A stretch of 63,299 nucleotides of DNA, the filler included, from Reticulomyxa filosa (lineage: Eukaryota > Protista > Foraminifera): assembly GCA_000512085.1 (NCBI GenBank). It is 21 parts of 21 records of this genome, joined end to end, with 100 filler letters (N's around TTAATTAATTAA, not from the genome) between each part and the next. Parts side by side here need not be neighbours in the genome. Positions count along the whole stretch, not along the records: positions 36,712 to 41,764 come from ASPP01019077.1; 20 more parts are not named here. One strand, written 5' to 3'. The notes below the pieces were generated by a model. That model saw nothing but the letters and a program-made list of their open reading frames with translations. It had not been told where the DNA came from and made no database searches. Position numbers and translations under genes: made by a program. Shown in pieces: positions 1 to 63,299 of the stretch. Every line of letters begins with the position of its first letter. Position 1 is the first letter of the stretch.

Positions 1-1112
1 TCTCTTTCTCTTTCTTTTTCCCTTTCTCTTTCCCTTTCTCTTTCCCTTTCTCTTTCCCTTTCTCTTTCTCTTTTTCTTTCTCTTTCTCTTTCCCTTTCTC
101 TATCTTTGTCTCTTTCTTTCGAACGTGAACTTAGTTTCGACTTTTGTTCAAACTTTGATTTGGACTTGGATCTCGATGGTTTTTTGTTCGACTCTGCCTC
201 TGAGTCAGGCTCCGATTCCGGTTCTGGAGCAATTTCCAACCCCGGCCTCCCTTGCTGAGGTTTTTTCATTTCAAGGTCTTTGTTGGTGTCCGGTGGGAAC
301 AAGCAGTCGTCAAAGACTTCCCATGGACGATGCCAGCTGTTGTTTTGCTTTTTCTTTTTCTTCTCCTCTTCCTCTTCTTCTTCTTCTTCTTCTTCTTGTT
401 CTTGTTCTTCCTCCTCCTCTTTTTCTTCCGCCTCCTCGTCTTCAAGGGGAGAAGGAGCGGGGATATTTTCAAAAGGAACTGGCGCAAGATCTTTCTCTTT
501 CGAGAGTTTGGCCTTGTCTTGCATTTTTTTGGACTTGTGTGCCCGAGGCTTGCATTTCTGAGTTGGTTTGAAAACATTCATTTTTGATATTGTGTTCGAT
601 ACACATTACACATGCATATGCATATGCATATATATATATATATATATAAAACTGACCCTACAAAATAAAGCCAATTTATAACGATTTCTAAGACAGTCAT
701 CATAAGTATTCCAAAATACTTTGCGACTGGCAATGCGCACGTACTCAACAACCGAATCATCGCTTAATTGCTCCAAAGCTTCATCAATACCATTGCATTG
801 ACTATTACATGTGTATTCTAACTCCTTGTCTGTCAGTGAGCTCGCTGCTTGCCGCAATTCTTCTTTAAACAATCTCAACTTTTGCAACAGATTACACACT
901 CGTATTTTCTTATGACTTGTTATCAGCTTCCCAAATTCTGGAGGATCTTTCAATAATTCCAACGCACACAACACTCCATGACTCAATTTATCTTGCTCTT
1001 GACACGGTACAACAAAGCTTGTGTCTTCCCATGGAATTTCTTCTTTATCTTTTTCGCTCACTGCGTCTTCTTCTATCCCACGCTTCAACAACGTTTTATT
1101 GTGTTTTTGCAT
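1..1112 (-). CDS. Hypothetical low-complexity (E/K/R/S-rich) protein, spliced, 3' end off the window
   Basis: Exon MQKHNK...LFCR ends at a GT donor (~656); a (TA)n intron follows; the next exon reads KCKPRAHK...EEEEEQEQEEE then RS/RE-rich repeats. Confidence 0.55.
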
Positions 1113-1576
1113 TTCCAAAACAACTGCACAAATTATTTGGTTATTTTATACCTTTGGCTTTTTCTCAGAGTATCTTCCTGGGCTTCCATCTCGTACCGAC
1201 ATTGTTTTCAATTTTATTTTTTTTTCATCCAAGGCCCCCTCCCTCTTTCATACTTTATCAAATTCTTAGATTTAAAGCAAACTTTTCAAGATTTTTAAGA
1301 TAAAGTATTTGAGTGAGATATTTTAGTTTAACTTGATCGTTTCTTCTGATTTTGGCAGATTGTGAGAAATGACAGTTTTTAGAGGTAGTCGATTGTTTTA
1401 ATTATCAAACTCGTTTGGAAAGATTAGAGATATTAATGCAGGTAATAATGAAATTTTGGCAGTTTCCAATTGAGGCCAGCAATAGAAAATAAATGGGGTG
1501 AGAAAAAAAAGAATTTCTTAAAAAAAGCAACGCAAAAGTGATGTCTACATATCCAAATAAAAAATACAAGGATTGC

Positions 1577-2765
1577 TCACAGTTTGGATGCAGCGAAAAA
1601 GGTGTTTGAAAGTGAAACAGGGACAGCATTTTGAGAAAGATTGGTGGTGGATTGGGACGGAGTATTAGTATTTTGGACGTCATTGGAAAGATGTTTTTTT
1701 TTTTTGCTGGTTCTGTGATGAGATAGTCGAACAAATTTGACTTTGATAATTCCAATTTTATTAAGAAAGAAGATGAAAGTTTTGACAGGATTTCCTTTGT
1801 TGTCTTGGGTTTTTAAATAGTGTTTAAATTTCATTGTGTTTAATATATGTGCAGTAAAATGATATGTCAATCCCCATAGCAGCCATTCTGTTCTCACCAA
1901 AGACTATTTAATGAACATATTACATATATATGTATATGTATATGATATTTGCTATACGTTGTAAAAATCACAAACAGTGGAAGCAACTGACCTCTGGACA
2001 TTGGAGTACAATACCAGGATATTGAAAAGGAAGTGGTTTCATCCAGTCGGCCAACTTCCAACCCAAACGCAAATAGCAATGATTCAATGAGTGTTGATTA
2101 AGCCCATGGCTGTGCTGATAGTCGTGAGAAAATTTGAAGGTGTTGTGTGGGCGCAAAGTGGACTCTTCTTTGCCACGGGGAACAGGTAATGCACTTTTTA
2201 CACGTGCAAAGGGGTTAACCTCATACAATGGTGGTGACACGAGTTGCGAAAAGTTCACCCATTGCACATCACTCACTTCACGGTCGTCTAAATTGAGTGA
2301 TGGGGTACATGCCGTTTTTTGGAAATATACAAACACATGGACTTTCATCTCTCTCTTTCCTATTAATACTGGCGTCGCTGGACCCATTTTTCCCAACAAT
2401 TCATAGTCCTTCTTTTCACTCAAATTCAACCCAATTTCTTCCCACACTTCTCGGATCACTGTTTGTTGTAATGACTCGCCCTTTTTGCTTCGTCCTCCTG
2501 GAAAAGATACTTGTCCGCTCCATCGATCGTTGGGCCGTGCAGAACGCAGCATGAATAATAAGTCAAAAGGCTGCTTTAACATTGGTGGTTGTTCATCATC
2601 AAACCCGTCGACATTGCATTGGGATTGGAGGTCGGTCAAACGCAATATTGCTGCCACACAAGCATGTGGCTCGTCTATTTGCCCAGGAACAGGTTCAGTC
2701 TCGTTGTATATTCCAAACAAATTTTTCAATAAAAGCAATAAAGAATCTAATGGTGATTCACTCAT
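1577..2765 (-). CDS. Nudix hydrolase, CoA diphosphatase family (NUDT7/NUDT8/Pcd1-like), probably peroxisomal
   Basis: LFMLRS...WSGQVSFPGGRSKKGESLQQTVIREVWEEIGL Nudix box; intron ~1991-1904; second exon has the LWGLT motif and ends ...AASKL-stop (PTS1 signal). Confidence 0.88.
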
Positions 2766-3114
2766 GCTTTTTATACAACGAGAGCTTTTTTTTCTTTCTC
2801 TCCTCCTCATGACATGGGAAAACAAAGATTACAGTTTATTTTTGTACTTGTTTTCGTATGAACTAACTAAAAATTATCTGCAATTTCTGTGGGACATATT
2901 ATATTTGTACTTTGTAATCAAGGCTCGTTGTGCAAGAAGTTTATTCCTGTATGTAAGGGATACTTGATAAAGCTTCCAAAACTTATAAATAAAATTGTAA
3001 TTTCAGTATTAGAATGGGAAAAGCGCCTCTTCTTTTGAGAGTTTGCATAAGGCAAACAAGCCCAGAAAGGGAGGTGAGCAAAAACTTTTTCGAAAAGTTT
3101 CAAATTATCGAATT

Positions 3115-3769
3115 ATGGCTCGTCCAAGATCGTCCTCTGATTCAGAGGCATTAGCCCCTCTTGCACCTACCTTGGGGTCTATTCCGATGCACGGTGAAGA
3201 AATTTTGAACTTTGGAGCCAATTCAGACACTGGATATGTGGGACTTGCGAACCAAGGTATCTTACTAATGTTCATTCCTTACGTTTAACAGCAAGGCTTG
3301 CAAGACAATACTTTTTTTGTGGATCCGGAGCAAAGAGGAGAGGGAAGGATTGTAGACAGCAATAAAAAAGAGAGAGAAATATTTTGCCCTCTATTAGTTG
3401 TAGCAAAAAAAAAAAATAGGAGCAACGTGCTATTTGAACAGCTTATTGCAATGTCTATACATGACGCCGGAATTTCGCCATGCGCTCTTTCATTGGACGT
3501 ATCGTCCTCCTCCGAATTATCAACACCTTGAAGAATTTCAGCATCTGTTGAAGGATCAGACAACACAAAGTATGAACGGCGAAGCATCACACGATGATCT
3601 GGACTCTGACGACCCACCAGAATATTGTATCCCCTATCAATTGCAATGTTTGTTTGGGCGATTGAAGCTATCCTCCCGCGGCGCTGTGTCCACAAAGCCT
3701 TTGACCAAATCTTTTCATTGGGACAGTCACGAGACCTTCCAAGTTTTGCCGATATATTATATATATACA

Positions 3770-3800
<31 letters not shown>

Positions 3801-6800
3801 GTATTATTTGTATGTGTATGCAAGACTTTTGTCTTTTTGACACATTTTGCTCTGTTATTTGTTGCCATATTTTATAAGATATTTGTTTTTATCATTTATT
3901 TAATATGCAAGCGATATACTATACGTACTCCTCCCTCCTCCCCCTCCCTTTTTTTCCCACTTACAAACATGCATATTTAATCTTTCAAACAAAATTTGAA
4001 GATGACATAACAAATAGGGGAGGGGGGGAGGAAAAAAAAAAAAAAAAAAAGGATTGAAATTCAAATGAAAAAAAAAAAAAAAAATTAGTAGCAACATGAC
4101 GTACAAGAACTAATGCGCGTTTTGTTTGATGCGGTGGACCGAACATTGGGACGTGTTGGGCAAGTGAACTTTTTGAATAAATTTGTCACGGCACTTTGGT
4201 GGACTACTTGGATTGCCAAGATTGTCATTCCGAAAGATCCAGAGAAGACTCTTTCCTGGACTTGTCTTTGTTCATTGAACGCATGAACTCGCTCGAGCAA
4301 GCACTTTCCAATTTCATTGAGCCAGGTTTTTATCTTCTTTGTTTTTTTTTTTGAATGACAGCCTTAATACTAATGCGAAACGTCTGCACGTGATGACGCA
4401 TACATTCATATACACATATACACATAGAAACATTATCCGGAGACAATCAAGTGACCTGTGAGCCATGCAACAAAAAGTGCAATTTTAAGAAAGGTTTAAA
4501 GTTCAAGACTTTGCCACCACTTTTGTTTATTCAACTTAAAGTTGTGTATTTTTATTTTGTTTTTAATGGTGTATGTTGCCCCCCCCGCCCCTTTTTTTTT
4601 TTCCTCTCATATTTGTCCATGAAGAGAACGGGGAAGGGGGGAAAGGGGGGGGGAGGGAAGGGGAAAAGGAAAAAAAAACTAGTTTTTTTTTTGGGGGGGG
4701 GGGTGGGGGTGGAATGAAATAGAGATTTTATTTCGACTGGGCATCAAATCGACGTGTGAAATTAAGCCATCGAGTAACGTTCCCAACGCTACTGGATATG
4801 CGAAAATGGACGGATCCGAGAATCATCGGCGATCAATCGAAAGAGGAGAACTCGGACTTGTTGTACGAGTTGTATGGAGTGATCATCCAATCGGGCGGCG
4901 CCTCGGGTGGACACTACTACGCGTATATCCGATCGTTTGAAAATGGTAAGTGGTACAACTTCAACGACTCGTCGGTGACGGAGTTGAAAGAAGACGACTG
5001 GAAGAATGCCTTTGGCGAGGAAAACGCCAACGGTACGGGTTACGTTCTCGCTTATCGTCGTAAAAACCTGTCTTTGCCGAAAAACATTGACTACGTGCCA
5101 CCACATCTTAAAGCAATGGCTGAAGTTTGGATATATACATATATGTATATATGTATATATATATTTTATTTTTTTCTTTCATTTTATTTATTTTATTTAT
5201 TTTTTTTTTTTTGAGAAAAGAAAGAAGATAAGCTTGCTCGAGAACAATACGAGAAATGGCAAAAGCAAATGCGAATGGTGTCGCTGCATATTCACTATCC
5301 GAACGACAGCAACAGCGAAGAGGACAATGAGAAGGTGGTGACCGTCGACCCAAAGGAAACCAACTTTCGACAACTGAAAACGCTCGTCCGAGACCTGCTC
5401 GAAGTGACCGAGGACAAAGTGCCCTCGCATCGCTGTCGGCTGCGCAAGTACCATCCGAAAATCAAGTTCATGGCCGAAGGCTATGACGACGAGGGCATTC
5501 AAGACAGTCCTTTGGAAATCGTCAAGTTCTCCAAAATGGACACACATTTGATCTTGGAAGTGCTCAAAGACGAGCAGTCGTCCTTTGACTACTTTAACCC
5601 CAGCGATCTGCTCATCTCGCTGTTCATTGTCACTGACAAAAACATGCACGCCATTGTGGAAAGGGGGTTCGTTCAAACGTCGTTGCTTATGCAGCAAGAC
5701 TTGCCTGAAGGTGTTTTTTTTTTTAAAAAATACAAGTTCCCCCTTTTTTTTTTTTTGTCATTTTACAAACATTCATTTTTTTTTTTTCAAAAAAAAAAGG
5801 GCTTTACCACGATCATTGTGGATGGCTCAAAACCTTTGAACGAAATCAAGCCGATAATTTTGAACAAGCTGAAGACAGAGCGCATACTGCCACAAGACTG
5901 GACAGACCCTTTGAAGATCAACCTAATCCGCTTTGGCTATCAAAAATGCGTCGTGTTTATACCCACGGATAAGTGCAAGTCATTGGCCGACTTTAATGTG
6001 AAGCTGGGTGACATGTTGTATGTGGAATACCAGCCCGATGTCAGTGCAGTTCCAACAACAACAACAACAACAACAACAACAGCAATAACAGCAACAGATG
6101 AAAATGATGATGATGATGATGATGATGGTAATGGTAATGGTAATGGTGCACAAACAAATGTGACCGACACAGCATCAGTATCCGAGTCAACAGCAATAAC
6201 AACAGCAGCAGCAATAGTGGGGATGACAGAAGATGCATCGATGACATTGGAAGAAAAGGAAGTGAAAGAAGAGTCACAACGCATCCAACGCGAACGAGAG
6301 GAAGTGTATCAAATATCAAAGCTCGCCAAGTATTACGAGGAACAGCGACTGAAGATCACGATAACGTATAATACTCCTCTGTCGACCAAGCTTCCACGAC
6401 AAGCAATGGAAGAACTAATCAGGAACGAGGCCGGACAACAAGGTCCGGGTGCCAATGTCGAGGAAAGGGTTTCATTCGATCACGCCATTCGCATCAGCAA
6501 AGACGCACCTCTCTTCCAACTGAAAGAGGAAATCAGCAAGAAACTGGGTATCCCGTCGCACGAATTCCGTTTACGCAAGTCCAGAAATGGCCAGGAATTT
6601 CGCAACTTGAACAAGTCGCTGTCGCATTACAGCGTCGCCGATGGCGGTATTGTGTACGTCGAAAAGGGCGTCTCCACCAAACCCAACGAAATCAAAGTGT
6701 CCTTTGCGCTGTATGATCCTCTCAAACGATGGACGGACCCGTGGAAAAATGTCAAGACCTTGTATCGCGATCTCTTTGAGTTTCCCTTTGACAAAAACAT

Positions 6801-7170
6801 CATGGTCAAAGACATGAAGTCCAAAATCGTCGAATTGCTCAACACCCTCTTCCCGCCTTATCAAGGCAAGTTCACTTTGATCCAGGCTGTCAACAGGCGC
6901 AAGAAAGAACTTGAATTGCTCGAAAAAGAGAAAGAAGCTGCCAATAACGACAATGGCAATGGCAATGGCAATGGCAATGGCAATGGACAGACAGACGAAA
7001 CACAAGGATCACATACTCCCACTGCTCAAACGTCAAGAGAAACGAATGCGTCAGATATATCCCACAGTGAACATACACATATCAATGCAAGTGCAAATAC
7101 CAATTCAATTGAAACAACATTGACTGTTGATAATAATAACAATAATAATAATAATAATAATAATAATAAT
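3115..7170 (+). CDS. Ubiquitin-specific protease (USP47/USP7/USP40-like) with C-terminal ubiquitin-like regions; 3' truncated
   Basis: Spliced Cys box GYVGLANQG|ATCYLNSLLQ, QHDVQEL, CxxC pairs, His box YELYGVIIQSGGASGGHYYAYIR and WYNFNDSSV. Introns at 3257-3419, 3743-4091, 4326-4427, 4541-4722, 5125-5220 and ~5713-5799; one 1-nt frameshift near 4180. Confidence 0.93.
7131..7170 (+). repeat. (AAT)n microsatellite encoding poly-Asn at the contig break
   Basis: Seen directly in sequence. Confidence 0.9.
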
Positions 7171-7270
7171 NNNNNNNNNNNNNNNNNNNNNNNNNNNNNN
7201 NNNNNNNNNNNNNNTTAATTAATTAANNNNNNNNNNNNNNNNNNNNNNNNNNNNNNNNNNNNNNNNNNNN
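7171..7270. other. Artificial contig-joining spacer. The same 100-bp spacer also starts at about 9159, 10283, 12925, 14644, 18469, 21936, 25619, 27174, 28274, 36612, 41765, 43849, 47355, 52939, 55654, 57525, 59346, 60855 and 62110
   Basis: Identical N-run/TTAATTAATTAA/N-run linker with stops in all six frames; genes are truncated at these points. Confidence 0.98.
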
Positions 7271-7379
7271 CAAAACAACAAATGCTGCCGTCATTAGTTA
7301 AATAATATGGTGTAAAAGCGCAAATATATCAAGTATTTAATGATTAATTGATATTCATAGTCAAAATATTATTTCCAAC

Positions 7380-8110
7380 TTGCAAAAATTGTAAATGATG
7401 ATAAAATTGTAGACGAAAAAACAGAAACAAAAACAAATGAAATTAACAAATAGTATTGTCAAATATGTAGTAAGAAGAGTTGGTGATAACAAATATCAAT
7501 TTTTACATAAATCCTGTCAAGAATAAGCAATTCAATATTTGTGAATTTAAAATCACGATTGCTTCGAATTATTAAATCTTCTAAAAACAATCCAAATGCA
7601 GCAACAATATTGAATGTGGCAAGAGTTAATATGGATCATCAAAACTGGGATAAGAAAAATATATCGCATTCATTTTTTGAAGGAGCAAGTTTGAAAGAAG
7701 TTGTTTTGAGTGGAGTGAGTCTTTTCCGAGATTTTCTCAATTTCATCAATTTAACAAATGCATCAGTAAATGAAGTTAACTTTGGTGAATATAGTTATCT
7801 GAAAGGACATGAAGAATCTGTTTCTTCTATTCAATTTTCATCTGATGACACAAAATTGTATCTAGTTCAGATGACAATACGGTTCCATTATGATGTATCC
7901 TCTGGAAAACAAATTCAATGTTCCAATTCTCTCCTATGGTACCAAAATTGTATCATGTTCATTTGACAATACTGTCCGATTGTGGAGTTCATCAGATGAA
8001 AGACAATGGAAATACGTTTGGCAAGGTGTAAGTATTTTATCTTTAAAGAGAAGTACATGAAAAGCTGCAAAAGGTTTAATTTTATTGTAAAAGTCAGTTG
8101 TTGAAATATA
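7380..8110 (+). pseudogene. Degenerate pentapeptide-repeat plus WD40 gene
   Basis: NAATILNVARVNM...FEGASLKEVVLSG...LKGHEESVSSIQFSSDDTK; frameshifts and stops follow. Confidence 0.7.
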
Positions 8111-9299
8111 TGACGGAACTTTTTACTTTGTTTTTTTATAATTAAATTGAGAAAAAATTATGAATTATTGTACTGAGTAATTACATCTTTTCAAGGCAAT
8201 GCAATGATCTCCCTGGTTTTTTTTCTGGCTTCAATTGGAAAAAATAGCAACAATAATGGATAGAAATTGAATTAAAATGATTTAATCAATACTCCTATAT
8301 AAATTATTCTCAGACAAAGACAAGCTAGTCTTATTTAGTGATTACCAAGAAAGCCACTTCAAATTGAATGTGGGATGTATATTATATACAACAGAGAACA
8401 AAAGATAGAAGAAGTATTAATTTATTTGAATGTTCATTTCTCATTTTTTTTTAACAAACAAATTTTAAACAATTTAAAAATACAAACAGATATTAATCGC
8501 AGTAATCTTTGTGAATGTTAAAAAAAATTGATTCCTGAAATCACGCACTATAATTATGGTTCTTTGTTTTTTTTTAAATATATTCATTTAGAGTCTAATT
8601 TGTGGAACAAATGGACATGAGGGAATTTGAGAGTAATTAATTACACATTTAAATAAAAAATTTAAAAAAACGTAAATGCAAAGAAGAAACACAAAATTCC
8701 TCCTTATGATTTGATTTCCGAAATTTTAAAATTTTCCGTGATCATCCAGCTAATAAGCACTACTGAGGCAAAGCTACTTGCTTTTAAAACTTGAAGTATT
8801 TCAATATATTGAGTGCAGCTCACGCAAATATCAACACCTTGATGTATGTCTACTTGCTAAATTTAGACCCGAAAAATCTCAAAAATGTAATATTTCTTTT
8901 TTATTCTAAATATCCTTAAAAGATAATACTATTTTGTACATCTAGCATATAACGTCTTTTTTCACATTTATGAACAAATGTGATTTTTTTTTGCGATTGA
9001 AGAAATAATTTGTATTAAAATCAGCATTGAAAGTAGATCGATTGCATTCCAAAACATTTACACTTCCAAATTAAAAAACAATTTGAAACTGGCAAAACAA
9101 AGATCATTTGAAAAAAAAAATCATTTTAATTCAAAAAATTAAATTATTTGTGAAGTCTNNNNNNNNNNNNNNNNNNNNNNNNNNNNNNNNNNNNNNNNNN
9201 NNTTAATTAATTAANNNNNNNNNNNNNNNNNNNNNNNNNNNNNNNNNNNNNNNNNNNNTTGGTTTTTGTTTGAAAAATGCAAATGGAGTTTCTCTAAAA

Positions 9300-10233
9300 A
9301 ATATAGATAAAAATTAAGACGTATGAAAAAGAAGAATTGGAGTTTAAAATAAAGGATTTAAAAGATGACGGAACTATGCTAATTAAGAATAAAGATAGAA
9401 TATGGGAGGATTTGTTAGAGTTTATCGGGGATGAGTTAAATTTGAGCGAAAAATCTCGTTTTATATTGGTGAACGCGAACAATGAAAATGATCAAATTGA
9501 AGACGCAGATGAATTGTGTGAGCATTGGAACGACTTTGCGAATGGAAAAATGGAAGATTGCATTTTTAACATGGTTCTGTGTTTGTTGTGTATTTGCACA
9601 TTTGTGTAAACTTGGTTTGATTTGATTTTTTTTTTAAACAAATGAAAATAGAGATGTTTGGTAATCAAAAGAAAAAAAAGAGTATGGACATGGTATCCAA
9701 AAGGAGCAAATGATCCTAACTTTCAAAACTATCTAAATAAACAAGATTGGGACGGACACTTGGAAGATTTGATGAAAATGATAAAAGTATTGGATGAAGA
9801 ATGTTTAAAAGACAAAAAAGAGAAAATATTGAAAAGTGGCGATGGTCTGAAAAAAATATGGAGTGACCGATATGGCGATGAGCAATCATGCTCTTTTGTG
9901 TTGAATATCGTTGAAAAAGAAAAAGAGACAGAAGAGGAGAGCGACAACGAAAACAAAAAGAAGAAAACCAAAGGAAATACTGAAGAAGAAGGAGAAGAAG
10001 AAGAAGATAATAAACACGACAATATTAAACAAGATAAGAAACGCAAACGCAAATCTGAAAGTGAAAACAGAGTGACGGACGACGACAAAAAGAACGAAAA
10101 TGGAAGTGAAAGTGGAAATGAGAAGTCAAAAAAACTTGAATTAAAAAGAAAGGGAAAGACTCTGACGACAGTGACAAGCCAACTAGAAACAGAGATAAAA
10201 ATAAAGATAATAACTCCACGACGACGACGATGA
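9300..10233 (+). CDS. Hypothetical protein fragment with acidic/basic low-complexity C-terminus
   Basis: ORFs 9337-9609 and 9658-10233 can be joined through a GT-AG intron at ~9574-9651. Confidence 0.5.
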
Positions 10234-10499
10234 CGATGGCAAACGCAAAACCAACAAACAAACAAAAAAAAAACAAAAAAAANNNNNNNNNNNNNNNNNN
10301 NNNNNNNNNNNNNNNNNNNNNNNNNNTTAATTAATTAANNNNNNNNNNNNNNNNNNNNNNNNNNNNNNNNNNNNNNNNNNNNTTACTTTCGGAGAAGATA
10401 AAGTCTAATAAAATAGTGAGTACTTCAAATATGTAAAATCTCTTTTTTAAAAAGAGTAACTTCAAAAAAGAACTCTATCTTCACATGTCTATTCAAGTT

Positions 10500-10930
10500 A
10501 GAAACCATTTTCAAAGTTGCCTGAATTACCAAAATCATTTGAAGATTCACTGTGTCTTTTATTCAAGGATGAACTCCTTCTTTGTGGTGGCTACGAAATT
10601 AACGACTGTTACTCGTACCATACTTTGAAAAAACAATATGAATACATTTGTTTTTATTATAATGATGCCCAATTCGATGGGCATTGTGTTGTTCAACTGA
10701 TTCATTCTCAAACCATGGAAAATTAGAAAATTACTTAACAGGAGTGCGTGGATTGATTAGTGGAATAAATAGTGATTTACTTATTGTCCAGAAAACATTG
10801 AATTGATTGATTTGAAAACAATGAAATCATTGAATGGAATCAAAAATAACATAATGCCAACAGAAGAACACAAATTTGGAATTGGATATCATTGTTTTGT
10901 GCCAAATCAAACGAAAGAACAATCAAAATT
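10500..10930 (+). pseudogene. Kelch-like beta-propeller gene remnant
   Basis: LPELPKSFEDSLCLLFKDELLLCGGYEINDCYSYH...GHCVV followed by a premature stop and frameshifted remnants. Confidence 0.7.
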
Positions 10931-11568
10931 GCTGTTCACATAACAAGAGACCAATTTATATTTTGGAGAATTTGATATTTTCTTTTAAAAAAGGTGATAA
11001 AAAAATTCATTTGTTGCGTTTTTACAATTCTTCGCTATCCTTTCTTTTAGATTATATATTATTCAAAAAATACTATTTTATTTGAAGTTGAAATTGTCGA
11101 TTAACAGCCTTTTTCAAATTAAAATAATTTGTTACTAAAAAAAAATTGTAAAAAGTCAATGTTGGACCCTCAAATAAATATATAACAGGATTGAAATTAA
11201 ATATAAAATAATGATGAGAAAATACCTTAATTTCTAGCATTCTTTTTTTTCAAATTTGGAATATTATGCCATTTTGTGTTACTAATTGCAATCATCACAA
11301 CTAATGCGTTCTTTATTATCTTTTTTGTTTTCCATTATCATTCATTTCCAAAGTTGTGCTCAGATTGTGTTCTCTTCCATCATGAGGAAAGTTAATAGAT
11401 AAAAAACTACACAGACATTTTTTTTTGCTATTTCAATTGCAACGATTTACAAAGAAATTAATTTTTGTCAAATATAAATGAACATAAAGACAAAAATTTC
11501 AAACAAATTACTTATTTATTTTGTAAAAAAAAAAACAAAGCTTTACATTGACTGCATAATCAATTATG

Positions 11569-12924
11569 CTAAATTAAAGTTTTCTTCCACAAACCAGTGT
11601 TTGAACCATAATATAAACAAACGTTGTTATTATCATCTGATTTTGTTTTCGATGATACAAATTTAAGACAATATATTCCTTTGTCTCCCTTATCTCCATC
11701 GATCACAAATAATTCTTTATTATTTAGTCGAATATCCCAAAACCGAATTGTGTTATCTTCTGATCCAGAACATATCACATTTGCATTAACTGCTAAGTTG
11801 TTATCAGGTACTATAAACGGTGAATATTCAACAGCATACACACAACTAATATGTTTGTTGAATACTGTCGCATTTTCATTAGATCGGATATCCCACAAAC
11901 GAACAGTTTTATCCGATGATCCAGATAAAATTGTATTTGCACAACCAATATTTCCCAATTTATTTGATCCATATTTTACACTCAATACTCGACGATTATG
12001 TTCTTTAAAAACACTAGACTGTTTTTTTGTTTCAATATCCCATATACAAATAGTGTTATCACAGGATCCAGAACAAATTGTATATCCATTACCACCAATA
12101 GTACCTTGTACTGCTGAAACATCCAAACATAAAACACCGCCTTCATGTCCATTGAAAACATGCTTTGTATTTTTTTCTGTTACATCCCATAAACGAATAG
12201 TTTTGTCATCAGATCCAGAGCATAAATATTGACGATTATTAAATTGCAAAAATTCAATGCAAAAAACAGATTTGGAGTGTTCTTTGAATACTGATACAAT
12301 TTCATTTTTTTTAAAATCCCAAAAACGAATAGCATTATCATGCGATGAATAACAAATGATATCTTGATATGGTGAAAATTTCACTGAATACACAGGTTTT
12401 GAATATTTCTTAATACATCTTTCGCTTTTCTGTTTTATAGCATATATAGTACATTTTCCATCTTCTGATCCAGAACACAGGAATTGACAATCATTAAAAG
12501 TTTTATAATCAATACTATATATACGTTCTGTTTTTGACTGCTTGAATGACTCGGATTGTCTTATTAAATTAAATGATATCATATTTCCTCTATCTATTTG
12601 TTTGACAGGAGATGTTAAAACATCAATACTTTCCAAATTACGAGTTGATTCGATATTTTTTTCTTGGTTTTGTTTTTTTTGATCATTGAATTCTTTTTTA
12701 ATAGTTTCAATGCTTGCTTGACATTTTTGTAGTTCTTCTTTGATTAAATTGTTCTCTGCAATACTACATTTCTTTTTCAATTGAATTTCTTGTTGCATAG
12801 ACAAAATTGTTTTATTCAATAAAATAGATTGTGATTTCATATCCAAAAATACCTTATGAGCTAAATCAAAATGTAATTTCATGTTTGTAATCAAATGGCA
12901 TTTTAAATCTTGATCCAAGCATGT
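11569..12924 (-). CDS. WD40-repeat protein with N-terminal coiled coil, 5' truncated
   Basis: About 6-7 repeats of the type SGSxDKTIRLWD / GHEGGVLCL; single long exon. Confidence 0.93.
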   Translation of the reverse strand, partial: TCLDQDLKCHLITNMKLHFDLAHKVFLDMKSQSILLNKTILSMQQEIQLKKKCSIAENNLIKEELQKCQASIETIKKEFNDQKKQNQEKNIESTRNLESIDVLTSPVKQIDRGNMISFNLIRQSESFKQSKTERIYSIDYKTFNDCQFLCSGSEDGKCTIYAIKQKSERCIKKYSKPVYSVKFSPYQDIICYSSHDNAIRFWDFKKNEIVSVFKEHSKSVFCIEFLQFNNRQYLCSGSDDKTIRLWDVTEKNTKHVFNGHEGGVLCLDVSAVQGTIGGNGYTICSGSCDNTICIWDIETKKQSSVFKEHNRRVLSVKYGSNKLGNIGCANTILSGSSDKTVRLWDIRSNENATVFNKHISCVYAVEYSPFIVPDNNLAVNANVICSGSEDNTIRFWDIRLNNKELFVIDGDKGDKGIYCLKFVSSKTKSDDNNNVCLYYGSNTGLWKKTLI

Positions 12925-13024
12925 NNNNNNNNNNNNNNNNNNNNNNNNNNNNNNNNNNNNNNNNNNNNTTAATTAATTAANNNNNNNNNNNNNNNNNNNN
13001 NNNNNNNNNNNNNNNNNNNNNNNN

Positions 13025-13654
13025 CAGTTCTTGTAGAATCGTCGACGGAATGAGTCGTCCAAATGCGACGCCCACACGGAGGTAATGGATCTCAAACCAG
13101 CTGGGGTTTTGACGTAACCAACTAATCCAACCACCATCATCGGCGGCGTTTCAATGATCTGTGTTGTTATTATTATACCCCCGTCATAACGTTATTTTCA
13201 TCAAAAAAAAATTTGCACAGTTCATTGTTTTTGTTTGGTCATATATGTAATTTTTTAAAAAATACGCCAAAAACCACTTTCGCGAAATCTCGCAAAAAAA
13301 AAAACTTTTTCCCACTTTCTTCCCCTTTTTTCGGACATAACTGTTACTCCTTCCACAATATCTTTTTCGTGAACTTTTGAACCTGGCCTCTTTAGTTGCT
13401 TCAATATGTGTGTCATACCGGCTTTGTAACCGATGAAGGCTGTCAAATGGGGGTCTTTCTTTTTGTCGTCTGGTGGGAAACTGCGAATTCTTCCTCGATG
13501 ACGACGGCATCTTTTTCTTGGTAAGAATCGAAGTGAACCATGACGAGGGGCTGTTTGTTTTCACAAGTGTACAAAACGATTTTAAGACAGAAAACAGAAA
13601 AAAGTAGCAGCTTCACAAAGTTGTGGACAAACCTTCAAATTTACGATGTGACAT
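13025..13654 (-). CDS. RPL3: 60S ribosomal protein L3 (uL3), N-terminal part
   Basis: Spliced MSHRKFE|[14 protein letters not shown]...[14 protein letters not shown]...VT|[19 protein letters not shown]...RRRFYKN. Confidence 0.97.
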
Positions 13655-14743
13655 ATTTTACACCACAGCCGCTAGATTTGATTGCAAAGCAGTGCGATGA
13701 TCCCTGAAAGTTGGAAAAATAATTGTTCGAAAAAACCAAGCAACAAAAAGTGTCACTTTGTGGCTCACAGTCGCTTTGTCTTAATTTTCAGTGCAACGTT
13801 CGGATTTACGTTTAGAGGACAATGCATTGCGTTTTACAACAGTCGTAATATCAAACAAAAAATTGGTGTACAGTTTTTTAAAAATTTGTTATTCTATTAA
13901 CATAAAGACAAGATTACACATAGCTAAATTTTCATTTGTAATTTGTTCAGATCAAAATAAAGATGTATTTTCCCTCATAAAATAAAACAGTAGCTCCTTA
14001 TTACGATCACTCTTGCAAACACAAAACTGTTCTTTAAACAGAATAAAATTGTTCAGCTTTAAACAAAATTGTCAGCTTTCTTCGTCTTCAAAGTTTTTTC
14101 GTACTTGAATGTATAATATTCAGTCAAATATGACCAGTATGTACCGTTGCACATCGTTCAAACTCAAAGGTACACTTTCAAGGCGAGATACCAAAATAAA
14201 AAACAGAGATGTCGGGAAAGGACAGTGAAATCTTGAATGAGGTTCATGGTACCGATGGAACGAAAAAACCTAAAGTGAGCATCGGAATATCTTTGTATAA
14301 CCAACCATAAAGCTGATACATAATAATCTCCACAAAAAAAAAGCAGTACAGCTAGAAGAAACAGTTGGAGAATTGCAAGCACTGAACCAGCGTATATTAC
14401 TGATACTTCGTGTGGCCTTCAATGTCGAAACTAGCTTGAACATTTTCTTGGACAGTAATGGGGAAATAGATTTTGGGAAGATAATATCATTTTACCTCAA
14501 AAGTATAAAAAAGAAAGAAACAAATGCAAACGGGACCACAAATATGACACGTCAACAAATACCTCAGCAAGGTGCCAATGAAAAAGTGGACAAGGACGAA
14601 AAAGGCACGTGATAACCAAACAACCTTGTTTTTTTGAAAAAAANNNNNNNNNNNNNNNNNNNNNNNNNNNNNNNNNNNNNNNNNNNNTTAATTAATTAAN
14701 NNNNNNNNNNNNNNNNNNNNNNNNNNNNNNNNNNNNNNNNNNN

Positions 14744-16053
14744 AAAAAAAAAAAAAAAAATTATCGTCAAATAACAGCAACAACAAACCATTGACACTGA
14801 GAATTGATTCTTTGTTTGCAACCACGTAGTCATCGAACAAATCGAGCGCTGCAGGATCGATTGTGTCTTTATCCCACTGCGCATAAACCATGTCCACATC
14901 AATCTCCAAAAACGTAAATTTTAGCAGCGGCACAAATGCAGACGGAATGCACTATTTTTTTTTTTAAATTAAAAAAAAAAAAATTTGAAATTTTTTGCAA
15001 CATGTTTTGAATGCACTTTTTTTTTTTTTTTTTTTTTTTTGATTGATTGATTGTTGTTAACCAAAATATTGGAAACATCGGCATTTGATCGCAGAATGTC
15101 GGCAAATTGAGTGAAGAAATCTTGTGGTTTGAGATACTTGGGACCAATGCACAAAAGGTCCATGTCCGAAGATTCGAAATGAACATCGAGTTCGTATGAA
15201 CCGTAACAGCACACGTACACATTTGGTTGGTCATTACACTTTCGGCCTTTCGAAAGCGATGATTTTCGTTCCCATTCACACGTCATTCGTTTGATTTCTC
15301 CTATCAACCGACTGCGCCTCAATGATATCTCCTTTTTTTTAAAAAAAAAAAAAAAAAGGGTTTGGCCCCTTTCTCTTCCCGCCCCCCCCCCCCTTTTCTG
15401 CCTATCTCTTTCTCGCATGATCTTACTCCCTCTTTTCTCTTTTTTTTTTTTGACAACCCCCCACCTCCGTTCGTTTTATTTTTTTTTGTACAAAAAAAAA
15501 AACAAAAAACAAAAACAATGACAAAACTGTGGATTCACACACAACAAATTGCTCCAGTGCTGCAACATTAGCCAACGCTTCGTCCATGTTCCATTCGCTG
15601 GCATCCACTTGGTCATGGGGAATGCTATCTTTTTTTTGTGGCTCTCGACATGCGAGGCTTGTGTCGATATGTGCCGTTGATGATGCTGCTCGATGTCGAT
15701 GGTCGCTCGCTCTTTCCATTATGCTTTCATTGCTGCTTTGTGATTCCTCTTTTTTGTTCGCTTGCTTGTCTTCATCTTCTTGTTCTTGTTCATGTTCATG
15801 TTCTTGTTCGTGTGGAGTATCGTCAATACTCTGCGACAAAAAAGTGGATTGAGATATGGAGCTTTTTTCATTCGTTTTATTCGCTTGTGTCTCCGTGTCT
15901 TGTGACTTTTCACTACTCAGATTCTCACTTGATGTATGTATGCAATGCAGTGCTATGTCTTCGCTTGTGTCCTCGTCACTGCATGATGACTCTGATACTA
16001 CCATGTTTGTGGCTGCTTTTCTTCCTTCGTTGTCTTCTTGATTATTCACATCC
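14744..16053 (-). CDS. Canonical-type poly(A) polymerase with acidic N-terminal extension, 3' truncated
   Basis: YGSYELDVHFESSDMDLLCIGP (GS...DxD motif), QDFF, PLLKFTFLEIDVDMVYA and ILSVNG match the PAP catalytic domain. Confidence 0.85.
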
Positions 16054-16925
16054 ATTCTCTTACAAAAAATGGAAAGATGATAGAATTATCGTGGTGGTTG
16101 GTTCTTCTTTTTTCTTAATTCTTGTTGATTTCTACAGTTTCAACCACACACAAAAAAGCACAAGTAGAAGAGTTCTTTTGTCCCCAACTTGTACTTTCTT
16201 TCCCTTCCTCTAAATCTCATCAAACACGTTGCTGTGCACACTTCGCTTTACGTTAAAGGCGAATAAGAAACAGCACATATGCATATGCTCCTTTTGCAGA
16301 CGTTAAACATATCACACAATTTGGTGAATATTTTACTTTTTCTTTGTACAGAAACGCTACAAAAAAAGCCATTTCATCAAGCTTAAGAACAACAAAAGTA
16401 CCAGCGTGTGTTTACTTTGAAGTGACAAATTCTAATTGTTGTGTGTGCAAATTCATTAAACAAAAAGCAGATTTTTTACTTGCAATCGTATAATATTTCT
16501 GAAAAACATAAATGGCATTATATATTTTGCTTATAAACTTCCTTTTTTATAATGTTTCATATATTATCTAGTAGAGATCACAGATTGCAGACACAAGGCC
16601 ATTAACACAATTTTTGCAAATGCACTAACATTCAAATGAAGAAAATTGTCAAATTTACGCAAATGTCAAAAAAAAATTTTTGTAAGGTACGTGGCATATA
16701 TATTTATAGTTAAAATCATTTTGCGTAAAAATAATTTGTCGAATATATCTTATTGATATTGTAAATGTGTTATATTAATAAAGTATCTTTTATCTTAAAA
16801 TCGTTAATAAATGTTAATACAATGTCTTTACATTATTTACACATTATATTAATAAATTCTTTTGACAAATAATATTATTTGTATCCATTTGCTGATTGTC
16901 TTATTATATCGTTTTAACTGCCACT

Positions 16926-18350
16926 ATGGATTTAATTATTATGTTTAGTTTTTCTTGTACTTGTTTAACACTTTTTTTTATAAAAAAACTTGCGGTTCAA
17001 TTTTTGTGTCTACTATTTGGTGATATTTTGTCATGTAATGTTTGTATCCAAATGAAATACAGTACAATTTTTTGTTTTTCGAAAACGCTGTGCGTGAAAT
17101 GTGAGACATGCGTATCAAAAATGTAAAGTAATCACAAGGTAGAGTGCAATATTTTGCTTTGGTAACAATGAACTCCTTAAACAACGAGTGGCTATGTAGT
17201 ACAATAACCGCTACGTTTGTTTCTTCAAATTGGCAACAGTTGAATATTTTTTCCCCCTTTCCTTCATATCCATCATCGGTCAGTATGACATTTCCAATTA
17301 TAGCAGCCACCACTTGGGTATTATCTATGTTAAATTCACTAATTCTGACGATACACGTCGGATTTGTGTTATCATTTCATCTGGTAAACCGGTTCATATT
17401 TCAGAATAGGCAGTCCCAAGCTGACAGTGAATTGTTTAGGGCAGTATTTGGTTGGCTTTCAATTTTGTATTGTTGGTTTGGAATTTCGACATTGTCGATA
17501 TCAGGTCATGGTGTGAGTAATGGGTCGCAAAATGGGTGTCACTGGATATTGCATTTTATAGTGATAGTGGAATCTTTGATACAATGGAGTTTGCTAGGAT
17601 TTCTGTTGTCCAAGGCCAAAATTGCCCATATTATTTTAACCACAGTTGGTACGAATGATTTCAACCGTCATTACAGATATTGTATAGATGTATTTTTTGG
17701 AGGGTCAATCTTTTTTTTTTTCCTCCCCCCCTAATACAACTCATTATAATATCCAAGCTAAAAGCAAAATAAACTTTTTTAAAAAAAAGGTTGGAGGGAG
17801 GACCAGGAGGAAAAAAAAAATAAGAAAATAAAAAAATAAAAAAAAAAACACGGACAAACACGAGAAAGCGCAATCAATGTGTTTTATGTCTTTGGAATGA
17901 AAAGGACTTAGACCCTCAAAGTTGTATTATCCGGTGTTAGTTTTATCTCATGTTTGTATGTCTCAGTATATTCAACCAACTTCCTTTTGTGTCCAAAAAC
18001 GCAACAAAATCAAATGGACATATATATACATGTGTCTAAATATATGTGCGTGCACATATTCAATAAAATCTTATTTCAAATTAACAAACATAAAACAAAA
18101 AAAATAAAAAGGTGCTATGTTTACTTCATTTGGTTGCATCAGTAGTGACGATCCGTTTTTCAGTGCAAGTGAGTCAAAATGGCATTACCGAGTGTGTGCA
18201 CAATAGCGGTATCATAGTAGAGTCCTGTGAGTTTTTGTTGCTGATGTTGCAAGTAGCATTAGCATATTTGTTTGTTCATTCCATCAAAAGAGCAGTCAAG
18301 AGCTACGAACATACGAAATCGGCCAATTCCTTTATGGTTTTACGATCACG
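16926..18350 (+). CDS. Multi-pass membrane protein (possibly GPCR-like), spliced
   Basis: Several ~20-aa hydrophobic segments in ORFs 16896-17126, 17144-17734 and 18112-18417, separated by intron-like tracts. Confidence 0.4.
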
Positions 18351-19277
18351 CGTATGTTCATCACTACAAACATGCATATACACATACTTATATTTATATA
18401 TTGTGAATGCAAAATGAATTTTTTTTTAAACAAAAAAAAACAAAAAAAACAAAATAAATAAAATAAAANNNNNNNNNNNNNNNNNNNNNNNNNNNNNNNN
18501 NNNNNNNNNNNNTTAATTAATTAANNNNNNNNNNNNNNNNNNNNNNNNNNNNNNNNNNNNNNNNNNNNTATTGGCGATTGGAAGTTGGTAAGATGTGCAA
18601 GTTCTTTGGCCATGAACAAAGGACTCAAAAATTCCAAAAAAGAGATGAAACCGACAACGGCTGAGACAAAAATGATTTGTTATTATGTTTTGATGGCTTG
18701 GAATGTAACGATAGTTTGGAGTGATTTTGTAAATGTCCCTTTTTAATATTTTCTGATGGTTCCATGGAATGATGATATTTGGGATTCTTTCTTTCACTAT
18801 GTCGAGGATTTTCATGCTCTTTTTCCTGCCTTTCTTCCTCTTTTATCCTCTCTTTGTCTTTTCCTTTCTTTTGTTTCCTTTTTGCCTTGTTCCGTTCTTT
18901 CGTCTCATTTCCACGATTTCCCTGAAACAAATTCGTATTATTGTGATCCCCTTTATTCATTTTGCGCTTTCTCGCGTTTTCATGGGGGCCTTCGATTGTC
19001 ATTGTGATCCATGTGATGAAGATTGAATCGAATTCGAAGAGACTTCGTGGGAAAATGAAGCGTACGCTGACTTGGAAGTTCCTTTGTTGTTTCCGTCGTC
19101 TTTGGATAACAAATTAGTATTAATCGTGGAAGGGATTTCGTCTACATTTTTGATTGTAATTATATCTTTGTTTAAATTTATGTTTGTGATGATTATGATT
19201 GGAGTTGTGGTTGTAATTGAAACGATGAATAGCATGACTGTTGGACACTTGATTGTCTAAATTATTATTTGAAGGAT

Positions 19278-19520
19278 TCAAGGGTGCAAGAGGTCACTTC
19301 CGTGTTTTGAGGGGCATAATATTCGTATGGTAATCGAGTGGGAAGATTCTTGTCCAATGTTTCCCATTGTTGCTGGATGTGTCTCGGGCCAATGCACAAC
19401 AAAGTCCATATCCGAAGACTCAAAGGGAACACTTAATTCGTATGAACCATAGCAACACACACATATGCATTTTCTCAATATCCCCTATCACGCGAATGCG
19501 CTTTGTTGACATTTCCTATG
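19278..19520 (-). pseudogene. Second poly(A) polymerase paralog fragment, disrupted
   Basis: CVCCYGSYELSVPFESSDMDF closely resembles the motif at 15150-15225, with frameshifts nearby. Confidence 0.65.
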
Positions 19521-22322
19521 TTTATATTTATATTTATATTTATTTATGTATTATATATTTTTTGATAGCACAACACAAAAATAACACAAAGTATCAAGTA
19601 AATACAACTAGGCAAACAAAAATAAAAATAGTAATTGGTGGATTGCTTTCTCACCCTCCCTTCCATTGAAATATTCGCGACGCAGTAACTGTTGATTCAA
19701 TCAGAATAAAATGTTCGCAATGCTTCATTCCAAGTTTAATTCATTTTGATCAATGGTTGAAAAATCCATTACAATTTTTTTCTTTTTTATTTTCACTTGC
19801 TTGTTGTGTTGTTGAATCTGCTGACAATTGTTCATTGTCAATATCAATATTATTATTATTATTATTATTGATTAGCATTTGCAATATTATCAAAATTACA
19901 CTTGCTTTCATTTATATAACCATGATTGTCAATATTGCTCATGAAAAGTGACAATGGTATGATTGAGATTCGAGTCCTCACTGTGATGATGTAGACTCCT
20001 ATCTTTGCACTCCACTTTCTTTGTCTTCATGCAAAAGGGTTCACTCTTCATTGCACTAATGCCACATTGCGGTGCGTGCGTGCGTGCGTGCTGACAGGAT
20101 GCTCTTTTCGACAATTCAAACGGTTTGATTGGTTCCAATTGTCTTTCCTCCTTATTGATCGGCAGAGACATAGGGGTTGTCAACAGCACTGCTGCGCCAA
20201 TTCAATGTCATTATCATGGTCGGCATAGTCGTATCTCTCAAGTTCGATTGCAATCCAGATGCACCAATAAATACCTCAAAATAAAATGTGCAAATAAAAA
20301 GATAAGGATTAGAACTAAAATTAATAAGATACAACCAATAATATACCAACCAAACAAAAAAGATATTGAGCTGATCGTCAGGGGAATGATCTGTTTTGTT
20401 ATTGTCTGTTTGTATTGATGAAAAAATCCCACTTTGATCTTTCTAATAATACTTTTTAGTTTAATTTTGTAAGAGCGAGGCAAGCAGGTGCTATGTGCAA
20501 TAATTTTTTGATAACATCAAGCAGCTTGGAAAAAGAAACTAAAGTCATCTCTGTTCTTACCTAAAATTAAAAAAAAAATGCTTTCAACCGAAATGTGTGG
20601 TGTTTCAAACTTTGGGGGAAAGACATGGTCCCTGCAGGTTGACTGCAAGAAACCTCTCTTTTGCTCTGTACACTTTCAGAAACACAGCATATGCCAACTT
20701 TTCGCCAGGTCTCTTTTCACTTTTTCGGATATCTTTTATCTACTTTTTAACTCTTTTTGCTTACACGGAATATAAGACTCGCGTTACATTAAAGCTTAAT
20801 TACCAATTCCGTATGCAAGAAGATAGACATCAAAATAAACCAAATAATAATTGAAGTACAAGGTACACAATTTTGGAACCAAGAAAAACATCGCTTTTTA
20901 GCAAAGTAATAAAATAATGTAAATTGTCAACAAATTCACAATTATACAAAGATTATTTCATTTAAAAACAAAAAGTATATTTTCCAACGTTTTTCACACG
21001 ACAACAAAAAAATCGCTTGCAGCTTTAGACTGCCCCTCTTTTCAAAATTAGATGTTTAGTTTTTAGATGTAAAGACACACTCCGTGCTTTAGTAACAAAT
21101 TCTTTTTGTGTTTCCTTCTCAAAAAAAAGAAAAAGTTGCCATGATTGTAGAGGAACTTTTATTTGCCATAAAATAAATCCATCACACAACAACAAAATGA
21201 GACGGACAATACAATTGTCATAGTTTTTCTATTTTATAATTTTTAGTATAGCAAACATTAAGAAAGGCTTGCAAAAGCTACGTGCGAATCAATTTTTTCA
21301 TATTAAGTCTTCACACTTGTACATGTATGCTCCAATTTGTTTCTGAAATTTTAGTCGTTTATTGGTGTCCTTTAACTCGTATACAATCTACTGAAAATGG
21401 CTTGGCTTTAGTAAATGATCAATTGTGATACAATAATCTCAGAGGACAAATAAAACGCGTGATTGACTTGGTTACTCTAATACACTCATTATCTCTACAC
21501 AGCTGTTTTTCCAGACATTTACACAGTTAGTAATAGTGCACCATGCATAAACATTACTTAAGCGCCATTATTTATGATCATTACATTGTATTTCTGTAAA
21601 GTAGGTCGTACAAGCTTCTAAGGAGCTAAAGCTTGTCAATGTGTTGGCGGTTTCTCTTCTCCAAAACAAGCCTTACAGAGTTTCCATTTCGTTTAGTCAA
21701 ACAAATTTCTGACATGTCATGAGCAGGGTTTTTCCCACACGCAAGTAAAAGAACTTCATTTCGGTACCCAACATGCCATCAGCCCATTTAAAGTTTGCAA
21801 TCACAATTTGCATACTTTTTCAAAAAGTGCAGCAAATTTACTTTAAAACTACAAAAGTTTTTCGTCTCGCTAGCAACACGTTCTTTTTAATGTTCAGTGG
21901 GGTTATTTTTCTCTTTTCATAGAAAGTAATCCAGCNNNNNNNNNNNNNNNNNNNNNNNNNNNNNNNNNNNNNNNNNNNNTTAATTAATTAANNNNNNNNN
22001 NNNNNNNNNNNNNNNNNNNNNNNNNNNNNNNNNNNTAAGGATGTGAAGATTGTCCATCAAACTCATGTTCTTTTTTTTTTCCATACACATTTTTAGTACA
22101 ACATGTATTCCACGCACATTCGCACTCAAACACACCAGAACAGAAAACAACACAAACACGATCATACAACTTGTTTTTCTCACAGCAAACCACAAAAAAA
22201 ACAACCACGTTTCATTTTGCTTTGCGAGAAAAAAAAATGAGGGAAAGGTTTCACACGTAATTTTTTTTTGGTTTTTAGGGTGGGGAAGACAGACCAGCAA
22301 AAAAGGCGTACGTACACAAAAG

Positions 22323-23500
22323 ATGAGTGAAAACGCGAATAATTTTGTGTCGATAAATAGTACAACGAATTCAAGCAATAGCAATGGCACAGAGGAAGTG
22401 AATAGCAAAATACAAAACAGCACAGATATGATCGTTAATTCTACCAATTCCACTGGCAATGGCAACGATAGCAAACTTAACAGCAAACTCAACAGTAGCA
22501 CTAGCAATAGCAATACCATTGGCATTGGGACAAATAATGGTAACAGCAACGGCAGTGGCAGTAATGCACGAATTCACCATTGGTAAAAACCTTTGAACCA
22601 TCATTTTTTGGCGTATTTGTGACACATATTGACAGGTCCGCGACGGAGCAACACTTGGAAGATGCATTTAAAGATTGTGGGAAGATTGTAAGCAGTCGTA
22701 TCATTCGAGACACGGTAACCAACACGTCAAAGGGCTATGGGTTTGTCAACTTTGCGACTGAAAAAGAACGCGATTTCGCAGTTGAAATCAAGCAGGACAT
22801 TTGTATCTTGGGCAATCCTGTGGTGGTAAGGAAAGGCCACGATCAAACGCACCAGCAATATTGTTTGAGTAACACCGGACAAAACTCATTCAAAACAGCC
22901 ACCCAAAAAGGCATTGACTTCCATTTCCATGCTGATCATCATGATAAAGAATCTTCTTCTCAAGATATCAATACTTCCGAATTGGTTGATCCAACAAATG
23001 GTATGTTCAACGCTTTTTAAAAAGAAAAAGATGGCTTCAATTAAAAAACTTTTGTTGTGTGTTTTGAATAGTTGTGTATGTTGGCAATGTTCCCGATAAA
23101 ATGGATGATTCATCACTACGTTTGTATTGATCAGTTAAATGGAATCACCATTGGCAACTTGAAGATCACAGTACAACCTGCGAAGAAACCGGAAGACCAA
23201 GAAACTGTGCTTCGATACATTAAATACATTACGATTGCTCTTGGACAATGTCCTTTGGATTCGCAGCAAATTTACATGTTGGAAAAATCGTATCGTACAG
23301 TCTACGTGTCATTGTTGCACACAACACGGAACGAGACGATTTAGCTAATGTTTTTGTCGCATGGAAATGTTTTAGACTCAAGAACTGTAAAAGACGTCAA
23401 AGCAGGCTTCCCTCCCTATGGTTTATCATATTTGACACAATTACTGCCAGTACTTTGGCAGTTACACAAAGTTTTTTACTTTGCAGTTATTTTCTTAAAA
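22323..23500 (+). CDS. RRM RNA-binding protein with N/S-rich N-terminus; frameshifted, possibly a pseudogene
   Basis: RNP2-like VFVTHI and RNP1 KGYGFVNF; a second RRM start VYVGNVP at ~23073; frame change near 22570. Confidence 0.75.
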
Positions 23501-24493
23501 CAGATTGACTAAAAAATTTCAGAAGACTCAATATCTTACAAAATTCTACCAAAAACACTTAGAACTTGCATTTGAAACTCTGCTGTCTTGTTTGTTTTGC
23601 CAAGTTTGTTTTTTTGAAAATTACACATGTACATTTAGTGGCAAAAGTCCTAACATACAAAATTACACATTATTATGAAGATTATCGATTTCTATTTGAA
23701 AACTCAAAAAATCATTACAAAAAACTTAATATCTTTGTTCGTTTTGAATATTTGTAATTAAAATTTAAAAAAAAAAAATAGAAACAAAAAAAGAATTATG
23801 TACGTACAACAATACATAAACACAATTCTTAAATGCAAACTAGCAAAGGAATAGTGAAAACAAATTAAGCCAAATTGCAAAGAAAAAGTTAAAAGATTTA
23901 AAAATTGTACTGCCAAACGTCATAGCCCCAACTTTGAAATGTTTCGTAAAAAAAAAGAAAGTGTGGGGAGTCTACAGTGAAGAGCTTCACTAAATGTAAT
24001 ACGAAAGGGTGTTACTCTCAATGAGAGTGACTTTCAGTAAACAAAAATAAATTAAAGAATAAATCAAAAGACAAAAGAAGTAAGAGAGAAGAGGTAGTTT
24101 GTTGAGGAGGTTTAACCCAAAGGGAGCTCCTCAGTTCCATAAGCGTTCAGCCATGTGTGATAAGGGCTTGCCCTACAAGAGTGCTGTCAACACTCACCAC
24201 TATTACTGTTTCCAATTCAATAATGCAACATGTGCAATAACTATTGAATTTTTTTTTTCTCGACGGTTTGCCAAAGAATTGTTTGAGAAAAGAACATTGA
24301 CATCTCACAAAACAAACGACAAAGATAAAATAGCAAAAGCAAAGATATTTTTAAAACTTTGTATCACTTAGAACAGTTTTTTTATTTTGTTGGTTTCGAT
24401 TGCTAATACTAGCAACAATTGCTGTACTTGATGTTTGTGCCACTTCAATTTGGTGCCTGCTAGGTTTGTAGACTTAGGATTTTTTTTTAAAAG

Positions 24494-25524
24494 ATGGCTG
24501 CCGATAAAAAAGAGGATAATCTAAAATGTCAATCTTTATTAGAACAACAAATCAAACTAGATCCCTCCAGCAGCAAGTCATACTTTGTGAATGCAAATGA
24601 CTTGGTGAATAGTATTTTGGACAAGCGTAAAGAAATCGCACATCACGATAAGAACTGTCCGTTTTCATGTATTTATGGAGTGACAATGTCAGGATGTGTG
24701 CAAAAGCGACTTGTGGTTCCTGATATATCTTGTGGATATTTGATCTTTTTATACCATTTAAAGCAAAGACATTTGAACCATTATAACATGAGTCCACTCC
24801 AAAAAAAGCATCAAGAAATTCTGAAATGGATGAAGCAATGTATCGAAAAGATAAGGAAAGAGCGTTGCACAGATAATATAAGAATATTGCATAGTTCAAA
24901 GTCATTATTGCGAATAAAGTGGAAAGGATTAGAATATCATATAGCAATAGCATGGACATTTTCAAAGCGACAATATTGTGAGTTTCATTACACCCAAAGA
25001 AATGTGCACGTATATCCATTTTCTTCAGAGCAATTGAAAATAGCAGTGAATGACTTGATGGACGAAGCACCAATCCATCAATTACATATTAAAAAGGCAA
25101 GCAAACAATGGAAAAGATTTTTTTCAAAAAGAACATGAGTGCATCATTGTCATTGCTTCGAGTATATTACGTGAGAGAAAAATTGGTTGGAAGAAATATT
25201 CGATTGGCTGTGTTGTTTTTGAAACTGTGGCAATTCGATGCAATGAAAGACAAGCAACACCTTTCAAATAACTCTTTGGAAATCATCTGCGTGCATTTGT
25301 TCAAGCAATTGGAAAAAGCCCGATCTTCCGACACTCCGATTTTGGCGTTTGATATCGTCGAAGAGTTCTTCAAATTGATCTCGCAATACGTTAAGTGCTC
25401 CAGCAAGTCCATATTCATCGCTTGGCCTTTTCGCTGCTTGCTCGGGTCCGGGGACATCTGCGAGTACAAACAAACAATTTGTCCTGGCAAATTTGTCATT
25501 TTGGACAATCTCATTCTACGTTAA
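24494..25524 (+). CDS. OAS/DZF-like nucleotidyltransferase-fold protein with degenerate catalytic motifs; 1-nt frameshift near 25120
   Basis: The C-lobe SASLSLLRVYYVREK...IRLAVLFLKLW...LSNNSLEIICVHLF...IAWP...VILDN resembles the OAS1_C/DZF helical lobe. The N-lobe has SGCVQK where GGSxxK is expected. Confidence 0.6.
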
Positions 25525-26546
25525 GAGAAACAGTAAAGAAGGAGGAAAATATTTATTAAAAAAATTTTTTTTTTTTGCATTTTTTGACGTATACGTAAAC
25601 GACAAGAAAGAGTGAGGGNNNNNNNNNNNNNNNNNNNNNNNNNNNNNNNNNNNNNNNNNNNNTTAATTAATTAANNNNNNNNNNNNNNNNNNNNNNNNNN
25701 NNNNNNNNNNNNNNNNNNTTTTTGCAATCTACTGTAGTGGGTCTACGAGCGGGCCTTCTTGTTTGTTGGCAAATTGCAATGAATACAATAATTCTAAGCA
25801 ATTTTTACAATTGTTCCCTTTATGTGCCGAAGACTCTCGTTGAATTCAATATTTAATTAAATTTTTTTAAACGTTTATTTCAATGTGTTATTTCCATCAA
25901 TGTTTCAATGTACAGTGGTCTGGTTAATTCCCAATTTAATTTTTGGACACTATGATTACAATAGTTATGACATCATGTTTTTTATTGTTTAGTTCTTGGT
26001 TTCACATTGCATGTAATATGAATTTTTTTTTGACTTGATCTTGAATTAATAAAAAACTAGTTAAATATTTCCACGCATAAACAAATCGATATTTCAGCAA
26101 ATGTAACGACTCAATTTATGGAAATTTTTTTTGATGCAAATGATAAAGATGCGGTTTACAAATTAAAATGCCCAAGTGTTAAAAAAAGAGTGTTTCTTGT
26201 TAAAAATGTGACAGTTTGAGAAAAATGAAGATTCAATTTAAATATTAATTATAATAAAATTACAACAACTTTTATCGATTGAAACAACATTGACAAATCT
26301 ACTTGCATTGCAACCTTTTTTTTCACGCTATCTTTCCACTAAAAGGGAAGACCTCTAAGCAACTAAAATAATAATGATAAAAAGAAACAATTATGAGAGA
26401 CCTTTTTTTTTTGGTTGGATGATAATTATTGTGCAAATTCGAAGAAAAGAAATGAATTATAATAATTCAACGACAAAAATAAACAAATCAAAAAACAAAC
26501 AGAAACCATGAATGTGTCACTCCTTTAATGCCACAAATCGTGAACA

Positions 26547-27150
26547 TTACAATTGAATTTCGAACAATTCACTGTACCACACAAGTTCGTCAATCCAATT
26601 TGGAAAGTGTGACACAATATCGTCTCTGAGAGTGGCTATCCAGTTCGTTTTATCCCATACATAATTTCCATTGATATGTTGGGAACTTATGTACAGCTTT
26701 AATTTCGCATCTCTTTTTGACTTAATCCAAAACAACATATCAGATTGCACAGGGGCCAAACCGTCTTCTTCACATTCTTGTGCATTTGTGCCTGTAAAGT
26801 GCACATCACGCAAATACAAATTTCAATGCAGAATAATGTACACAGTCAAGTCAAGTTTCTTAACATGAAATGTCGAGCTTTGGTTCGATTTTCAGTCCCG
26901 TAGCAATATACAAAAAGGTTTGTTCATCAGTACCACGAAATACTGTCGAGTCCAATGACCAATCTGTTACATGTTTCGTGTCTACAAATACACTCCAATG
27001 CGAAGGACCAGTCAAATGGATAAATGTTAGCTGTTCGTTTCCTGTTTGCGTTTGATTGACCACAGTTACTTTGGCAGCGTACCTTTGTGGGATCTGTTTG
27101 GAGTCAAATAAAACAGTCTTTCCTTGCTGTCGCAGACAAGAGAGGGAATT
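26547..27150 (-). CDS. C-terminal part of an ERMP1-like (M28) membrane metallopeptidase
   Basis: IHLTGPSHWSVF...TDWSL...FLYIATG...HFPNW resembles the ERMP1 C-terminal domain; two exons. Confidence 0.5.
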
Positions 27151-27939
27151 CATGAAAGGGAAATAAATAAATANNNNNNNNNNNNNNNNNNNNNNNNNNN
27201 NNNNNNNNNNNNNNNNNTTAATTAATTAANNNNNNNNNNNNNNNNNNNNNNNNNNNNNNNNNNNNNNNNNNNNATTATATTCATACAAATGTGTCAAGTT
27301 TATTCAAGTGTATAATTATTCGTCCAGCATCGAGTATGCATCGTCATTTCGGAATGGTGCAGCGGATATTATAAGAGACTATTGGAAAAGATACAATGTG
27401 TCGGATTCAGTAAATGCTATTTCCCAATTTCATTGTCACAAGTGTATCAAATGATCATGTTGATTCAATAGTCATAATCTTGTGTTAGCATCAAAATTTG
27501 GAATAAATCAAAACAAAAGACTTATTTGAATTATATCTAATTGATTTGTAAAATGTCGATACTGGAGTGCCGACAGTCGAACTAAATCCACATGCAATCA
27601 CAAATACTTCACCAATCCAAATAGCAATGATGCCACAATTCAATAAATCACTTTTTACGATATATCGCAAGACAAAATCCGAAGAAATTTCAATTTGTGA
27701 AAATTTTTTTTTATAGTGATATAAAGATTTTTTATAGTCTCTGGATTTTGTAATTGTGAATTGGAGTGACTTCTTTCATTTTGTTATTGTTTTCGGCAAC
27801 ATCTTTTGTTGCAATTTATTTTGGGGGTTTTCGTCGTCGGTTCAGCATCTAGTGTGGTGTGTGACTTTGAGAGTTGGAAGTGCTTTAAAACTTCCAGGTA
27901 TATTTGCATCAGTTACTTTAAGAGTAACAAGGTGCAAAC

Positions 27940-28273
27940 TACTGATCACCGGAATAGTAATCCTTTTACTGGAAACGGGCTGCTTGCGGGGAAGGTCGAA
28001 CATTGCTTGCCTTTGAGAATTTGCAATCTCGCTGCAGAACAAAAGAAAAAACGAGAAGCAGTGGTCAATCCTGAAATAAATAAACATGTACTGCTTCGAG
28101 GTATCAATCCAAGAAAGTGAAATGAAATAAAAAAAACATTGAAGGATTATGGATATCATATTCAAGAAGTGAAACAATTCCATAAGATACCAACCGTTAA
28201 AGTGATGCTAGTCAATTATGATGACATCGTTAAGATGTTGAAAGACAGTGATATTCAGATTGTATATTCAATG
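27940..28273 (+). mobile_element. Degenerate LINE ORF1 (gag-like/RRM region) fragment
   Basis: HVLLRGINP..NEIKKTLKDYGYHIQEVKQF..PTVKVML...IQIVY resembles Jockey/I-type ORF1; interrupted by a stop and a frameshift. Confidence 0.4.
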
Positions 28274-28373
28274 NNNNNNNNNNNNNNNNNNNNNNNNNNN
28301 NNNNNNNNNNNNNNNNNTTAATTAATTAANNNNNNNNNNNNNNNNNNNNNNNNNNNNNNNNNNNNNNNNNNNN

Positions 28374-28822
28374 CCTCAACAATATCAACCTCAACAATAT
28401 CAGCCTCAACATCAACCAGCTAAAGATCAGGAGGAAGATGGAAGTGAAAGTGAGTACGAAAGTGAAACAGGAAGCGAAGAGAATAGCAGCGCTGGCAATG
28501 CAGAAAAGGATCAACCACAAAATACATATATTCCACAACCACCTGCTCCTCCTGTTCCACCACCATTCCAACAATCATTTCGACAGCAACCTCAACTTCC
28601 TTCTTTGCCACATGTAACCGATAATAATTTCCACGACGAACCACCACCACCTCCACCGCCTCCTGCCGGAATGAATATAGCTCATCACGAAAGAGTTAAT
28701 TGGTTTTTTACAAAATAATCTCAATAATAAGCAAACACTTTTCTATGATTTGTTTTTTTTTACAGAACAATAGTGGTAGTGATTCACGTGGAACAGAAGA
28801 TTTATCAGAAGAACATCTCTAA
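28374..28822 (+). CDS. 3' end of a Gln/Pro-rich protein
   Basis: Open frame PQQYQPQQYQ...PPAPPVPPP...EPPPPPPPP, a short intron, and a last exon ending EEHL-stop. Confidence 0.5.
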
Positions 28823-29616
28823 AAATCAAATTTTAATTTTTTTCTAAGCTTTTTTTTTTGCTGTTGTGTATTTGTGAGTGCCTTTTTTTGTCCTTTCACT
28901 GTCACCGAATTTCTCGCATTTTGCTTTACAGGTTGAGACAAAAATAGTGTGTTCATTAATTTTGACGTGCCTATGTTTTGTTGTGTCAACTTTCAAATTG
29001 TACAGTTTCTTTTTTTTTTTGGTGACAGCAACGGTGCAGTGTTTTTTTTAATTCAAAAGTCGAACTCGTTGAAGATAACTTTTTTGAAGACTCGTATCAT
29101 GAAAGCATTATGTCAAACACGCTTATAATTTTTTGCAAATGTGAGAAATAAGTAATAAAGAGACACTCTAAAATTTGTTTCACAAATCCAAAAAGTAGCA
29201 GTTCAAACTTGTTTTAAAAGATACGTGTTGAAATAGATCATACAGACTCAATACTTTTGTTGGATAGATGTTGGGGCATAAACATGCAAAATTTTCATTG
29301 AACAATGGTCATTTTATTCAAGTTTACTCATGCACAAAAGACCTATCAGTCAAAACAATCAGAACAATCAAACATTCCACAAACACAAGGCACTAGTTTC
29401 TTTGCCAGATCTAGCGCCTTTAGAGTACACAACTTACAGCAAGTGCTCCACATTGTTCATTGAACAACAAAAAACGAAAAGCGATACAAAAACAGTGAAG
29501 CTTCTTGATCATGTTGTTGTGCTTAGCCCTCTGAAAAACAGTCAAGACAAAACAAAACAAAACATTGTGAACCTAAACCTACAATAAACCAAACAATATC
29601 AAGACTTGCTTTCTCT

Positions 29617-32152
29617 TCATCGTGTTTCAAAATAACCTCTGAATTTGGAAAAATCCAAAACGCTACCCTTAGTAATTTTAATTCTTCCTTGAGTGTACAG
29701 TAATGCTCCTTTGATGGCATCAGCTGCAATCAATGCACGAAAATCTCGAGAGGTAAGCTCACTGACACTGTTTGCTGGTTCGATACAACGCTCATTCAAA
29801 TGATGGGTGGTGTTTTCCTTATAATTGCCATTAAAAAGCTATTCAGAAAGGAAACACATTTACATAAATTTCTTTTTTTTTTTTTGCTCGCATAAACAGA
29901 CAAAATTCAAACAAACCTCAACAACTCCATCTCGAATAGTGAGCATATAAAATTCGCGCATATCAGTGAAATGGAAGCACATGGATGAATTAAACATCTT
30001 GACTTCATTTGCTTTAAATCTTACTGGGAGCATTTGGAACAACTGTTCTAACGGGACGACATGTGACACCCATTCTCGATCTCGTTCCGATACATACTCT
30101 GAATCTGCGTGCTTTTGATGAAGCAATTCATACGCACTGGTTAAGTAATAATTTCGGCCATTTGCAGACGTCATGTAAGACGCCAAACATTGCAACGCTT
30201 TAATTTTGATGTCCAGTGCCTTGGATACCTCTGTCTCTGTCATTGCCAGTATTAAGTCTTCTTTGCTCATTTCATTGGCTGGTTTGGACAAAAAAAGCAA
30301 CGCATCAGACAATTGCAAAGCCCATTGGCAATCATCCCTTTTTTCATGATTCAATAGGCTATCTTGGGCAGTTTCTAGAATTACATTTGGCGATTTTACC
30401 ATCTTTGTCAAGCGAATGGCTTTTTTATTGTCATTGGTCGTTTATGACCCGAAAATAAAATTACCAAATAAAAACAAAACACAAGATAGCAATGATTTAC
30501 GCTCAAAAAAAAAAAAACAAAAACAAAAAAACAACCTCTAATTCTTCTTTGAGAAACAAAAGTATACGTACCTTGTTGTTGTTTAGACAAAGGATACAAG
30601 TCAACAGGATCGCCAGAGAACCAACCCAAATAGGCCTGGAAAATGGCTCGCACACTCCAATCAATGGTGCCATAAAACTCCTGCAAAAAGGGATGAGAAA
30701 GCAAACGCTCAGGCATCGATTGCCTGACCAAGACGACAATGTCATCAGGTACGTACCCCAAGTTGACGAAGCGGATAGTCTGATCGTGCACAAAAGCAAT
30801 GCCATCGCGATAGCTCGTCAACACGTCATAAATAGCTTCTTCTCCGTACACCGGCTGTGTGTGGTGTGGGACCAAGTATCTTGGAAAAGGTGATAAGGCG
30901 CGCATACTATCAATCGACTTGACCCATTCACGAGCAGGACGTGTTGGGGATCCACGAATCGCATAAATGTTCGGAAATGCGCGATATACATTGTCTGCTG
31001 GCAACAGCACTCTTTTTTCTGGCAAATAAATAAATATCTGATCGATCGTTTCTCCAGGTGCATGGTGAAATTCAAACGTCACACCTTCGCCAAAGTTACA
31101 CACAATAACAACAACAACATACGTATACATATATTCAATGTTTCTGTCTACAGTTGTAATCCTCTCTACAGAAACACGTATACATCTACATACACAAACA
31201 AAAAATAAATTGTAACGTACCGTCTAAATCCAAAATTTCAATGGTTTGATTCAAAATGAGAGTAGGATAAAACATGGACCGGTCAAAGGGACCTTCGAAA
31301 ACTAAGAACGGGCCAATACCGCTGTTGACGAAAATGCTGCTATCATTTTGAAATACCTGCTGCAATCGCAATTGCTCGTCTTGGTCCTGGGCAGCACCGG
31401 CAGCTGCGTAGTCGAAAGTATGATCGCTGCCACATTCATGTCCGTAGTGGGATGAGCGGTCGCCACCGTGTGCATCCAAGTGCGAAAACGCGTGTGGCTC
31501 GATCGAATCTTTCAACTTTTTTAAGATAGTGCCAAACTGCCTTTGTGCACGAACTTGGGTGATGGTTGAAGTGAGAGATAGTATTCGTTCCAATTCTTTC
31601 GTGGTTTGTGGGTGTGCAATTACTACAGGGGGATTACGTTCGTCGTCCACCCAGCCTTTGGTGCCAAAGGTGTGGTCTGGATGATAGTGCGTGTATACTA
31701 CATACTTTACTTTCTTTTGTTGCAAACGCGGGAATGATGTCAACAGATCCTCTCTTATTCTGCTCGCTGATGCTATCGACTCTGTCGTATCGATTACTAC
31801 TAATGACTCATTGCACTCTACTATCACACTATTCGCTATGGCATAACCAATCGCTACGAACACACCCTCGGTCACCTTTTTTTTTTTTTTTTTGGTGTTT
31901 GTTTTGTTTTTAACTCTTTCTTTCTTTTTTTTAATCTGCAACAAAAAGAGTGCAAAAAAAAAAAACCTCAGTTATTTGTGCAACATCAAACTCGTGCGAG
32001 TGGTTCTGCAGCTTTTCTTCTACAAAGGTGTTCGAGAGCAGACGCAGTGACTCCACGTCCACAGTATTATTTACACTTAATTTTGAAGAGAGGAGATAGG
32101 CACTTATCCCCAAAACACACACTGCAAACCATTTTGATTTATATCTCTCCAT
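29617..32152 (-). CDS. Alkyl/aryl sulfatase (SdsA1/YjcS/Bds1 family): MBL fold, dimerisation region and SCP2-like C-terminus, with an N-terminal hydrophobic segment
   Basis: VAIGYAIANS, THYHPDHTFG (HxHxDH), APGETIDQ, PNIYAIRG, YLGWFSGDP and NGRNYYLTSA; introns include 31966-31876. Confidence 0.92.
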
Positions 32153-32567
32153 CGAACTTTGCTTTCACTGATTTGCAACAACACGTTTTTGCGTTTCCCC
32201 AAATTTAAATTGAACCACTAGCTGTAACGTCCAAAACTTATTTTTAGTACATTTTTTATTTTATACTTTCTCCATTATATTCAGTAGATTACAAAAGCTG
32301 TGTTTTGAATTTTGATGTGATAGTAGGAGAAACGTTGTGCACAACTGATTGAGATATGATTTTCACATGAAATATTAAGTAAATGTTATGAAATACACAG
32401 AAAAAAAATGATCAAACAAAATTTCTTTACAATTTTAAAAAACACTTGTCAAAAAAAATTTAAACGAGATTTATTGCTTTGTAATGTCCAAGTTTATCTA
32501 TTTGTTGTGCTCACCACTCGTTATGTTTCTTGTCACTTGATTGATAAAATTAATGGATAGAGTATCT

Positions 32568-34718
32568 TTATTTAACAAAGCAACAGTCTTTTCCTTTGAT
32601 ATAATCTAGAGACCTGTTAGCATTGCCGCGTTTTGCAGATTTTGATTGGATTGTATCTATGCTTGTGCCATTTTTTGGCTTCCAGCTTCCAATAAATTTT
32701 TTATATTTACTTTTTTGAAATGGGTTTGTCTCTGCACTGTTGTATTCTTCTCCAAACAAAGAATCATCATCACTTTCACTTTCTAATGTGCGCTGAGACA
32801 AATCTGTTCTAGGTCGTCCGACATGCAAAGGGACAAATATTGAATCACCACAGTCCGGGTATGCAATAGGAAGCGGACCATCATGAATAGTCAACTCTTC
32901 CACCCAATTCTTCCACTGCACGTTTAAAGTGGAACTCCAGTAACAGTGGATGAATCAATAACGAACAATAGTGAATGAATTCTATCATTTTGTCATGTCA
33001 TAGAATAAAATGGATACTCTAAATTAATACAAAAAAAAGCAAAAACCTTTCAGACACAGGCTTGTCCTGTTTTTGATAAATAGCTCTGCTTGCAAACGAG
33101 AATGAGCATTTGCATGAAACTTATCTGGAAGTTTCATATGTTCTATACTTTGAATTGATAACTCTCCTTGCATTTCAGTGTCATGCAATTCGAAGATTTC
33201 TATTACTTTGCGTCGACGAAAATCTGAAACCAACTTTAGAACACAAACCTTCTTTTTAGGAGAAAGAGGGGAACTAAAAAAAAAAAATCCTCTAACTAGT
33301 CCATATTCGCCTTTTTGCAGCCAAATCTCTAACACTGGCTCGTATTCATCTAATTCTTCGTTGAATTCGTTCAATCCACTTCTCACATCTATTTATAATA
33401 ATCATATTATTTTATTAAATTCTCTGGTACGAAAACAAAGAGTCGTAACTTGCAACAATGGCTGTTTTTTCACGTTTCAATTGTTCCACTACTTCGCAAA
33501 CTACAGCAACAGCTATGGAAACAAAGAAAATAAGAGCAACAATTTTCTTTTTTTTTTTTGGTATTTCGCAACGCGCGCGAATGCGCAACACGATAAAGGA
33601 CACACCTTCTCCAGTGCCGCCAATAATACAGCTATTTTGTAAGCGCAGAATTCGACGTGCCCTGAGAAGAAATGCTTGCCATTGCTTTCTTTCTCGGCAA
33701 GCGTTGGCACCAACATGGACATAATTGGTACGAGGTGGCTGTCCCAAAATAGGCACTCGACGAAGTCCTACACTGCCATTGCAGTCAGTCAATGGTTGGT
33801 GCGCGTTGGTTTCATTGTGTGTAGGCTTGAGATGCACGTTCATGTGTTGGACCGTCGTGCAATTGGGGGTGCTAAACGCGTGAATCGATTGCATTTGCGG
33901 TACGTTCACTGACGGGCACAAAGGCATTATTGTAAATGATCCACAAACTGCTGTTGTTGGACGATTTAGCAAATTTATGTTTTCATAGTTATGAATCCCG
34001 TTTGTCAAAGGCACGATATTGTTCATCATTGCCGAGAGTGACTCGACACCTAAATCAAAAGGTATTGGCATCTTACTGTCACTGGTTGTTTTGGTTTTTC
34101 CCTGTTCAGTGCTTTGCTCATAGTAATTACGGGGCTCAATGTAGTTTGTAAAGTTTGAAAGTGGCATCGAGTTCACTGCTCAAATCACAATTTTTTTTAA
34201 ACTTGCTCTTTAAAAGACAAAAGAAAAAAATGGCAAAAAAAGTACAAATTTTTTCAACACTTTGAACAAACTTTTTTGCACAAAGTTCGGGCTATTGTTG
34301 GTTTGCAATAAATTTGATTCTCCTGAACATAAAAACTGAGGTATATTTTTCATAGTATTTGTCGGAATGTAGCTGTTTACGCCGAAACCATGTGTAGCAT
34401 CTTGATAAAATCCACCGTTTTTGGCATGCTCTGCGTTTGGATTAACGTTCAGAAAACTATTTGTGAAAGTGCTGTGATTATTGTTTTGCTGGAATACGTA
34501 GCTCATCGGAATAGCCACAGATTTTTTTGTTGCTTGGGACGTGTCACCAAAGTGATCAAAGTTTTGTGATTGGTTATGGAATAAATTAGGGCTTGACCAT
34601 TGCGAAGCGTAATTTGAAGTTGAAAACAAATCTGAAATAAATCAAAATATTGCTTCACCCAACATCACAAGACAAAAAAAAGAATGGCCAAACTTGTGTC
34701 GAAATCTTGGATTTGCAT
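32568..34718 (-). CDS. Hypothetical protein: N/Q-rich N-terminus, Alba-like domain and EF-hand-like segment
   Basis: Spliced YVHVG...RARRILRLQNSCIIGGTGE|AVAVVCEVVEQLKR...PVLEIWLQK fits the Alba pattern; IFELHDTEMQGELSIQSI resembles an EF loop. Confidence 0.5.
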
Positions 34719-35175
34719 TGTAAATACGATAAACTTGATAGGTTTATTTTTTTCTTTTTCACAATTATGTCTTTCATTAAAATGATGAGTGAAATAAATC
34801 ACTATAAACGACATTGTCGTCAATACATTCATTTTTTATCCATGCAAATTTAAAATTGGAGCTTATAAGTTTTCTCGTTTAACAGCCGTAAATAATGAAA
34901 AAATTTTTGAAAAGCGATGCTTTTGCTCTTATTTTTAAACTGTCATTTTTATCGTTGAATTGACTGGTCTAGTCTCATTAAAACATAAATAAATCTAGCT
35001 GGTAGTTATAGTTTTACTTTGCTTTTTCAAAACAGTTTATAATCTTCAACGTATGTCTTGCAAAGAAAATGTTCCCAAAAAAAGAAGTTCAGAAGAAAAA
35101 TCAACATCAAAATATCTTGCACATAGCGAGATATCAACAAGAAAAAAAATTGTTCTAACGAAAGTAAAATAATAA

Positions 35176-36060
35176 ATGGAGAAGGAAACATTGTTACCTT
35201 CAAGAGACGAGAATAATTTCTCGTCAACGTTAGCAACATGTAAAATTTGTTTTGACGGAGAGAGTCTGATAACATCCCCGTGTTCATGCAAAGGCTCAAC
35301 GTTACACGTTCACGAGCAATGTTTATTGAAATGGATAAAGAATAAGTATCAAAGCTTTATCCCAAACGTGACAAACGGAACGGAATATCGTGAAGTAATT
35401 TGCGAAATGTGTAAAAAACCGTATTATGTGAAAATCCATGCGAATTCTTGGAGCAACTATTTCATGTCAATGGCCGTGGATCCAAGAAATCACTCGACAT
35501 TTCTTAAAAAAATGTTCCAAGAAATACTTTGGATTGCTTTTCAAATGGGGACATTGGGTTTGATATCTCGTGCATTTTTGAACGCATTTAAAGAATTAGA
35601 TTTTGGTTTAAACCAGTTGATGTTACGTTTCAAGCAAAAGCAGCCTTTCACATTTGCGATAGTTTCTAACAAGGTGAATTCATTGATTTCGTTTCTCAAA
35701 AAGCTCGTCCATCCCTTTGAAGTGATGTCGAACGCGTTGCAGCAGAGTATTCGAAAAATTCAACAATTTTTAGATAGCATTGTGGAAGAAATTTTGTTGT
35801 GCTGTGTTGATCCGATCATGTTTTTTAGAGTCACAATCGTTTGGCTTTACAAAAAAATTACTCGTTTCTTGTTGTTTGTTCGACTCTTTATCCTATGGTT
35901 ATTGATCCTACAACATACGGCTAGCTTGGCTATATCCTGCAATATACTCTATGAATTGAATCATGTCCACAAAATGGATTGGTTGCGTTTGGACCTTTGC
36001 ACTAAAGAAGAAGCATTTAAAAGTGGACCTGTCAACAAAATTGATGACCAACGATTTTGA
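35176..36060 (+). CDS. RING-CH (MARCH-type) E3 ubiquitin ligase with hydrophobic segments
   Basis: CKIC...SPCSCKGSTLHVHEQCLLKW...CEMC gives the C4HC3 RINGv signature; intronless. Confidence 0.9.
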   Translation: MEKETLLPSRDENNFSSTLATCKICFDGESLITSPCSCKGSTLHVHEQCLLKWIKNKYQSFIPNVTNGTEYREVICEMCKKPYYVKIHANSWSNYFMSMAVDPRNHSTFLKKMFQEILWIAFQMGTLGLISRAFLNAFKELDFGLNQLMLRFKQKQPFTFAIVSNKVNSLISFLKKLVHPFEVMSNALQQSIRKIQQFLDSIVEEILLCCVDPIMFFRVTIVWLYKKITRFLLFVRLFILWLLILQHTASLAISCNILYELNHVHKMDWLRLDLCTKEEAFKSGPVNKIDDQRF

Positions 36061-36099
36061 ATTTTGTGTTTTCATTCCCCTGCTTCTTCCAACAATTAT

Positions 36100-36542
36100 G
36101 CCCCTCCTTTTTTTTTGTCATATTGAACTTCTAACTGCATTGTTACTAATTGTTTGTGTCAGCGTAGTTTTTTTTTTTAAAGACTATATATAATAAGCAG
36201 GGGAAAAAATGTCAATTTCGAGCTCCATTACTTTGTCCAATTGTCATACACTAACGATTTTACAACAGAGATATGAGTTCCCAAATTTCTATGGACACTT
36301 GCACAGTTTTCACAAATGCACACTCCATGAGTAAGTGCACACCATTGAGGATTTGGCATAAAACAATCCGCACAAAAGCGATTATCTGGAAGATAAATAA
36401 AATCTTTGAGTTGTTCTTGAATACTTTTTTTTTCTGGTTTTAACAATAATCGTCCAACAGAACGAGTCCTTCCAGAATAACCACTTATACTCACACTCTT
36501 GCTGTAACTTGGAGAAAGTGGAGGGCTTCTTGGAGAAGACAT
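36100..36542 (-). CDS. ArfGAP zinc-finger domain, apparently truncated
   Basis: NRFCADC..PNPQWC..HGVCICENCASVHRNLGTHISVVKS..DNWT; runs into the converging MARCH gene. Confidence 0.8.
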
Positions 36543-36711
36543 CTTAGATTAAACAAAATAAATGCTCCTTTTCTTTCGCTTTGTGTAAAGATACTTCAAA
36601 ATCTACTTTAGNNNNNNNNNNNNNNNNNNNNNNNNNNNNNNNNNNNNNNNNNNNNTTAATTAATTAANNNNNNNNNNNNNNNNNNNNNNNNNNNNNNNNN
36701 NNNNNNNNNNN

Positions 36712-37611
36712 GGGGGGAGAGAGGAGAGGAAATACCTAGAAAAGAATTGTGATTAGTCATGTGATAGGAAGGAATATAGAAAACCCAGGAAACGACCATA
36801 AAGATACCAAAAAATCAGTGATGAGACAGAGCCAGTTAAACAAAAACACGTTAAAACTAAGAGCCTGTGCAAAGACCAAAGACTTGGCAGAGACGGAAAT
36901 CATGGACAATAAGATGGACGTCAAAGCAACGTGGTCCAATTTTTGATAATAAACTATCGCTCCGATTTGAATGAGCGTTTGCGGGAATGACTCCACAACC
37001 GCTTCTAATATGAACCCCATATGCTTACGTAATTGAACATGCACCCAGTTTTCAATTGGCGGTTCTATCGCTCCTTTCATATACAAGTATAAATATAAAT
37101 ATAAATTAAATAGAAATATATCAATGAAATATATACATATATACATATATATATACATATATATATACATATATATATATATATGTATAAAGGTTTATGA
37201 TTTTATGTGCATGTATCTGCATATTTTACCTTGTAAACCGTGATCTACGACATCTAATCCCAATGACTTCAACAATTGCGACAACTGATTGTTCGGAATC
37301 GAACACCAATAAATGATAAATGACAACACAGGCGCGAATGGCAACGTGCAAAAAAATACACACAGTTGAAACAAAAATGATCTGTCCCCGCTAAATCGTA
37401 TTGTAAAGGCGAAGCAATAACACAACTGTGCTATCACAATTGTTGTCACCCCGAGCGCAAAAAACTCATACTGCTTTCGCTCGTGGTACCTTTGCATCAT
37501 CCACAAATCGGTACACACATCCGCTATTGACACACAGATTGCGAGACCGTCGTACCAATGAGATAATATAAATTTCAAGCATTGACCATGCTCGTTTACC
37601 AGACGAGGCAT
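36712..37611 (-). CDS. XK-related (XKR scramblase-like) membrane protein, 3' truncated
   Basis: ADVCTDLW in TM1 and EAVVESFPQTLIQ (XK-family ES.PQ motif); (TA)n intron at ~37229-37074. Confidence 0.7.
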
Positions 37612-37968
37612 TTCACTCTTCCAATTGCTGTCTTTGTTTCACCACATCTCTCAAATGATTAAAGATCATTGAGCATTCCCCGCCAAACAAAAAAAAATTA
37701 AAAACACCTTTGCTCTTGTCACAAAATTAAACAATTTTGGAGCTATCCTATTTTTTCTCTTTCGCCACTTTTTGTGTTGTTTTACGTACCTTTTTTCACT
37801 CGCCTTAAATTAACATGTAACGCTGCTAGCATATATACTATATAAGACATCTCCAAGAGAAAAGTAAAAAAAAAAAAAAAACTTGCGCACATTGTGTATC
37901 ATAATGTAAGATTTCTATTAACATAGTATTTGTTGCAACACATAAGAGTGAACCTTAGCTAAAAAGGG

Positions 37969-38629
37969 ATGTCAAAAAAACCAAAAAAGGGTTCAAAAGG
38001 ACAAAAGAAAAAAGAAGCAGAAGAAAAAAGAAGGCAACAAGAGGAACTGTTACGTCTGAAGCAAGAAGAAGAAAGAAAACAACAAGAGGAACTTGAAAGG
38101 CAAAAACGTGAGCAAGAAGAAAGAGAGCGATTGTTGCGAGAACAATTAAAACAAGAGGTGAGACACAGTTTAAACAAATAGGAATAACATTAATAAAGTT
38201 GTTTATATAAAGTAGCGCAAGAACCTGTTTTTTTCCCCCCCCCCCTCCCCTCTCCCCCCTCTTTGCAAACAAATCAATGTAGGAAATATTGCGACTGACA
38301 CAAGAAAAAGAAGAAGATAACACGTGGACCCAATCAAGAGAAGAGGATTTGAAAAGATTAATAGAGGAGGAGGTCAGAACAAACGAATGGAACAAACATT
38401 TGCAATGCAATTCAAAGATTGATATTAAACATGAAAAGGAGTTAAATGACTTCATGAGTATTTGGACAGATAATAAGACCATTATATCCACAGCTCTTAA
38501 AGATTTGATGGGTTACGTATGTATAGATACATTATTTTATTTAATTAATTATAAAAAAAAAAATTTCTTTTAAATAAATGTTTATTTGCAAAATAAAACA
38601 AAACAAAACAAAACAAAACAAAACAAAAC

Positions 38630-38662
<33 letters not shown>

Positions 38663-40794
38663 GATCGAATTGATCCGATAATCGAAGAGTGCGATGAAGG
38701 ACTAGCATTGCTACCAGACATACAAGATATGGAATTGGAGAGTTTATGCAGTGATAACTTGCTCAGAGGACGATATTTTGCTTGTAAGTACGAAGAGATT
38801 TTCGACATAGTATTGACGAAGTTGCATATATTGACAAGTAAGTGTTTGTCCCATGAACACTTCTCTTCGGTCCATCAAAGAAACGAGACAACAGGCATGG
38901 AAGAGTCTTATCAATGCGTTGTCAAGTCCAATGTGTTTTGGTGCTTGTGGTCATCTGCTATGACAAACGTGTTCAAAAATATCAAAATTGAGTTTAACAA
39001 GGCCAGTATTGCTATCGAATTGCCGAAACAAGTGGCAATGAAAGCACAAATGCCATTAAGCTGCCACGTCATTTGCACGTATACATTTCTTTAAAAAATA
39101 AAAAATAATAATAAAAAAAATCCTTTATTAATGTCTATCAAAGATGATGCAAACACTTTTATCCATCTCTTTTGTTTGTTTGTTTTGCTTTTTTGTCTTT
39201 TCTCACATTTTGTTCGTCCTCCTCTTTGATTTCGTAAGTGCACATGATCTGAACATTCATTGCAACAAGGGACAATATGAATGTGCAAGCCCAGTGTTAC
39301 GAATACAATTACTTAAACTGCCATCACCTCCTAGAATGATGAGTACATGGAAAGTTCAAGTCATCACTCCGGATGTTGAAAGTGCTGAGGTGTGGGATTA
39401 TGGCCGAAAGTCTGAAGTCAACGAAAACGCACCCGAAGTTTAAAACATAACAATACTAAAAAAAAAAAAAAAGCCAATTGTTTTTAATGAAAACAAACAT
39501 CATCCCACATATTGACATGGCACTAGTTAGTGAATATCGTTTGGAAAGTCCCTTCCAGAGTGTTTGTTTCAGACAAAGTTGACCTGGGATGGTGGGATCA
39601 TAATACTAAAGAATGGAAAGTACAAGACTTTAAGGACATCAAGTATTATTGATACAATTTTTGAAAATCTATGCAAGATGTTTATTTTCTGCTCATTTTC
39701 AATTCTCAAACTATTTAAGAAAGGGAGCAAAACAAAAACTTTTTGCTTCACAAACTGGCAAGTCCAGGGAATTAAGCCTTTTTAAAAAAGAATCACCAAC
39801 CTTTCAAAGCGTAATTGTATTTGTTTGTCAAAATTATTTACAGATGGAATGAAAAGAGCCGCTCATTAGAATTTGTAACAGCACATTTGGCTCCATTGTG
39901 CATAGTGGCTCCAAGAGGCATGTTTTTTCAGCATAAAAAGTGGAGGCTGCTTCCAATTGAGACTGAGCGTTGTCAGCTGATATTGGAAGAAGAAAAGATT
40001 GAAATTACAATTGAAATTACACGTGATTCGGTGTGCCTAGTAGGCCCAGACATACCACCATTGAAACAATTACTAAAACGATCTATGAAACCTTATCAAC
40101 TGATTCGAGTTATCAAAAAAAAAAGAGTAAATGCTTTGTTGTATTCGTCTCTTATTCTTTTGTATGTTAATTCAACAACGACAGAATCTAAGGGAACATG
40201 GCATAAACATTTGCCCAAACGATGAGGATATTAGAATTTTAGCAATGACAAACAAAAGCAAGGAAATCCAAACTAGAGCGCATAGAGAAATCTCTACGTG
40301 CGCACTCTATCTTTTTTTTTTGTTTCCACACTTTCCAAGCATAATTGTCTTTAAATACTTAACAGAATTGTCTCACATTTTGAGCTTAGTCGCTCGAAAT
40401 GGAATAAAGAGGGAAAAACAAATGAAGTATTTTTTCAGCTACGCAACGTGTTACTGTCTTCTGAGAAAATGGATCCAGTTCCTAATGGAGAACAAAGCTG
40501 GAAATTAGTAATGATTAATGAAGAAAAGTGTATTTTAGTTGACTCTAATGAATCCTGTGACACTTTAAATACTGAAATTTTCAAAGCTGAAGTTAAAAAA
40601 AGCCTAACAAATGTATACTGTAGAAAATATCACAACCAATCAATAAACAAACTCAGCTCTCTCACACAACTCTACGACGATGTCTGTTAGCTCATTGGCT
40701 TAATGATCCCAAAACTGAGTTGAATTCAGCGCCGATTATGTTCCAACACACAATTGAACAGTGCTTGAACTTGTTAAAATTGTTCCATACTTAA
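37969..40794 (+). CDS. CASC1/DNAI7/IC97-like axonemal dynein-associated protein, multi-exon
   Basis: K/E-rich N-terminal coiled coil, WNKHLQC...ELNDFMSIW, CLWS, LLKLPSPP, KKWRLLP and REHGINICP follow the CASC1 family pattern. Confidence 0.75.
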
Positions 40795-41077
40795 AAAGCA
40801 CTAAATTTTTTGAAAAAAGTGTGCCTTCTTCGTCACATTTTGCTTGTCTTGATCATCTATTATATAAATTTTATAAACATTAGTGCCGTTGTACTTTGTC
40901 CAGCGCTTTGGAAAATAAAAACAAAAACTTGAAAAAATTTCAAATCTTTTGGAATGAAAATGGTGTATCTTGAAATTCTCTAATTTTGCCAAACATACGT
41001 TATGCACGTTGACAGAAAAAATATATCAGCAAATATTCAACTTTGTATTGATTTTCCCAAATTTTCGCTGCTTCGTT

Positions 41078-41168
41078 AAAACTCGGTTTCGCCCTTCCGC
41101 TGGGCTCTTCAGTACACTCCAGAAGTGTAGACCGGTTTCGCCCTCCATTGGGCTCATCAGTACTCTCA
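41078..41168 (-). ncRNA. Tandem, interleaved hammerhead ribozymes
   Basis: Minus strand: CUGAUGA-GCCC(AAUGGA)GGGC-GAAA-CCGGUC^-UACACU(UCUGG)AGUGUA-CUGAAGA-GCCC(AGCGGAA)GGGC-GAAA-CCGAGUU. Cores at 41160-41154 and 41112-41106; GUC cleavage site between 41130 and 41129. Confidence 0.9.
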
Positions 41169-41580
41169 GGACGGATGGAAAAGGGGATTAGCCTACATCA
41201 TCCTCTTGGGTAACCACTGTAGTAATTCCCAGCCATCCCCCAGTCTGCACCGGTGGTGCTATAGGGTTCGGTGGTTAACTGGGAAAGTCCGGTAACTTGT
41301 CTGCGCAAGGGCCGACCTCTCCTAGAGGCCGTCTGCATGCGGAGCAGAGGTTACGTCGACTACAGGGCTCCCAAGCCCCCATAGAGATGTCGTACCATGA
41401 GGGTCCCCGGCAGAGTAAAGGGTGGGGCTGCTCTATGAGCGCCAACGTCCTTCCCTCCCAGGACTTCCGCAGCCAGTCCTATCTATCCAGTAGTTAGGAC
41501 AGAAGGCCTATCGGCTCCCCTTCTTTCGCCGGTCCGGCTGCAGGCAGCGGGCATCTCCCTAAGAAAGAGCAGACCAGTCA
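41080..41580 (-). mobile_element. Non-autonomous, GC-rich, structured hammerhead-bearing insertion (retrozyme or Penelope pLTR-like)
   Basis: About 57-62% GC in two lines counted, against AT-rich flanks; many hairpins; ribozymes at one end; removing it rejoins a reading frame. Confidence 0.7.
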
Positions 41581-41924
41581 GTTTGCTTTTAACAAACTTC
41601 TTGCAAGGGATCAATGGCCTTGTCCTTGTCCATGACAGCGCTCAAACTGTCAGCCACTTTGTTGAAGCCTTGCTTCACTCCATTCCAGGCTGTTTCTACG
41701 GTGGCTCCGATCATTACGTACAATTTGTTTTCAACGCTGTAAGCCATCTTCGATTTCACTGAATNNNNNNNNNNNNNNNNNNNNNNNNNNNNNNNNNNNN
41801 NNNNNNNNTTAATTAATTAANNNNNNNNNNNNNNNNNNNNNNNNNNNNNNNNNNNNNNNNNNNNTTTTTTTTTTTTTTAAAAAATGTTATTATGACAACG
41901 TCAATATCCAAACAAACAAACAAA

Positions 41925-42115
41925 CAGAGATGCACGTTTGATCGAGTTTTTCGAAGAGCGAAATCTGCCGTCGCATGTTCGAGATAAGTTGACGAAACTT
42001 GACAGGGAAAAAAAAATTACAATGCTGGAAGAACATTCTGGCGGCAAACAACATTCTGAGGTTGAGCATATATGTACACATATACATATATATATATAAA
42101 ACATATATAAATATA

Positions 42116-42155
<40 letters not shown>

Positions 42156-43439
42156 TATATATGTTTATGTATAAAATATAAAATTAAAAAAAAGAAAAAA
42201 TTGAAACAAGACCCAAAAGAGTGGGCAATAAAGTTTGCAAGCGGAAATCACGTGACGGCAGCCACATTGCAGACATTTGCAATAGTGCTGCGAGACGAGT
42301 CGGCGTCGTTCGCAACGTTGTTCATCCGCGAGTTGGGACTGATGCATTTGTGTCGGCACGCGCGGAATTCCAACGACGCGGCCTTTATCCGAGAACTGTT
42401 GCAGGTGTTTAGGGCCTTGGTGGACTTGGACGGCATTATGGCCGAGATTATCAAAAGCAAGGAAGCCATTCCTGTCATTGTGGACAAGGTTCTTCTTCTT
42501 CTTCTTCTTCTTCTTTTTTGTCAATAATAACTCTTTTTTTTTTTCCAAACAAAAAAAAAAAGTTGGATATTAATGATTGCAAAACACGTGAAAACATAAT
42601 GAAATTGCTGGTAATGTTTGTCGGTGATGAAGGCGAGGAAGTTTGGATTGCATTCGAGAAGGTGTTCAAAGGTAAAAAAAAAAAAAAAAAAAGACATGAG
42701 TTTACAATAATAATAATAATAAATAATAAATAATAAATAATAACAATAATAATAATAAAGCGTTACGCGAACATGCCCGAAAATACGGAGAACGCAATCA
42801 TTGGAAACGTGTAGTACACTACCTGTCGACGAACGAGAGCATCCAAGGGTCGACGATCTACGACACGTGGATGGTGACGCTGGTGAATTATCTGCTGTCC
42901 GGACTAAACGAAGAAAGACGAATGGACGAAAGGCGACTGCTGGAGTCGTTGCAATTCAACAAACTGTTGACGAAATTGGAAGACCAAGTGCGCAACTCAT
43001 CATCTTTTTCTTCTTATCCTGCTCAGCCCAATCAACCCAATAATCAACCCAATAATCAACCCAATAATCAACCCAATCAACCCAATCACAATGACAAAAG
43101 CTTCACCTTAGCGTCGGCTACTGACCGTAACAATCTGCTTAAGCAAATCGAAGTGTACAGAGGCTTGGCTGCGGACGACGCCAAGGAAGGCTTTGTCGCC
43201 TCTCTCGACTTTGATGTCTCCGATCCCAAGCAACTGTTCAATCAGTTGCACGACCAGGCTTTGAAGGACGGTTTCATTAACGAGTTGACCAAAATCATGG
43301 TCAATCTCGTCGCTCTGCCGTCTGACGCGTTTAGAATTTTTTTTTTTTTTTTTTTTTTAAGGGGGGAGGGAGGGAGGGAGGAGAAAAGAAAAAAAAGTTC
43401 CATCTCCTCTTTGGCATTCTTAATGACATGTGTGTATGT

Positions 43440-43470
<31 letters not shown>

Positions 43471-43848
43471 TGGATCAAGTGATGACGTGTGGTGCAACGT
43501 CAGTCGCATTGTTGGTGTCGCCTGCCAACCCAGTCATTTGCAAACTTTTTCGAAAGCAGACAACAATAACAACAACAATAATGACGCTTGGCTCAAGGCT
43601 AAAAACGAATTCGAACTCGCCATTAAGAAATCCTCCAACATCAACAACAACAACGACAATCGCATCTACTACCCGCCATACAAATCTCTGAAGATTTTGC
43701 TCGACGTTCGCGACACGGACGCACAGCAGCTCCGCAAGAACCGCGAAAACCAGCGCGTGCAGCAGTTAGAGTTGTCGCTCATGCAAATGGAGCAAGAGAT
43801 GAAAAAGCTGCAAGATCAATTGGCTCTGCAAAACTCCATTGGTGTTGC
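41925..43848 (+). CDS. Diaphanous-related formin N-terminal region (GBD/FH3 plus coiled coil), truncated
   Basis: EERNLPSHVRDKL, SFATLFIRELGL, KTRENIMKLL, MVTLVNYLL...ERRLL..LQF and LLKQIEVY...DPKQLFNQL follow the Drf_GBD/Drf_FH3 pattern. Confidence 0.8.
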
Positions 43849-44094
43849 NNNNNNNNNNNNNNNNNNNNNNNNNNNNNNNNNNNNNNNNNNNNTTAATTAA
43901 TTAANNNNNNNNNNNNNNNNNNNNNNNNNNNNNNNNNNNNNNNNNNNNTCCCCTTTTCCGCTTTCGCAATGAAATGAATCGATTGCCTTGTTTTTTTTTT
44001 TTTTTTTTTTGTTGTGTTGTTTTCATTTTATTTTGTGCAATACCAAAAAAAAAAAAAAAAAAAAGGTAAGTCGATTCTATAAATAATAGAATAG

Positions 44095-44560
44095 GGTCAC
44101 CTCCAACTGTTCAATCGATGGGGTTTGCAATTCGTAGACTGTCGAGATATGTTCGTAACCGCCTGCCAGCTCAATGTTCAATATATTGTTTGTTGCATTC
44201 GAGTTTACCAATATTATACCCATCACGTCTCTTGTTTGTTTGTTTTTTTTTTTATGCAAAAAATTAAAAAGCTTCGACTGATATCACAACAAAAGTAATG
44301 TTTGCTCATTCAAAACCCAAACTGTTTTGATCCAAACAACAACTTTTGCTGAATCATCAATCGAAATGCATCCTTTGCTACGTCCAATCCTGTAAATCCA
44401 TCGTCCCGAATTTGTCCCATTGATCTCCCCACATCCAGTATTACAAAGCATGCTTCCTACATATTTTTGTTCGTTTCCTCGTTTTGCCAGTGTTCCGGAC
44501 GTGTTCTTCTTTGTTTTTTTTTTCCCCCCTTTTTTGATATGAATATCATACCTTTGCCAT
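44095..44560 (-). CDS. Possible PA (protease-associated) domain protein fragment
   Basis: IYRIGRSKGCISIDDSAK|...VMGIILVNS resembles the RG.C...K...GVIIVN pattern. Confidence 0.3.
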
Positions 44561-44972
44561 TCTTGATTCTCTTTCACTTGTTTTTTTGTAGTCTTTTTGA
44601 ACAATTATAGCATAAACCAAAAAAAGCAAGTTTCCTAAACACTCACATCAAACCAACAGGTAACCCCCTTTCAAAAAATAATTTTTTTTGAAATGATTTT
44701 GTTTCAATCTTTTTTTTACTTTTTATCTGCAGAAAAAATAAAATCTCCCTTTCTGCGTGAGTTAGAACAATTTGTGTAAATTTTCATCGAGTATTCGCAA
44801 ACTTAAATTAAACAACACCCAGTACTTCAGTTTTGACAAAGACAAAGATATCATTTCTTGTACTTTATTTTCTTGCACAGAGAAAATATTGTAATGTCTG
44901 ACTTCACAATTTTTTTTTTTTTGAGAAATCGACAAAAAAAACAAAAGTCGTCTTGTTACCTTTCAATACATA

Positions 44973-45733
44973 ATGCAAGCCCGAATAAAAAAGGAATTAG
45001 ATGACTTTCAGAAAAAGAAGAAAGATGGTTCAGGAGTAGAAGCAGAAATAGTGGGAAAAGACATGCAGCATTGGATTGGACGTTTGACAGGCCCCAAGGA
45101 TACGCCTTACGAAGGTGGAATTTTTACAATCGATATTCAAATTTCAGACCAATATCCGTTTTCGCCTCCCAAATGTACCTTCAACACACGAGTTTGGCAC
45201 CCGAATGTGTCATCTCAAACCGGAGCAATATGTTTGGACATATTGAAAGACCAATGGTCACCGGCAATGACAATAAGGACAGTGTTGTTATCCTTGCAAG
45301 CACTTCTGTGTGCACCAGAGCCAGATGACCCTCAAGTAAGCACTGCACTTTTCATTGCAACAAAAAAAAGGGGGAGGTTCTTTGATTAAATAAGCCTTTG
45401 TTTAGTCACTAGTCAAACTTGAAAATGGAATGTTTGGAATATACATATACATATATATATATATACATATATACATATACATATATACATATACATATAA
45501 TGAACCAATAGGATGCTCAAGTAGCGAAGCAATACAAATCCAACCCAAAGGAGTTTGCAAAGCAAGCAGCAGAGTGGACCAAAGAATACGCGAAGGAGCC
45601 TTTAAAGGTAGATGAGCAAGAATCAAAAATTAAGAAAGTCATGGAATTGGGTATCAAAAGAGACCATGCTCGAGCTGAGCTTGTCAAGCATGGCTGGGAT
45701 GTTGATGCTGCTACTAATTCCATTCTGGGATAA
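44973..45733 (+). CDS. UBE2K: Ubiquitin-conjugating enzyme E2 with C-terminal UBA domain (UBE2K/Ubc1/UBC27)
   Basis: WHPNVSSQTGAICLDILKDQWSPA; intron 45336-45511; exon 2 DAQVAKQY...KVMELGI...HGWDVDAATNSILG (UBA). Confidence 0.95.
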
Positions 45734-46082
45734 CTCATCTTTTATTGCAAATTTTACAATGTCTTTTTTTTTTATTTTACTTTTGTTTGGTGGTCCTCAT
45801 TTTTCTTATCGTCGTCAGAACAACTCCGGCCCTTCTATCATTTTAAAGTTCTTGCCCTCTTCATCCTTTTTTTTTCTCCCTTCAAAGGAAGAGAGGAAAA
45901 CTTTGCAAGTCAGTTCCGTTTCTAATGGGATTAAAGACGTTTTAATTGCAAATATGAAAGAAAAGATAATAACACAGCCAGTCAACAAACTAAAAGAGAA
46001 AAAAAAAACTCAAAACCGGAGGGGGGAACAAGACATTAAAAAAAAAAAAAGAACTTTGCAAGCTGTTGGCATTTTGCTAAAG

Positions 46083-47332
46083 ATGATGACACTCCCAAAG
46101 CAGAGTTCAGGTGAACGTGTTTCTCAACTTCTTGGTGAGGCAATTCGACGAGGGACCTTGCATGAAGAAATGATTGACAGAGAGAAAGAGAAGCAGCAAA
46201 ACTTGAACAAGGAGCTTTGCGAAGCATGTCAAAAGAACGACCGAGAGAAAGTGATCGAGTTGATCAAGGACGGTGCCGATTTGGACTGTGTTGTGTCCGG
46301 TGTACTGAGTGAACAAATTCCAATCTTCATATGTATAGGTTACTATTTTCATCATTTTTTTTTTTTTTTTTAAAAAATAGACAAACATGCCCCTCCCCCC
46401 CTCCCCCCTCGTCTCCCTCCTTTTTATCGGAACTGTGAACTTTCTCACATATACATACACACACTTACAAAGTTCAAAAAAAAAACAAAAAAAAACGGAT
46501 ACACACACGACGAAACAGAAAACGAAAACATGGAAATGCTAGAGCTGATATTGGACAAGGGAGCACCGGTATCGCAGAAGCAAATCTTCGATGGTAGCAC
46601 CCCTTTGCACATTGCTTGCGGAGCAAATAAGAAAAACGTTGTGAAGCTGTTGCTCGTCAGAGGCGCAGATATCAATTCCAAGACAAAAATTGGACGAACC
46701 CCATTAATGGAAGCTGTGTGCATGAGTGAAGTGAAACCCAACATTCCAATGTGTCCACCCATACATACACACATACACATATGTGTATATACGTCTTTTT
46801 TTTTTTTACATTTTTATTAGCATTGTTTGTGCATATATATGTATATGTATATATACATGTATATATGGATACTACTTTTTTTATTCTCGTTACCCCGTTT
46901 TTTTTTTTTTTTTTTTTATGTTGAAATGATCCGATAGACCACACGGAAATAGTAGACATGCTGCTAGCTTGTCCGAAAATAGCATTGGATGAAACGGATA
47001 ACGAACGCAAGACCTGCCTTGGATATGCCCTTGACAACTTCAATGCCGAGAATTTGACAAGCTATAAAGTGGCGAAGCGCTTGATCGAGGCGGGAGCTCC
47101 TGTCAACAGCTCGGGCAGGAGGCCCGAAGGAGTCACTATGCTCCATTGCGCTGCGAGCATCGGAGATTTGGAATGGGTCCAATTCTTGATCGAAACGCAC
47201 GAAGTATGGGTCGAAGTGAGGGACCAAAATGGCTTGCTTCCCTTAGATTATGCTGAAAGTCATCACCACAAAGATGTCGTCGAGTTTCTCAAACGCCACT
47301 CCAAAAAGTCATACCGTTTTTTATGTTGTTAA
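46083..47332 (+). CDS. Ankyrin-repeat protein ending in FLCC (possible lipidation site)
   Basis: GSTPLHIAC, GRTPLMEA, GVTMLHCAA and GLLPLDYA repeats over three exons. Confidence 0.9.
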
Positions 47333-47454
47333 TCTATTTTTTTTTTTTTTTTTTNNNNNNNNNNNNNNNNNNNNNNNNNNNNNNNNNNNNNNNNNNNNTT
47401 AATTAATTAANNNNNNNNNNNNNNNNNNNNNNNNNNNNNNNNNNNNNNNNNNNN

Positions 47455-47870
47455 AAAACCATTTTCGTTTAATGGATCGTCGACACATGATGGAACTGTG
47501 TTGCAGCGTGGTGTTAATGATGAACATTGAGCGAAAATTTCCACTGCGCATTTGACGCATAGGTCGTAGCCTTTATTGTGACATTGAATATCTGGGGCGA
47601 TTGAACAATGATACACCGCATCGTGGTTATCTAAATGTGCTTCGCAGTTATCACACGATGCACTAGTGATAGATGAACTGCTATATGCAGCTTTGACTGT
47701 TGTGTACAACTGGAGACTGGACACTTCAAAGTTAAGAGGTGCGAAGACTCCATTGATTTCAATGGTCAATAAAACAAACCAAGTTGATGCTAGTGATCAT
47801 GACCGAAAAAGAAAACTTGCAGTAGCACTTGCGATGTGCGAAAGCCACTTTTGGCTGCGGTTATCGAAAC
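47455..47870 (-). CDS. ZZ-type zinc-finger protein fragment
   Basis: CDNC...VYHC.....H.KGYDLCVKC. Confidence 0.6.
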
Positions 47871-48424
47871 ATTAAAAAAATTTTATTTTTTTTTTTACAA
47901 ACTTTGTTGTGTCATTTATGACACAACATAATACAATATTTGTTGGATCATTACAACGACCCAATACGGCGCCCACCATCTAAAAGCAGCCAAAATTGTC
48001 CAACATTCCGTCCATCCATATGTATTATTTGATGGAGCCAGGTAGAATATGCGGCCATATAAATTGTTCGATTTGCCATCTGGCACTACGGGCTATCTCC
48101 ACCACGAATAATCTATGTTTGATATGGCCAAGTATCCAACATAGATCGATGCTGCATCTAGCACCATACAAAATACCAACGACAATATATTATATAATAT
48201 TTGCACCTTGTTGCAGCACCATTCACTAGTTTGATATAGACCACATCCCATCTCAACGTATCTTAAAATCTGTTGTTTTTGAAATTATATCGGCTGTCAA
48301 TAATATCTTGTAGGGAAGACAGTAGCGTGATAAAAACAAAGAGTGATTTTCACATCTCAATTGTCACAGAACAAGAAAAAGCATAAACCGCTTTTTTATT
48401 GAAAGGAATTTTCTCTAATGCATA

Positions 48425-51303
48425 ATGACTGACGCTGAACTGTGTTTCCTCAGTATGCGGGGTTTTTAGAGCAAGTTATTATTTAATTTCATATCAGCCT
48501 AACATAATTTTTTGCTTTATTTCAGAAATCATCATGCTAGCACAACTTCAGCAGGCTTTTCCTACGATTGACAAAGAACTTGTTTCACAAGCATGGAGTT
48601 GGTTTGACGGAAAAGTTGCTGACATAAAGACTGTGTTATCCTTGACCACAGAAAACACGTTATAAGGAACTTTTTTTTCCAACAGATAATACATTATGGA
48701 TAGTTTTTTAAAAAATTACAAATATATTTCACTACAGCACAACTTCGGAGCAACAGAAAAACTTGCTGCAATTATTCAAGATATTTGATAGTAAAATTGA
48801 AAAAGCAATAATACTACAAACGTGGAACAATTCGAATAAAATGTACTCTACAGCGTTGATGGAACTGTCTGTAATGTGTTCCAATTCCAGTGCCAATGAG
48901 TTACATTTTTTGTTGAAATAATCATTACTGTCGCAAAGACAAGAAAGCAAATATAAATATTGTCAACATTTGGAAAATAACAGATTTAAAGAAAATTGTA
49001 AATTGAAAATAATAAGGGAAATATGTTTACATATATTGTGGAGCATTTTGAAATATCCTAAACATATTAAATATCGAAAAATCAATCAACAAAGTCTATA
49101 CAATAATTTATTGTTCAAATATCACCAATTGGATGAATATGTTGATCAAGTATTTATAAATATGGAATGTTATTTACAACAATTTGGGTTTGAAAAAAGT
49201 GACAATAGTTGGTATTATCTAAATGATAATATTCAACTACTACATCTATGGAAATGTTATAAAGAATTGATTGATCAACAATTCATGTACGGTGTATGTA
49301 TATTTTATTGCTATGACAAACAAAGGTATATTAATTTGTATTTTTGATTACAAAAAAATAACAGGTACAAAGCAAGAATTAACATTCCAAAAAGAGTGTG
49401 TATGTTATCAAATGGAAAATGGGAAATTTATGAAGCTATGTTTGATTATCAACATCGAACGATTATGTTATTAGATATGAATGAACAAAGTATAAAATCA
49501 TTACAAATTGGAAATCCAAAGAAAGCGTCATTGGAATTCAATGTTCATATTCAATGGTATAATGACTTCAATGATGTATATAATACACACACCAAATGGG
49601 CTTGTCTCATTCTCAATCGCAACTGGTACTTTCGTACAATTACTGTATTAGATAGGGAAACTTTATCCAATTGCCTCTCAGTTAATGTCTTTATATTTAC
49701 AAATAATTCTGAATTAACACAATTCTATTATCAACGCATAAGGAGTTCAATTCTTTCCACGCCATTTGGAGAGATGCAATTGTCACGTACAAAGAACCCT
49801 TGAATCCTTATTCAATGACTTTGAAACAAGGAATCCGGTATTGTAAAGATAAATTACAAATATTGAAACATTTCATGAATGGAACAGATGAAGTGATATA
49901 TTCCATATGTGAATTTGACAAATGTGAGCCACGAATTGAGCAAAATAGGATTGACGAAGATGTACGATTACATGATGTTTACAAACATCTTCCTCATTAT
50001 CCAATTATTCGAGTGTATTGGGAAATAAATGGACTATTCATAGTGCCTTATAAACGCAGTATTAATATCGAAAGAGAAAATATACCAAAAAGTGACTTGG
50101 ATATTACATTTTCACCAAATGGAAAACCTACGTTCAATCCGTTTTTATATGAATGTGATTTGCACAAGCTCCAAGTTATTCAAGATACAGTGACACCCAA
50201 AAAAATAGGAAACAGTGAATTACAGTCACTGTTTCACGAAGTGATAAAGAATGGTTATTTGTGTGATTTGAGCACAAATAATAAACAAGAGGAAATACAA
50301 CGCCATGAAAGAATCAAACAACAAATTGATTATAATGAAAATAATCCAAGTGAATTGATATTAAATGATAAAATATTAACAATATTAAATGAATTGAAGA
50401 TATTGTATCACGATGATATTCATAAACATATGGGATATCCACTTCAATTGGAAGATATTTGTGCAATTTTATTGTATTGTGGCAAATCATGTAATAGTGA
50501 ATTCAGTTATGATCAAATCCAATTTAGACATCACAAATGGCCTTTTTTAGATGGATGCTTGCAGAATGCTATCATGACGCTTCATTATCATGAGAGAATA
50601 GAAGAAAATGATATTGAGTTATATTGTGGATTGAAAAAAGTGAGATTTGAAAATATTGAAAAAGAATAAAATTTGGATTTTTCATAAGTCATGTAAGTAC
50701 TTCTGATGATATTCAAGTTGCACAAATGTATAGAAGTGATCAGGGATGATTTTGCATTTTCATCCTTCTATGAGACGATCGAGTGGAATTAAAAGTTGTG
50801 ATCCATCGTGGATATCTCCATACAAACACGAACGTGAAATTTTATTTTTAAGGTCATACGTATATTCCACTGTTGATGACAGATTAATCAAAGAATTATG
50901 TGGGTGGAATGCCAAAATAGAATTCGAAGATGAATATACACAAATGATATTATTGACGTGGGCAATGTATGATAAATACATTCAACAATGTTTACAAGTC
51001 AGTGTAATATGGAGTCACGCCATTGATTTAAATCTCATTTTTGTACTTTTACTCGATACTCAACGTGATATAGGTACTGTGAGCAAAATGTTGGAGGCAT
51101 TTAAAGAATGGAGATTGAGGGACAACACAGAACAAAAATACAAAGCGATAATGAACTTATTTTCAGAAAGACGTTGTTGCAATCACAGTGTCAACTTATT
51201 TTATATCTTTGCTTTTAATGGCAACATAGAGCAGGCTGTCGAACGTGCAGCGGCTCTCACTGTTAATGGTTTTCCATTTGCTAAGACAAGAAGCTTTGGA
51301 TAA
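48425..51303 (+). CDS. CUE/UBA-like plus PUB plus ADP-ribosyltransferase-fold protein; 1-nt frameshift near 50665
   Basis: LQQAFPTIDKELV (CUE-like); ILKYPKHIKYRKIN...LQQFGF (PUB); ILLYCG, LYCGL, SHVSTS and SPYKHEREILF (R-S-E clade ART motifs). Confidence 0.72.
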
Positions 51304-52040
51304 AAGATTAAATACATTTTACTTTTGCAAAAATAAAATACATTTATTGTTTACAGCGTGTGATATTATTATTTAAGAAAAAATCTACTTTTGGTGAGCA
51401 CTAAAAAGGAAAACGTAGTTCCATTTTATTTTTTTAATTCTTGGGTATTTGATCATATCTTTTACACGTCTGTTTTTTGGCATACTCTAACATTTAAATG
51501 TTGTTATAAGTGGTGTTCATTTTCTCTTTCAATTGTTCATCTGTTTAGCGAAGTTGTCTAAACAGAAGAGAAAGGCAAATTCAGAGAATTTTTTTCTGCC
51601 ATAAAAGCGTTTATTTTTGTGCAGATAACAGCATTTTGGTTATGCTTCCAAGCTTCTTCAAAATTTTCACTAAAATCAAATTGAATAAAAAAAAATGATC
51701 TTTTCGCGCTTTCAATGAATCATAAAATGTACAACCTTAAAATAGTTTTGTCATACTCATTTTCTTTTTAATCTAAACATCATAATGAACAAATTAACAA
51801 TAACTGTAATAAAGATTTTATTTACTATTTATACTAAAATCTATTGAAACCAATTCTGTTCGTCTGTCGAGCATGGCGATGCACTCGAATCTGAAACAAC
51901 TGATCAAAAAATCTTTTCTCTAATTTTTTGGAGACAACACAAAACGGAGAGACTGTAAAAACACGAACAAGCGTAAAAACTACTGTTAAGAGAAGGGGAG
52001 AAAGTTAGAAGCAGTGCCTCCCTTTTTTTTTTTAATCGTG

Positions 52041-52656
52041 TATGATGATGTGGTTAATTAGTTTATTGTGGCTTTTACGCCTTGTATCTGCAGGTAAGAG
52101 TGAATACAATCCCCACCATACACAAAAGGAGTAATGTTGTGAACAGCGGCGTGTGTGTGGTGGGGGGGGGGTATCCCTTCCCGTTTTTTTTTTTTTTAAT
52201 TTTAAAAAAAAAAAAAAAGAATAGCGTATGTTTTTACGGACGATCGACGGGCTCGGCAAACGAGTTGCAACTGCAAGCATATTTCGGTACGTATAGCGCG
52301 AACGCCAGCGACTCTGTGCCATGGGCAGTACGATCCTCGGGGAGATACGACTTGGAGTCAGCAGATGTGTACCTTCACGTGCGAATGTACCCGTACTACT
52401 ACTACTACGAAGCATACTCGTACGCGTACACTGGGATGTTTTGGTATGACAACCAAGTGATCGCATACGACAAACAGCTGCAAGGCTTTGCACTGTTGAA
52501 TATCGGTTATTATTACTACAGCAACGTCACGACCATCGCCATGTGCTTCAAGTCGGACATTACCAAATGCGGAAGAGGCTCGTGGTACTTGGGGTCGTCG
52601 GCCAACACCACGGCATTAGTATACAATGCTGAACTTAGATTTTCAGCTTGTTCAAG

Positions 52657-52706
<50 letters not shown>

Positions 52707-52938
52707 TGTATGTATATATGTATTATGAATCAATGTTCTGATTTACACATGTATATATAAATACATAGGTTCGTTTTGTACTGACTTTGGCGAAATGCTA
52801 ACCACCAACGGCACAATGAACATCTCGCACTATTTGAATGGCACCTTTATTGAATACCCCTCGGATTCCCAGTATTACCCCTATTGGAAACATGCCACCT
52901 CCTCTTTGACTTGGCAGCTCGTTGGGGTTTGTCACCCC
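52041..52938 (+). CDS. Hypothetical secreted Tyr-rich protein, 3' truncated
   Basis: Signal-peptide-like MMMWLISLLWLLRLVSA followed by GT-AG separated exons with coding-like composition. Confidence 0.5.
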
Positions 52939-53038
52939 NNNNNNNNNNNNNNNNNNNNNNNNNNNNNNNNNNNNNNNNNNNNTTAATTAATTAANNNNNN
53001 NNNNNNNNNNNNNNNNNNNNNNNNNNNNNNNNNNNNNN

Positions 53039-54274
53039 TGTATTTGCATTTATATTTGCATTTGCATTTGCATTTGCATTTGCATTTGTATTTACACTTG
53101 AATTTAGATTTGTATTTGCAGCTGCAGTTGCATTGTCATCTGTGGCAATAGTAGATTGACGGTCATCTTTGGATGAAAGATGAACTAAATCATGTTTGGT
53201 TTCGTAGTCGTTTAATATCCCCTGCAGCTCCTTTCCCAAGTCACCGGTCCACTGCATGCTATTCACGAACGAGTTGAGTGTGGTTTGAGGCGCTACAAAC
53301 GTGCGATTTGTCTCATTTTTCAATTGCGCTTGTCGGGCGTCAATGGCACCATCCCACTCGCTCATTGCTTGTGTTGTGCGATGCATTTGCAGTCCTCTTT
53401 CTTTGCGCTACACATTTTTTTTTTTTTTTTTTTTTACAATTTAAAAAAGTTCAGTTCAAAGGGGCAACAACAACAACAACGATAAAAAAAAAAAAAAAAA
53501 GTAAACTGCAATATCAAATGGATTGATTTTTTGTTGGATTAAAAGTTTCATGCGGTGTGTGTCTTGGAAGTCATCGACTTCTTGGATTTGTTTGGTGATG
53601 ACGTTGTCGATAGGCACGCTGACTCGCGAAAGCATCTCTTTCATGGAGACGAAGGACTGGTGTCTCGTCCCTTGGAGTTTGGTGCTGTCTTCGTTCATGA
53701 TACCCGACAGCGAGTCCTTGGTCTTGAGGTCGATGGACTTGTCCACGTTCGTATTGATATCGAAAGCGCTGGGGGTATGGATGGCCTCGTGTCCTCCCAC
53801 CACCGTCACTGTCTTATCCGATGAAATATTGTCGTTCACTTGTTCAAATACTTTCTTTATCATATCTTCATGGGCTTTAACTTCTTTTTTACTCATATCT
53901 CGTCCCCCTTCTTCTTCTTCTTCTTCTTCTTCGAGTTCTTCTTCCTCCTCCTCCTTATCTTCTTCGTCTCTTTGCTTATCTTCATCCACGTCGAAAATAT
54001 CCGTTAGGTATATGTCCTTCTTGCTTTTCGTCGCTTTACGTCCTCGTAAGAGTTGGTAGATGCGCTCGTCTTTGTTATCATCGTCTTCGTCGTAAAAACT
54101 TGACGTAGCCCCTTTTTCTATTGCCACTAAGTCGCTTTCGTCGTTTTCTCTGCTTGACTTCTTCTCTGATCGCAATTTAGGCAAAGCACCATGCTTCAAC
54201 CGCTGCTTGATGCCATCACGCTTTACCTTCGCCAAAAGGCGCACTTTTCTACGACGGCGTTGTTGGGCTGGCAT
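53039..54274 (-). CDS. Basic/acidic nucleolar-type protein, possibly the Utp14 N-terminus
   Basis: K/R-rich start and poly-E tract; TTQAMSEWDGAI...FVNSM..TGDLGKELQGIL weakly resembles Utp14. Confidence 0.35.
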
Positions 54275-54646
54275 TATTTATTTTAATTGATGCGACGGGG
54301 AAAATCAAATGTTCTGTTTTTTTTTTCTATCTTTCTCCTTCGGCATTCAGTTATTTCTTTTTATTTTTTAATTATTGGCTGGGATTGTTGTTCAATGCAT
54401 TTTTCATTTTTTATTTTTAAATGCAGTAGTAATGATGTTTTTGCAAAAAATTATTTTGTTGTACTTTAAAGTTTTAAAATGATAATGTCCTTCTAAAAGT
54501 AACGTGGCAATTTGCAAAGAGGGAAATTTAACATGTTTTTGCTACAGCAACAAAAGAAAAACGAAAAAGCCCCCTTGTTGAGTCAGATTTCGCGAGACGA
54601 TGAGACTGTGCTTTTGAAAGCGAGACTTGGGAGAAAAAAAAAATTC

Positions 54647-55605
54647 TCACAGTTCTTGCTTTGTAGCACGCCCACCTAAGCGCAAGTTGAGTTCATTGGT
54701 GAAATCGAATTGGAAAATGTCATTATTTTCTTTTAAGTGTTGAGGATTGGAGGATCTCGGGATGACAGCAACATTATTTTCAACCATAAACCTTAAGGCT
54801 AGTTGTGAAGAAGAGACATGGATTCCTTGACTTTGTTGAATTTCATTCGCCAAAGTCTTCAAAGTGTTCCTCCATTCGGCATATTCCGGTTCTTCCTCTG
54901 CGATTCCTCGAAATGTGCTGTAGGCTTGCAATAATATTTTATGCTGACTAACAAAGTCTTTAAACTCCCAATCGAAATTTGCCAAATCCATATGATTTTG
55001 GACAATTTGCGGTTTTATTGGATATTCTCCCAGCAATTGGGTCATCAAGTCTTCATCCCAATTGCTCACACCTATTTTTTTTTTTTTATTTATCCCGCAC
55101 GTACGTATGAATGAATGAATGCATGGTTGTTTCCAACTCATATATACATACATATATATGATATATGTATGTATGTGCACAATAACCAATATTCAAAAGA
55201 ATGCCCTCTCCATACAATTTAGACAAGGCTTCATAAGACTGTTGCCATCTTGCATCTTTGCTATGGGAGCAGTCCATAAAAGATAAATGTTCATAACAGA
55301 ACGGCCAATGGATAAGATACAAATCGATATAATTAACCTTCATTGCAGCAAGGGACTGTCGAACAGCTTCGCAAGTGGCATCAAAATAAAGCTCAGTGGG
55401 CCAAACTTTCGAAGTCAAAAACAGGCCTGCGCGTAGCGTTCTGTTCGCTTTCAACAGCGAGCCAATTGCAGGTTCACTTTCATACGCCCTCGCGCTTCGA
55501 TCAGTGCGTATTCATACCGAGTCACTGCATCCTTCACCACCCTGAGACTCTCTTCACCATCGAAGGCTCCAGTCCCTAATCCAATTGCAGGAAGTATCAT
55601 CCCTA
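54647..55605 (-). CDS. Aldo-keto reductase; 1-nt frameshift near 55497
   Basis: PAIGLGT, I(D)SARAYESEPAIG, LFLTSKVW, YIDLYLIHWP, IGVSNW and VIPRSSNPQHLKEN. Confidence 0.93.
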
Positions 55606-55753
55606 ATCATTTTTTTTTTTTTTTTTTTTTTTTTATTTTTTTAAAAAAAAAAANNNNNNNNNNNNNNNNNNNNNNNNNNNNNNNNNNNNNNNNNNNNTTA
55701 ATTAATTAANNNNNNNNNNNNNNNNNNNNNNNNNNNNNNNNNNNNNNNNNNNN

Positions 55754-55790
<37 letters not shown>

Positions 55791-55799
55791 ATATAATAT

Positions 55800-57430
55800 A
55801 AAGTTGTACAAGAACAAAGAGGTAATGTGTGAGTACCAATCGGTGTCATTGTTTGGGTATTCGACATCACATTTCCAATTGTCAAAAATCGATGACTATC
55901 ATATCGACAACGACGTGGTGGATGGTATGTGGGTGAGCCCATTGGGGAAGTCTGCGGACCGCACGTTGCCTCACAAAAAAATTCAGTTTCACAAAAACAT
56001 TATCACGTTCATGTTCGAGGAGCAAACGAATCGGCAGGTGGCATTCGATTTGGCAATGAAGCGACAGCAGGTCCAGCTGCAAAGACGACAGTGGTATCGC
56101 GAGCTGAACCGTTTGCAATGGGTTAGCGCCCCCCCCCTTTTTTTTTTTTTTTTTTTTAAAAAAAAAAGGGAAAGTGTATGTCATGTGCACCTATAAAAGG
56201 GGGGGGGGGAGGGGGTGTCTCAATATATTCAAACAAATCGAAAGTTGACATCTGACCAAAATACAAAAAACAGGAAAATCAGGAGTTGCAAGAAAAACTG
56301 GCCTCGCCTTCAGTTATTAAAAAGATATATGTACATATATATATACATATATATACATATATATGTATATATGTGTGGAGGATAGAAAATGGAAATTGAA
56401 AAGCTCCGCGTGAGTGCATCGCAAAAGCAGAAATTGGAATCATATGTCCGAGAGTTGGACAAGAAGTGGAGTGCGCAAGTGACGGAGATCGAGAAGTTGC
56501 GAGAAGAGAACTCGGCATTGCGTGTTCAGATTCAGCAAATGCAATTGGTGGCCCCGAATATGATGACAGATAATTCAACAGCAGTATCAGCATCAGCATC
56601 AGCATCAGCATCAGCAGCAGCAGCGGCAGCAGCGGCAGCATCAGCATCAGAAGCAAGCCCAGCAGGGATAAATGGAGGTAAAGGTCCTGCACTCGCGTCC
56701 ATCAACATAACAGAGTCGACACGAGAGCACAAGTACACTCCATTGGACACGCCGACGATTCGCGAGACGAGTCAGGTCGGCACGCCTTTGCGGCGAATCG
56801 AAGAGTTGGAAGAGAGCGACGACGAAAAGTCGCTGGTGACATCTCCACTCCCAACTCGCGACTCTGGAAAAGGGACCCCCACCGCGACAGCAGCCGCTTC
56901 TGCTTTCGCTGTGTCAGCAGAAGACGTACACGGTCCGCAAGGTGCGAATTTCCAGACCAAAGAGGACGTGAATCTATTGGCGGATCGATATGAAAATGCA
57001 TTGGGAGGGATGCGCATGACACTGCTGAACCAACAGGTGGAAATGGAACGCTTGCGCGTGGAAAATTCGCAAGCGCAAAAGCAAGTGCGAAGACTATCGT
57101 CGTCAATGGACGAAACGCAAGCCAATCAAACGCGTTATGTTCTGCAACTCCAACAAGACTTGGCCGAAGCAAAGGAACAAAATGACACTTTGAAACTGCA
57201 ATTACAAGAAATAGAAACAGGAAAAAAAGAAGAGGTGGATCATGACCAATTGCAACAACAGATTGCCACCAATCAACAACTGACTCAACAACTGCAAGAG
57301 TGCAAAACCGAATTGAAAGAACACATTGTACTGCTACTCGATGAGCAACACAAGTTGCAACTCGCAGAACAACAAATCCAAGAATTGAATCAAAAACTCC
57401 AATCTCAACAACAATCTACTCAGTTTTGCC
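55800..57430 (+). CDS. Coiled-coil protein with a PH-like N-terminal fragment
   Basis: RRQWYRELNRL resembles a PH C-terminal helix; long Q/E/L heptad ORF at 56389-57462. Confidence 0.55.
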
Positions 57431-57624
57431 TTCCTCTATTCGATAGAAACATACATGTATAACGCATAATGTAGTTATATATATATATATATTACAATGT
57501 TGTTTGAGTGCATGGTGGTTTTTTNNNNNNNNNNNNNNNNNNNNNNNNNNNNNNNNNNNNNNNNNNNNTTAATTAATTAANNNNNNNNNNNNNNNNNNNN
57601 NNNNNNNNNNNNNNNNNNNNNNNN

Positions 57625-59345
57625 GTCTTCATGAAGATGTTTGTCAGCGAGTGCCTTTTTAACCTCTTCTGTGTATGTGATAGGTTGGGTTGGTGAGAGT
57701 GCGCTAAAGGCTCCGGAGAAGTCCCCGAGAGATGCCAAGCGTAACCATCGTTCGTTTGAAGATTCAATTTTTGGTGGGCGATATTTGCGGTCGGGCAATT
57801 GGTTTGAATGATAAAGGAACTCCTCCCATAGTTGTTGGTAAGACTTTGCCTTCCATTGTTTCAATCTTTATGTGATTGCGTTGGTGACTATCTTGTGCGT
57901 TAATAGTGCTATTTGGAATTGACGATGAGTGCGCTGAGATAATGGAGGGGGTGAAAGCATTATCAAGTTTTTTAACGCATTTTGGATGTTTGCCTTATCT
58001 TGAGTGTGAGATAGCGACTGATTTGCCACATAGGTAACAGACAATTCTTTTATGTTCGCTGAAGAACTGTTGAGGTACCTTTTCAAATAGTGGATTGGCG
58101 AGGTTCATGTTAACATGACGATGTAACAGTTGGCGTTTTCTGAAAGTCGAGTTGCATTTGGGGACTGGACAATTGTATGTTGTTTTGGTTTCTTTTTGTT
58201 TTTTGGCCTGGATTACGGCGTCTGGATCGAAGTCGCTACTTGAATCGGTTTGCGTGCAGCTTTTGTATGAATCGGACAGCGTGTATATGCTACTTTTTTG
58301 GAAGGTGCTTGAGGCCTTGGTGGAATCGGTCTTCGCTGGTGGATTTGTGTTGTGCCGCCTGCTAGGATCTATTTGCTGTTGCTGCTTTATCCTATTGTTG
58401 TATTCGAGTGTATTATCACGGATGGAATTTTGTTTTGTGTATCTGTGAGCATGTCTTGGGTCTCTTGGTTGCTTTTACACTCATCGATCGCGGTTGTCTG
58501 AGCAACGTGTCGGGTATTGGGGTAAGAAAGTAATGGTCGTGTGTGTGCGTACGTGATTTCGCACATTGAGTCGGTTTGGTTGGAAGTAGGAATCGACGAA
58601 GCTGGATCGAAGATTTCAAGGCATTGGATTTTTTCAAGTGATTGTATTTGCAGGTCTGTCGAGGGATTCAGCTGCGGGGCAGGTGAAATCGAATCAAACG
58701 CATGGTTTTGTTAGTACCAAGTGCCGAATGTAATTGGATGTGAACAGCGTTGCAATGACCATTGTTTTGGAATGTTTCTTTAACCACAGGTAAGATTGGT
58801 TTATCTCTAGATGTGGGAATGTGTCTTTCGGGCGATTGTTTTCCATTTTTTGTGTGTTTGTGTTGTGACTTGTGGGTTCTTCTTTAGTCTCCAGGTTTTC
58901 CATTGGCCGGATGGGAGATAAGAAAGAAGTCGACAACATGATTTCATCTTTTTTGGATTTGTTATTATTATTGGAGGAATTTTCGTTCGACAAAGTAACA
59001 TCGTCTATCACTATGACCATTTCGATTTCTTTCTCTGGTGTATTGGTGTTTGACTAATGTAATATTCTAAAGACTTGTGTGGCATTTCCTCTCGTGAGAG
59101 ATAGTTGGATAAAAGCGCCGAGTAAGAGCCCAATATGTGATCATGCGCTGCTTGTTCTACCCGGCGAGAATATAGTGACAATTTTGGAATTCCGACTTTG
59201 ACACGATATCTTTTCTTATTTCGTAAGAATTTTCCGTCGTCGAGCCCGTCCGCGTGTTTGGCGCGATCGTTGGTCGTTTTATCGGATGATAACTCCGATG
59301 GACATTCATTACATAGTACTGTGTTCGTTGTCTTGCTTGGCCACT
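57625..59345 (-). mobile_element. Degenerate CRE/SLACS/Cnl1-type non-LTR retrotransposon, N-terminal part up to the RT start
   Basis: C2H2-type finger YNCPVPKCNSTFRKRQLLHRHVNM (58177-58105), CYLC...H.KC, and the pre-RT segment RLASLGDFSGAFSALSP....TEEVKKALADKH; intronless with stops and frameshifts. Confidence 0.7.
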
Positions 59346-59959
59346 NNNNNNNNNNNNNNNNNNNNNNNNNNNNNNNNNNNNNNNNNNNNTTAATTAATTA
59401 ANNNNNNNNNNNNNNNNNNNNNNNNNNNNNNNNNNNNNNNNNNNNTCAGCCAATGACTCGATATATTTGGCCAGCATGGATTGTATGCATGCAATATATT
59501 TGGAATTGAGTGCGATCAAATCATGGACGAGTTTGGCATTGACATTGACATTGACATTGGAGTCGACATGTTTGTTAACAACAGATAGCAGTTGCGTGGA
59601 GAGAAGAGCGACATTGTGAAACAATAAAGGCAACAAGTAAGACAACATTTCATAATTTATCAAAAAGTGTTTCGAAAACGATTAATCAATCTTATTACCA
59701 AGGCGACATCGCAGTAACATTGATTGACTCTGCGTCGTCGTCATATTATTAGACAAGTCCAAATCACAATCACTACTCATTGAAGGTTCACTCAACAATC
59801 GCGAATGAGTATTATTATTATTATTACTTCTTCGAATGAATAGACTAGGAAGTGACTTTGAATGTGAATGAATTGAAAAGACGAAGAAGAAGGAGGAGGA
59901 GGAGGAGAGAGAAAGTTGCTCTTTTCATTCGAACGCATGCTCGATTTACTCTGCATCTT

Positions 59960-60834
59960 AGACGAGATAAAGATATGAGAGAGTTACAAAAAAGACAAGA
60001 AGAAATGGAGGCAATAGCAGCAAGAGAAAGACATGAGCAAGAGAAAAGAGAAAAAGAAAAGGACTTCAAGCAATTGAAATTGGAATATGACAAGCAAATA
60101 CAAGAATGCAAAGAGCAATTTGCAATAGCATTATCACAAGAAAGAGAGCGATGTAAATTGAAATCACAAGTAGACAACGAGAAAGAGAAGACTCTAAAGT
60201 TTTGCGAATAGTATTGTATGGACCAACAGGTGAGGGCAAATCATTATTGGCCAATCGATTCATTGGAGATGATTCGGAGGAGGGTGAGCAAGGTCCATTT
60301 GTACCTAGTGATGATGTACACTCCAAAACGCAAGATATTAAAAAAGAGTTAGTTCCTTGTTCCACAAGATATAAATATCCATTTACTGTTATTGATCAAC
60401 CGGGATGTTTTGATTCTGCTGGAAGAGATCGTTATCATATCAATCATTTGGTTCAATTTTTACGAGGAATTGAATTTATACATGCCATTGTTTTGGTCAA
60501 AAGTTTTGCATCTCCAAGATTGTCTTCCATATATCAACATATGCTCCAATGTTTGCAGGATACGTTTGGACGCGACATTTGGAAACATGTTGTCATTGTT
60601 GTCACAAGAGTTGATTCGTTTTCGTCTGTGCATAAATATACCACACAATTGCGCTCCGCTTTGCTTCAGACATTACATTTAACCGAACAAGAGGCTCCAT
60701 TTCCTGTCGTTTGCTTGAATCTAAAGGGACAGTACGTACAGCCGCTACAGCAACTTGTCAATCATATTCTGCCTACTATCCCTTCTTTTTCTTGTCGTCA
60801 ATTGCGTTCTCCTTTGGATAAATTACAAGTTTAA
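59960..60834 (+). CDS. AIG1/GIMAP-like P-loop GTPase with N-terminal coiled coil; frameshift near 60200
   Basis: G1 GPTGEGKS, G3 IDQPGCFDS, TFGRDIWKHVVIVVTRVD (AIG1-type G4 region). Confidence 0.8.
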
Positions 60835-60954
60835 ACATTTTTTTTTTTTTTTTTNNNNNNNNNNNNNNNNNNNNNNNNNNNNNNNNNNNNNNNNNNNNTT
60901 AATTAATTAANNNNNNNNNNNNNNNNNNNNNNNNNNNNNNNNNNNNNNNNNNNN

Positions 60955-62109
60955 CAAAGCCGAACTGTTGTTTGAAGCCGTATAATGATTGTCCATCATT
61001 GCAAACAGGCCAATCCAAGCCATACAAATAAATGTTTCCTACTTGATTTTCCAAAATGTTCATTTGGGTTTGGCAGTTTGCGTCGTTGTAATTAGCACCG
61101 TCTTTGCAAATCGAGTAATATTGCTTCCATGCTGGCAATGATACCAACGAGTGTCCGAAAAATGTGTCATACATTCCTTTCGTATTTTCTGTTAAAAAAA
61201 AAACACAATCAAGCAATTGCTTTTTAGATTTGTTTGGCGGCCATTCAATGCACAAAAAATAAAATTAAAAAAAATGCCGCCCACATCAGTACACAAATAT
61301 GCAAAAAAAAAAAGGGGGAAGGACAAAAAAAAAAATTCATACCAACTGGATCCGTGTATGGGTTGCCAACCTATGTGCATCATTATTTTTTTGTCATAAG
61401 CACACCATTAATGTTATTTACTTTTATTTATTTCAAAAAAAAACAAAAATAAAAATAAAGTGTTTTGTCACGTTATATGTTGCAAGCAGTCTGTGCATAC
61501 TCAACTAATAATCCTTTGAAATTGATGGTGTTGTTTACATTGTGTTGGACGATGTATTGTGCTAACAGTGGCATGTAATGGCCACCTTTACATATACACA
61601 TACATACACAAATATATATAATTTGTTATTCTATGTACTTGGTTTTATTGCAACAAAAGTGTCAAAATCCCAACCAATTGTGTTTACTTAATGTGAACAA
61701 AGTGAGAGAAAGGGGACAAAATTTTTTTAAAAAAAAGAACACATTTAATTATTGACATACATACCATAGGATTCACTAGAAATGTAAAAGTCATTTGTCG
61801 AATAGTTTGGAAAAGCTTTCAGCCATGACAAAATGAATGAATTACCTTTTTTTTTTCCCCCGTGTGTTTCTATTTTTTTTTTTTTTTGTGGTCCCTTTAT
61901 TTTCTTCTTCTTTTTTCCCCCCCCCCCTTTTTTTTTCCCTCTTCCTTGCTCATCGATTTTGCGCGGTTTAAAAAAAAAGAAAACACTACGAAACATGTCT
62001 GCAACCGCTTGACTGTCTCCGGTTGTGTAGTCATTTGGATTGGTCGAATAACTGTAACCGACACCAGCAGGTTGTTCAATGAACAACATGTTAACTCGCT
62101 ATTGTTCCC
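60955..62109 (-). CDS. Serine carboxypeptidase (S10), internal fragment
   Basis: MLFIEQPAGVGYSYS, FYISSESYG|GHYMP and INFKGLL|VGNPYTD. Confidence 0.92.
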
Positions 62110-63299
62110 NNNNNNNNNNNNNNNNNNNNNNNNNNNNNNNNNNNNNNNNNNNNTTAATTAATTAANNNNNNNNNNNNNNNNNNNNNNNNNNNNNNNNNNN
62201 NNNNNNNNNGTCTTTAATTGCTTTAGCCAATAAACGTTGTGTACAGTAAACTGTAATAATTGCATCAATTTTTTTTCCACAACCGCAACAATGTCTAAAG
62301 TTTGCAAATCATTTGAAGACTGTATATGTCCTCAACTCAAATTTTCATTGTCTTTTTGAAATAGAATTTCAGTCGATTTTATTAAATTACACTAATCATA
62401 ATGTCCAATCGATTGCAGGATATCGTCATCTTCGTATAAAACAAACATCTTTTTAATTTAAATAATTAGTCTTTGAATGAAGATAAGTCATTTTGTTTCT
62501 TTTTTAATTATTGTTATAAATTTTGTATAATTATTACGTTATCTTCAATAGTATGTTGAAGATTGTGTAATAAGCTTTCGTAAAACAATATATGTTTCTG
62601 TATACCCTTTTCGCATACTATGTGTATTCAATCAACAACACTTAAATATATCCTTTTTTTTACAATACATACCTGACTACTGGTCATATAATAGCATAAA
62701 ATTTTTATTCGTTATATTCTGTTATTTCATCGTCAGCAATCAATTCTTTCAATTTGCGTTTGGTTTTTTTCTTTGATATGTTGATATTTGTATTCGTATT
62801 CGTATTTTCGTTTATGATCGTCTTATTATTTTTGTATTAGTGCATGTACTTATTAGTCTTTGCGTTAGTAACCTTCTTCGTTTTTGTATTCTCCATCATG
62901 TTCGTATTCGTCCTTGTCATTGTTTTTGTGTCGATGTTGTCACTATCTTTGTCATTGATGTTGATATCATTTTCTGTACAATATATGTGCACATATACTT
63001 GTCAATATATCTGGACCGATTTCATTCGCGCTTCGAGAGTATAGTGACTTCAATTCTTTATGCTTGTCTTTATTTGACACAGTTTCATTCTGCAAAGGAA
63101 AAACTCTTTTTTAAAAAATTTAATAAGTTCAGAATTTTATGGAACTAGATATTTGTGACTTCTTTGAAATGTGCAGTAAAAAAGTCAATGAAAATAAATA
63201 AAAACAGAACAACCAACCATGGTCATTTTCATTAGTTATCACTCAGTAAACACAAATCAACAAGTTCAATCACAGTTTGCTCACTGTTAACTTTTTTAG

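Follow-up and report, generated by a model that had tools for sequence, protein, structure and literature searches.

A candidate hammerhead-delimited RNA element of the retrozyme type in the genome of the foraminifer Reticulomyxa filosa

The locus described here belongs to a window of 63,299 nucleotides, the whole stretch of Reticulomyxa filosa DNA that was analysed, where it occupies a piece of 5,053 nt (positions 36712-41764, from ASPP01019077.1). This piece consists of AT-rich eukaryotic DNA with short introns, and the features that surround the segment of interest are the following:

36757-37611, minus strand: XK-related-like gene, a weak match to Pfam PF09815 in two exon-like ORFs (E = 8e-6 and 1e-3)
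37969 to ~40690, plus strand: CASC1/DNAI7-like gene, recognised through Pfam
40800-41080, no strand assigned: AT-rich flank (29% GC) that separates the element from the 3′ end of the CASC1-like gene, without PX-family homology
41574-41764, minus strand: PX-domain-family gene fragment, homologue of R. filosa RFI_01644, which reaches the end of the piece

XK-related proteins are mainly known from animals, and an exact-protein lookup with the XK-related exon ORF found it not on record. Word-indexed homologue searches with the CASC1-like exon and with a 52-aa ORF returned nothing, probably as a result of their length window. Simple repeats occur in non-coding parts (37128-37190, 38236-38262 and 38590-38650), among them a (TA/TATACA)n repeat that gives spurious, sub-threshold miRNA matches in Rfam, together with a C-rich tract and an (AAAAC)n repeat inside introns of the CASC1-like gene.

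Between the AT-rich flank and the gene fragment there is a block of ~490 bp (41081-41573) with 57.6% GC, against 28.8% on its left (40800-41080) and 45% on its right (41574-41764), while the surrounding DNA is AT-rich and the jump from 29% to 58% GC falls at 41080. The original prediction of a sharp GC-rich island with no convincing ORF is thus borne out, since none of the stop-free frames of the block has a Pfam match. A tRNA scan of the block detected no tRNA, Rfam reported no family in it other than the hammerhead, BLAST against plasmids, phages and E. coli gave no match, and a likeness between ADRPSVL and ADRFPPL within it was without tblastn support. All the helices that had been listed for the block exist in the sequence and appear in its minimum free energy (MFE) fold. 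Compared with shuffled sequences, the linear minus strand folds modestly better than chance (z = -2.45), the plus strand fails to do so (z = -1.7), and a 442-nt unit of the minus strand folded as a circle reaches -176.8 kcal/mol (z = -2.46), with 65% of its bases paired. Only the outer limit of the block, formerly drawn at 41580, had to be moved: its 5′ boundary on the minus strand lies at 41573/41574, where the host homology ends.

On its minus strand, the block contains two complete hammerhead cores at a distance of 48 nt, so that the tandem hammerheads proposed earlier are recovered both by Rfam and by a pattern search (CUGANGA-GCCC-loop-GGGC-GAAAC, 2 matches against 0 expected); in the Rfam search the ribozymes were restricted to one polarity. 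The invariant core (C3 U4 G5 A6 N7 G8 A9...G12 A13 A14) is present in both motifs, along with G10.1-C11.1, A15.1-U16.1 and H17, and the core sequences read CUGAUGA...GAAA and CUGAAGA...GAAA, with predicted GUC^ sites at 41572 and 41130. Core A is predicted to cut after C41572 and core B after C41130. Read 5′ to 3′ on the minus strand, the gene fragment extends to G41574 and is followed by U-C, cleavage site 0, a 442-nt unit (41571-41130), cleavage site A, a 49-nt mini-hammerhead B (41129-41081) and the AT-rich flank:

41573-41579, minus strand: helix III 16.x strand GACUGGU, which pairs with ACCGGUC (41130-41136)
41571-41572, minus strand: cleavage site 0, GUC^U, predicted to be cut between C41572 and U41571
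41130-41571, minus strand: non-coding unit of 442 nt with 57.9% GC, bounded by cleavage sites 0 and A
41130-41167, minus strand: hammerhead A, with 2.x strand GAGAGUA, CUGAUGA, and helix II GCCC/GGGC closed by loop AAUGGA
41136-41160, minus strand: core A, with a palindromic mini helix III, ACCGGU
41129-41130, minus strand: cleavage site A, GUC^U, predicted to be cut between C41130 and U41129 (MFE fold and Rfam alignment)
41081-41129, minus strand: mini-unit B, 49 nt, with helix I hairpin UACACUU-CUG-GAGUGUA followed by CUGAAGA
41087-41112, minus strand: core B, with hairpin UACACUU-CUG-GAGUGUA upstream and GGUC before the hairpin

Mini-unit B goes on with a helix II of GCCC/GGGC and loop AGCGGAA, then GAAA and CCGAGU, the 3′ strand of helix III, and together with 41130-41137 it makes up a complete type-III hammerhead motif. 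The type-III model RF00008 aligns end to end with 41081-41137, scoring 34.0 bits (E = 2.1e-6 in a 77-nt search), which is below its gathering score of 48.5. For the 65 nt at 41076-41140, the MFE structure corresponds to the three-way hammerhead junction, in which C41130 is left unpaired as position 17. The distal hammerhead had been described as lacking its stem-I partner, a view that has to be abandoned, as the motif is a full type-III one with a predicted cut after 41130. From the same description, which placed the 3′ end of the element at a GUU^ cleavage position, the proximity of this end to a hammerhead site survives, whereas GAGUU here is the 3′ strand of helix III; to serve as a cleavage triplet, the terminal GAGUU would have to be in a head-to-tail or circular molecule.

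Hammerhead A, which shares a direct repeat (D1/D4) with mini-unit B, continues after its 4-bp helix II with GAAA, the palindromic ACCGGU and C17, and matches Rfam HH9 (RF02275) with 22.4 bits (E = 0.04 in a 5-kb search), below the gathering score of 52. When the whole piece was scanned for an H17 flanked by complements of the core A arms, exactly one site in the 5,053 nt qualified with both helices of at least 4 bp, GACUGGUC^UGCUCUU. This is site 0, which lies at the opposite end of the block from the cores and forms 7 contiguous base pairs with core A in each of helices I and III. Among 1000 dinucleotide shuffles of the 5-kb piece, 9 contained a site with both helices of at least 7 bp, and none did among 1000 shuffles at the composition of the element. 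Core A finds its helix-I partner in the 5′-terminal UGCUCUU, and the 397-nt body at 41168-41564 becomes a giant loop 1 of a split hammerhead; a fold of the 531-nt transcript constrained to this hammerhead is 0.1 kcal/mol above the MFE. Helix I also differs between the motifs by compensatory changes (UGCUCUU/GAGAGUA versus UACACUU/GAGUGUA), with U-A versus A-U at 1.4/2.4 and G.U versus A-U at 1.2/2.2. The earlier idea of a ribozyme-set end survives and is extended by a third site at the 5′ boundary (41572) that matches core A. Both ends of the block therefore fall within ~2 nt of predicted hammerhead sites.

Helix III of site 0 deserves caution. Homology to the host gene stops at 41574, 2 nt short of the predicted cut, and 41574-41579, which supply 6 of the 7 helix-III partners, align with the host gene. 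As these partners are gene-derived, this helix may be partly fortuitous or result from microhomology: GG could be junction microhomology to the ...CCGGUC of the element, and we estimate a probability of ~0.02 for the other four pairs to occur by chance.

The gene that borders the block at this end is itself incomplete. The last 190 bp of the piece (41574-41764) encode 57 residues that correspond to internal regions of proteins of 500-750 aa, several of them with a PX domain; phmmer against representatives gave 5 hits, and the family carries PF00787. Identity to RFI_01644, the closest relative that has a name, is 78.6% at the amino acid level (tblastn, E = 6e-25, with a second HSP in another frame) and 86.6% at the nucleotide level to the R. 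filosa contig ASPP01001609.1 (blastn). Relative to this paralogue, a net deficit of 26 nt between CCCTTG repeats shifts the frame and leads to a premature TAA at 41589-41591, and the homology goes on in the shifted frame (LIPCKKFVKSKLTG versus LTPCKEFVESKLSG) until it ends at G41574. An intron of the paralogue ends 11 nt past the end of the piece, and no match to the remaining ~380 codons of the PX-family gene was found in 40700-41080.

It had been argued that deletion of the block restores an ORF (KKFVKSK). This argument fails because nothing downstream of the block continues the gene; moreover, its frame differs from that of the upstream 52-codon ORF, and the gene fragment shows a frameshift when aligned with its R. 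filosa paralogue. The join KKFVKSK-LNEAAKIW... was rejected on the frame and homology evidence, and so was an in-frame join deleting 41082-41586, whose only resemblance, to one homologue, has E = 21. As the two flanking sequences do not adjoin each other in the paralogue, the locus does not represent a plain insertion into an intact gene. What is left of the gene may be an older pseudogene cut at the event, a chimera created by template switching, or else one side of an assembly join. As previously stated, no target-site duplication is found at the block ends, and there is no poly(A) at the block junctions. If 41072-41081 and 41587-41596 were joined, they would form a perfect 14-bp palindrome, GTTAAAA|TTTTAAC; we considered it as a possible target or terminal inverted repeat and regard it as unexplained or coincidental, its left half being gene-derived (GTTGAAA in the paralogue).

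These flanks raise the question of whether the locus could be an assembly artefact, with two loci joined across a collapsed repeat, or host DNA joined to foreign DNA, in which case the flanks would never have been neighbours. The assembly is indeed fragmented, with contigs of ~5 kb, the gene fragment ends where the element begins and does not resume, and the piece runs out 190 bp past it. Both flanks are nevertheless R. filosa-like in composition, and the right one is the stretch so similar to an R. filosa gene; ASPP01001609.1 has a composition like that of the piece, with 35% GC overall, 40-46% in coding parts and 24-34% elsewhere; together with the homology of the gene fragment, this makes the host R. 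filosa or a near relative and not an animal. The junctions occupy ribozyme-defined positions, the hammerheads are real whatever the join, and a misjoin mediated by a repeat would imply a multicopy element. We regard an artefact as improbable.

The position of site 0 relative to the gene suggests another scenario, that of a discontinuous hammerhead which, domesticated by the host, would lie in the upstream gene's 3′ UTR and regulate its mRNA by cleaving it. The rodent Clec2 3′ UTR, reportedly described by Martick and co-workers in 2008, is said to hold such a hammerhead, with substrate and enzyme strands hundreds of nt apart. Here the strands are similarly distant and lie past a stop codon, site 0 being in sense orientation 17 nt beyond it, and helix III takes gene-derived bases. 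Unlike in Clec2, the intervening block is GC-rich and foreign-looking and the gene is a pseudogene fragment, a frameshifted and truncated copy that leaves little to regulate, and the paralogue on ASPP01001609.1 is without a hammerhead. All this makes domestication very improbable.

Hammerhead-bearing retroelements with circular RNAs have been described in plants and animals. We lean towards an interpretation of this kind, which we hold as somewhat probable: the segment 41081-41573 (minus strand) of this foraminifer genome would have been copied into DNA from a retrozyme-type RNA element, non-coding and delimited by hammerheads. From the original retrozyme proposal, this keeps the non-coding nature and gains predicted hammerhead cut sites at both ends, and it gives up the cleanly interrupted exon. 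A transcript through the locus would yield a 442-nt RNA with 5′-OH and 2′,3′-cyclic phosphate ends. With the element head to tail or circular, GAGUU^ would be followed by UGCUCUU to create a double hammerhead and a unit of 491 nt, in which the join would provide helix I of core A, and cores A and B would share an extended helix III. For a 109-nt head-to-tail construct, the double hammerhead has a predicted energy of -28.3 versus -34.5 kcal/mol for the MFE structure, that is, 6 kcal/mol above it. The RNA would then be circularised by a host ligase of the RtcB type and copied to DNA by a reverse transcriptase supplied in trans. A ribozyme-processed RNA would leave both DNA junctions ~2 nt from the sites, without poly(A) or target-site duplication. 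The location of both junctions at predicted cut sites is, at the level of the sequence, direct evidence for a ribozyme-processed RNA as the intermediate of transposition. One copy of the element has been seen, the one in the 5,053-nt piece, and 36712-41764 contains no second full unit, only one 442-nt and one 49-nt unit.

The logic of plant and animal retrozymes, a hammerhead-delimited RNA unit that is circularised (PMC7229834, PMC4918200), offers the closest terms of comparison. Metazoan non-LTR retrozymes are tandem units of 150-450 bp with <50% GC and one type-I hammerhead per unit, without LTR, PBS or PPT (PMC7229834). The foraminiferal element resembles them as a non-coding unit of a few hundred nt bounded by hammerhead sites, in its 4-bp helix II, 6-7-bp helix I and minimal palindromic helix III (ACCGGU), in a hammerhead that needs a nearby second copy, in the predicted branched, self-paired RNA, and in the absence of an LTR. 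The palindromic mini helix III is typical of animal type-I hammerheads, which require a partner (PMC4209133). In contrast to the metazoan elements, this one occurs in a rhizarian, has 58% GC (57.9%) and combines a 442-nt with a 49-nt unit, where theirs are equal tandem units. Plant LTR retrozymes (PMC4918200) share with it a type-III hammerhead topology at both ends of the unit and a GC-rich structured RNA; their units, of 600-1000 nt against 442-491 nt here, are released and circularised, and their LTRs with type-III hammerheads come with a PBS, a PPT and a 4-bp target-site duplication. Around the block we found neither LTRs or long direct repeats nor a 4-bp target-site duplication, and, unlike in plants, one of the hammerheads is split across the whole element. 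In the double hammerheads of newt satellite 2 and ASBV (Forster et al. 1988, cited in PMC4209133), two neighbouring motifs rely on a common, extended helix III, as that of each single motif is too short. The two adjacent motifs reported here are alike in this respect, but the partners are unequal (442 nt and 49 nt) and only one of the two domains is complete in this DNA context.

Penelope-like elements also come close. The block could be a 5′-truncated copy, or a solo pseudo-LTR (pLTR), of an autonomous element of this kind, its 5′ end being an ordinary truncation and not a product of ribozyme processing. These elements, which are present in protists, carry hammerheads in pLTRs near their 3′ end, are mostly 5′-truncated and often have unclear target-site duplications (PMC4209133, PMC8557442, PMC11167929), and animal retrozymes appear to be derived from pLTRs (10.64898/2026.07.22.740005). 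With pLTRs and Terminons (PMC4209133, PMC8557442), our element has in common the hammerheads near a retroelement 3′ end, the dimer-dependent design with a palindromic helix III, and a picture in which 5′ truncation is frequent and target-site duplications are unclear. It departs from them in its canonical 4-bp helix II, as compared with 6-8 bp in the min-HHRs, in a 5′ end located at a predicted ribozyme site and in the lack of an RT/EN ORF or pLTR. We found no Penelope RT and GIY-YIG ORF, no corresponding Pfam match and no pLTR or direct pLTR repeat in 36712-41764, a piece that ends 190 bp upstream of the element, this stretch being the host gene fragment. A random truncation predicts neither a 5′ end at a hammerhead site nor a helix I that fits core A, and Penelope-like hammerheads of protists have a long helix III (PMC4209133), against the palindromic ACCGGU seen here. 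A Penelope-like origin seems to us rather unlikely.

The base composition of the element, 58% GC in a genome of ~35% GC, brings to mind an exogenous source, that is, an integrated cDNA of a viroid-like or satellite circular RNA with hammerheads, captured once from an infectious agent, a symbiont or prey, and not a resident family. The ribozymes are confined to one polarity, and environmental contigs hold GC-rich, hammerhead-delimited units that are comparable in size (L040, 530 nt, 60% GC). A degenerate hammerhead pattern was used to scan metagenomes, and it returned 120 loci, most of which are hammerheads of bacteria or phages; the body of the element is unlike all of them, with no match even at word size 7. 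Integration would, in any case, still require a reverse transcriptase. We judge a one-off capture of this sort quite unlikely.

Some of these environmental loci are of interest on their own. The contig VFQP010074536.1 (L040:1-1294) holds the tandem unit of 530 nt and 60% GC just mentioned, with hammerhead sites that have the same helix III (GAAACCGGUC^). A copy 93% identical to this unit is found in Ga0209935_1014342 (L030:368-4900), directly upstream of a LINE-type ORF of 1328 aa with APE, RVT_1 and PHD domains, the hammerhead cut site being ~80 nt before the ORF start. APE-type LINEs would be an unusual place for a 5′-terminal hammerhead. Three ORMF... contigs (L043, L024 and L104) consist of tandem repeats of ~90 nt, each a complete small type-III hammerhead with a CCGGUC^ hairpin (CUGAUGAG...GAAACCGG) and an architecture like that of mini-unit B.

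Coming back to the retrozyme-type reading that we favour, a bolder version of it would see in this locus a resident and active retrozyme family of Foraminifera, the first in Rhizaria, with circular RNAs of ~442-491 nt and an unequal double hammerhead in which the 49-nt unit is a helper. We consider this possible but doubtful. Among the papers searched in full text, none links hammerheads or retrozymes to Rhizaria or foraminifera. If true, the strongly foreign base composition would suggest either a recent horizontal arrival or replication at the RNA level, and the contrast between an element of 58% GC and a host of ~35% GC would bear on whether these elements spread horizontally. The unequal pairing of a 442-nt with a 49-nt unit would represent a design for switching self-cleavage on, and a foraminiferal example with an animal-type architecture would widen the known host range of these elements.

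Follow-up and report, generated by a model that had tools for sequence, protein, structure and literature searches.

A tandem pair of hammerhead ribozyme units in Reticulomyxa filosa, predicted to act as a single type III hammerhead

Introduction

A short contig in the genome assembly of the foraminiferan Reticulomyxa filosa carries, on its minus strand, two hammerhead ribozyme cores so close to each other that both can be drawn around one and the same GUC. The question raised by this locus is whether the cores belong to two ribozymes with alternative folds of equal standing, or whether one fold prevails, and what kind of DNA carries them. The invariants of a hammerhead are C3 U4 G5 A6 N7 G8 A9, G12 A13 A14, the A15.1–U16.1 pair, and a cleavable N-U-H triplet. 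According to the original prediction, made from the sequence, the upstream core (core 1) was a type I hammerhead with a palindromic ACCGGU helix III, the downstream core (core 2) was a complete type III hammerhead, and the two formed an intramolecular double hammerhead with a link to Penelope-like elements or retrozymes, in a host from which no such ribozyme was known to have been described.

The window that we analyzed is a stretch of 63,299 nt, filler included, joined from 21 parts of the assembly GCA_000512085.1. The locus lies in the 5053-nt piece that comes from contig ASPP01019077.1 and ends at position 41764; positions count along the whole window.

Results

Two units and one usable cleavage site

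On the minus strand, positions 41167 to 41078 form two similar hammerhead units with a period of 48 nt, and the cores start 48 nt apart (Table 1). In all, the 48-nt unit is present in tandem one and a half times. Every invariant core nucleotide was found in both units, together with the G10.1–C11.1 and A15.1–U16.1 pairs and C17. Only one cleavage site is usable, the GUC at 41132–41130, where the cut is predicted to fall between 41130 and 41129. Unit 2 has a GUU of its own, but the bases that follow it pair with neither stem I strand, and since this GUU is left without a stem I partner there is a single usable site at the locus. The strings and minus-strand coordinates of the original prediction, including the 48-nt spacing of the cores and the position of the GUC, were correct, and its statement that the GUC is shared holds in the sense that both cores are sequence-complete and can be drawn around it. 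A third, decayed hammerhead unit upstream and partial units within the GC-rich block that carries the pair were considered, and neither was significant.

Some stretches have a part in both folds. The segment UACACUU (41129–41123), which opens the stem I hairpin of the type III fold, doubles as the 3′ strand of unit 1 stem I, where its pairing with GAGAGUA carries an A·A mismatch. In the type I fold, the palindromic CCGG is a tetraloop closed by A15.1 and U16.1, and in the type III fold the GAAA and CCGGU bases of unit 1 serve as the 5′ strand of stem III. Helix II of unit 1 is present in all predicted folds.

Table 1. Positions of the ribozyme parts and of neighboring features in the 5053-nt piece, numbered along the window.
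Feature	Position	Strand	Basis
Unit 1 stem I, 5′ strand GAGAGUA	41161..41167	-	Sequence, HH9 alignment, constrained fold
Core 1, CUGAUGA (C3–A9)	41154..41160	-	Sequence, descriptor
Unit 1 helix II, GCCC / 6-nt loop AAUGGA / GGGC, including the G10.1–C11.1 pair	41140..41153	-	
Core 1 GAAA (41139–41136), then CCGGUC; C17 = 41130	41130..41139	-	
Type III stem I hairpin, UACACUU / loop CUG / GAGUGUA, 7 bp, one G·U	41113..41129	-	MFE folds, Hammerhead_3 alignment
Unit 2 stem I, 5′ strand GAGUGUA	41119–41113	-	
Core 2, CUGAAGA (C3–A9, N7 = A)	41106..41112	-	Sequence, descriptor, Hammerhead_3 alignment
Unit 2 helix II, GCCC / 7-nt loop AGCGGAA / GGGC	41091..41105	-	
Core 2 GAAA (41090–41087), then stem III 3′ strand ACCG, bulged A, GUUUU	41078..41090	-	
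GC-rich (58%) non-coding block ending in the hammerhead pair	41066..41573	-	Composition change points, end of RFI_01644 homology
Truncated, frameshifted paralogue fragment of R. filosa RFI_01644	41574..41764	-	Nucleotide and protein alignment
Multi-exon CASC1/DNAI7 gene with short AT-rich introns	37969 to ~40690	+	One exon matches Casc1_N, E 7e-10
138-codon ORF	37195–37611	-	Borderline XK-related (PF09815), 25.4 bits versus cutoff 24.8

A descriptor that requires CUGANGA, then at least 3 bp of helix II, and then GAAA was run on the 5053-nt piece, and it matched exactly twice, at the cores starting at 41160 and 41112. Dinucleotide shuffling gave 0.0245 sites per piece and 0.006 sites per GC-rich 705 nt, and two or more sites were found in 0.1% (piece) and 0% (705 nt) of 2000 shuffles. 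A chance origin of the pair of cores is excluded. With the Rfam covariance models, Hammerhead_3 aligned over its full length to 41137→41081 with 34.0 bits (E 2e-6 on 73 nt), a match that appears once core 1 is omitted from the searched sequence, and the best Rfam match of unit 1 was Hammerhead_HH9 with 22.4 bits (E 0.0017 on 221 nt, E 0.04 on the 5-kb piece). The covariance-model check of the prediction gave significant E values for both units on the short segments, but both scores missed the curated gathering scores (48.5 for Hammerhead_3 and 52 for HH9), and for a single family in a 320-Mb genome the E values become approximately 0.002 and 0.6, respectively. A weak match to the C/D-box snoRNA sR41 (41142–41205, minus strand, 12.5 bits) was set aside as coincidental; its box C and D strings are the hammerhead CUGAUGA and CUGA.

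When the two units were aligned, they differed at 5 of 36 positions (~14%), namely at N7, at one position of the stem I strand, and at three of loop 2. The 21 constrained positions are all identical (hypergeometric p = 0.008). This confinement of all five differences to unconstrained positions suggests that both cores were under selection in the past. In the stem I strand, the one position that differs is A in unit 1 and U in unit 2; as a result, the substrate strand is a perfect partner of unit 2 and has the A·A mismatch with unit 1. The similarity of the units ends after GAAACCG at 41084, beyond which only 3 of 14 positions are identical; the GC-rich block has its 3′ edge there as well.

Predicted folds of the pair

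The unconstrained minimum free energy (MFE) folds of 41200→41070 and 41185→41072 were both a type III hammerhead, and the energy of the type III fold is −30.3 kcal/mol. The fold has three helices, with stem I of 7 bp closed by a 3-nt loop, stem II of 4 bp, and stem III of 9 bp with one bulged A (41139–41131 with 41087–41078), and it leaves C17 and the core bases unpaired. States compatible with type III account for −31.06 of the −31.56 kcal/mol of ensemble energy. The type I fold of core 1, on the other hand, formed only under constraint, at −15.7 kcal/mol (ensemble −17.7), which makes it approximately 14 kcal/mol less stable than type III, and it was adopted by no co-transcriptional prefix. 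When the whole block (511 nt) was folded, long-range pairing replaced the type III stem III.

Pairing of the ACCGGU of unit 1 with the ACCG-A-GU of unit 2 in the type III fold sets core 2 on the GUC of unit 1; since the units are adjacent, the stem I formed between them is a hairpin, and the topology becomes that of type III. By these models the type I and type III folds are not equivalent and do not represent balanced alternatives, and the active form is most likely the predicted type III hammerhead spanning 41139→41078.

Core 1 is a canonical type I unit, an upstream duplicate with a 1-bp helix III. Because this single base pair is capped by the palindromic CCGG tetraloop, unit 1 alone cannot fold stably. 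Type I hammerheads whose helix III is a single base pair under a palindromic tetraloop need to dimerize, in tandem repeats, for efficient cleavage (PMC7229834, PMC4209133). The amphibian type I hammerheads are built in this way, and their cleavage is poor for the monomer and efficient for the dimer (PMC7229834; also PMC4209133). The assignment of core 1 to type I with a palindromic ACCGGU helix III was borne out by the sequence and by the HH9 match, and that of core 2 to a complete type III hammerhead by the unconstrained MFE fold and the Hammerhead_3 score. What did not survive is the idea that the two folds are equals, given the predicted −30.3 kcal/mol of type III against −15.7 kcal/mol of type I.

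The GC-rich block and its flanks

The pair sits at the 3′ edge, on the minus strand, of a GC-rich block, with AT-rich DNA beyond. Composition change points at 41066 and 41560 delimit approximately 495 bp, and the GC content is 0.28 to the left of the block, 0.58 inside, and 0.44 to the right. The block contains no ORF of more than 72 codons, no Pfam match, no Rfam match besides the hammerheads, and no tRNA, and it had no BLAST match in phage or plasmid collections. A bacterial or phage origin was rejected on the grounds of the missing phage and plasmid matches and the lack of ORFs. The excess of structure in the block is modest (z −1.8).

Several hallmarks of mobile elements were looked for around the pair. 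The best candidate for a target-site duplication in the flanks was no better than in shuffled sequence (p = 0.46). No tandem array was detected by TRF and no repeat of 150–450 bp, the 48-nt hammerhead unit being the sole repeat. Neither ORFs nor Pfam matches pointed to a reverse transcriptase or GIY-YIG endonuclease gene in the 5-kb piece, which ends at 41764; there was no second hammerhead in the 680 nt from the pair to the contig edge, and no primer-binding site or polypurine tract was seen by eye in the piece.

On the right, 41764→41574 aligned to the R. filosa gene RFI_01644 (contig ASPP01001609.1) with 86.6% nucleotide and 79% amino-acid identity. The fragment covers about residues 54–122 of the 495-aa partial protein RFI_01644 and reaches the contig edge. 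It has lost 32 nt between two near-repeats and gained 6 nt, a net loss of 26 nt that shifts the reading frame, and the homology stops at 41574; the other ~370 codons of the gene are nowhere in the 5-kb piece. The contig ends 13 nt from an intron–exon border of the paralogue, which is compatible with both a retrocopy and a DNA duplication, and the fragment may be either. By its composition and by the alignments, the GC-rich block appears to be a foreign-looking insert fused to a pseudogene fragment.

Two other readings of this end of the contig were discarded. A Pfam match of the ORF at 41589–41762 to PsbP (E 0.015) gave way to its identification as a fragment of a foraminiferal family (P0001, RFI_01644), and a splice donor and intron after 41589 to the paralogue alignment, with its net loss of 26 nt, frameshift, and end of homology at 41574. 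Several metatranscriptome members of the RFI_01644 family have an N-terminal PX domain (PF00787).

On the left, the piece holds a CASC1/DNAI7 gene on the plus strand (Table 1). CASC1/DNAI7 is an axonemal dynein component, and here this flagellar gene is found in an amoeboid, foraminiferan-like genome. With the RFI_01644-like fragment at its other end, the piece is thus nuclear DNA of a foraminiferan, in support of the host proposed in the original prediction. A microsatellite of the form (ATATAC/AT)n and a (CAAAA)n repeat occupy 37127–37200 and 38589–38663; the microsatellite gave spurious Rfam matches to microRNA families, and a comparable AT microsatellite is found on another R. filosa contig (L066, near 5000–5075).

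Search for relatives

In searches of metagenome, viral, and phage/plasmid collections and in searches at the protein level, neither the block nor the pair was found a second time. Exact look-ups and homology searches with the ORFs of the block or flank found nothing either. The tandem layout, used as a pattern, had two matches among 241 million metagenome records, and both were rejected as relatives of the locus, being unrelated AT-rich contigs with ordinary type I hammerheads with ACCGGU. On the metagenome contigs (Ga0116226), three type I hammerhead motifs were seen on L010 (95–330) and at least one on L009 (54–122, minus strand), with a palindromic helix III of ACCGGU or ACGCGU and a spacing of approximately 60–150 nt; L009 scored 29 bits with Hammerhead_1. 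No retroelement ORF was found on these two short contigs.

The matches of a first viral scan were six ordinary phage hammerheads and not relatives. A scan with a looser pattern gave 55 viral matches (L011–L065), in none of which a helix II formed; a single conserved prophage coding sequence accounts for most of them, and the few that remain come from unrelated sequences. This coding sequence contains CTGACGAG...CGAAA...CTGAAGAG and fits the structure-free tandem-hammerhead pattern without a helix II, and such false positives call for caution with hammerheads called by pattern only. Full-text searching of the literature gave no description of hammerheads in Foraminifera or Rhizaria, in line with the original prediction, which knew of none.

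Discussion

We favor, at slightly better than even, the joint reading that this is a genuine hammerhead locus of one and a half units, active in the type III form, at the edge of the remnant of a retroelement-like GC-rich insert. In such a ribozyme the catalytic core, helix II, and the stem III 3′ strand would come from the downstream unit. The sole substrate (the 5′ strand of stem III, the GUC, and the 3′ strand of stem I) would come from the upstream unit, and stem I would close as a tight hairpin between the units. A cut after C41130 would then release a GC-rich RNA with a 2′,3′-cyclic phosphate end and a 3′ fragment with a 5′-OH.

The GC-rich block could be what is left of the RNA of a non-autonomous retroelement related to retrozymes or Penelope-like elements, and the ribozyme would in that case have trimmed transcripts of that element. 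Eukaryotic hammerheads of such architecture are a hallmark of retrozymes and Penelope-like elements (PMC4209133, PMC7229834, bioRxiv 10.64898/2026.07.22.740005). Unit 2 and the block end within a few nucleotides of the expected cleavage site of unit 2, and this end would fit a cDNA made from an RNA whose own 3′ end came from hammerhead cleavage in a longer tandem array. The retrozyme or Penelope-like link of the original prediction is plausible, but the piece lacks a gene for a reverse transcriptase or GIY-YIG endonuclease, a tandem repeat with a period of hundreds of bp, and a second repeat with a hammerhead. Since there is no reverse transcriptase or endonuclease gene, second hammerhead repeat, significant target-site duplication, tandem array of hundreds of bp, or other copy in the collections searched, no named retroelement family was assigned.

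Other explanations must be weighed against this reading. The pair could be a bistable device of two ribozymes, in which type I, perhaps as intermolecular dimers at ACCGGU, and type III both cut the same GUC in vivo, with the choice of fold depending, for example, on the stage of transcription or on the RNA concentration. Core 1 is transcribed before core 2, it has the architecture of hammerheads that act as dimers (PMC7229834, PMC4209133), and both cores have kept all invariants while the units diverged by ~14% (p = 0.008). We nevertheless consider such a device quite unlikely, as type I is predicted to be weaker by ~14 kcal/mol and is absent from the co-transcriptional prefixes, its stem I has the A·A mismatch where that of type III is perfect, HH9 gives only 22.4 bits, and stem III of the type III fold sequesters the GAAA of core 1. 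It is also conceivable, if unlikely, that the pair was functional in its source element and the present copy is an inert relic, a dead and truncated insertion in which the AAAC/GUUU extension of stem III into the flank is fortuitous. The joining of the block to a frameshifted, truncated pseudogene fragment would be expected of a relic, and neither a partner hammerhead, ORF, or repeat nor any relative elsewhere was found; against this, the modeled sequence would still be fully competent on paper, and the structural reading is not contradicted by the status of a relic.

Hammerheads occur in mammalian 3′ UTRs and introns, and one could suppose that the host uses this one as a 3′-end or regulatory ribozyme that cuts read-through transcripts of the truncated RFI_01644-like gene. 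The position is suitable, as the motif shares the strand of the gene fragment, follows it after ~440 nt, and lies head-on to the convergent CASC1 gene, upstream of the CASC1 3′ end. We regard this as very improbable because the upstream gene copy is frameshifted and lacks ~370 codons, so that little is left to regulate, and because the block is foreign in composition to both flanks. An artefact, whether a chance motif or a chimeric assembly joining foreign GC-rich DNA to foraminiferal DNA, could be suspected from the abrupt jump in GC content at both borders, from the shortness of the contig, whose end is 13 nt away from a paralogue exon border, and from Rfam scores that are both under gathering. 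This too is hard to credit: shuffling does not yield two adjacent complete cores with helices, the block is without ORFs and without bacterial, phage, or plasmid similarity, and the sequence on both of its flanks is nuclear and Reticulomyxa-like.

Within the preferred reading of a type III hammerhead locus, a more specific and tentative proposal, which we rate as unlikely, is that the locus is an intermediate in a change of topology, where tandem duplication of a dimer-dependent type I hammerhead gave rise to a self-sufficient type III ribozyme, with both cores selected, in the service of a GC-rich, retrozyme-like foraminiferal RNA element, as yet undescribed, whose copies in the genome end at the cleavage site. 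In the same proposal, and just as tentatively, the loop of the type III stem I would be the junction between the units. The natural sequence illustrates how a weak, dimer-dependent type I hammerhead can become a stable type III hammerhead through a 48-nt tandem duplication, and a passage in PMC10085705 proposes tandem duplication as a model for the circular permutation of ribozymes.

Should the block turn out to be a multi-copy element, it would give a first hint of retrozyme-like RNAs, circular or linear, in Rhizaria. Since hammerheads are known from all domains of life, an extra host lineage is in itself a modest addition. What is new here is the host lineage together with the compact layout, the kind of ribozyme being well known, and the one-sided dimer layout would be a new variant only if both cores were shown to matter.

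Compared with the type III hammerheads of RF00008 (found in viroids, plant LTR retrozymes, bacteria, and phages), the locus has the same core, an open stem III, and stems I and II closed by loops. It differs in that the 5′ strand of stem III is also part of another hammerhead core upstream, namely its GAAA and helix III, and the score of the locus is under the gathering threshold of that family. A plant LTR retrozyme has two type III hammerheads in direct repeats approximately 600–1000 nt apart and a short target-site duplication, along with a primer-binding site and a polypurine tract. Here, neither of the latter two was seen, nor was a second repeat with a hammerhead. In plant LTR retrozymes, type III hammerheads go together with a GC content of more than 55% (PMC7229834), and the predicted type III fold here likewise has a GC-rich setting (58%).

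Unit 1 resembles the canonical metazoan type I hammerheads (amphibian satellite 2/HHR_Amex1; HH9, RF02275) in its A–U helix III with a palindromic tetraloop and in its 4-bp helix II with a 6-nt loop. Metazoan non-LTR retrozymes consist of tandem repeats of 150–450 bp with low GC content and one type I hammerhead per unit. In contrast, the present host is a protist, the period is 48 nt, the DNA is GC-rich (58%) and contains no tandem array by TRF, stem I of unit 1 has a mismatch, and no loop–loop tertiary motif was recognized. The hammerheads in the pLTRs of Penelope-like elements are likewise eukaryotic and repeat-associated, with a palindromic helix III, and are expected to work as dimers (PMC4209133). 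These minimal hammerheads have a helix II of 6–8 bp with a bulged base and a short helix I, and those of protist and fungal Penelope-like elements have a long helix III (PMC4209133), whereas helix II is 4 bp here and there is no reverse transcriptase or GIY-YIG ORF nearby. A repeat flanking a reverse transcriptase ORF, as in Penelope-like elements, is absent from the 5-kb piece, in which the contig edge at 41764 limits the view.

The closest parallel in terms of pairing is the double hammerhead, where two complete domains, each with its own cleavage site, have a common extended helix III. According to PMC4209133, which cites Forster et al. 1988, the palindromic helix III segments of two units pair there and the cores cut reciprocally. 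At the present locus, too, the palindromic helix III segments of both units are predicted to pair, and one core would act on the site of the other. The locus is not the full double hammerhead of the original prediction: the extended helix III forms in the models, but only one cleavage site has a stem I partner. Of the two active sites of a double hammerhead one exists, the stem I formed in trans becomes a hairpin, and stem III extends into the GAAA of core 1. Since core 2 would act on the GUC of unit 1 and the reciprocal site is absent, the modeled layout corresponds to one working half of a double (dimeric) hammerhead, formed in cis, rather than to two equivalent ribozymes.
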